A stretch of DNA of 63,950 nucleotides, filler included, from Octopus bimaculoides (taxonomy: Eukaryota), in NCBI RefSeq assembly GCF_001194135.2. It is 5 parts of 5 records of this genome, joined end to end, with 100 filler letters (N's around TTAATTAATTAA, not from the genome) between each part and the next. Parts side by side here need not be neighbours in the genome. Positions count along the whole stretch, not along the records: positions 1 to 27,556 come from NC_069004.1; 4 more parts are not named here. One strand, written 5' to 3'. Made by a program: the position numbers and the translations under genes. The notes beneath the pieces were generated by a model, which did not search any database, had not been told where the DNA came from, and was given only the letters and a program-made list of their open reading frames with translations. Below are positions 1 to 63,950 of this stretch, piece by piece (position 1 is the stretch's first letter; every line of letters begins with the position of its first letter).

Positions 1-40
1 TATCATCATCATCATCATCAACATCATCATCATCATCATC

Positions 41-79
<39 letters not shown>

Positions 80-575
80 TTATACCCATACTTTCACCCA
101 TATTTTTTTTTAAATAAAAAAAATCTATTTCCCCCAAAATTTTCTTTGCTCTTTCTGATTTCTTTTTCACTTTATTGCACATCCTCGGTAAAAATTTGTT
201 GGAATTTTTTATTTGTTATTCTTCTTATTTTCATTTGTTTTTTTTTCCTTCTGTCCTTTTTTTTTTCCTTCTGTCCTTTTTTTTTTTTTTCTTTCTTATA
301 ACTGAGTTATAGTATAGGACTCAGAGAGATCAATTATGTTTGATTTTCAATACAGGATTCTTGTGATGGTTCTGATCGAAGATTCATTTGTTTGCATACT
401 TGCTTTTCTTGTTGTCGTTTTTACTTGGTTTTTTTTTTCTTTTCTTTTCTGTTTTTGCAGATTAGGTGAGGCTGATCTATAATGCTGACTTCAAAAACGA
501 CGACAAAGGTCAAACAGTCAAATTCTCTGGTGGCTTGTGAATTCTAAGTTCGTAGATTTGTCATCTCCACATCTG

Positions 576-631
<56 letters not shown>

Positions 632-695
632 CATTATTATTATCATTATTATTATTATTATTACAGTTGTTGTTGTTGTTGTTGTTGTTGTTGTT

Positions 696-918
696 AAGAT
701 GACGAGCTGGCAGAATCGTTAGCACTTCAGGTGAAATTCTTAGCGGTATTTTGTCTGTCGGCATGTTCTGAGTTCAAATTCCATCGAAGTCGACTTTACC
801 TTTCATCCTTTCGGGGTCGATTAAATTAAGCACAGGTGAAACACTCGGTGGGTGGTGATGTAATCGACTAGTTCCCTCTCTAAGATTTCTGGCCTTGTGC
901 CAATAGTAGAAAGGATTA
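696..918 (+). mobile_element. SINE family A (tRNA-derived head, GTCGACTTTGCCTTTCATCCTTTCGGGGTCGA core)
   Basis: High similarity to many other copies in the window; (TTA)n-type tail. Confidence 0.85.
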
Positions 919-937
919 TAATTTCTGTTGTTGTTGC

Positions 938-968
<31 letters not shown>

Positions 969-1215
969 TTCAACTCAGATTTTGTTGAAACTCCTGCAGT
1001 CTTGCATGCGTAGCGGACTTCCTGCCGTACAAAGGGGACAAACCTTTTGTAACAGTTCTACTGGGCATTCTATTCCGATTTCGTTTATATTCCTCTTGAT
1101 GTCTTCTGATATTGTCCTCAAACACCCAACAATAATTGGCACTATTTTCACCTTCTTCATTTTCCATAGCCGGGATATTTCGTACTTAAGAAAATTGTAT
1201 ATATCTATTTCTCAC

Positions 1216-1278
<63 letters not shown>

Positions 1279-1279
<1 letters not shown>

Positions 1280-1737
1280 GAGTGGCAGAGCCATCAACAT
1301 GACACTGGGGTACAAATATACGAAACCCAGTATACCCATCATGACTACCTATCTAGTAAGGGTGCACCAGGCACATACATCACAACTACATGTGCATGAC
1401 ACGGTGATCTCATATCAATATATATAGAGCATGGCCTTGCAGGGGTCCAGTTAGAATTTTCTTCGGGTCGAGTAGTCCATCCCACTCAAAAAGTCCCTGA
1501 ATAAGGTTTGTTTAAGGGTGATAAATGAAACACCCATTATTCAAACTCCATAGAATCCTTGTCACCCACTATTTCTGTTCGTGATCAGAGGAGGACATAT
1601 CGTCAGCCGCCAAGGGACATGCTCCGCTAGTTAAGGTCAAGCAACTGACAAACAAATATGTGGTGTAGAGCAGAATATTTGCTGTGGCCCATCTTTTTAT
1701 ACCAAGACAAATCATATACATGATAACACTTCCAAGC
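1279..1737 (-). mobile_element. (TAA)n-tailed retroelement 3' fragment, copy A
   Basis: Colinear diverged match to 51246-51800; both abut (TTA)n on their left end. Confidence 0.65.
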
Positions 1738-1829
1738 ACGTCGGGCGAAACGCTAAGCATTTCACCCGGCGTGCTAACGTTTCTGCCAGCTCTCCGCCTT
1801 ATAAAACAGTAATGTATTTTCAAAAATAT

Positions 1830-2590
1830 GACGGTAGTTTCTCGACTTTTATACAATTCGCAGGCGCATTTCGGAATCGTCTGCTGAGATCGAAGAACAT
1901 GTGTGCTGTAATACACTTCAAAATTCTAATTTTACTTGCATGCAAGAAACCTTACGAAGATAATGCGAGGACAGAAAACAGAACAAGAAATAAGAGTATA
2001 ATTCTCTCGAATTATACAATTCGCAAGAACATTTTAGAACAGTCTGTTGGGATAGAAGAAACTCTATGTTGTGATAAGCTTCAGCATTCAAATTTTGCTT
2101 TGCATGCAAGGAAGCTTACGAAGAAAATACCAGTCAGAACGCAGAACAAGAAATAAGAGAATGATTCCTTTTTCAAATTATACAATTAGCAAGAGCATTA
2201 TGGAATTTCAGCTGAGATCAATGAAAATCTATGATAAACTTCAACTTTCTAATTTTACTTCCATCCAAGAAAGCTTGCGAAGAAAATGCCAGGAAAAGAA
2301 GCACAATTAGTAGAAGAATGTGATTCTTCTCCCGAATTTTGCAATTCGCAAAAGCAATTTGGAATGGTTTCCTGATATCGAAGAAAATATATGCTCCAAC
2401 TTTTAAACGTTACATGCATGCAAGGCCGTTTGCGAAGATATTGCTCGGAAAGGAAGCGAAACAAGATATATGAGTAAGATTCCTTTCATGAATTATATAA
2501 TTAGCAGGCGCGTTTCGGAATGGTCAACTGAGGCCGCAGAAAATCTATGCCACGATAAGATTCAAGTTTCAAATTTTGTTTTCCAAGCTG
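1830..2590. repeat. Degenerate ~160-bp tandem array, ~4.5 units
   Basis: Anchor TATACAATT(C/A)GCA-like motif at 1850, 2013, 2179, 2338, 2494; recurrent TGCATGCAAG and CGAAGAAAAT-like blocks. Confidence 0.8.
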
Positions 2591-3033
2591 TTGAGTCAGC
2601 AGACATCACCGACGGAGTACAGCCATTGGTATTCACTCGTTTTATTGATGAAAGTTCAAACAGTAAATCAGTTCTTTGTTGCAAAGAAATGCCCAGAGAC
2701 TACAAAGGGTGAAAACATTTTTTTTTAATATTCTAATGAATACTTTGAAAAATGAGAATTGCAATGGAAGTCGTGTGCTGGTATTTGTGTATTTGTACCG
2801 ATGCTGCTCCCTCTATCGTAGATTCTATGAAAGGGCTTACGACCCGGATGTTATTATAACTCATTGATTTCTAAAGAGAGAGAAACTAGTTGCAAAAATT
2901 TTTAGAGTTGAATTCAGACAAGTTTTAAATCAAGTTATCAAAAAATTATTAATTTTATTTAAAAAAAGAGACCATTAAAGACTAGTGTGCTGCAGAAAAG
3001 TTGTATTGCCGTGGATAGCAACACAAAAACACT

Positions 3034-3270
3034 AAGGCAGCGAGCTAGCAGAAACGTTACCCCGCCGGGCGAAATGCTTAGCAGTATTTCGTCTGCCGTT
3101 ACGTTCTGAGTTCAAAATCCACCGAGGTCGACTTTGCCTTTCATCCTTTCGAGATCGATAAATTAAGTACCAATTACACACTGGGGTCGATGTATTCGAC
3201 TTAATCCCTTTGTCTGTCCTTGTTCGTCTCCTCTATGTTTAGCCCCTTGTGGGCAATAAAGAAATAAGAA
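3034..3270 (+). mobile_element. SINE family A with AATAAAGAAA tail
   Basis: Near-identical to 25697-25930 and, inverted, 23498-23730. Confidence 0.85.
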
Positions 3271-3605
3271 ACACCGAAACAAAATGGAGGCCAAAGTAGC
3301 TCTGCCGCGTGCAGGAACTCAGAGATGACTCTGTTTTTTTTTTCATCTTTTCCTTATTTCAGTCATTGGACTGCGGCCATGCTGGCCATGCTGGGGCACC
3401 GACTTGAAGGGTTTCAATCAAACAATTCGACACCAGTACTTATCTTTCAAAAGGCTGGTTCTATGCTGTCGGTCTTTTTGGCGAGCAGCTAGGCGACAGG
3501 AAGATAACGAAACCAACGACAGTTATCAAGTGGAAGGACGGCATACACAGACTCAACAACACTCACACACATACACACATACGAATAGATAGCTAGATAG
3601 ACAGA

Positions 3606-3645
<40 letters not shown>

Positions 3646-4204
3646 CGTACGTACATACATACATACATACATACATACATACATACATACATACNNNNNN
3701 NNNNNNNNNNNNNNNNNNNNNNNNNNNNNNNNNNNNNNNNNNNNNNNNNNNNNNNNNNNNNNNNNNNNNNNNNNNNNNNNNNNNNNNNNNNNNNNNNNNN
3801 NNNNNNNNNNNNNNNNNNNNNNNNNNNNNNNNNNNNNNNNNNNNNNNNNNNNNNNNNNNNNNNNNNNNNNNNNNNNNNNNNNNNNNNNNNNNNNNNNNNN
3901 NNNNNNNNNNNNNNNNNNNNNNNNNNNNNNNNNNNNNNNNNNNNNNNNNNNNNNNNNNNNNNNNNNNNNNNNNNNNNNNNNNNNNNNNNNNNNNNNNNNN
4001 NNNNNNNNNNNNNNNNNNNNNNNNNNNNNNNNNNNNNNNNNNNNNNNNNNNNNNNNNNNNNNNNNNNNNNNNNNNNNNNNNNNNNNNNNNNNNNNNNNNN
4101 NNNNNNNNNNNNNNNNNNNNNNNNNNNNNNNNNNNNNNNNNNNNNNNNNNNNNNNNNNNNNNNNNNNNNNNNNNNNNNNNNNNNNNNNNNNNNNNNNTAT
4201 ATAT

Positions 4205-4410
4205 ATAGGGAGATGCACTTGCATAGCAAGTGACCTGATCTGAGATCGTGTGCTGGAACGAAAACAATTGCAGCGTGGAAGGTGTTTATAAGCCATTTAA
4301 AATAACACACAAAATCCGTTAGATTCACTTCAACATTTAAATTTAATTTGTCAAAATATTTTCGTCGCTTTGAGACCGCGACCTGTTCACTGACAAAATT
4401 CTGTGCTGCA
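4205..4410 (-). mobile_element. Penelope-type pseudo-LTR between (TA)n tracts carrying a variant hammerhead
   Basis: ~200-bp non-microsatellite block bounded by TA repeats; hammerhead fold at 4345-4400 on the minus strand. Confidence 0.6.
4345..4400 (-). ncRNA. Hammerhead ribozyme variant with G3:C8 swap and U17
   Basis: Minus strand TTTGTCA-GTGAACA-g-GTCGC ggtctcaaa GCGAC-GAAA-ATAT-T-T-TGACAAA: 7-bp stem I, 5-bp stem II, palindromic stem III AATATT. Confidence 0.65.
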
Positions 4411-5666
4411 TATATATGTATTATGTATGTATGTATGCATATATATTTACATATCAAATATGTAAATGTAAGGTGTAGGAAATTAATAAGCTTCGAGCAG
4501 TTCGTAGAAGTTATTAAAAAACAACTTTCAGGAACAATAGTGGTTTATTGATATTTGCAACCACATGATTTCATGTTCAGTCCCACTGTACAGTACTTTT
4601 TATTACAGCAGCGGGTTGGCCAGTACGCCTTTTATCACAGCCCCAGGCCGACCAATGTGTCTGAAAAAAATATCTTGATTTTAACTACGGTTTTTAACGC
4701 ATCAAAATATATCTTTCCTGCATGCTAGATGGAGTTTATCCTATGAAAATACAGTTTTATGTATGTTGTTAACAATTGCTTTTAACTAATACATCTTTTC
4801 GTATGTTCTCAACAGTATTTATCCTTTGAAAAAAAAAGCTCCTTTATATACGGTAACGAGAGCTATTAAGCAACATTTTGGTTTCATGTTCCTCGCAACA
4901 GATACTAAATGACAGACCTGATAAACGAAACATGATGTTACACGAGCCAACGAGGAAGACTACATCAGTGATGTCCAAACCGCATCACTTAAAGCTACTA
5001 AGAGCAGCTCCGGAGATGATATCAGGTTTCAACGGCATTTATCCTAAAACAGCTCTAACATCCTGTCAGTTGGATTTTAAAGTATTAACTGCAAAAAAGA
5101 AAACAAGAAGAGAGAAAGAAAACTCAGTGAAAACTTTTAAGTGGTTGGCATTAATTAATCTAAAACTATGTAGTGGTATGCTTATTTATTTGCCTTTTAC
5201 CTGTTTCACACATTGGACTGCGGCCCTTCTGGGGCACCGCCTTGAAGGATTTAAATCGAAGAAATGGACCCCAGTACATATTTTTAAGTCTGGTACTTAC
5301 TATGCTGGTCTCTCTTACCAAACCACTAGGCTGCAAACACCGGTTGTCTAACAGAGAGACACACACACACATACACACACATACACACACATACGCACAC
5401 ATACACACGCATACACACATACCTTCACACTGCGAGACTAAAATCCCCGTTGACAGGCCACTGGTATTAAACAAAGTCTTAAACACTTGTGGTAAGGGGA
5501 TGGGTATCTCCAGTTCTCTGAAGCTACTGGATTTGTTTTGTATATGGACAGGTTGTTTCTCTAGGATTCATCAAGTGATCTAGACAACTCTGATGAGACA
5601 CAAAAAAGGGTTGAAAACCGATGAAAGCCATTCAAAATTTTTCTTTTTTCAATCTACAGAAATATA

Positions 5667-6098
5667 TGTTGGCAAACACTCTTTACTACATAGTACTGTT
5701 GCTGAATATCTCACGTTGTGAGATTTAAAAGTAGTAACTTTCTAATTTATAAATCAGTGACTAGTTGTCACTTTGAAAACTATATATTTCGAACGGGAAT
5801 TTGGCAGCGCCACCTCTAGCCGAACAATTATTCTGTGCTGACGAAGGGAAATAACCCAGAAATCGCGATACACAGATATTGTTTTGAGCTGAGCGGGGGT
5901 GCTAGATTCCCTTGTTCAAAAATATAAGGACACAGATCGTGTCGTATAGCCAGCTGGAGACAATGTCTCCTGCGGCTAAATTACAGCATCATTCGTCCTA
6001 AACCAGGACTGCCATGTTATGTTGGCAAACAATCTTTACTACAAAGTACTGTTGCTGGATATCTCACGTTGTGAGATTTAATAATAGTAAGTTTCTAA
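5667..6098 (+). mobile_element. Complete non-autonomous hammerhead-bearing retroelement (retrozyme-like / Penelope pseudo-LTR derived)
   Basis: 12-bp direct repeat TACAGAAATATA at 5655-5666 and 6099-6110 (TSD); 80-bp terminal direct repeats 5667-5746 and 6020-6099 (6 mismatches, period 353); intact hammerhead between them. Confidence 0.8.
5832..5876 (+). ncRNA. Minimal type I hammerhead ribozyme, intact core
   Basis: TCTGTG-CTGACGA-a GGG aaataa CCC a-GAAA-TCGCGA-T-A-CACAGA: 6-bp stem I, canonical CUGANGA/GAAA/UH, palindromic stem III ATCGCGAT, predicted cleavage after 5870. Confidence 0.85.
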
Positions 6099-7606
6099 TA
6101 CAGAAATATAGTTACATTTGACATGTTTGAATGTCTTCTAAGTAGATATACATATGTAATGTCTGTTTGCGAGAAATGAATGAATAATAACAGGGTACAT
6201 ACGTAACCAGAATGAAGAAAAGCCTGTGGTTAAACAAAATGAGCAGCAGTAGCAGCAGTGGCGGTTGTGGCAGCAACAGTAATAGCAGCAGTACATCTGT
6301 CAATGTATGACAAGTTGTAAGAAAACAGGGAAACGGCTAATATTACCAGGAGTTAACACACATACCTACGAATGTTCGAGTATAACGCCTCGTGCATGCG
6401 TGTGTGAGTGTGTGTGTGTGTATGTGCTTGTGTGTCTGTATAGTTGTGCGTGTATGTGTTTGTGTGTGTGTTTGCGTGTGTAAGTGCTTGAATGTGTGTG
6501 TGAACGTGTGTGTATTAGTGTGTGCATGTTTGAGTGTGTGCGTGCGTGGGAGCGCGTGTGTGTGCTTGTGCTTGTGTGTGTGTGTACTTGCGTGCGTGTC
6601 TGTGATAATTCAAGAAAAAAAGAAACCTTGGATATATTTATTCTTATCAATTAATTGACTCATTTATCTATGTCTAAATTCATTTTCTTATCCTAAATAT
6701 TTAATAGCCTTTCCAATTCACTGTATTTCACTTGTCACTTCATCTTTTGCCAAAATATACATATAACGTAATATATACATATATTTATATATTATATAAG
6801 TATATATTGGTGTATATATAAGTNNNNNNNNNNNNNNNNNNNNNNNNNNNNNNNNNNNNNNNNNNNNNNNNNNNNNNNNNNNNNNNNNNNNNNNNNNNNN
6901 NNNNNNNNNNNNNNNNNNNNNNNNNNNNNNNNNNNNNNNNNNNNNNNNNNNNNNNNNNNNNNNNNNNNNNNNNNNNNNNNNNNNNNNNNNNNNNNNNNNN
7001 NNNNNNNNNNNNNNNNNNNNNNNNNNNNNNNNNNNNNNNNNNNNNNNNNNNNNNNNNNNNNNNNNNNNNNNNNNNNNNNNNNNNNNNNNNNNNNNNNNNN
7101 NNNNNNNNNNNNNNNNNNNNNNNNNNNNNNNNNNNNNNNNNNNNNNNNNNNNNNNNNNNNNNNNNNNNNNNNNNNNNNNNNNNNNNNNNNNNNNNNNNNN
7201 NNNNNNNNNNNNNNNNNNNNNNNNNNNNNNNNNNNNNNNNNNNNNNNNNNNNNNNNNNNNNNNNNNNNNNNNNNNNNNNNNNNNNNNNNNNNNNNNNNNN
7301 NNNNNNNNNNNNNNNNNNNNNNNNNNNNNNNNNNNNNNNNNNNNNNNNNNNNNNNNNNNNNNNNNNNNNNNNNNNNNNNNNNNNNNNNNNNNNNNNNNNN
7401 NNNNNNNNNNNNNNNNNNNNNNNNNNNNNNNNNNNNNNNNNNNNNNNNNNNNNNNNNNNNNNNNNNNNNNNNNNNNNNNTATATATACATATATATACAT
7501 ATATGTGTGCGTATATATATATACACACACACATACGTATAGACATCTATATATAACGATATACATATACATTTATATATAAGTATAGAATATATAAACG
7601 CAAGGC

Positions 7607-7766
7607 GCAAGAATGGCTGCATGGTAAGTAGCTTGCTTACCAACCACATGGTTCCATGTTCAGTCCCACTGTGCAGCAACTTGAGCAAATGCCTTCTACT
7701 ATAGCCTCGGGCCGACCGAAGCCTTATGAGTGGATTTGGTAGATGGAAACTGAAAGAAGCCTGTCG

Positions 7767-7770
<4 letters not shown>
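7607..7770 (+). mobile_element. SINE family C (tRNA head, CORE-like ACCTTGGGCAAGTG block, ends GAAGCCYGTCG then (TA)n)
   Basis: Other copies at ~4545-4650, 12990-13145, 13510-13670, 18985-19100, 23380-23500(-), 29465-29578(-), 54765-54860(-). Confidence 0.8.
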
Positions 7771-7799
<29 letters not shown>

Positions 7800-8073
7800 A
7801 TATATATGTATGTATGGTATGTATGTATGTATGTATGTAGTGTAGGGATCAGTTAGCGGGGTTTAAAACCTATAAGGGATAATCAAATCCCAAGGCTCTC
7901 CTAGTGATTACCTGGGTAGGTACCGTCCTTTGTAACGTTGTACGGTAGCAAGTAGTTCGGTGGGTAAACCATAGTTTGGATTATATACGAGAAGAAAATG
8001 ATTGTAAATAACAAGGAGAAATTCATCGCTTTCGCTGGTGTGTCTTTAATTTAATTAATTAACAATGAAGGTA

Positions 8074-8126
8074 GTATTTACGATCGTTTCAATGTACTAG
8101 TTTTAGTAAATATATTTTCAGATGTA
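8074..8126 (-). ncRNA. Decayed hammerhead (left arm of fold-back, G8A)
   Basis: Minus strand CTGAAAA-tatatttact aaaact agtacatt-GAAAC GATC GT-A-AATAC. Confidence 0.6.
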
Positions 8127-8140
8127 TCAATTTATTTTTC

Positions 8141-8191
8141 GCATTCTGAAGATATTTACTAACACTAGTAAATTGAAACGATCGTAAATAC
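8141..8191 (+). ncRNA. Type I hammerhead ribozyme (right arm of fold-back)
   Basis: GCATT-CTGAAGA-t ATTTACT aacact AGTAAAT t-GAAAC GATC GT-A-AATAC; palindromic stem III ACGATCGT; one stem I mismatch. Confidence 0.75.
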
Positions 8192-9402
8192 TACCTTCTT
8201 CTTGGTTAATTAATTAAATTAAAGGCATATCAGCGAAAACGACGAATTTCTCCTTGTTATTACATCCATTTTCTTCTCGTATATATANNNNNNNNNNNNN
8301 NNNNNNNNNNNNNNNNNNNATATATATATATATATATATATAACATTTACATATTTATACGTGTGTGTGTACACAGATATATGCATATGTACATACATAT
8401 ATGTGTGTATGTGTGTGTGTCTTTGTGTTTGTGTTTGTCACCCCCACCACCACCACCACTTGACAACCCGCGTTAGTTTTTCTATGTCCCCGTAACTTTG
8501 TATCTCTTTTTTTTCTTTTCTCTTCTTTTCTTGCTTTTTTTTCCTCTCCGTTCAGCACTCCCCTCTCTCTCATTCACTGTCTTTCTCTTAGCCAACTATT
8601 AACCTTTCTATCTCTCCCTCCTTTTGCACCACGTGACTTGGCCATCCTGTTGTTAAAACTACTAATCCTTTTCTGCTAGCCCGTTCTCTATGCTAGTTTG
8701 TTTTCTCTTTTTTTTTTTTTCTGCATGTTTTGTCTGAGATTTTCGTCTTAGCTCCAGCTTATGGTTTGACTACGTTTAATTTATTATATCCTGTTTTTCT
8801 ATATATAGTACTTTTCTAAATCCGAAAGGATCACATTCTTTCCTGTTTGCCATTCGCCTTGCTTTCGTACAATTCATTTCTTAACTCTGTCGAATAGCCG
8901 AATGGCCTTCTATTATGTATAAACGTGTCATCTATTCTGTTTTCCTACCTTTGTTAATAGTTCCTATCTTTGCTTTTTTATTTTATATATTTTCCTGTTC
9001 TCTTCATAACTCATTCTTTTTACGTTCGGTCTAGGCACCTCGATTTTTTTGGTCAATATAAAGATCCTCACCCGGGAACCCAAAATGAAATTAACCAGCC
9101 TGGGGGGTGTTAATAAGTGTGTGGAAAACGAATATGACAAAAAAAAAGCGCGCTGTCGACCCTGCTGGGTGGGAAGGGGACTTGATTTCTTAATTTCACC
9201 GGAGTACGACTTGATTTCTTAATTTCACCGGAGTATAAATACCTATAATGGTATACTTAAAAACAAAAAAGAAAAATTAATTCAGTTCAATTAAAAGCAC
9301 GGCTAAGTAACGCATTCTAAACCATACTATAATTTGCGAAAATGTTTATATGCGCGCAGATACCTGCCTCCTCCGATGCTTTTTTTTCTCTCGTGTCTGG
9401 AC

Positions 9403-9661
9403 GTCTTTTCTTTGTTCGTAGTCATCTTTGCCTTGTTCGTGGTCGTCTTTTCCTTGTTCGTGGTCGTCTTTTCCTTGTTCGTGGTCGTCTTTTCCTTGTT
9501 CGTGGTCGTCTTTTCCTTGTTCGTGGTCGTCTTTTCCTTGTTCGTGGTCGTCTTTTCCTTGTTCGTGGTCGTCTTTTCCTTGTTCGTGGTCGTCTTTTCC
9601 TTGTTCGTGGTCGTCTTTTCCTTGTTCGTGGTCGTCTTTTCCTTGTTCGTGGTCGTCTTTC
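9403..9661. repeat. 21-bp minisatellite (GTCTTTTCCTTGTTCGTGGTC), 10 perfect, 2 diverged and 1 partial copy
   Basis: Directly visible; perfect units 9445-9654. Confidence 0.97.
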
Positions 9662-10058
9662 ATATACTATACTGCAGTAATTTTGGCTGCTGACGCTACA
9701 AGAGTGAACAATATTATCGATAAGGCATGAAATTGTAATGATTTTTGGTCAATAACTGAGGAAGGAGTGCGTGTCTATGTCCATTGTGTCTTATCCTGTT
9801 TTCTATGTGTTCCATTGTCAGCATCCTGAGCCAAATTTTATTTGATATATTTACATTTTTTTTTTATATATATTACATAGCTGTTCGGCAAAAGTGACGG
9901 ATGAGATAAGTACTGGGACCGACTCATTCAACTAACAAGTCTCCAAGTTGGTGCCCTAGCATGACCGCAGTCTTATGTCTGAAACAGGTAGAGGATAAAA
10001 GATATGTGTGTGTGTATATACATATATACACGTGTGTGTATATGTATGTATGAATGTA

Positions 10059-10129
<71 letters not shown>

Positions 10130-11222
10130 NNNNNNNNNNNNNNNNNNNNNNNNNNNNNNNNNNNNNNNNNNNNNNNNNNNNNNNNNNNNNNNNNNNNNNN
10201 NNNNNNNNNNNNNNNNNNNNNNNNNNNNNNNNNNNNNNNNNNNNNNNNNNNNNNNNNNNNNNNNNNNNNNNNNNNNNNNNNNNNNNNNNNNNNNNNNNNN
10301 NNNNNNNNNNNNNNNNNNNNNNNNNNNNNNNNNNNNNNNNNNNNNNNNNNNNNNNNNNNNNNNNNNNNNNNNNNNNNNNNNNNNNNNNNNNNNNNNNNNN
10401 NNNNNNNNNNNNNNNNNNNNNNNNNNNNNNNNNNNNNNNNNTATTATTTGATGACATATAAGACAAACATTGTATCTAAAAAATGCCTCAAAAAAATCAA
10501 CGCAGGACGTGTAGGTGAACTTAGACCTTTCGTAAGCTTCAATGCGCTAAAATCTTTTTCTTTCTTTCTTTTTTTTTTTTTTCTTGAATATGCTTTGCTG
10601 AAATTGGAGATAGCAATGCTAGTTAAGTTGCTGACTAGAATGAGGAGAGAAAGATCAAAGATTAATTTAGCTTGTATCATTATGAATTCCACTGTATACA
10701 CTTGCCATTATGGACACTTCTACAACCTCGTCCCACCTCCTCCCATCCCATTCACCTATTACTGGTCATTTTATATATCTCTGGTGTTTATATAAGATTC
10801 TTGCGATTCGTATTCCGACCCTGTCAAAAACGAGCTAGCTATGATTAATTGCTGTTTGTAAATTGCATTTATAAATCGCATTATGATACGATTTCATGAA
10901 TTATCTAACACAGAAACATATGTAACATATAAAATAAAGGATTACTAAATTCGTACTTAGTAGTTCCTTCATAATAGATACGTTATTTGCCATACGCTAT
11001 AGAGTCCGCATAGAACACTTTGAGATCATACAGCTGAGGGAATTTCACTTGAATACTTTCAAGAACCGCAACCATTTCTACTTTTATTTATCCATCTATC
11101 AACCAGTATATTTGTGTGTGTATGTTTGTGTGTTTGTGTGTGTAGATAGATAGATAGAGAGAGAGAGAGAGACAGATAGAGAGATACATACATACATATT
11201 CATATGTATATATATATATGTA

Positions 11223-11260
<38 letters not shown>

Positions 11261-11270
11261 NNNNNNNNNN

Positions 11271-11339
<69 letters not shown>

Positions 11340-11340
11340 C

Positions 11341-11377
<37 letters not shown>

Positions 11378-25234: not shown

Positions 25235-26480
25235 TCGTAGACAGTGTGCTGGTGGAATCGTTAGTACGACGGGCGAAATGCTTCGCGCTACGTTCTGAGT
25301 TCAAATTGCGCCGAGGTCGGCTTTGCCTTTCGAGCTCGATAAATTAAGTACCAGTTGAGTAGTAGAGTCGATATGATCGACTTAACCCCTAACTCCAAAA
25401 TTTCAGGCTCTGTGCCTATAGTAGAAAGGATTACTATTGTTATTAGTCAATAACAATATTTCAACAGTGCGTACTGTTGAAATATTGTTTAACGAATAAA
25501 ACATTTATACAATCGAATCGCACTCTTCGTCTTAACTATTTACCTTCTTGAAGAGTTACGTCAATCCTTTTTAAAATACATCATCATCATCATCGTCGTC
25601 GTCACCATCACCATCGTCGTCGTCATCATCACCATCATCATCATCATCATCGTCGTCGTCATTATCATCATTATTATTGTTGTTGTTGTTGTTGTTGAAG
25701 GCGGTGAGCTGGCAGAAACGTTAGCACGCCGGGCGAAATACTAAGCGGTATTTCATCTGCCGTTACGTCCTGAGTTCAAATTCCGCCGAGGTCGACTTTG
25801 CCTTTCATCCTTTCGGGGTCAATAAATTAAGTACCAGTTACGCACTAGGTGTCGATGTAATCGACTTAATCCCTTTGTCTGTCCTTGTTTGTCCCCTCTA
25901 TGTTTACCCCCTTGTGGGCAATAAAGAAATTAGAATCGCTAGCACGCCGGCCGAAATACTTAGCGCTATTTCATCTGCCGCTACGTTCTGAGTTCAAACT
26001 CCGCCGAGGTTGACTTTGCCTTATATCCTTTCGGACTCGATGAAATAAGTACCAGTTACGCGTTGGGGGTCGATGTTATCAACTAGCACGCTTCCCTCCA
26101 AAATTTTCAAGGACTTGTGCCTAGAGTAGAAGTAATAATTATTATTATTGAAGGCGGTGAGCTGGCAGAATCGTTAGCACGCCGGGCGAAATGCTTAGCG
26201 GTATTTCGTCTGTCTTTACGTTCCGAGTTCAAATTCCGCCGAGGTCGGGGTCGATAAATCAAGTACCAGTGAAACACTGGGGTCGATTTAATCAACTAGT
26301 CCCCTTCCCCCACAATTTCAGGCTTCGTGAAATGATTATTACAGTTGTTAGTAGTATTATCAAGGCGGCAAGCTAGCAGAATCGGTAGTGCGCTGGCTGA
26401 AATGTTTAGTGGTATTTCGTACGTCACTACGTTCTGAGTTCAAATTCCTCCGAGGTCGGTTTATCTTTCATCCTTTCGGA
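25235..26480 (+). mobile_element. Cluster of five head-to-tail SINE family A copies
   Basis: Heads at ~25240, 25697, 25935, 26150 and 26360, each with TTCTGAGTTCAAA.T.CGCCGAGGT-type blocks. Confidence 0.85.
25452..25489. repeat. Perfect 17-bp inverted repeat with a 4-nt loop
   Basis: AACAATATTTCAACAGT gcgt ACTGTTGAAATATTGTT. Confidence 0.95.
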
Positions 26481-26632
26481 GGGTATTGAACCCAATGCTC
26501 CGATGACTATAGAGTCAGCCTTTATATTTGACTCTCGTAGCTGCCACATCTTGGCGGTCACAATTCTCAGGTCTCCATATTTATCGATCTTTTCTCTTTC
26601 TTTCATCAAAATATTTTGGTCTCCTGCCACTG
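26475..26632 (-). mobile_element. Restriction-like endonuclease C-terminal fragment of an R4-type LINE, interrupted by a SINE
   Basis: DQNILMKEREKIDKYGDLRIV..KMWQL....SIVIGALGSIP. Confidence 0.7.
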
Positions 26633-27101
26633 GTAATAAATTATTTTAGTTTTTTACTCTTATGATTTTATTCAACATATTCCTCTCTCAGATTCAAACA
26701 CCTATTGCAGCAGTCCTTCAGGTTTTCTAATCCGTGTAAAAGAATTGGCAAGGTTTGGAGCCCAAACAAGCTTTTCGCAACACACTTAAAGCGAGGAACT
26801 TTTCAGCACCCCATCGAATGTGCGCGCGCGCGTGTGTGTGTTTGTTTGTGCAATGAGGCCTCACAATGGCGAGACCGGGTGGTGCGTGTGTTTTTGAGCA
26901 AAACACTTTACCTCACGTTCCTCTTCGATCACTTTGACACCTGTGACACATGGTACACCGTACACCTGTCCAGACAACGTCGATTTGACGGAGGAAGGGA
27001 GCTAATGTACTTCACATACATTTGATCCCTATAAACAGACCATTTGTGCAAGTCGTTCGACAAAAGCTGAACGCGCATACATCGTCTACGACGGGAGGGT
27101 C

Positions 27102-27139
<38 letters not shown>

Positions 27140-27700
27140 AAACCATTCAGAGCATTGATCGTTTGGTACTGTCACTAGACATGTTCAGTCAACCGTGTCA
27201 GCCTTAACTTATGATGCTAAGACCAGTCATATGACTATCCTCTACCAATCAAGTCCTATTCAAAACATACTAATTTGAGCCATGAACTCCCTCTGAAATT
27301 ACGACAAGCTTCAAATACTTGTCAGAAACCTGGCCACCTCTCAGAGCTGTGTGTTACTTCATTTTGTTTGTGTTCTGTCCCTTCTGTGTAAGCCCTTTAT
27401 AGACAATGAAGAAATACAGAAACAAGACAGCTGCGACATAAGGTACGTCTTTCTATTTCAAGTTTCTGAAAATCAATGTAAACTGTGAAACCAGTTAAAT
27501 TTATAATAAAAAAAAAACAATTTTAACTATTCTCAGTGCATATATATATATATATANNNNNNNNNNNNNNNNNNNNNNNNNNNNNNNNNNNNNNNNNNNN
27601 TTAATTAATTAANNNNNNNNNNNNNNNNNNNNNNNNNNNNNNNNNNNNNNNNNNNNAAAAACAAGAAGAAAAAACAATGAAAACTAACCATTTAAAGTTA

Positions 27701-27759
27701 ATCATAGACGCGTTTCTGGATTATGAGTGATAATACTCAACTTCCTTCATCGGTATGAT
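27701..27759 (-). ncRNA. Type I hammerhead, decayed (U4C)
   Basis: Minus strand ATCATA-CCGATGA-agga agt TGAGT..ACTCA taa tcca-GAAAC GC GT-C-TATGAT; perfect 6-bp stem I, palindromic ACGCGT. Confidence 0.65.
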
Positions 27760-27953
27760 ATTCCAGTAGTACATTCGACTATGCTAGCAAACCGTGCATG
27801 CATGAACGAGTGAACATCATGCCTCGACACAACCTGAAAGCATTGCCTTTGTGAGTTACAAGTAATGCTATCTGTTGGAGTCTCAGCTTTTTTAGCTGCT
27901 ATTTCTGACATTCCGTATGTGGTGAAGCAAATGCTTGCTGATCCCTTAATTAT

Positions 27954-27990
<37 letters not shown>

Positions 27991-28286
27991 CACACATACA
28001 CACACATACAGAATGTTCATAAGAGATACCATCTCTAGACGAATGCTGCAGTTAATTTATTTTTCGCTGATGTATACTACGTATGATATAGAGATATCTA
28101 TTTTATTCTAATACTGCTTCTGCTGAATATAACTTACTTTTCTTCAGCCAGGTGGCTAATTGCAACATCACGAATTTTCTATCATTGCTTTTCTATATCA
28201 GTAGCAGCAGATTTTGTCTAGTCATGCGATTGACACTAGGTAATGCTACTGACAAAACTCAACAAGGAAGAAATGCGTATCTAACA

Positions 28287-28320
<34 letters not shown>

Positions 28321-28909
28321 NNNNNNNNNNNNNNNNNNNNNNNNNNNNNNNNNNNNNNNNNNNNNNNNNNNNNNNNNNNNNNNNNNNNNNNNNNNNNNNN
28401 NNNNNNNNNNNNNNNNNNNNNNNNNNNNNNNNNNNNNNNNNNNNNNNNNNNNNNNNNNNNNNNNNNNNNNNNNNNNNNNNNNNNNNNNNNNNNNNNNNNN
28501 NNNNNNNNNNNNNNNNNNNNNNNNNNNNNNNNNNNNNNNNNNNNNNNNNNNNNNNNNNNNNNNNNNNNNNNNNNNNNNNNNNNNNNNNNNNNNNNNNNNN
28601 NNNNNNNNNNNNNNNNNNNNNNNNNNNNNNNNNNNNNNNNNNNNNNNNNNNNNNNNNNNNNNNNNNNNNNNNNNNNNNNNNNNNNNNNNNNNNNNNNNNN
28701 NNNNNNNNNNNNNNNNNNNNNNNNNNNNNNNNNNNCATTAAGATTTAATTATTTAAATACGTATTTTCTTAAGAAGAAATTTTTTGGTCCTTGTTGTTTG
28801 TGATATTTTTGAGTGAATGATACAAACAGTAGAAAAACTAAGGGGAGGTAATTGGGTGTCGTTATTATTGTGGGCAGGGTAGATAGCTGTTCAGCTTTCG
28901 GTAGGGGGG

Positions 28910-28960
<51 letters not shown>

Positions 28961-29041
28961 AATTCGAAAACTAGTTTAGTGGGGAGATGTATGTACAGTG
29001 ATGTAATCGTGAATTAAGATATGTAAAGAGATCAAAATTGG

Positions 29042-29460
29042 TTATGCGTGTATATTTAGATGCGTCCTGTATTTTTCGATGAAAAAATTTTCTTTATTTA
29101 GACGTTCTTGTAGAGAAATTGTATCTTTTGAGTGGTAGAAGGGGAAGACTGTGAAATTTGGTGTGATGTTACCTGCACATTTCTCTATGTGTTCACTTAG
29201 AGAAATTTGTCTGTATTGCAGGAACCGGATCTGCTCTTTATGTAGTGTGGTTCTCTGTCTTAAAGTCATACTCGTCTGTCCAATATAGTGTTGTCCACAA
29301 CCCGAGCAGGTTATTACATAAATTAGGTTCTCAGAGGCACAAGTGAAACTGGTTTTAATTGTGAACCTCTCTCCTTGTTTGAAAATGAAATCTGAGCCTT
29401 CAAAACACAAATCGCTAAAGAGACTTCTTACACATGCGAAGCTTGACAAAACAACCACGA
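29042..29460 (-). mobile_element. Penelope-like element GIY-YIG endonuclease (C-terminal fragment)
   Basis: FTIKTSFTCASENLIYVITCSGCGQHYIGQTSMTLRQRTTLHK...ERLNKENFFIEKY; GIY-YIG motifs with the CxxC insertion typical of PLE endonucleases; 5' side cut by a SINE at ~29465-29578. Confidence 0.85.
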
Positions 29461-29639
29461 AACCAACGGTTAAAAAATGCGGACGCTTAAACGGTGTAAC
29501 ATGTCCCAACCTACTTGGGACTGAACCCAGAACCATGTGGTTGGGAAGTATGCATCTTACCACACAGCCGTTCTTAATATGTCCTAACAATTACATTTTC
29601 ACCAATTTTGAAATATCTTGTATTATCCATTGCAATTTT

Positions 29640-30900
29640 TCTTACCGAGTAGTAATTTGTCGGAGACTGATTTTATTTTCCCCGCAAACATCAGTTACCG
29701 CTGGTGACATACCCACTGGTGACATACCCACTGGTGTGCTTTGATTTGGTGTCACACGATATATTCTTACGAATTATTGTAGAGCTACCTCTTCCTTATT
29801 CAACTTTCTTAGGGCTCTCATGAACGTATTGACAAAGCGTTTTGCTTGTCCTTTTGATCTGGGATGGTATGGTGCCGTAGTTATATATTCTACAGCGAAC
29901 ATTTTACAAAACCTTTAAAACTAAAAAGACACAAATTGCGTCCATTGTTAGACACCATCGCGTCTGGGATGCCAAATCTCGCAAACAGCCCACGTAAAAA
30001 ATTTGTTGTAGCTGACACTTATAAATTTCTGGTCGTTTAGAGAAACTATCCACTACCACTAAGTAGTATGAACTGTTTAAGGGACCAGCGAAATCGATGC
30101 GTAGTCTCGACTTCGACACATCTACTTTTGGCCAAGGTTCATTTTTTTATCGCCAGTAATTTTGCCTCTAGATCACATCCTCTACAACCTTTCACTAAAT
30201 TTTCGATCTCTCTATCCGTTATGGGCAAGCACACGTAGCTACACATTAAAGCTTTCATCCTTGAAATATCAAGAAGTCTAACATGGAATTCCCTCAATAT
30301 TTTCTTTGCAATGTTTCAGGTATTACTACTCACTGCATACATCAGTACGCCATCACAAATTGAGTATAGTTTCACGTCTTGGTTTCATTTCGCACCAATC
30401 TTGTTCCTGTTTACGTTTCCTGTCCATAGTGTTCTTTGCATTTCTGTTATGAATTTCTCCTTTTCCGCATTTCGTTTTAAGTCTTCAAGGGTTACCGGTA
30501 ATTCGTGTACCACATTCCACATTACATTTTTTATTTCTCCTTCTGTTCTTATTGCTGTGATTACCATATCTTCGAATGGCTCACTGTGTTTCGGTATCAG
30601 TCTGAACAAACCATCCACATGCCCTAGGTTTTGACGGTAAATATTCCATTTTGTAATCATAATTCAATAATGCTGTGCCCCATCGCTGTAGTCTATTCGC
30701 TGTGTGTGTTGGTATTTCTATTTTAGAACCGTATATTGACAGTAGTGGGCGATGGTCCGTTTGTAGACAGAAACTTCTTCCATTAATAAATATATGAAAT
30801 TTTTTTAACACCTAATATGATTACTAACGCTTCCTTTTCTATTTGATTTTAGTTCCTTTCAGCTGGTAATAACGATCGTGACACATGGGCTTATATCCTT
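29640..30900 (-). mobile_element. Ty3/gypsy LTR retrotransposon pol remnant (RNase H and integrase), frameshifted
   Basis: KKFHIFINGRSFCLQTDHRPLLSIYG...ANRLQRW...LLNYDYKMEY, GHVDGLFRL, RLRIDFAGPLNSSYYLVVVDSFSK. Confidence 0.9.
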
Positions 30901-30968
<68 letters not shown>

Positions 30969-31893
30969 GCTAACATAGCTACGTTCGGAGATGCAATGTT
31001 TTGGCGCAAGGTTAGGTGTTGAGGAATTAAATAATTTAATATTTCTGTTAACGATCTTATAACACCTCTGTTGCACAGGAAAATGTTTCTTGAGTAATTT
31101 TTGAGTAAATTTTAGGTAATTTTGTTGTTATAGTTGTTACCACGCCTATATTAAGTGATGGCGGTGGATTATACCAAATCATATTCATATGTTGATTCCT
31201 CCTAACACTACGCTCATACTTAACAAAGCACTACGATAAAATGTTTCATTATTGTACGTTAAGTGAAACCTTAGATATTTACTCGTTTGCTGATAGTATA
31301 ATCTCAATAATATCTGAACTAATATTTTAATGTTGTTTGGATAGAATGTGTATCTTTTACAGATTACACTTATTAATGAATATTTCCAACTTATTATAAA
31401 CTATTATATTTGACTTAAGCTGGCGTCTGCTTATATTAATTCAGCAATCAGTTTATTCATACGTACGTATATTTGTGTATTTACAATTGATTATACTGGT
31501 AATCATTTAGTTAAATATGAAGCTATTAAATTAGATATGAAGCAGTTGTTTTTAAAGTAGATGTATTTTAACTAAACTGGAGAGAAGTCGTTTGGTTATA
31601 CTGCTTTACTTTAATTCTTTGATATCACATATCGTGAAATTATTTTCACCATTATGAAGCAAAATTACTGTAAATGATGGATTTTACAAAAAATATTCTG
31701 AAATATCTAAGTGCCTTCAATAGATTCAAAATATTTTGTTCCAGAGGAGCTATCTATTATTTAGCGAAAGCCGACATACTTTGCTGGAGTATAAAATGTA
31801 CAAAATAATACGAATACTGTTTATTCTACAGTGATATTTAACGTGCATAGATTTCGCTGGTCTCCTTAATGATTGATCCCGGAATTTACTAGT

Positions 31894-31998
31894 ATTTACT
31901 GCCATATTCCGTTGAAAACACTGATCCCGAAGTTAAGCAAAGTTGATCGTTGTTAGGCTTAGATAACTGGGCGTTTTGGAAAGTTAGGTGGTGTAAAC
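31894..31998 (+). pseudogene. Degenerate 5S rRNA pseudogene
   Basis: TACTGCCATATTCCGTTGAAAACAC...GATCCCGAAGTTAAGCAA...GTTAG...GGAA..GGTG.TGTA aligns to metazoan 5S with an ~10-nt deletion. Confidence 0.7.
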
Positions 31999-32088
31999 TA
32001 AATATTTAGTAGATGGGTATACTCCAGCATAGTCAGAGCTTTTAGACTGGAGCACATAAAGGTAAAGGTAAAGATACATACATATATG

Positions 32089-32127
<39 letters not shown>

Positions 32128-32450
32128 NNNNNNNNNNNNNNNNNNNNNNNNNNNNNNNNNNNNNNNNNNNNNNNNNNNNNNNNNNNNNNNNNNNNNNNNN
32201 NNNNNNNNNNNNNNNNNNNNNNNNNNNNNNNNNNNNNNNNNNNNNNNNNNNNNNNNNNNNNNNNNNNNNNNNNNNNNNNNNNNNNNNNNNNNNNNNNNNN
32301 NNNNNNNNNNNNNNNNNNNNNNNNNNNNNNNNNNNNNNNNNNNAAAAATAAGTACTGAAGTTAATTCATTCAACTAAAAATATTCAAGCCAGTATCCTTG
32401 TATGACCAGAACAAGTAAAACAGATAAAACAGATAAAACACACACACACA

Positions 32451-32506
<56 letters not shown>

Positions 32507-33903
32507 ACACACACACAGATATATCATATAATACAAACCATTTTATAAGAGTAATGAACAATTTTCACGAAGTGCTGTAAAAGTTATCTTTTAATCGAAT
32601 ACGTGAAATAATCGATAATTTTATTCTTTCAGATGTCTTTTGAAGTAATTTATGTCACAATCTAATTTCCTCAATTTTCTCTCAACATAAGAATGATGCT
32701 TAGTGAGTTAGTTTTTCACTTGATTCTCACCAATCAATGTGCTAAGTATTTATGATCGTAATTAATCTATTACTGACACACCGATACCATCTCTCAATTG
32801 TTGATATGATTCAGGAGTAAAACTTACAATTATAAATGTAATTACAGACTGATTTTTAGTAAATCTAACACCTTCAGTAATTTACGCCACCAATTTGCTA
32901 AACCAAGAAGTTAGTTTTATGATTAGGTCTCTCAGTTTTCTTCAATGATATATGTTCTTTGTTCTGGCGTTTATAAGTTGTTCGTATTTCCTCAAAATTG
33001 TAATTCATCATTACGAGTAATCTATTGAAATCTGCTTATTCGATATTCTGAAAAATAAATTCATTTTCCACTTTAATTCTCTTACATAGGTCATCAGAAT
33101 TTGAGGACGGAAATGTTCCTGTTGAATTGACATGTGTTTCTCAAGCACTTTTTCTTGTTGTATCCAGAGATACTATTCTTTTCACCAATCACGTTAGAAG
33201 ATTTGTATTCACACTACCTTGAGTTTCCACAAAAAATGTAGTTTCCCTTGATTTTATGTCCTGGTCTGACTTTGAGTAGAGGCCAAAGAATGAAATATAC
33301 TTCAGTATCACCCTTCCCTTTCATAAAGTATAGTAAGATTATGAATATAATTGATTTTGTGCACAGGTAGTTCAATTGTAGAAAGATTTCGGCCAGAAAA
33401 TGGGATGTTTTATTCCTATGATGAAAATACAAAACGAGTCCCAGGGTCATTCTATTCTATTGATATAGAATCTTTTTTGACATCCTAAATAATTATACAC
33501 GTACCTCTAAAAGTTTTTTTAAAAAAAATTCGCTGATTTTACTTGTTTATCTTCATATGATGCATGCTTCGAACCAAACTTTTCTTTACGGTGCAAGCAT
33601 GAAACAATCCCCTTTTTTCCTTAATGTACTCTTAGACATTATTTATATTCACCACATTAGCCATTCAAAGTTTACAACCTGTATTCCCTTTTATTTCTGG
33701 ACCCAACACCTTTTTCTAAAAAAATGCTTAATGAAAATCCTAATTGGAGACCACTGGTGGAACATAGCGAAACGTATATCAGTTTCGACCGTATGAAGCT
33801 ACACACGCACGCACACACATACACACAAACGCATACACACACACAAACACACATACACTCACGTACGCACACACACACACGTATGCACACACACGCACGT
33901 ACG

Positions 33904-33934
<31 letters not shown>

Positions 33935-35073
33935 GCACGCATGCACACACACGCACGTACACATACACACGCACGCACACACGCACGCACATGAAAGTGT
34001 TTGTGTATATCTGTGTCATTGTCTGTGTTTATGTTCAAGTTTAACTGACTCGATAAATATACATCAAAATAGGTAGTGTAGCTGAAATCACACACTGAAA
34101 ACACGAAAAACATTACATTCCAAAGACCGAAAGCAGGAAAAAAAAAATAACATAGGTCCAGTCGAACGCACTGTTGCAGAAAACTTTGGCAGATAGTCTG
34201 ATTCAGTGCAAAAATAAAGTTAACAGTCTGTAGTTATGTTGAAGACATCACTAGACATTGATATGAAAATTATAGGGTAAATAACCAATCAGACATGTTA
34301 TTTTCTTAAGTGATACTTCAAAGGCCCTAGCTAAATTACTGTTGCTGCAGTCAACAAAAACATGCTTCAAACTTTGGTAGAGCAATAAAAAATAAATTAT
34401 CACTCTTCAATCTCCAATACCATGATACAGAATTAGAATTTGAAGATTGTGTTATTTATTTTGAGTATCTGAATTCTAATGGTGTCGAAAGTAGTCGGTC
34501 GGCCATATCGTTAGTTTGTTACAAATCAAGTTTTTTGTTACCATTTTTAAATGTATATTTACATAATTTTTTCACTATATGCTAAAATCATTTTTCACTA
34601 TATGTTTATATCTTTATAGTTTGTATTTTACTACTAGCGTTGTTAGTGCCCATTGAGTTGTTTTACTGAAATAGTGATAGCAAATATAGAAATAACTTCT
34701 TTGAAGTAACTACTTTCTCAATCGTCCCTATTTTCTCTCCGCATACTGAGTTATCTTTTACCTTTATTAGATTCACAATCATTCAAATATTTGTGCTTTG
34801 TTAATATTCCAAAAACCACCGAGGGGACATGATTTAATGGATCGCATAACGTCCCACCTCTCCTTACAACCGCTCGTTAGTTTCGTAAACTTCAGACTAG
34901 TTTCGAAACTGTTATCCTATCTTTAATTGTCTCATTTCTACACCGTAGCTTCTTCTCTTCGATTCCATTGCCTCGGACTTTTTCATATAACAATAAAACA
35001 CAACTAACCATTTTTGGGGGCATTACGGCTAATAATAGGCCACTTGGTTTAACATCACTGTGTAGTTATTTGG

Positions 35074-35430
35074 TGGAGGCGCAATGGACTCGCGGTCGTA
35101 GGATCGCGGTTTCGATTCCCAGACCGGGCGTTGTGAGTGTTTATTGAACGAAAACACCTAATGCTCCACGAGGCTCCGGCAGGGGATGGTGGCGAACCCT
35201 GCTGTACTCTTTCACCACAATTTTCTCTCACTCTTACTTCTTGTTTCTGTTGTACCTGTATTTCAAAGGGCTAGCCTTGTCACACTGTGTCACGCTGAAT
35301 ATCCCCGAGAACTACGTTAAAGGTACACGTGTCTGTGGAGTGCTCAGCCACTTGCACGTTAATTTCACGAGCAGGCTGTTCCGTTGATCGGATCAACTGG
35401 AACCCTCGACGTCGTAAGCGACGGAGTGCC
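35074..35430 (+). mobile_element. Long tRNA-derived SINE family E with a deletion in the A-box region
   Basis: GGAGGCGCAATGG[del]ACTCGCGG...GGTTTCGATTCCC B-box; GC-rich body ending GACGGAGTGCC. Confidence 0.7.
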
Positions 35431-37015
35431 TACAATAGTAGGTATTTGGTTGCTTTAACGGTGCCCACCTGCATGAAAGCATTTGAACGAGGGTCGTTGT
35501 TCGACAATAATGTGATATTTTGAGACGCTATTTCCTATTGCATCTTCTGTTGATTGGTGCTTCTATACTCTACATTTACTTATATCTTCGCTATATTCTC
35601 TACTATTGTCTATTGAACTGTAGAAAGACAGTATTTTCTCATATCGAGATATCAATATTCCAGTTTCCTCTCTCATGTCATTGACAATACACTACTACCC
35701 CTCAAATGTTATAGATGTTTACTATATTTTCTGCTATTTCCCAGCATTTTTGCACATATAACATTACTAAAGAAGCATTCCAGAAGCGTTTCAGATCCAG
35801 AAAATACTCTTCAGACGTCAGAGGCTGGTTCTCACCCAATCTCCAAAAGACCTGACTCTGTATTGCTTTTCGACGTTTAAAATGTTGCGACTGCTATAGT
35901 ACTCCGTGGATTGTTGTTACTGCTGGTATAGTTATGCTTCTATATTTGATAGTATTACTGTAAGTGCACCGCAATTTCTTTCGCATCTTGTTTCCTTACA
36001 GATGTGGACAGACAGCTGGTGAAGCTCGATATCAGTTGCATCAATCTCACATGTTCCAGAGATTATACAAAGTTCATGTGAACTGTTTCTCCCTTCTGAA
36101 TAATCTGTAAAATATTCTTCATTCTTCTACATCAAGTTATGGAATATACCACCGTAGGTAATCATTGGAAAATATATTTTATTTAGTCATTACTTGCCCT
36201 TTTCAACCTATTGTTTTCAGTTATTCTTTATGTATGTGTGTCTAAAGGCGATTAGAATATGCACATGTTTATCAAGATTTTGTTAACCACCATCCAGCAG
36301 TAAGACACTATAGGAGCGATATCGAGCGAATAATGAAATTGAACTTGTCTTGATCGAGTTCTCGATAAAAAATACTTCTGTAATAAGTTAATTCTCTTGT
36401 GAGATTATTAAGATATGAAAAAAGAAGTCGTTTGTTAATCATTGAGTTGTATGAATGCAATAGTATAAAAGAAAACCACTTGTCACATGTTAAAAAGTTT
36501 TCTCCCTTATAAAAAGAGAATATTTTTAATTACAGGAGCACGTATATTGAGGAGACTTGTGAGACACAAGCGGCTTATTCGTGCGATGTTGATCGTACCG
36601 TATCCTACTTATATAGACAATGGTCAAACAAGAATGTGAAAACTACCAGTACCTTGCTCGCCTTTAGACATATACACAGGAATACTGTAGAGAAGATGGT
36701 TAAAATAAACATTTTCATATATAAATGTCGACTACTTACAACGAGATTTAGAAAATGGATTAAGTACATTTCATCTTTATTTCCAATCTCTCATTTATTT
36801 CATTTCTCCCCCTTCTGATTTGATGTACAAACAATTCCATATTTATCACTGTTTTTCATCTCCTAAACTATTCTAATATAATATGATTAATTATAAATTT
36901 CACACTCTATAATGACGATATACGATATGTCGAAACAAGTTGTCTAGAAATGGACAAACAGATAAGCGACTTAATAGATGGAGTGAGAGACAGACTATTA
37001 AATACATGGAAAGAC

Positions 37016-37077
<62 letters not shown>

Positions 37078-37236
37078 ATATATTACGTTTTCGTATTTTG
37101 GTTTGGAAGATACTTTATGGGAATTCGTGTATAGAAGCATATTTTATTGTGTCTAGGGAGAGTCATTCTCTTTTAGCACTTTATTAATTTAATACACTCA
37201 CCTGTGTGATTTCTCCGCATTTATTTATTCATTTTT

Positions 37237-37275
37237 ACTAAAATTTTCGTTGCGTCTTGCAGCCTTTTCAATAGT
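37237..37275 (-). ncRNA. Hammerhead variant with U3:A8 swap and U17 (left arm)
   Basis: Minus strand ACTA-TTGAAAA-g-GCTGC aagac GCAAC-GAAA-AT-T-T-TAGT; palindromic stem III AATT; one stem II mismatch. Confidence 0.55.
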
Positions 37276-37355
37276 TGTTGACTCTATCCTTTATCGAAAC
37301 TGCGTTCTTTTTTGTTTGTGCGCATGCGTGTGCGTTAGTGTGCGTGCGCATACTC

Positions 37356-37386
<31 letters not shown>

Positions 37387-38090
37387 TGTATGTGTGTGTG
37401 TGTGTATGCATGTATGTGTGTGTGTATGCACATATATGTATGCATGTATGCACGTTTGTATTCTGAATATCCATGTGTTTGTGTGTTTGTGTTCATGTTT
37501 ATGTGTTTGTGTGTGTGTGTGTGTGTGTCTGTACGTGTGTGTATGTGTGTGTACCTCCTTGTGTGTGCATGTTAGTGTGTGCCTGTGTATGGGGTTGTGT
37601 GACTATATAATCTGTGGGTACTGGGATGTGACACCTTCTATATATATTTCCTGTTTAGTACTGGGGATGTTTCATTAATGAGGACGTACTCTGGTACTTG
37701 TCTGAGTGTTGGGCCCTTCGGGTGCTTGGATAGAATGCGGATGTCAAGTTGACAAAGTATGCCTCCATATTGGTCTTTGGTATGTTGATAGAGTATGGAG
37801 GATGTATGGAGGATTGTGTTTTGTCGTCATATTGTCTCAAATGTTCATTTAGTCTCTCCGCAAAGATTGCGGTGAGACTAAACTGAACATATACGCAGAG
37901 TACATACATACAAACGTGCACACATGCAAATGTGTACATATGCATACACACATACATGCATACACATATATACATATATACATACATATATACATACATA
38001 CATATGTGTATGGCATGCACACTGACACACACGCATGCGCACAAACAAACAAAAAAGGGAATGCAGTTCCGATAACGGACAAAATCAACG

Positions 38091-38129
38091 ACCATTCAAA
38101 AGGTTGCAAGATGCTACGAAAATTTTAGT
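38091..38129 (+). ncRNA. Decayed U3:A8 hammerhead variant (right arm)
   Basis: ACCA-TTCAAAA-g-GTTGC aagat GCTAC-GAAAATTT-TAGT; G5C plus stem mismatches. Confidence 0.45.
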
Positions 38130-39063
38130 GAAAATAAATAAGTAAATGAGTGGAAATCAGACCGGTGAGTGTGTTAAATTAATAAGGCACTAAAAGAGAA
38201 CGACTCTCCTCAGACACAATAATATATATATATATATANNNNNNNNNNNNNNNNNNNNNNNNNNNNNNNNNNNNNNNNNNNNNNNNNNNNNNNNNNNNNN
38301 NNNNNNNNNNNNNNNNNNNNNNNNNNNNNNNNNNNNNNNNNNNNNNNNNNNNNNNNNNNNNNNNNNNNNNNNNNNNNNNNNNNNNNNNNNNNNNNNNNNN
38401 NNNNNNNNNNNNNNNNNNNNNNNNNNNNNNNNNNNNNNNNNNNNNNNNNNNNNNNNNNNNNNNNNNNNNNNNNNNNNNNNNNNNNNNNNNNNNNNNNNNN
38501 NNNNNNNNNNNNNNNNNNNNNNNNNNNNNNNNNNNNNNNNNNNNNNNNNNNNNNNNNNNNNNNNNNNNNNNNNNNNNNNNNNNNNNNNNNNNNNNNNNNN
38601 NNNNNNNNNNNNNNNNNNNNNNNNNNNNNNNNNNNNNNNNNNNNNNNNNNNNNNNNNNNNNNNNNNNNNNNNNNNNNNNNNNNNNNNNNNNNNNNNNNNN
38701 NNNNNNNNNNNNNNNNNNNNNNNNNNNNNNNNNNNNNNNNNNNNNNNNNNNNNNNNNNNNNNNNNNNNNNNNNNNNNNNNNNNNNNNNNNNNNNNNNNNN
38801 NNNNNNNNNNNNNNNNNNNNNNNNNNNNNNNNNNNNNNNNNNNNNNNNNNNNNNNNNNNNNNNNNNNNNNNNNNNNNNNNNNNNNNNNNNNNNNNNNNNN
38901 NNNNNNNNNNNNNNNNNNNNNNNNNNNNNNNNNNNNNNNNNNNNNNNNNNNNNNNNNNNNNNNNNNNNNNNNNNNNNNNNNNNNNNNNNNNNNNNNNNNN
39001 NNNNNNNNNNNNNNNNNNNNNNNNNNNNNNNNNNNNNNNNNNNNNNNNNNNNNNNNNNNNNNN

Positions 39064-39097
<34 letters not shown>

Positions 39098-39399
39098 AAT
39101 GTTCACTTGCACGTAATATTACAAGAAAAAGAAAATATTTTCTGCTATATTAAGACAAAATACATTTGTTTAGGATTACGAAAGATACTCATAGGATTTG
39201 TATTGGTAAAATATATAAAATGGAAGCATTAGCAGCAACAGCAGAAGCAATAGATGTAATTGGTAGTAACAGTAGCAATAGCAGTAGTAGAATAAAAAGA
39301 AGGAAGAGAAAATATGCTAATAAAAAATAATAGTGATATGGTATCTGACTATTAATTACTTTCATTTGAATATCTTCAGTATTAAGGGCATGTAAAGAA

Positions 39400-39861
39400 T
39401 TTTAACTGGAAAATTTTTCCTCTCTCCAAATTTCTTTAAAGATTGTGGTATGGTAGGTGATGCCCTGAAAATGTTAGACGAGCGACAGGGAGCAGTCGAG
39501 GGACATGACCAGAAATGAAAGAGGAAGTGATATCACGTGAGGAAGAGACAGGCCTATTTTGGAGCAAAGGGGCTGATCGGAACTGACATGCGGTTAGAGT
39601 CTGCGTATTTTAGCTTCTGAACAGTGCTTGGGGTGGTAAGGGTCTCTGAATTGCATAGCAAGTTCAAGTTGGTAATGGAGGAGTTCCCCTCGAAGTCTTT
39701 CAGATATGAAGGTTGGAGAATTGTTATCATTTAAAGTACAAAACTATTTCGGAGCCTTTTTTCTTTTGTCAACTTTGAACATGGTGACGAAAATGGTGAT
39801 TGATAGGCAGTGACATTCTCAGATATGAATGAAGACACCCGCGCATAGTACTGCATCGTTT

Positions 39862-39894
<33 letters not shown>

Positions 39895-40420
39895 AGAAGA
39901 AGAAGAAGAAGAAGAAGAAGAAGAAGAAGAAGAAGAAGAAGAAGAGAGTGGGGAGAAAGTGGAAGAGAGTAAGAGAGAGACAGAGATAGAGACGGAGAGA
40001 GGGGGAGAGAGAGGGGGAGAGAAAGGGGGAGAGAGAGGGGAGAGAAAGTGAGGCCAAGGTCACAAAGGGAGTGACATCTACCTAGATGCATGGATGGCTT
40101 CGAAATGGAATGAGAATATCATGAGGTGATGATTAGATCAGAGGGGCGCGAGACAACATGCGCTGAAGATGTCAGACAACTGGAAAGTAACAGCCAAGGA
40201 ACATGATCAGAGATGAGAGAGAGGAAGTGACGTCAGAAGAGTCAGGTTTGAGTAGCCTTTTTGGATTAAGAGGGTCGGTATGAACAGATGTCTAGTAGAA
40301 ATTTCTGCGTATTGTAGCTTCTGACAAATGGTTGGGGGGTAGTGATAGTCTTTGAATTGCATAGCAAGTTCAATTATTGAGAAGTTCTCTTCGAAGTCGT
40401 TTCCAGAGAATTTTTATCCT
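39400..40420 (-). mobile_element. Two tandem, heavily decayed copies of a probable CR1/L2-type LINE endonuclease region
   Basis: 39530-39710 and 40225-40410 are diverged direct repeats (TCTGCGTATT.TAGCTTCTGA, TGAATTGCATAGCAAGTTCAA); minus strand gives PDSSDV.SSLISDHV..LLSS, loosely APE-like. Confidence 0.4.
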
Positions 40421-41183
40421 TTATACTACAGTGATATACTGATCTTCTTAATTTCTATGAATTATAGTGTATTTTATTTCATATAAACAATTTAGTTATT
40501 ACAAATTCATTTTAGCCCTTTAAAGAACAAAATCTGTTACTTTCACGTTTTTTATATTTCTTAACAGTATGAAGTGCCAACACTTTTACAAACTAGTCAT
40601 TGACACGATTCCATTGCATGGAACAGTGTCAGTAGTGACAAAACTGCAGACATTTAATTATCTTAAAAAAACAAACAAAGATTACACATATCATCTGATT
40701 AAAAATGTAGGACTCTTTGGAATCTAAAATCATATTCGAAATATTTATGCAAAATTGAAGAAAAACACTCAAAAGCAATTTCCTGTACTTTTACAGGAAA
40801 TGAATTCAAAGGAAAAGCAAATGAATGTAAATCGATAAATCACAAGAGTGTTGATTAAATATTTTTTAGGCGTAATATACAAACTCGTTAGCTTTAAGAG
40901 TTGTTTAATCTCTTCAAATCTTATCTTTAATCACTCATAATAATACATAAAAAGAGGTTTATATTCTCGAACAGATCGTGTGTCATGTGTTATTTAATTT
41001 GTACTGCACTTGATTTTCTTTTATGAACTATTTTTTTTGCTAATAAATGTTTCAGTTTAGGAAAACAGTAGATTAAAATTTAAATTATTCACTTAATACT
41101 TACTGTTCCAAAATAACGACACTTACACAGATGAAAACAGACACGCAGACACAGACACAGACACAGACACAGACACAGACACA

Positions 41184-41218
<35 letters not shown>

Positions 41219-41299
41219 GCACACAGCGGGTACGTAAGGTATTTGAGGTCATACCTTTTTTGGGTCATTGCGGTATTTTTTTCCCTACTCCGTATAATC

Positions 41300-41705
41300 T
41301 TTGTTTCAGAAAATAACAATGGCAGACACTCAGCTTACTCAAGAAATAAAGAGGCATGCTGTTATTGTGGTTACAAAGGCTGAGCATAGCGATTTAGAAA
41401 TATCTCCATTTTTAAAAGTTGCCAGATCTTTCGTCTACAAAGTTTGTAAGGAACTAGGGACTGAAGATGGAAGCGTAACACGAGTATCAAAGCATAAAAA
41501 GCATTCTAAACACTCTGAAAACACCAGAACACCTGAATTTATCCAACAAGTTCAACAGTACCATTGATTACAATCCCAGAAAGTCCATGAGATTAATTGC
41601 AAAAGATCTTAATATGTAAGAAGGAACAGTCAGAAATGTTATCCATGAAGACATCAGATATAAATCTTATATGATGAGGAAAGGTCAATTTGTCAGAAAA
41701 AGCAA
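41300..41705 (+). mobile_element. Tc1/mariner-superfamily transposase N-terminal remnant (maT/DD37D-like)
   Basis: KRHAVIV...EISPFLKVARSFVYKV...RTPEFIQQVQ..DYNPRKSMRLIAKDLN..GTVRNVIHEDIRYKSYMMRKGQF (HTH region, frameshifted). Confidence 0.7.
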
Positions 41706-41954
41706 AAGAAAATCACTACAACTATGGGATGGGCTGCACGAGAGGCACATCACTTGGTTTGGATGGTCTACCCTACGAACTTTATATTTATATGCCAGAC
41801 TTGTTTGGCGGCCTCTTAGCAGATATCTACTGCAAATGGTAGCAGAACGGGAGAATTGTCGTCGATGCGCAAACAAGCAGATCTATCCACGACAATCTCC
41901 ACCTCATGTAATACATCATAAACAGGGTGAGTAAAAAAGCTGGCATGGGTGAAT

Positions 41955-42240
41955 CATTTAAAAGCCTTCAATAATGTTGGCCGTCTTTACAGCGGTCACT
42001 TTCGGACCCGTTTTCCTTGGCTGGGCGCTGCAGTATAGAGCGATAACTGCTCTGTAGTTCGGGTGAATGATTGCCTATCGGAACAATTCAGCATTATGCG
42101 TTCGGTTCGTCAAGGGTGTCTCCTCCAGTCTCTTTTGTATGCACTGGTTCTGGAGTCTCTACTTAAAATATTGGAGATATTGAGAGGCATTCCACGCGAA
42201 CTAGGACGCGGGAGAACAGCGTCGGCGTATGCATGCGAGT
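41955..42240 (+). mobile_element. L1/Tx1-clade LINE reverse-transcriptase fragment
   Basis: KAFNNV...VRVNDCLSEQFSIMRSVRQGCLLQSLLYALVLESLL...ASAYA (decayed RQGCPLSP and YADD motifs). Confidence 0.75.
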
Positions 42241-42459
42241 TCAAATACGACAGAGGTCGACTTTGACTTTCGAGAGCGATAAAACAAGTACCAGTTGAGA
42301 TTTTGCCTTTCGGGATCGATAAAATAAGTACCAGTTGAGACTAAGATCGATGTAATTAACTAACCCCGATCCCGACAAATTTCAGGCCTTGTGCTTATAG
42401 TAGAAAGGATATTATTATTACTACTGCAATATTTCTCTGAGGAAAGGTAATATTATTAT

Positions 42460-43322
42460 CACGTATATTATTTCAGCATATATGATTTCATCATCACTGC
42501 GATACTGGTTTCTAGGCAAGTGATTTTTCATGTTGGAGAGCAGATGATAGTCAGATAGGGTCAAATAAAGAGAATAGGGAAGGTGATCAACCAGTTCACA
42601 GCCACAGTCACGCACAGCAGCCGTTGAAAGCAAGGACTTGTATGCTGGAGCATTGTCCTGATGAAACAAAACTCCTTTCGTTAGTTTTCCTTGAGGTTTG
42701 GTCTTCACAGGTTGCTTGAATCTGTCTCAAATAATGTCAGATTTTTCAGTAACATGACCAGTCTGATGCGCTTTTGATCAGGTCAGAAGACGTAGTACCT
42801 GCCGAACAGAAACTTTCGTCATGCCAAATTCCTTGTGCAGAATATTCTCAACTCTCTCACAGGATATGCTAATAGCATTAACTATTGATTTATAGCCAAT
42901 TGCTTGCCATCCATCACCAAGTGGTGAACACAATGTTTTCCTCGGTGGTGGCAGCTGCAATACGTCCAGACCTTGGGTTATCTTCAAGAATCTCCCTTCC
43001 TCCCCTAAATCCAGTTGCCTACTTTTGCACTGTTGATTAAGCCGGAGCGTTATCACCTTAGCAAGCTTACCAGCATGAATGTCCTTGGGAGCTAAACCCT
43101 TTTTTCTGCAAGTACTTGATAACATGACGATTTAGTCGATTTTCAAGAGAAGTCACTACTAGTTACATTTGAAGTTTTCTTTGAACAATCAGATGTGAGA
43201 TTACCTAGAAAGAAACGATGCAGTTATTAACAAGAAGGGTTGAAATTAATGCATGCAAGATTTCACAGTCCTAGCATTATTCCTTCATAGTTAGACTATG
43301 AACTTTTCCGCACACCCTCGTA
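42460..43322 (-). mobile_element. mariner transposon, 3'-truncated and decayed
   Basis: TIR TA-CGAGGGTGTGCGGAAAAGTTC ending at 43322; GLAPKDIH, KVSVRQV, GVLFHQDNAPA, LVDHLPYS..LTLSDYHL motifs. Confidence 0.9.
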
Positions 43323-43597
43323 TATTATGTAAATAGTTTGGAAGATTAAACAATATATTCTAAAATAAATGAAGATACCTTATGAATATTTTATTATTTG
43401 AAAGGAAAAAAATGAACATTTCACTAACACTTTATTAATGATTTCGAAATTCAAATTTACCAAAACAAAATTAGGAAAACAAAATAACTGCTTTTTTTCT
43501 GAAGGAAATATATTTTTCTTTTAAAATCTCGTTTCGGTTTTCAACTTAATAGAGTTAGTGCTTAACTCTAAATACAGCTGGATAAATATATTTATGA

Positions 43598-43960
43598 TAA
43601 CTAGCGGGACCCGTGAATATTTAACGGAATTAATGGTAAACCTATTGCGTTATTTTTGAAAACCTTATCCAAAAAGCCTTAAAGCGTAGCTTGAGTTATG
43701 TCTGTATGGAAAGATAGTCGCTCATCGAAAGTGAAAGAAACTGGAAAACGATCATTACTTAATGCACTTTATAAATGCACTCTATATACTTTATGCACAC
43801 TTTTATAGACTTAATACAAGGCACTCATAAAATAAATATTCACTATTTTTCCCATTGAAAAATATCCCGTTCATCGATACAACCTTTAGTTGAATTGCAT
43901 ATATCTGCCATGTAAATAAGCGTGAATATTTCACGGAATTGCACTTTTGCGCATGTGTTA
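43598..43960 (+). mobile_element. Possible non-autonomous Helitron-like element
   Basis: Starts AACTAGCGGGACCCGTGAATATTTAACGG; the CGTGAATATTT.ACGGAATT hairpin recurs at ~43921. Confidence 0.3.
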
Positions 43961-45074
43961 AGTTATAGGTGATATAAAAAACTTAGTTCAGTTAAAAAAA
44001 AATACACTTTTCACTATCCAACCACCACCACCACCACCACNNNNNNNNNNNNNNNNNNNNNNNNNNNNNNNNNNNNNNNNNNNNNNNNNNNNNNNNNNNN
44101 NNNNNNTCCGCCTCCGATTATTAAATGAGATGGGTGAAAAATTCTCGACTTGCCTATACTCTCCTAAATATCTATTTTATAAATACCATTAATCATTCTT
44201 TAATTATTAATATCACTATTGTTAAGTTCCTTATTAACCATAAATACTTTTACTAAATTTGAAACAATTAATTAGATCTTTATTAGAATCAGCATTTATA
44301 TCAATATTTTATACAATATAAAATATATATCTTGCCTAAATATACTTATTTCTAACATATGCATAATATATATAAATGGTTATATTCCAACAATCATTCA
44401 ATTTTATTTTCTTCGTAATATATATAAATGACATCTCCTTATCGATAAATTTCTAGCATATGCATTATTTCTTTCTTATTTTTACAGAGTAAATTAAATT
44501 ATATTATAATTCATATTTGTTAAATTATCTTTAAATATCAACACTTGGTTTAACTATTAAATAGTTCTAATCTAATCTACCTTAGCAAACTGCGTTTTTC
44601 TTTATATAACGTAATACACTATTCCTACATATAATGAAATGATCTCCAATTTATTTATTTAGTTAATAATTAATAATTACATACATATTATGCCACATTA
44701 TAACAAATACTCAATATATGCTCCCATATCTTCAACTACATTTTACTTCATTATATTTTATTCTGTTTCTCTACACTCCCTCGTTTAACTTTTCTCTTTA
44801 TTTGACCTCTTAACTGATCAATTCTAAATATTAAACTTCCCATAACATAACTCTAACAACTTAACCTTTCTGATAATATATATACATATTTTGTGTGAAT
44901 ATACGCATATGTGTGTACAGGTGTAAATACGTACACATATATATTGAAGTACCCCTCCGCCACAGACACATACATATATACGAATGTATAAATACATAGA
45001 TATGAATATATACATTTTATATATTGACGACTAAGTGTTCACATGTAAGGCTTTTAAGATATATATCATAACGG

Positions 45075-45200
45075 TTGTATCTCTGATGAGATTCTGCCCC
45101 ATATAGTTGAAAATGATGACCAATTCTTAGCTTATGACCCTCTCCTAATGCTTAGAATTATTAATCACCTAGGGGCATGAATCGAAACATTTGTTTGGGG
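45075..45200 (+). ncRNA. Hammerhead ribozyme with long stem II, partly decayed
   Basis: CTGATGA (45083-89) GATTC TGCCCC ...71 nt... GGGGCA t GAATC GAAAC A tt T GT T; stem I not recoverable. Confidence 0.6.
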
Positions 45201-45454
45201 TTTTGGCATCTTCCATTTCTTTTAGAGCTTTATAATTTATTTGTATTGCTTTTATAAAAAAATCTTTCCCCCTTATATCATACAAATAAATTATCTATAC
45301 ACCCATAATTCTCCATTTTCTTCCTTTCATCATTACAGAGAGACACACATATAGATATATACATATATACATACATGCATGCATACATATAAAACATATA
45401 TCTGTATAATTATATATATGCGTATACATATGAGTACATCAGTATATGTATATA

Positions 45455-46318
45455 TACGAGGTGCGTTCGAAAAACATCCGGCTTTATTTTCTTTTGCGAA
45501 AACTAAAGTAGTGTGGATAAAATCCTTCGGATGGGAGATGACGCACATGCTTGCACATGTTTGAAAACTTTTGCACCAGTAGACCGTGTGAGTTCCCGCC
45601 TGTTACACCTAGAGTACAGATATGTAGTGCGCTCTCGTCTGATTCTCGTTTTCACCGAACGCATCGAGCAGAGGTATTGAATGAAGTTTTGTCAAAATCT
45701 TAGTGATATTCAAGCTTCAACCATCCAGAAGATTCAGGAAGCCTTTCGCGATGATGCTATGGGCAAAACACAGATCAAGGAGTGGTACAACTGCATCAAA
45801 CATGACTGTACCTCTGGTACCTCAGGTAGGTGATCCACAAGCAGAAACGAAGAGCTGATTCAGAAGGTTCAGCGAAGACTGTCGTGTAACAATCCAGGAA
45901 ATCGCTCACGAAATGGGAATAAGCACAGAATCAGTGCATTTTACCGGAGGATTTGTGCATGTGGAGAGTGTCGGCGAAATTCACTCTCGAGGTGCTGGCG
46001 GAGCAGCAGAAGCAATTTCACAAAGAAATCGCTCAGGACATGCTGGCCTGTGCAAACCACGATCCAGACTTCATGAACACCATTATCACTGGTGGTCAGA
46101 TATGGGTTTATGGTCTCTGCTCGATGCTTTCGGTCATCTTGCATGAAAACGAAAATCCAACGAGCGCACGCAACACGTCTGTACATTAGGCGTAACAACC
46201 GAGAATTGATGCGGCCTACAGGCGCAAAACTTTTCCCCTCATGCGCAGAAAAGGTGGCCTCCCACAGCATTAGTTTTGTGGGGAAAAAATGTCGGATACT
46301 TTTTGAACACACTTTGTA
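45455..46318 (+). mobile_element. mariner transposon with both TIRs, internally deleted
   Basis: Left TA-CGAGGTGCGTTCGAAAAACATCCG, right CGGATACTTTTTGAACACACTTTG-TA; RVSAKF...DPDFMNTIITGGQIWVYG; 864 bp, later catalytic region missing. Confidence 0.9.
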
Positions 46319-46908
46319 TATAATAAAAATAGACATGCGAAATCAATCAAATATACTCGGTATATGTCGCACTGAATTTATTATCTACCATACATCAATA
46401 GTACACCTTCATAATTTGATTCAAGTTTGTGTACGTAAAATGAATCTAATTAGAAATGATAAAGGAAGGTTAAATCTTGTTCAAGTACAGAGATAGTATT
46501 CCATCTAACAATTCAGCAGAAAAAGAATATGTAAGAAGTTTAAATCTTATTCTGATAAGATACTGTCCTTTCATTCAAATTGTTCAAATACTTAGACAAT
46601 ATTATATATTTCAACGAAGAAATATATAATGAAATGGAAAGACATATTATAAATATTTAATTATTTAAAAATATTCGTTATTTTATCAAAACTTTTATAA
46701 TTTGGAAATTGTATACGTTCACCAATAACATCCTCTTTTAGAAAACATAATTAGCTTATTTGTAGTAGCCAGCGTCTCACTCGTGTATAAGAGCTCAGGA
46801 AGAGACTGTCTATCTGTCTGAATACAGCGATGGTGACTTTCCATGAAACAACAATCGTGACAAACTACCTCCCTGAATTATATAATATTAATAACGATAA
46901 TAATAATG

Positions 46909-46982
<74 letters not shown>

Positions 46983-47070
46983 TGCTGTGGGACCATTGTT
47001 AAAATATACGAAGGCCGGCATCATCAAGACTGAAAACTGTGTAATGAAAGAAAAATTTAAGCAAGAAATG

Positions 47071-47115
<45 letters not shown>

Positions 47116-47139
47116 GCTCACTCACTCACACGCACAAGC

Positions 47140-47990
47140 ATGTAAGAAAAAAATGTACGGTCAGTTTGCAAGAGATGTGAACGCTAAGACAAATACAGAG
47201 GATCGGTGGCTATGGATAAGGAGGAGTAACCTGAAGTTAGAGACAGAAACACTCATATGCACAGATCAAGAACAAGCGTTAAGGAACAACTATCTGAAGT
47301 GCAGAATAGACTACCGACCGCAACAAATGCAGAATGTGTGGTGAGAGGCGTGAAACGGTATGGAACATCATTAACGAGTACCCGATATTGGTACAACGCG
47401 AATATAAAAGACGCTATAACAATATGACAAGAATGATCCGGTAGGAGCTTTGTGGAAATCACGGCCTACAAAGAGCAAAGACGTGGTATGAGAAAACCTC
47501 AGAAGGTGTCACCGAGAATGAGAATTGCAAAATCCTGTGGGATACAATTATCCAGTGCGATCACCTGACCAGACACCGAAAACCGGACGTTGTTGTGGTG
47601 AATAAAAAAGAAAGAACATGCATGATAATCGACAGAGCATTCCACGGTGACAACAGGATCAATGTGAAAGAAGAAGAAAAAATAAACAGCTATGACGATT
47701 TGAAGTGGGAAACACGAAGGTTGTGGTCAATGAGGAGAGTTGACGTAATATCAATAGTAATCAGGGCACTTGAAACTATCAGCACTCAACTACCAACATG
47801 GTTAAAAAAAGATTGGTGCAAGTGTGAAGGTAGAACGCCTACAAAAATCAGCATTGCTTAGAACTGCAAGAATTCTTCGCAGAGTTCTTGAAGCATGACC
47901 AGTAAGCAAGTGTCACTTTAGTCTGATGCTTGTGGACAGCTGACACTTTCCATCATACCCAGCAAAATAAGCAGTATTTTTTTTAACAAA
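47140..47990 (+). mobile_element. R4/Dong-clade non-LTR retrotransposon 3' part (CCHC knuckle and restriction-like endonuclease) ending in (TAA)n
   Basis: MYGQFARDV...LKLETETLI..QEQALRNNY; CRMCGE..ETVWNI; ILWDTIIQCDHLTRHRKPDVVVVNKKERTCMIID...KEEEKINSYDDLKWE; (TAA)n 47990-48100. Confidence 0.85.
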
Positions 47991-48043
47991 TAATAATAAT
48001 AATGATAATAATAATAATAATCATGATCATGATGGTAATAATG

Positions 48044-48099
<56 letters not shown>

Positions 48100-48101
<2 letters not shown>

Positions 48102-48800
48102 ACCTGGCTCTCCATTCAAACACAAATCTAATCTAATAACATCGGTAGAACGGGATAAAGGAACATGTGGAAGACTTGAAGGAAGCGGCCTTTTAACGAA
48201 AATAATAAAAAAAAAAAAACGAAATTTTATTGCCATAATACTTACACGCACATGAAAACACGTGTCACAAACGAAGCAAAAGCAAAACAAATAAACAAAC
48301 AAAACAAAATATTTTTTTATTTTTCGAACTAACACAGACAAAGTGAACGATTCATAAGTTTAAAAATACTGCAAAAAGCTATGTCCAGAGATAAATCTAT
48401 CAACAAAAATACAGACGAATACAGATCTGTTAGCCTTAAGAAGCTACGTTACGAGCAATGTTTTCATGCAGAGAACTCAGAGGCGGTGTTGTCTCAAAAA
48501 ATTGACCCTAAACAGACAAATCCGCCCCCTAATGTCAACGTCGAAGCTCCATTATGCCTCAATGATAGCAAAAGCGAAATACAAACCGAATCCGCTGTCA
48601 CTCGGAACACCAAGAACCGCTTACTCGAATGAGGAACGAGATTCGATCCGAAAAATCAGCTACTGGTTCAAATCTTCCCGAAACAGGAGCTGGAAGTACC
48701 TCACAACCGGAATATTCGAACAGTACCTCACAACCGGAATACTCCATCCATGCTCATAATCAAACAACCAAAAGAAAAGAAATGAAAAGATAAGGCTACT
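48100..48800 (+). mobile_element. R4/Dong-like element 5' fragment (copy 1), cut by (AAT)n(AAC)n
   Basis: Diverged direct repeat of 48872-49670 (shared GGATAAAGGAAC.TGTGGAAGACTTG start, ATGAAAACACGTGTCACAAACGAAGC, CAAATCTTCCCGAAAC). Confidence 0.7.
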
Positions 48801-48871
48801 GAATAATAATAATAATAATAATAATAACAACAGCAACAACAACAACAACAACAACAATAATAATAATAATT

Positions 48872-50800
48872 GGATAAAGGAACCTGTGGAAGACTTGTAG
48901 GAAGCGGTCTTTTAACAGAAATAAAAAAACGAAATTTTGCTGCCGTACAAAGCAAAGTTTCTCCTATGCACGATGTCTCAGTGAAACATGTGCGAACCAC
49001 ACACGCGAAATCAACACTGGAAAGTTTCCAAATTATAAAATAGGAATGGAACAAAACAGTAAGTACATAAATTGAGTAATTATGCATACACTCGAATGTC
49101 TACACAATCATATATATATTTTGATGCCCATAAGATTACATATACATCTTAATGTTTACACAACTACGTGAAATTTACAGGACACATATTCACGCATATG
49201 AAAACACGTGTCACAAACGAAGCAAAAAGCAAAAAACAAAAAACAATTTTTTATTTTTCGAACTAACACAGACAAAGTGAACAATTCAAAATTATGCTCG
49301 GAGATAAATCTATCAAAAAAAAAAAACAGACAAATACAGATCTGTTAGCTTTAAGAACGTTTACATGCAGAGAACTCGGAGACGGTGTTGTCTCGAAAAA
49401 TCAACCCTAAACAGAGAGATCCGTCCCCTAATGTCAACGTTCAAGCTCATCATGCCTCGATAACAAATGCAAGATACGAACCGAATCGGCTGTCACCCGG
49501 AACACCAAAGAGCACATACTCGAATGAGGAACCAGATTCGATCCGAAAACTCAGCTACTAGTTCAAATCTTCCCGAAACACAGGAGCTGGAAGCACCCCA
49601 CAACCGGAATATTCCAACAGATGGCCATCTATTCTCGTAATCAAATAACCAAAAGAAAAAGAATGAAAAATGGTCTAGGAGTTCTTACGGTCTTCTACCA
49701 TGTCATATATTCCCCCACAAATAAATCTAATACTGTACAAACCTACTTAAACTGGACCCAGACACACCTTGAAGTAAGACCCTACAGAGACAGTAACAAA
49801 CTTGCCAACGTCAGAAGAAACATTATGAAAAAGAAATTACTAACTGAAGTAGAGATTGACCAAATTAAACAAGCAGTAAGGGATAAAAGGAACGAAGCTA
49901 CAGCTAAAGAAGACACTGCAGAGGAAATAATTATAAACCAGCCCAGAGCTGATGAAAATGCAATAATGACTGAAAGAGTTGATGTAACTGATAGGCAAAG
50001 GGAACTACTCTCTGAACCAACCTTAAACACTAAGGCAGATGAAAATCAAATAAATGAAGAAAGTCACACAGAAACTGACCTAACAGAACTACATGATTTA
50101 AAAAATCACATCATGATTAAAAAAATCACATCATGATTGAATGGCTGAAAAGTAAAGTAAAGAAACCAGTATGAATGAACGCGACACTCCCAAAAATTCG
50201 CAATTCTAACTAAAACCTGAAAATAATTGGTAAAATCCACCTTGCACTTAAGGATATAATTTCAGCTAATGATGTTGATATTACAGATCTCAACCATCTG
50301 TACTATGTATCCACGAAAATCTCAACGATTCTATGTGGTGAAAAGATTAGAAAACGACAACATTCCCACAAAAAGCCTTCTTAGCAAGAGCGTATTCAAC
50401 ACCAAATTAAGCTACTCAGGTCTGACTATCAAACCTACAAAACCCCGAAAATTAAAGAAAGAATATAATATGAAAACCATATTTGACATTGATACTACCA
50501 TAGAAACCATCAAGCAAAAAGTATGTGCTAAAAATGCCCGCATGGCAAAGTATGAAAAGTGCGTTAAATTCTTCAAGGACATGTTCAAAAATAACTCCCC
50601 AAATTTTTACAGGACGATAGGGAAAATACCATTTACAGTAAAGTATGTCCCATCAAAAGAAGAAGTGCAGGAATTTTGGAATAAAATTTGGGCAGAAGAA
50701 AAAACACAAGGAAAAGGCCCCTTGGATTAATAGAATATCTACAGACTTAGATTCCTTAGAAGAGCAAAAATGGGAGGGTGTCAAGGTAGAAGATATATAA
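48872..50800 (+). mobile_element. R4/Dong-like element 5' region and ORF N-terminus (copy 2), broken by stops and frameshifts, runs into a gap
   Basis: KLANVRRNIMKKKLLTEVEIDQIK; IKQKVCAKNARMAKYEKCVKFFK..FKNN..NFYRTIG...PSKEEVQEFWNKIW, typical pre-RT region of R4-clade ORFs. Confidence 0.8.
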
Positions 50801-50872
50801 TCTCCTCCTCCTCCTCCTCCTCTCCTCCNNNNNNNNNNNNNNNNNNNNNNNNNNNNNNNNNNNNNNNNNNNN

Positions 50873-50884
50873 TTAATTAATTAA
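50873..50884. other. Assembly gap pad TTAATTAATTAA (also at 27601, 60249, 62285)
   Basis: Identical 12-mer embedded in N runs four times; stops in all six frames. Confidence 0.9.
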
Positions 50885-50928
50885 NNNNNNNNNNNNNNNN
50901 NNNNNNNNNNNNNNNNNNNNNNNNNNNN

Positions 50929-51211
50929 GGGGGCAATGTAATCAACTATTTCCAGCCTTGCACCTATAGTAGTAAGGATTATCATCATCATCATTGTTAT
51001 GATTATTAAGGTGGCAAGCTGGCAGAATTGTTAGCACGCCAGTCAAAATACTTAGCAGTATTTCACCCATTGCTACTTTCTGAGTTCAAATTCTACTGAG
51101 GTTGACTTTGCCTTTCATCCTTTTGGGGCCAATAAAATTAAGTACCGGTGTCAATGTGATCGACTTACTCCCTCCCCCAAAACTTCAGGCCTTGTGCCTA
51201 CAGTAGAAAGG

Positions 51212-51244
<33 letters not shown>

Positions 51245-51801
51245 GTTGAATGAGAGAGCAGTGCATGCCATCAAAGTAACACTGGGTAAAATATACGAAG
51301 CCCATTATACCCATCAGGACAACCCGTCTGATAAGGGTACACCAGGCACACGCATCACAACCATATGTGTGCGACATGGTGATCTCATATCAAGATGAAC
51401 GGCACACGACCTCACAGGTGGGGGCCCAGTTAGAATTTTCTTCAGGTCAAGTAGCCCATTCCACTCAAAAGGTCCCTGAATAAGGTTTGTTTAAGGATGT
51501 TGAGCAAAACACCTATGTTTCCAAAAGTGAATTATTCAAACCTCAAAGAATTCCTCTCAACACATGGCTATGATGCTCCTCCACTACTTCTGCTCATGAT
51601 CAGAGATGCACATATCGTCAGCCACCAAGGGACATGCTCAACTGGTTAAGGTCAAACAACTGACAAGCAAATCTGTGGTATTGAGCAGAATATTTGCTGC
51701 AGCCCATCTTTTATACCAAGACAAAACAATGTACATGATAACACTTCCAATCAGTTAAGATCAGAAGCCATGAGAACCACTGCCTGGTATTGCATCCAGG
51801 C

Positions 51802-51855
<54 letters not shown>

Positions 51856-52070
51856 CATCATTAAGGTAGTGAGCTGACAGAATCATTAGCATGCCAGGCA
51901 AAATGCTGCTATATGCTCTGAGTTCAAATTTTGTCAAGATTAAGTCTGCCTTTCATCCTTTAGGAGTCGATAAAATAAGTACCAGCTGAGCACTGGGGTT
52001 AATGTAATCAACTTGACCTCTCCCCCAAAATTGCTGGCCTTGTGTCAAAATTTGAAATCATTATCATTAT
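50929..52070 (+). mobile_element. CpG-depleted SINE family A copies (~50929 tail, 51008-51215, 51862-52070)
   Basis: Family A sequence with most CpG changed to TpG/CpA. Confidence 0.8.
51246..51800 (-). mobile_element. (TAA)n-tailed retroelement 3' fragment, copy B
   Basis: Shares blocks with 1279-1737 (CCAGTTAGAATTTTCTTC, CATATCGTCAGCC.CCAAGGGACATGCTC, GAGCAGAATATTTGCTG); flanked by (TTA)n on both sides. Confidence 0.65.
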
Positions 52071-55000
52071 CAATATTAAAGCAGTTAATTAGTTGAGTTG
52101 GTAAGAGGGCTGGAGATGGTGTAGATGTTAAATGATTGCTATAATAAGAACAATAATCATGTTTATCATTATCATCAAGACTTATTAGATTAACAGTTAC
52201 TAATGTATATTTCCAGTTTCCTAATGCTTCATTCTCATGATAAAACTCTTTCAATAGGTTGCCTGGATCTACTAGAAATAACAACCTAATCTCCCTCAGA
52301 TCTCATTCTATCATGGTAAAAAAGAATGTACACATTGCATATTGTAGTCCAAGATATAAATGCTTTAACAAAAGGGGTAAAAAAAAATGATCACCACCCA
52401 CAGAATGGCTTTGATAATAGGTCTGCTCAATTAACCTGGAGTAACAAATGCTTTCTTCAAAGCAATTAAAACTCAGCACCTCCAACTACCTTATTATTGC
52501 CAACGACACCATTAACACTATCTCCTTCACTTTAATCACCTAAAGGCTTTCTTGAAAACCAAACGACACTCAACATGTTTTCCTCTCACCATCTCTATCC
52601 TCGGTTATGGTATCAGCATTATCATTTTCATTATCAACACCTTCTCCAAATAAATATAACTACCACCATCTCCATCTCGAACACCACCATTACAAACATC
52701 ATATTCATCGTTGACATCTCTACTAACCTATATCATCACCAATATTATTACAATCATCAGTGTTGCGACTAACACTATCATCACCACTTATAACAACAGC
52801 ACCTTGACCCTTACTACTACAACCAACACTACAAGTATCCACATCACCACCAATGACTTCAGCGTAGCCACCACCACCACCATCATTATCACCACCACCA
52901 CCACCACCACCACCACCACCACCACNNNNNNNNNNNNNNNNNNNNNNNNNNNNNNNNNNNNNNNNNNNNNNNNNNNNNNNNNNNNNNNNNNNNNNNNNNN
53001 NNNNNNNNNNNNNNNNNNNNNNNNNNNNNNNNNNNNNNNNNNNNNNNNNNNNNNNNNNNNNNNNNNNNNNNNNNNNNNNNNNNNNNNNNNNNNNNNNNNN
53101 NNNNNNNNNNNNNNNNNNNNNNNNNNNNNNNNNNNNNNNNNNNNNNNNNNNNNNNNNNNNNNNNNNNNNNNNNNNNNNNNNNNNNNNNNNNNNNNNNNNN
53201 NNNNNNNNNNNNNNNNNNNNNNNNNNNNNNNGTACCACTTCTATTACTAACCCTTCTGGCACATCCATCACCATCTCAATAACACCACCATTACTACCAC
53301 TACCACTACCATCACTACCCACAATAACAACAACAACAACAGGACCACTTCTATTACCATCACATCTGGCACATCCACCTCCACCACAATCAACCCCTAC
53401 AGGTATTCCCATCGTCGCTACCACCAGCATTGCCACCATCAAGACCTTCATCAATATCACTGTCCCCGACAACACTTTTGTCATTGCTGCCACTGCTACC
53501 ACCGCTACCCCCACCAACAACAATGTCAACACCACCAACAGCAGCAACAATAACACCTCGAGTGTTCCCACCACAAATGGAACTAACACCACTACCAACA
53601 CCATTTTCACCAAACCCAACATCTTATTTCAGCACTGATAGGTATCATAAAAATATCAACAACAACAACAACAATAACACCAATCAAATAAAGCAGTAAG
53701 ACAATTAGTAGTTATTCCAATCTCAAGAGGTACCCTATTTACTTTCTGAAGAGTTCTGAGGGTTTACATCCATCAGTCAAGTATCTCATTGACCTCCAAA
53801 ATTCAGATTTGCAAGTTAAGGGGTAATTCTGCAATTTACATTTTTTTTTTTTTAATTGTTTTCCTCTTTCATTTCTATTTTTCTTTTGTGATTTTCTGGT
53901 TGTTTTGTTTTATTATATTAAGGGATGAGAATAGCAGTGTGAGTGGTGGTGGGCAGAATCAGGAAATTGACTATTAAGGAGCGAGAGGAACTTAACAAAA
54001 AAATATAAAAATTGAAATATAAAATAATAAAGCTCAAAAGCAAAAACCAACTACTACAATTTTCCAATGGTTTTAAAATGAAACCTTAGTTCCCTGCAGG
54101 CATTTGGAGCATTACATAAAAGTACTAAATTAATAGAGTCGTGAGGCAGTGTGCTGGCAGAATTGTTAGCATGCTGGGAAAAATGTTTAGCAGTATTTTG
54201 CTTGTCTTAACATTCTGAGTTCAAACTCTGCCACGGTCAACTTCGTATTTCAGTTTCGATAAAATAGGTACCAGTTGGTCACTGGGATTGATCTAATAGA
54301 TTCACCTTTGTGCCTAAATTTGAAACTAAATTAGTAGAATACTTTTTTGGTATTTGTTCTACCTCTCAGTACTCTGAGTTCAAATATCACTCAGGTCAAT
54401 TTCACTTTTCATCCTTTTAGGGTCAATAAAAAAGTATAAATGCAGGATTGACAGCATTTCGACAGCAATACCTGTGATGATAGTACTACCAAGCTGTGTT
54501 TGGTCCAAGTAGGGCTTGCCTACCTTATGCCTGAGAAGACTGGATCTGGTGAACTCTTTACTCTTTTACTTGTTTCAGTCATTTGACTGCGGCCATGCTG
54601 GAGCACCGCTTTAGACGAGCAAATTGACCCCAGGACTTGTTCTTTGGAAGCCTAGTACTTATTCTATCAGTCTCTTTTGCTGAACCGCTAAGTTACGGGG
54701 ACGTAAACACACCACCATCGGTTGTCAAGCGATGCTGGGGGACAAACACAGACACNNNNNNNNNNGCTATAGTAGAAGACACTTGCCCAAGGTGCCACGC
54801 AGTGGGACTGAACCCGGAACCATGTGGCTGGTAAGCAAGCTACTTACCACACAGCCACTCCTCTCTTTTTCTTTTTTTTTTTGGAAGAAAGCTTCATGGT
54901 TCCAAGGATGGGAAGGTGGCTGCAGCAATGCATTGTGGAATGCAGAGAGAAAGATGAGGCAAGTAAGAAGACATCTTGGTCATCCACTGCATCTCTCTCC

Positions 55001-57702
55001 ATCCCCAGTCATCTTGACTTGACCTGGTCTTGCCACTGGACTGAAGAGGGTCACAAGCAAGGAAGTCTGGTTGACAGTGCCCAACTTAGCTTCATTTTAA
55101 ACTGGCAACATCCAGCCTAAAATATTCTACATGTTTTATGTTCAAAGTGGCCTGACCTGGTCTCTCACACCTACCAGGCAATGTCATTCTAAACATAAAC
55201 AATTACATCATTGAAATCTTGAAGCTACAAGATAATGCATGGTTAATTCAAAACAATGTGAATAAATAATCATTACATTTGACTGAGTAATCTGAATGCT
55301 AAAGGGTTAAATGAAATCACTGGGAAAGTCATCAGCCATATTCAAGAAGGATTAGATAATCCTCTTCACTCTGACAGATAGACATATGTGGTCCAAGTCA
55401 GCAGCCTTCCCTTAGGATAAACCTCAATGGCATGGAAAGAAAAGACCTGCATTCAAGGACAGCTGCCTGCTTTACTCAAAAAATCTTGCTTCAGCCTGCA
55501 TGTACATGGGAAGACCCAAACAAGGTCAGGTCAACCTTGGCCATTGGAGGCCTTCCTTCCAATTTTACAATTATCATAATAAAGATGGAATGGACGTACA
55601 GGCAAACCCTTAAATTTATTTATTTATTTTTTTTTTGCTGTTGTTGTTGTTTAGCTCCTGAACAACTTTAATCAAGCAGACCATACATTCAAAGGTATTC
55701 CAGTCATGATTATTCCCTCCATTTAGGGGTTTGGGGAGGATGGAAGTATCTAGAGCTATATTGTCTGATGTAAGCATTTCTTATTTAAAGTGAGGATGAT
55801 AAAATTGATAAGATTTCAAATCGCGGTGTGGGAATCCACTTGTTTGGATGAACTTGAAAACCATGGAAAGTGGCTGAATATTCCACAGCAAAGGAGGTGG
55901 AGGCTAATGGTGGTGGTGGTGGTGGTGGTGGTGATGATGATGACAAGGATGACTACAATGATGATAACAATCATGATGATGATGGCAATGACGTCAACAA
56001 TGATGAAAATGATAATGATGATGATTGAAGTTATAAACTTCAGATTTCTGGATTCTTAGGTTATGTTCCAAACCGAAATTTACTAAAGGAGACTCATCTT
56101 TAAACATTTTCCAAGTCCTTTGTTTGGTAACCCATAAAACAATGTCTTCAGTTGGTTTTCATCTATCTTTGATCAACATGTCTTCACTGAAGACATATTT
56201 CATTAAAATTTACAACTCAAAATGTGGGTTATTCATTCTAGAGGAAAATTATTGAAAACAATTTAGCCATTATACTGATCAAGTTGATTAATGAGTGATA
56301 ACTAGTGGCTCCTTCATAAACTTTTTCATAAACTGAAGTTTCTTTTATTTTTTAAGGGAGATTTGGGTGCTGCATTGAACATGTTGAATGATTGCCACAA
56401 AATCCTCTTACAGACTAATGAAGTGAATTGAAGTGAAAGTTGTTGAACTTTTTATTTTTAAATTGTCAAGAGGCAAATTAGTAGGGTTATCAAAGAATTA
56501 GACAGAATAATTAGTCCACATTACTCCATAAGGAGCATAGGACCAGTTTCCTGGTTTATCTGGTGTATATATTCTTCCCTGGGTGGGATGCTGATCCCTT
56601 GCAGGATTATTCATTTTTATCAGCTGAGTGGACTGGAGCAATGTAAAATTAAGTGTTTTGCTCAAGAACACAACACATTGCCTGGTCCAGGAATCAAAAC
56701 CACAGTCTTACAATCATGAGTCCCACACCATAACCACTAAGCCATGCACCTCTACACTGGACAGAATGCTTTGCAGTATTTGTTTTGACTGTCTGCACTC
56801 TGTGCTCAAATACCACCAAGGTGAACTTTGCCATTCATCCTTCAGGGTCGATTAAAAAAGAATGCAAATCCAGCAATCCAGCACCAGGGTTTGGAGGAAC
56901 TATGATAACATCAGACGGGATGCCTTGCAGTATTTGCTCAGGTTCTTTGCATTATAAGTTCAAATTCTGTTATGGCTTATTTTGCTGGTAGATTAATCTC
57001 ATTGCCCAGTTTAACAACACCACCAGGGTCAGATTAAGACCCATAGAGACCTTAAGCACGTAAAAGATTTTGGTTCCCCCTTATATATATATATAGTTCA
57101 AAATATAAACAATAAGAAACCATAAAATGAATTTTATTTTTCAAAATGAAACAAAACAAACAGTAAGATGGAAAATATTTATTTTTGTATACTTCCACTT
57201 TATTTATATTTGAAAAGTTCTCTTCTACTTTGTTTAACTGCAAATTCTTTGATCAGATCCTCACTATGACATCATGAACACTTTGAAGTTATATTTCCAA
57301 TCATATAAACCACTTTGAATATTATTTTAGCAAGTTTAAAGTAATTTCTTTTGTGCCCTAAACCATTTACAATTTCTGTGGTGTGTGGTGTCCCCTTTCC
57401 TTGATTCCCAAAGCACATGAATATTTGGCTTAATGCTTAATCCAGCACTGGCCACCACCTAACACTTTGGTTACCTTTAGTGGGGTTCACTCTGTTGCAA
57501 GCATTCAAGCAAGTTTTCCAGTTTGAGGATATCTAAAGTCTTGGAGTCTCTGTAATTAAGTCTTGGAGTCTCTGTAAACTATTAATAAATAATAAAATTT
57601 AACTGATAATTTAAGTGTTATAAGACATATACATGTTTCAGTAAACTGATTGGCATTATTACATTAAGCAATTGGCCAGATCGTATAATACAGTTGACTT
57701 AC

Positions 57703-57762
57703 TTCCTTGCATCCTCAGCAAAATATATTCACTGGGTATAGATCCTGTGCACTGCTTTTCTT
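57703..57762 (-). CDS. Candidate 60-nt internal exon of an unidentified host gene (EKQCTGSIPSEYILLRMQG)
   Basis: Pyrimidine tract and AG acceptor, GTAAGT donor, symmetric phase 1-1, open frame, inside the CpG-depleted contig; no family recognised. Confidence 0.3.
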
Positions 57763-58484
57763 CTTAACCAAAACATAAAAAATGAGAGAGGAAGAGCAAT
57801 GCCTATGAACCTTCTATAGGCTCTCCAAGACTTGTGGGAAGAAAAGAGGAATGTATCCTCATACTGGAGACCTGGTCTGAACAGCATCTAAGACAAAAGA
57901 CTCCACTAAAGTCACTCAAGAGCAAGGTGGGATGTTAAACCAAGCTACACATTAACTTGACCACTCAAGTAGGCCACAGAAGGATTTGAACTCAGAACAC
58001 TAAGAACCTGAACAAAAACAGCAAGGCATTTGCCCAATGGTCAAATGATTCTATCTGTTCACCTTTCTAGACTGCTACCTTCTTTATTGACCTTAGAAGG
58101 AAGTAAAACAAAAGTTTAACTTGAATGGGATTTGAAATCCAGAACAAATGCTTCAAGACATTTTAGTCCAATACTCTAATGCCTCTGCCAATTCACTGAT
58201 TATATTTACAACTGCAAGATGATAACTAAAATTGAATAAACGAAAATTTATTTTCCAGAGTGAAGGAAAGACCTCTATGTTAATAATTATACAAAATGTC
58301 TTTAAAATTAGTGATAGTTAACATAAATTTCACTCTGAAAGATGCAGCTGTACAATCATCACTTACCTTCCAAACATTTCTTCAACTAATATATCTACTT
58401 AGTCAACCTAATGATGACTAAGTACTGATGAAATATTCATACTCTTTCACATACACATAAGCACATAAATAATGTTTGTACACA

Positions 58485-58530
<46 letters not shown>

Positions 58531-58883
58531 AACACATACATATGAGCATGTATGTATTCATAAGGAAATGGATCATTCAACATAAATAATCGCTAATCAA
58601 ATATTTAATCTACTAAACTAGGGGAGATTTAATCTGATTAAAAATTAATTTAATGCAAAGAGACATGAATTTGTGGAAGATGTCGGTGAGATTTCTTTCC
58701 AAGTTGAGCAATCATTTAATCAGGGTTATATTGTAAATATCCTCATCATCATCATCATCATCCACAGCAGCAGCAACAGCACTGTTGTCGTTATTATACC
58801 ATTTATCATCATTATTTAGCGTATGTATTCCATGCTGGTATGGGTTGGACATAATAATATCCATCATTTTCATGGTCATTATT

Positions 58884-58945
<62 letters not shown>

Positions 58946-59686
58946 GGCCGATATTTGTCATTACCTATGTGACTGCTCGATCTGCTATAAATGGCAGATC
59001 CTTTTTTTATTTTTATTTTTACCCTACCTCTTAAAAATGGATACATATGCAAATGAAATAAAGTAAAAGGGTTAGAGTAAAGACCTCCTTTCGTCATGAA
59101 TGACCATGGGATTGCACCTAGAAAGTTACAAGGCACAAGTCTAGCCAAGCTTGTTTATGGAAGACCAGCAGTTGCCCATGCATACCAGCCTCTTCTCTCC
59201 ATGCCACTGATGTTATCCAAGAGAAAGGCAAAGGTCGATACAGCTTGGCACCAGTGATGTCATAACTCATTTCTACAGCTGAGTGAACTGGAGCAACATG
59301 AAATAAAGTGTCTTGCTCAAGAACACAACACATAGTCCAGTCTGGGAATCGAACTCACTACCTCATGATTATGCACCCAATGCTCTAACCACTGAGTCAA
59401 ATACCTTCACATGGGATAAAGTAGACATGACTATGATGTCTGAAGAGAAGTGTGGATTGTCATGGCTAGAATGTCAGCCAAAAATGGCAATTCAACACAC
59501 AGAAATAGGTCCTCTTTATCAGTGCTGATATAGAGTCGCACAAAAATGGCCGCAACAAAACCAGGAGCCAACATGGGTGCCACTACACAACCATTCAAAT
59601 TGCAAGAAACTGCAGCCAAATCTCTTTTCAGTTACACTTTACTCTCTTATAAAGCATAGAAAAAGTTAGATACTTTGGTTCTAGAT

Positions 59687-59989
59687 CAGAGGTTCTTAAC
59701 TGGAGTCCATATGGTCCCTAATGATCCATATAAGATTTCTGAGGGTCCACATAACAAAATAGTAAATTGTGGATCCACAATAGTATTTTAAGGGCCCTTG
59801 AAAATTTTTTCCTTTAGATGTATGTATTGGTATGTGTTGCATGAAAGAGCTAGGTTTCTTTCTCAAATGTTTTACATACTTCAACCTATACAAGCTAATG
59901 TAAGAAAAACAAAGTAGGAATTTTGAAAGAAGTGTCTATAAAACTAGCTTTTTAGGGGTCCATAAATAAAAAATGGTTGAGAACCCCTG
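59687..59989. mobile_element. hAT (Charlie-type) MITE
   Basis: TIRs CAGAGGTTCTTAAC / GTTGAGAACCCCTG; perfect 8-bp TSD TTCTAGAT at 59679-59686 and 59990-59997. Confidence 0.9.
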
Positions 59990-60965
59990 TTCTAGATGCA
60001 TTTTATCTGAAAATAAGACAGGATGATCATGGTTTGAACATCTTTGATCGTAGATCAGCTACATTGGGGTTGTCCTGAGGCTAAACAAGAACAGCATTAT
60101 TTTAGATTACTTTAATGTAATTTTTTATGCACCATTACCCCACCCCCATCATCACCATCATAGATAGAAACTATTGAAAACCCATATATATATATATATA
60201 TATANNNNNNNNNNNNNNNNNNNNNNNNNNNNNNNNNNNNNNNNNNNNTTAATTAATTAANNNNNNNNNNNNNNNNNNNNNNNNNNNNNNNNNNNNNNNN
60301 NNNNAAGAAGAAGAAGAAGAAGAAGAAGAAGAGGAGGAGGAGGGGGAGAGCAGGAGGAGGAAAACGACACCATGATAACGACGCTCATGAAGAAGATACA
60401 ATATGAATAAGTATAAGAATAATAAGAAAAGTATTATGATGATGATGATGTTGATGACGTTGATTATGATGTTGAAGGGGAAGAAGAAGATGAAAAGGAG
60501 GAGGTGGAAACGAACAAAATGTAAGACATGAAAGAAATGGGTGAGGCGGAAAAGATGAAGAAGGGAAAGGTGTTACGATTGAGACAATGAATTCGTTCGA
60601 GTAGAAATAATAAAAACTGCTGATGACATATTAAAAGAGNNNNNNNNNNCGCGAATAAGATGAAGGAAGGAATGTCGGAGGATGATAATCATGATGAAGA
60701 TGATGATATATGATGATGATGATGATGATGATGATGATAAAGTTGAAGGTAAATATTATGATGATGATGTTGATGACACTNNNNNNNNNNTGATGATAAA
60801 GTTGAAGGTAAATATTATGATGATGATGTTGATGACACTGATGATGATGTTGTTGGTGATAATTATGAACTTTACGACGACGAATAATGTGGAACAGGAT
60901 CAGAATGTTGATGATGATCGTGTTAATGTCAATATCAATGAATAACCTAACAATTCTGTTGTTGT

Positions 60966-61003
<38 letters not shown>

Positions 61004-62561
61004 NNNNNNNNNNNNNNNNNNNNNNNNNNNNNNNNNNNNNNNNNNNNNNNNNNNNNNNNNNNNNNNNNNNNNNNAAGAAGAAGAAGAAGAAGAAGAAGAA
61101 GAAGAAGAAGAAGAAAATGATAATGAGGATGATGATGATGATGACGTTTGATACTGACGAGAATGATTAGTGATGAANNNNNNNNNNATGATGATGATGA
61201 TGACGTTTGATACTGACGAGAATGATTAGTGATGAATAATACGTTGAAGAAATCGCGGTGATGATGATAATAATAGTGATGATGTAGCTGATTGTGATGA
61301 TGATGATAATGATGATGAGGAGGAGGAGGAGGGGGGGAAAAGAGTATTGATGAGAAACAAGTGGAGCGAGAAGATATTGAAAATATCGAGAATTGGTGTG
61401 ACAATTATGTATGATTAAGTATAAGGAAAGTATGATTACAATAATAAATCGATGGCATTGATGGTGATGATGATGATGAGGAAGAGGAGGATGATGAAGC
61501 GGAGAGTAATGACAAGGATAATGCTGAATCTGATCGTGATTAGGACAATAAAATTGATGTTAATGAAGATGCCCATGATGATGATGTTCGAGGTTCGGAT
61601 ATGAATGCGAGCTGAATGCTGATGACAATAATGAGTAAATATTGTAGTGATGACAGTGATAATGACGGTGGAGATGATGACGAGCATGGTGATGACGAGA
61701 AAAAGACATTGAGAAAAAGAGAGGAAAGGAAAATAAAGGAAGTAATGAAGAAAAGCAGAAAGTAAGAAAAAATGAAAGAAAGAAAGAATGGAAAGAAGGA
61801 AGGAACACGAGAAGGAAGAAAAGAAATAAGAAATGAAGTTGTTGAAGAAAATATAAAGGTAAAAAAGTAGATGAGAACGTTGAAATGTCGGTATAACATC
61901 ACGCAATGGAAGAGTCGAGTCATTTCATGTACATCTGAAATTCCACAGTATCTGAAGGGTTTCTTAATGAAACGATGTTTTTTATATTCTACAACACTAA
62001 AATTGTGTCTATATGCCACACACATAAAGCATTGATGAGATTATAGAATTAATCTACAGCATAATACTTACAGTCATTCAAAGGTGTAACATATGCTCTC
62101 TCAGTTGAATGTTTGAAGAAGTCCTACGTTACATCATACTGTCATTTCACTGACACATGCTAAACTGATACATATTGTTACGAACGCCCGCACGCAAAGC
62201 ATTTGGCTGCCAGTATCCCATCTCTCTGTCCCTCTCTCTCNNNNNNNNNNNNNNNNNNNNNNNNNNNNNNNNNNNNNNNNNNNNTTAATTAATTAANNNN
62301 NNNNNNNNNNNNNNNNNNNNNNNNNNNNNNNNNNNNNNNNTGAATGGGACTGAGCAGCGGGAAATGGAATGTCTTGCTTAAGAAGAAAACGCACCACTTG
62401 GTCCGGGAATTGAACCTGCGATCTAACGATCCTGAGTGTAACAGCTTCAAAACTATGCCACACGCCTTCACATACACACACAAACACAAACACACACACA
62501 CACACACAAAACACACGCACACATACACACGCACACACACACATACACATTCATACGCACG

Positions 62562-62603
<42 letters not shown>

Positions 62604-62959
62604 TCCCAACACATATGATCATGTATGTATACTATGAAAAGATTTCTTAATTCCTTAAGGAATAGTCGTACGGGTGTCGTGTTGGGTATCTTCGACTTGG
62701 TGGAGACAATCTCTCTCCTGGTCTGAACAGCGCAGTCGATTTCTCTCAGAAAGAGTGAAAGGAAGAGAGAGAAGAGGAGGGCAGGGAGGGAGAGAGAGAG
62801 GGAAAGAGAGAGTGAGAGAGAGGGGAGGAAGGCAAAAAATGCAAAAGAGAATGACTACTATTTTTATCAGTCACAAACAGAGGAAAGGCAAATTTGGCCG
62901 ATGTGAATACATCACAGGTAAGCACATTAACGGTAGTATGATAGAGCAAAAGGGGCACA

Positions 62960-63885
62960 AGAAGCAGCTGATAGAAATGAGGCCAAGGGATTTTAGTCTT
63001 ATGTTCAGGACGTATATGGCCCAAAATCTTCTTCAATAGATCCAGTGAGACCAGCAAATGGACGTTTACTTCTGACTGACACCGCTTCTATTCATAAGCG
63101 CTGGGTAGAACATTTTTCTGCACTTTTGAATAAACCATCATCCACTGACATAAGGACGATAGAAAAAATCGAACACTTTCCAGTTATAGAAGAGATGGCG
63201 TTTGAACCACCTCTAAATGACATTTATTTAGCTGTGAATAAGCTGAATAACAATAAGTCTCCAGGGTCTGATGGAATCTGTGCAGAGGTCTTGAAAAAAT
63301 GTTTGAACTCTTAAGTATATTAGTTTGTCACTGTTGGAGAACTGAGAAAGTGCCTCAAGAATGGATTGATGTCGTTGTAGTCTCCTTGTATAAATCGGGG
63401 CCAAAGGATCTGTGTGGTAATTTTCGTGGGGTTTCACTTTCGTCTGTGGTTGGAAAGGTACTTACCCGCATTTTTTTTAGAACGTTTAAATACCTTCATA
63501 GTTCCAAATATAGTGTCTGAGTCTCAGTGTAGTTTTCGTTCCTCCAGGGGCACGGCTGATTGTATCTTTACTATCAGACAATTACAAGAAAAGTGCATTG
63601 AACAGCATCTTGCTCTATACCATTGCTTGGTTAATTTGAGCAAAGCATTCGATACTGTTAACCGAAATGCTCTGATGAGAATTCTAAGGAAAATACGTTG
63701 TCCAGAAAAAATTGTAAACATGATCCGGGCTTTTGCATCAAGATATGAAAGGTAGAGTTAAATTTGGTGGTAGGCTCTCTGAATCTTTTGCTGTGGAAAA
63801 TGGAGTAAAGCAAGGAGACCTTGATGTACCCACTCTCTTTGCAATATACTTTGCTGTTTTGTTGTCACATGCTTTTCGAAATTAT
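62960..63885 (+). mobile_element. RTE-clade LINE reverse-transcriptase fragment, frameshifted
   Basis: RWVEHFSALLN, NNKSPGSDGICAEVLK, NFRGVSLSSVVGKVL, SQCSFRSSRGTADCIFTIRQLQEK, NLSKAFDTVNR, GVKQGD..VPTLF. Confidence 0.9.
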
Positions 63886-63950
63886 TTTTCCGTGAATTAT
63901 TTGCTCTGCATACATACATACATATATACATACATACATGTATATATATA

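What the first reader, a model, noticed from the sequence alone, without database searches (positions are those of the whole stretch)
5655..6110. Apparently complete retrozyme-like insertion: 12-bp TSD, 80-bp terminal redundancy and an intact hammerhead
Seen: TACAGAAATATA flanks both sides. The first 80 bp (5667-5746) recur at 6020-6099 with 6 mismatches, so the insert is 1.23 turns of a 353-nt monomer. The monomer holds a perfect minimal type I hammerhead (5832-5876) with palindromic stem III ATCGCGAT, and the redundant end carries a hairpin ATCTCAC-gtt-GTGAGAT. Established: minimal hammerheads with palindromic stem III are hallmarks of Penelope-like elements and cleave as dimers, and metazoan non-LTR retrozymes form small circular RNAs from hammerhead-bearing monomers. 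Inference: reverse transcription more than once round a 353-nt circular or tandem RNA, in trans by a Penelope RT/GIY-YIG enzyme, would give this structure. It is not a TRIM or LTR element (no TG..CA, TSD too long).
Basis: partly seen in the sequence, partly recalled or inferred. Interest (0 to 1): 0.88.

Follow-up and report, generated by a model that had tools for sequence, protein, structure and literature searches.

The report
Dead hammerhead-ribozyme retroposon copy, 1.23 units
This is an old, silent insertion of a small non-coding mobile element that carries a self-cleaving hammerhead ribozyme motif. It belongs to a family with thousands of copies in this animal and its relatives, so it is a clean new example of a known kind of element (animal "retrozymes" / Penelope-associated repeats), not a new kind.

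Summary
The sequence features hold. TACAGAAATATA flanks a 432-bp insert (5667-6098). Its first 80 bp recur at its end (6 mismatches, period 353). All conserved hammerhead core bases are at 5832-5876, with palindromic helix III AUCGCGAU.

"Perfect" is overstated. Helix II is bracketed by two extra bases (A5845, A5858), and no Rfam hammerhead model matches.

New evidence:
- Both flanks belong to another repeat. Its uninterrupted paralogs carry one copy of the 12-mer, so this is a true insertion with a 12-bp target duplication.
- The insert belongs to a family of thousands of mostly 5'-truncated copies in at least seven related species.
- The family consensus restores CUGAUGA. A sister family keeps the palindrome through a double change (AUCCGGAU).
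- The unit folds far better than shuffles (z = -7), with the ribozyme at the tip of a 150-nt hairpin.
- Units that reach their 5' "head" are usually preceded by another tail, so templates exceeded one unit.

Not shown: cleavage, circular RNA, the reverse transcriptase (Penelope or LINE), and the host.

This copy is old, being shared by three species, and it is untranscribed.

Verdict: a new member of a known kind (animal non-LTR retrozyme / non-autonomous Penelope-like element), of moderate interest.

The parts
5655..5666 (.). Left copy of the 12-bp target-site duplication TACAGAAATATA. Its last two bases (TA) also match the unit sequence before 6020, a 2-nt junction microhomology.
   Evidence: Exact repeat (D12). 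Chance about 1e-7. Uninterrupted paralogs of the flanking repeat carry a single, diverged copy of this 12-mer.
5667..5746 (+). Upstream partial unit: an 80-nt copy of the element's 3' tail (pseudo-LTR-like terminal redundancy).
   Evidence: It matches 6020-6099 at 74 of 80 positions, offset 353. At every mismatch at least one copy departs from the family majority base.
5708..5724 (+). Tail hairpin ATCTCAC-GTT-GTGAGAT, first copy.
   Evidence: Read from the sequence and predicted in the unit fold. The family majority base T at 5713 would weaken it, so there is no covariation support.
5747..6098 (+). One full unit, in the order head, ribozyme hairpin, core, tail. T6099 could be its 353rd base or the first base of the target duplication.
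   Evidence: Period 353. As RNA it folds at -118.2 kcal/mol against -80.6 +/- 5.3 for shuffles, z = -7.1. As a circle cut at the ribozyme site, z = -7.2. GC content is 41%. No ORF of 90 aa or more overlaps it.
5780..5929 (+). Long imperfect hairpin with the hammerhead at its tip. It extends helix I by about 45 further pairs.
   Evidence: -54.2 kcal/mol, z = -5.5. Pair list. RNA-only strand-switch joints 5795<->5912 sit at its base: 33 reads in X24, 17 in X41 and 1 in DNA.
5832..5876 (+). Type I hammerhead motif, part by part:
- helix I, 5832-5837 with 5871-5876;
- core C3-A9, 5838-5844;
- extra A, 5845;
- helix II, 5846-5848 with 5855-5857;
- loop 2 AAAUAA, 5849-5854;
- extra A, 5858;
- G12-A14, 5859-5861;
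- palindromic helix III/loop 3 AUCGCGAU, 5862-5869;
- H17, A5870.
   Evidence: The only descriptor hit in the window, against 0.007 expected. Among family reads, 11 of 12 core positions show no variant at 4% or more (U4 is the exception), against 35 of 83 variable positions outside the core. No Rfam hit.
5870..5871 (+). Predicted self-cleavage site, between A5870 (H17) and C5871 (1.1).
   Evidence: Inferred from standard hammerhead numbering. RNA reads show no excess of ends here. A second family diverges from this one immediately after 5871.
6020..6098 (+). The 3' tail of the full unit. The insertion ends at the family's commonest 3' terminus.
   Evidence: The largest set of heterogeneous loose ends in the tail is behind 5745, which is equivalent to 6098: 90 and 75 reads, agreement about 0.4.
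6061..6077 (+). Tail hairpin ATCTCAC-GTT-GTGAGAT, second copy.
6099..6110 (.). Right copy of the 12-bp target-site duplication.
   Evidence: D12. In organism G a paralog of the flanking repeat reads ...TTTTTTTCTCAATC and runs straight into 6099-6136.

Best explanation
The insert at 5667-6098 is an old, fixed and now silent copy of a short (353-nt unit), non-coding, highly structured retroposon. Its sense RNA carries a type I hammerhead ribozyme. This is the kind of element called an animal non-LTR retrozyme, or a non-autonomous Penelope-like element.

Proposed mechanism, with each step marked as shown or inferred:

1. Template (inferred). Master loci with two or more units are transcribed. The ribozyme has a 2-bp helix III with a palindromic CGCG loop. 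It is unstable alone and pairs with a second copy to form a double hammerhead. That would cut unit-length RNA between A5870 and C5871. The long helix I hairpin holds the ends together so that a host RNA ligase can circularise the RNA.

2. Reverse transcription (enzyme inferred). A reverse transcriptase supplied in trans starts on a nicked chromosomal target at a preferred point, the end of the tail (...UUUCUAA, position 6098). It copies the RNA towards its 5' end.

3. More than one unit copied (shown by anatomy). The template has no 5' end at the unit boundary because it is circular or multimeric. Synthesis therefore ran through one whole unit and 80 nt into the next before joining the other side of the target at a 2-nt microhomology.

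4. Target duplication (shown). Staggered nicks 12 bp apart gave the TACAGAAATATA duplication.

Most family copies stopped earlier and are 5'-truncated (shown). This copy holds only one ribozyme, sits in untranscribed DNA and predates the split of three species. It is therefore a fossil and not a source element.
For: True insertion:
- The 12-bp duplication is exact.
- Both flanks belong to another repeat, and its paralogs in organisms B, D, E and G are uninterrupted with one copy of the 12-mer.
- In one 544-nt contig the two flanks lie 73 nt apart. An empty site predicts 78 nt and a filled site 522 nt.

Family:
- Raw DNA reads give about 3,300 total depth at 5998-6015, about 1,000 over the ribozyme and about 100 over the head, against 0-1 on the flanks. 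This is a steady 5'-truncation gradient.
- The same profile and the same consensus differences appear in organisms A-D. Family words are held in A-G.

Fixed 3' end, no fixed 5' end:
- The commonest terminus is 5745, equivalent to 6098, with heterogeneous flanks.
- Depth stays about level across the tail-to-head junction, and no 'before 5747' loose ends appear among the top entries.

Ribozyme:
- All core bases are present and the motif is unique in the window.
- The family majority restores CUGAUGA.
- Core positions are less variable than others: 1 of 12 against 35 of 83, p = 0.03.
- 12% of reads carry G5865C plus C5866G, giving AUCCGGAU, which is still a palindrome. 12% carry U5858, which pairs with A5845.
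- The double-hammerhead cofold is -31.1 kcal/mol, against two monomers at -11.2 each.

Structured RNA: z = -7.1 to -7.2 for the unit and -5.5 for the ribozyme hairpin.

Transcripts: near-consensus RNA contigs cover 5753-5857 with 2 mismatches (organism B) and 5777-5877 with 3 mismatches (organism A).

Age:
- The orthologous site is filled in organisms D and E, at about 7-8% divergence.
- The locus is not transcribed, with flank RNA depth 0.

Literature match: unit size, low GC, TSD longer than 4 bp, type I hammerhead and self-paired RNA (PMC7229834); partial tandems and 5' truncation (PMC8557442); dispersed solo monomers and Penelope origin (bioRxiv 10.64898/2026.07.22.740005).
Against: - No Rfam hammerhead model matches.
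- The two bases bracketing helix II are unusual, and their effect on catalysis is unknown.
- RNA-seq shows equal coverage of both orientations, a profile like that of DNA, no pile of ends at 5870/5871 and no circle-specific reads. Cleavage and circles therefore have no direct support here. The libraries are ordinary cDNA libraries, which would be poor at catching small circles.
- Most copies are dispersed fragments and not tandem arrays, unlike classical retrozymes.
- Both strands fold about equally well, so folding does not identify the functional strand.
- No autonomous partner was seen. There is no RT or GIY-YIG domain in the window.
- Family statistics come from reads chosen for 85-88% likeness to this copy, which biases the 'consensus'.
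Confidence: 0.75

Rival explanations
1. This is a Penelope-style partial tandem made without any circular RNA. Unit-length linear transcripts run from the head at 5747 to the tail end at 6098. A Penelope-like RT/endonuclease copies one RNA and then jumps to the 3' end of a second RNA (or the intermediate is resolved as a partial tandem). That would give the 80-nt upstream tail as a pseudo-LTR. The hammerhead plays some other role, or no role, in making the template.
For: Partial tandems with a 5'-truncated upstream copy, heavy 5' truncation and non-autonomous derivatives that make head-to-tail insertions are described hallmarks of Penelope-like elements (PMC8557442). The tail-to-head junction coincides exactly with the family's preferred 3' terminus, as expected if RNAs really end there. 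RNA-seq gives no evidence of circles or of cleavage.
Against: It gives no reason for the conserved ribozyme, its palindromic helix III with a compensatory variant, or the extreme self-pairing of the unit. The partner element is unseen.
Confidence: 0.3
2. It is a SINE-like element mobilised by a LINE (for example a CR1- or RTE-type LINE that recognises a 3' stem-loop) and not by a Penelope-like enzyme. The hammerhead is a passenger or a processing signal.
For: A 12-bp TSD, a 5'-truncation gradient, a defined 3' end and a 3' hairpin about 20 nt from the terminus all fit LINE-type target-primed reverse transcription. If the host is an octopus, LINEs and 'unclassified SINEs' are its most abundant repeats (PMC13282606). 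The host is not verified.
Against: There is no tRNA-like head (ARAGORN finds none). There is no poly(A) or simple-repeat tail. Copies longer than one unit with tail-to-head junctions are not a usual LINE/SINE feature. In animals, type I hammerhead repeats track with Penelope-like elements.
Confidence: 0.15
3. It is a miniature LTR-type element (TRIM or LTR-retrozyme-like): two 80-bp LTRs around a 273-bp internal region.
For: There are direct terminal repeats plus a flanking duplication. Plant retrozymes have this layout (PMC4918200).
Against: The TSD is 12 bp, not 4-6 bp. The repeats start with TG but do not end with CA. No PBS or PPT is present. Family read depth runs smoothly across the supposed LTR/internal boundary at 6019/6020 and peaks there (1,619 to 1,332 per orientation). 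There is no excess of the 80-bp repeat of the kind solo LTRs would give. The hammerhead is not in the repeats.
Confidence: 0.02
4. It is a chance hammerhead-like motif in an ordinary repeat, with the redundancy produced by DNA-level tandem duplication.
For: No Rfam match. No cleavage evidence.
Against: The motif expectation is 0.007 per window. The family consensus is more canonical than this copy. A compensatory palindrome variant exists, and at least one other family shares the ribozyme. Paralogous empty sites and the exact 12-bp duplication show a single insertion event that included both tails.
Confidence: 0.03

Closest known systems
Animal non-LTR retrozymes (Cervera & de la Pena 2020, PMC7229834; Li, Clavereau & Pollet 2026 preprint, 10.64898/2026.07.22.740005)
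   Same: A non-coding unit of 150-450 bp (here 353) with low GC (41%). One type I hammerhead per unit, with a short palindromic helix III that favours dimeric action. A TSD longer than 4 bp and no LTR, PBS or PPT. A strongly self-paired RNA. Dispersed 'solo' copies are known to be inactive offspring.
   Different: The classical definition rests on tandem arrays (dimers to multimers) and on demonstrated circular RNA. This locus has 1.23 units. The family is mostly made of dispersed 5'-truncated fragments with a preferred 3' terminus, which is SINE-like behaviour. No circles or cleavage were shown. Helix II is bracketed by two extra bases. No report of such elements in this host lineage was found in the searched library.
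Penelope-like elements and their non-autonomous derivatives (Craig et al. 2021, PMC8557442; Cervera & de la Pena 2014, PMC4209133)
   Same: A partial-tandem insertion in which a 5'-truncated upstream copy forms a pseudo-LTR. Heavy 5' truncation. A hammerhead with a palindromic helix III and an extra base between A9 and G10.1. Thousands of copies.
   Different: There is no RT/GIY-YIG ORF here, and no sequence link to an autonomous element could be tested. The ribozyme has a normal 6-bp helix I and a short 3-bp helix II, unlike the 'minimal' Penelope form with a long helix II. In this copy the ribozyme lies outside the repeated 80 nt.
Schistosome Sm-alpha and newt satellite 2 hammerhead repeats
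   Same: Short, abundant, transcribed animal repeats with type I hammerheads. Those with a weak helix III act as dimers (Forster et al. 1988, as cited in PMC4209133).
   Different: Sm-alpha has a tRNA-like SINE head and newt satellite 2 is a tandem satellite (from my own knowledge). Here there is no tRNA-like head, and the copies are mainly dispersed and truncated.

Membership tests
Hammerhead ribozyme, type I | Conserved core C3 U4 G5 A6 N7 G8 A9 / G12 A13 A14 / A15.1-U16.1 / H17 (not G) | tested here: met
   CUGACGA at 5838-5844, GAA at 5859-5861, A5862...U5869 and A5870. The family majority has U at N7.
Hammerhead ribozyme, type I | Three helices around the core, with helix I open and helices II and III capped | tested here: met
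   Helix I has 6 bp and continues into a 150-nt hairpin. Helix II is GGG/CCC with an AAAUAA loop. Helix III is AU/AU with a CGCG loop.
Hammerhead ribozyme, type I | G10.1-C11.1 pair directly adjoining A9 and G12 | tested here: not met
   A5845 and A5858 lie between the core and the G-C pairs. In the family, position 5858 is A 48%, G 39% and U 12%. An extra base after A9 is known in Penelope hammerheads (PMC4209133). An extra base before G12 is not described there.
Hammerhead ribozyme, type I | Match to curated covariance models (Rfam hammerhead families) | tested here: not met
   No hit at E<=1 on the whole window, or at E<=10 on 5780-5930.
Hammerhead ribozyme, type I | Conservation or compensatory change among relatives | tested here: met
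   1 of 12 core positions is variable against 35 of 83 others (p = 0.03). AUCGCGAU changes to AUCCGGAU in about 12% of reads, very likely within the same reads. U5858 pairs with A5845. This evidence comes from read pile-ups, not from aligned full copies.
Hammerhead ribozyme, type I | Site-specific self-cleavage | not testable with these tools
   RNA-seq shows no excess of read ends at 5870/5871. That is uninformative for small, non-polyadenylated RNAs.
Animal non-LTR retrozyme | Non-coding unit of about 150-450 bp, low GC, with a type I hammerhead | tested here: met
   353 nt and 41% GC. No ORF of 90 aa or more. Hammerhead at 5832-5876.
Animal non-LTR retrozyme | Tandem arrangement (two or more units, each with a ribozyme) | tested here: inconclusive
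   This locus has 1.23 units and one ribozyme. At family level, tail-to-head junction reads match the depth of the heads. The 30-fold depth gradient shows that most copies are shorter than one unit. No long reads were available.
Animal non-LTR retrozyme | No LTR, PBS or PPT, and a TSD longer than the 4 bp of LTR retrozymes | tested here: met
   The 12-bp TSD is verified against paralogous empty sites. No PBS or PPT is visible in the sequence.
Animal non-LTR retrozyme | Expressed as unit-length linear and circular RNA | tested here: inconclusive
   Family RNA is present in transcriptomes of organisms A and B, including near-consensus contigs. There is no evidence for unit length or for circles.
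Animal non-LTR retrozyme | Highly self-paired RNA | tested here: met
   z = -7.2 as a circle and -7.1 as a linear unit, with 64% of bases paired.
Non-autonomous Penelope-like element | Partial tandem (pseudo-LTR) insertions and frequent 5' truncation | tested here: met
   80-nt upstream tail copy. Family depth gradient. Heads preceded by tails.
Non-autonomous Penelope-like element | Termini shared with an autonomous RT/GIY-YIG element of the same genome | not testable with these tools
   No genome assembly could be searched. The window has no RT or GIY-YIG domain. One lead: RNA reads show this tail joined to a different head that shares the first 11 nt (loose end behind 6099).
tRNA-derived SINE | tRNA-like head with pol III A and B boxes, and an A-rich or simple-repeat tail | tested here: not met
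   ARAGORN finds nothing in 5500-6300. The element ends ...GTTTCTAA.
LTR retrotransposon / TRIM / plant LTR retrozyme | TG...CA LTRs, PBS, PPT and a 4-6-bp TSD | tested here: not met
   The repeats end ...CTAA(T) and the TSD is 12 bp. Family depth is continuous across the supposed LTR boundary.

The most novel reading that the evidence does not exclude
The family may be a retrozyme that spreads like a SINE, with genomic copies that record rolling-circle reverse transcription of a small hammerhead circular RNA. The supporting pattern is one preferred initiation point in the tail, no 5' end at the unit boundary (full units are preceded by another tail) and thousands of 5'-truncated dispersed copies. 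They would also extend retrozymes to a lineage where I found no report of them.
Probability: 0.25. Interest if true: 0.65.

Novelty: new member of a known kind. Interest (0 to 1): 0.4.

Why it matters
This copy shows, at base-pair resolution, what one retrotransposition event of a hammerhead-bearing repeat looks like: an exact 12-bp target duplication, microhomology at both joints, start at the family's preferred 3' terminus, and read-through past one full unit. It is confirmed against uninterrupted paralogs of the target. Such anatomy is the main genomic evidence that animal retrozymes are copied from templates longer than a unit, whether circular or multimeric. The enzyme and the template form are still debated in the literature. 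The family is large, shared by several species, and transcribed, with near-consensus copies in the RNA data. It is therefore a practical system for testing whether the ribozyme makes circles and which reverse transcriptase moves them. For genome annotation, it means a set of 'unknown' or 'unclassified SINE' repeats in this lineage may need re-labelling.

Tried and rejected
- Rfam scans of the whole window and of 5780-5930 gave no hammerhead. All hits were microsatellite artefacts labelled as miRNAs.
- blastn of the element against the window found no second copy.
- Exact 21-mer scans of the metagenome, prokaryote-genome and viral collections gave 0 hits, so no family members could be fetched as sequence.
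- Searches for PacBio or Nanopore runs found none, so tandem arrays could not be read directly.
- The orthologous empty-site search gave no orthologous flank contigs at 85% or more in organisms B, C, F and G. Organisms D and E have the filled site. Uninterrupted paralogs of the flanking repeat served in its place.
- ARAGORN found no tRNA-like head.
- Pfam on eight non-repetitive ORFs of the window found no RT or endonuclease, only two sub-threshold chance hits.
- Strand asymmetry of folding as a way to pick the RNA strand: both strands give z of about -7, so it is uninformative.
- The tail hairpin as a conserved RT recognition signal: the family majority base at 5713/6066 breaks a pair, so it is unsupported.
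- The CTGATGA heptamer in the left flank as a second hammerhead: rejected by the descriptor search.
- Literature searches for hammerhead or retrozyme reports in cephalopods found none in the held library.
Full report
OBSERVATION

TACAGAAATATA stands at 5655-5666 and again at 6099-6110 (D12). The 80 nt at 5667-5746 recur at 6020-6099 with 6 mismatches and an offset of 353. A 12-mer match at a fixed place has a chance of about 1-3e-7 in this base composition. I wrote a hammerhead descriptor requiring helix I of at least 5 bp, CUGANGA, helix II of at least 3 bp, GAA, A15.1...U16.1, H17, and helix I closing. It hits once in the window, at 5832-5876 on the + strand. First-order random sequences of the same size give 0.007 hits. 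The tail hairpin ATCTCAC-GTT-GTGAGAT is present in both tail copies.

The ribozyme reads UCUGUG | CUGACGA | A | GGG AAAUAA CCC | A | GAA | AUCGCGAU | A(5870), cut, CACAGA. It is not 'perfect'. Helix II is bracketed by A5845 and A5858, which gives an A.A where G10.1-C11.1 normally closes the helix. No Rfam hammerhead model matches, even at E<=10 on a 151-nt query. An extra base between A9 and G10.1 is a described trait of Penelope-element hammerheads (PMC4209133). The extra base before G12 is not described there.

A TRUE INSERTION, CHECKED AGAINST PARALOGOUS EMPTY SITES

No orthologous empty site could be found. Organisms D and E, which are coded names for relatives of the source organism A, carry the insertion at the same place with about 7-8% divergence. 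The evidence is two contigs in D (5396-5694 and 6070-6421), a further D contig (5547-5694) and one in E (6086-6240, running on to the left).

However, both flanks (about 5553-5666 and 6099-6161) belong to another dispersed repeat, and its other copies are uninterrupted. In organisms D, E and G, contigs that match the right flank are preceded by ...TTTATTTTTTCAATCTAAGGAAGA or ...TTTTTTTCTCAATC. That is the left flank followed by a single, diverged copy of the 12-mer. In organism B, one 544-nt contig holds 5553-5586 and 6109-6155 only 73 nt apart. An empty site predicts 78 nt and a filled site 522 nt. So 5667-6098 entered as one piece and duplicated 12 bp of target. Both joints show small microhomologies: TA on the left and T on the right.

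THE FAMILY

The insert is one member of a very large family. In raw DNA reads of organism A (roughly 1x or less, since the flanks have depth 0-1), total depth climbs steadily. It is about 100 over the 'head' (5754-5790), about 1,000 over the ribozyme, and about 3,300 at 5998-6015. It then falls through the tail. Logan contigs of organisms A, B, C and D show the same profile and the same consensus differences. Organisms E, F and G also hold family words. The peak runs smoothly across 6019/6020, so that point is not an element boundary. This excludes an LTR-like reading.

When only the first tail copy is offered as target, the commonest true terminus is behind 5745. There, 90 and 75 reads run into unrelated A/T-rich flanks with agreement of about 0.4. 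Position 5745 is equivalent to 6098, the end of this insert. About half of the tails that reach that point continue into the head. Depth is nearly level from the junction into the head (about 40-50, then about 53 per orientation in X21; about 80, then about 91-100 in X22). No 'starts at 5747' loose ends appear among the best-supported ones.

Copies therefore share a preferred 3' end but have no preferred 5' end at the unit boundary. Whenever a copy is long enough to include the head, it usually runs on into another tail. That is the signature of target-primed reverse transcription on a template longer than one unit. It matches the partial tandems and pseudo-LTRs of Penelope-like elements and their non-autonomous derivatives (PMC8557442).

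At each of the six differences between the two tails of this copy, at least one copy has left the family majority base. At 5738/6091 both have. The tails were therefore very likely identical when inserted.

THE RIBOZYME IN THE FAMILY

About 82% of family reads have U at N7, which gives the canonical CUGAUGA. The C in this copy is private, and that position tolerates any base. In the pile-up, only 1 of 12 conserved core positions (U4, T>C in 10%) shows a variant at 4% or more. Outside the core the figure is 35 of 83 positions (p = 0.03). For G/C positions alone it is 0 of 4 against 29 of 43 (p = 0.02).

About 12% of reads carry G5865C together with C5866G, with equal counts and the same few start points. 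This turns AUCGCGAU into AUCCGGAU, which is again a palindrome. A similar share carries U5858, which pairs with A5845. A similar number of reads leave this family one base after the predicted cut and all continue GTTCGTGCTGCTGG... (agreement 0.93). The simplest reading is a second element family with a homologous ribozyme. It keeps the core, helix II and a palindromic helix III, but has a different helix I.

A third group leaves at 5862 and continues CCAUUGGU..., another near-palindrome. Conservation of a self-complementary helix III across families is what is expected of hammerheads that work as dimers (PMC4209133; PMC7229834).

RNA STRUCTURE

The monomeric hammerhead fold of this copy is worth +0.4 kcal/mol. 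Two copies cofold into the classical double hammerhead with an 8-bp intermolecular helix III, at -31.1 kcal/mol against two monomers at -11.2 each.

The ribozyme sits at the tip of a 150-nt hairpin, 5780-5929 (-54.2 kcal/mol, z = -5.5). In it, a 6-bp helix I is followed by a UAU/U internal loop and about 45 further pairs. RNA-only strand-switch joints 5795<->5912 lie at its base: 33 and 17 reads in two RNA runs against 1 in DNA.

The whole unit is a chain of hairpins. Its z-score is -7.1 as the linear unit 5747-6099 and -7.2 as a circle opened at the ribozyme site, with 64% of bases paired. The minus strand folds almost as well, so folding does not choose the strand. The orientation of the 5'-truncation gradient and of the ribozyme both point to the + strand RNA as the template.

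EXPRESSION

Family reads are present in cDNA libraries of organism A and in RNA assemblies of A and B. These include near-consensus contigs over 5753-5857 (2 mismatches) and 5777-5877 (3 mismatches). However, coverage is equal in both orientations and follows the DNA profile. No excess of ends is seen at 5870/5871, and nothing distinguishes circles from tandem DNA copies. The flanks of this locus have zero RNA depth, so this copy is silent. Cleavage and circular RNA are therefore inferred from the family resemblance and are not shown here.

WHAT IT IS AND HOW IT WORKS

The best reading is an old fossil copy of an animal non-LTR retrozyme, also described as a non-autonomous Penelope-like element.

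Shown:
- insertion with a 12-bp TSD;
- copying of 1.23 units;
- start at the family's preferred 3' terminus;
- a large, 5'-truncated family shared between species;
- a conserved hammerhead motif with a palindromic helix III;
- extreme self-pairing.

Inferred:
- dimeric self-cleavage at A5870|C5871;
- circularisation by a host ligase;
- reverse transcription in trans, either round a circle or along a multimer.

Unresolved:
- whether the template was circular. A Penelope-style template jump between linear unit RNAs would give the same DNA.
- which enzyme did it. No RT or GIY-YIG domain is in the window. A LINE with a matching 3' stem-loop cannot be excluded.

One lead exists. RNA reads show this tail joined to a different head that shares only TTATAAATCAG. 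This may be the autonomous partner or another dependent family.

COMPARISON AND NOVELTY

Unit size, GC content, ribozyme type, TSD length, self-pairing and the existence of dispersed 'solo' copies all match published retrozymes (PMC7229834; preprint 10.64898/2026.07.22.740005). The partial tandem, the truncation and the extra base after A9 match Penelope-like elements (PMC8557442; PMC4209133).

The differences are these. The family is mainly dispersed fragments and not tandem arrays. It has a preferred 3' terminus. There is a second extra base next to G12. No curated hammerhead model recognises the motif.

I found no report of hammerhead repeats or retrozymes in cephalopods in the searchable library. 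I also could not verify that the host is a cephalopod, because organism names are coded.

My verdict is a new member of a known kind, of moderate interest. It is a clean worked example and a possible re-annotation lead, but not a new mechanism.

Noticed in passing
window 5553-5666 and 6099-6161: Both flanks of the insert are two halves of another dispersed repeat. Uninterrupted copies exist in organisms B, D, E and G, so the insertion is nested in an older repeat. The repeat contains a CTGATGA heptamer (about 5585-5591), but my descriptor search calls no hammerhead there.
   Followed up: partly
not in the window; loose ends behind 6014, 6029, 6041, 6044, 5716, 5723, 5744 and 5868: A 30-nt near-perfect palindrome, AGGTTCGTCCATCGAT|ATCGATGGACGAACCT, follows copies of this family at many different break points. 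It could be a head-to-head junction of another element or a preferred target. It is absent from the window.
   Followed up: partly
window 5838-5871 (reads of organism A): About 110 DNA reads share the ribozyme up to C5871, one base past the predicted cut, and then all continue GTTCGTGCTGCTGGTCGAGGTGAGAGGGAT (agreement 0.93). They probably also carry AUCCGGAU and U5858. Either this is a second element family with a homologous ribozyme, or it is a junction formed at the cleavage site. A third group leaves at 5862 (CCATTGGTCCCCAGG...).
   Followed up: partly
window 5841, 5870, 5871, 5977, 5999, 6019, 6049: Some differences are common in RNA reads (20-45%) but rare in DNA reads (under 3%): A>C, A>G, C>T, T>C, T>C, A>G and C>T at those positions in order. 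They reflect a few highly expressed variant copies, A-to-I editing of the double-stranded regions, or both. This is not resolved.
   Followed up: no
window 6099 (RNA loose end): 76 and 50 RNA reads continue past the tail end with TTATAAATCAGCGTTATAGAGAAACATGCA. This is a tail-to-head junction whose head shares only the first 11 nt with this unit. It is a candidate for the autonomous partner or another family that uses the same tail.
   Followed up: no
window 5754-5790 versus 5694-5705: Head depth is about 1.7 times higher in DNA run X22 than in X21, while tail depth is about 0.9 times. This may be a copy-number difference in full-length or tandem units between individuals, or it may be library bias.
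   Followed up: no
window 6040-6045: Many family copies stop matching here and continue into heterogeneous flanks. This could be a second, shorter 3' terminus, or tail subfamilies with indels.
   Followed up: no
window 5349-5430 and 6383-6617: (ACAC/ACAT)n and (GT)n-rich microsatellites lie about 230-280 bp on either side of the insert and are inverted complements of each other (I1-I25). Penelope-like elements are reported to favour microsatellites (PMC8557442), but the insert itself lies in the other repeat.
   Followed up: no
window 3618-3688, 21206-21286 and many others: All Rfam 'miRNA' hits (mir-297, mir-3149, mir-466, mir-1277 and others) lie on TA/TG/CA microsatellites and score far below their gathering thresholds. 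They are artefacts.
   Followed up: yes
window 9398-9660: A 21-bp minisatellite, TGGTCGTCTTTTCCTTGTTCG, occurs 12.5 times at 96% identity. It produces long repetitive ORFs in several frames.
   Followed up: no
whole piece 1-27556: The piece holds 3,053 N in many assembly gaps beside microsatellites. GC is about 37% of the called bases (33% if the N are counted). No protein domain was found in the non-repetitive ORFs. It is gene-poor, repeat-rich DNA.
   Followed up: partly
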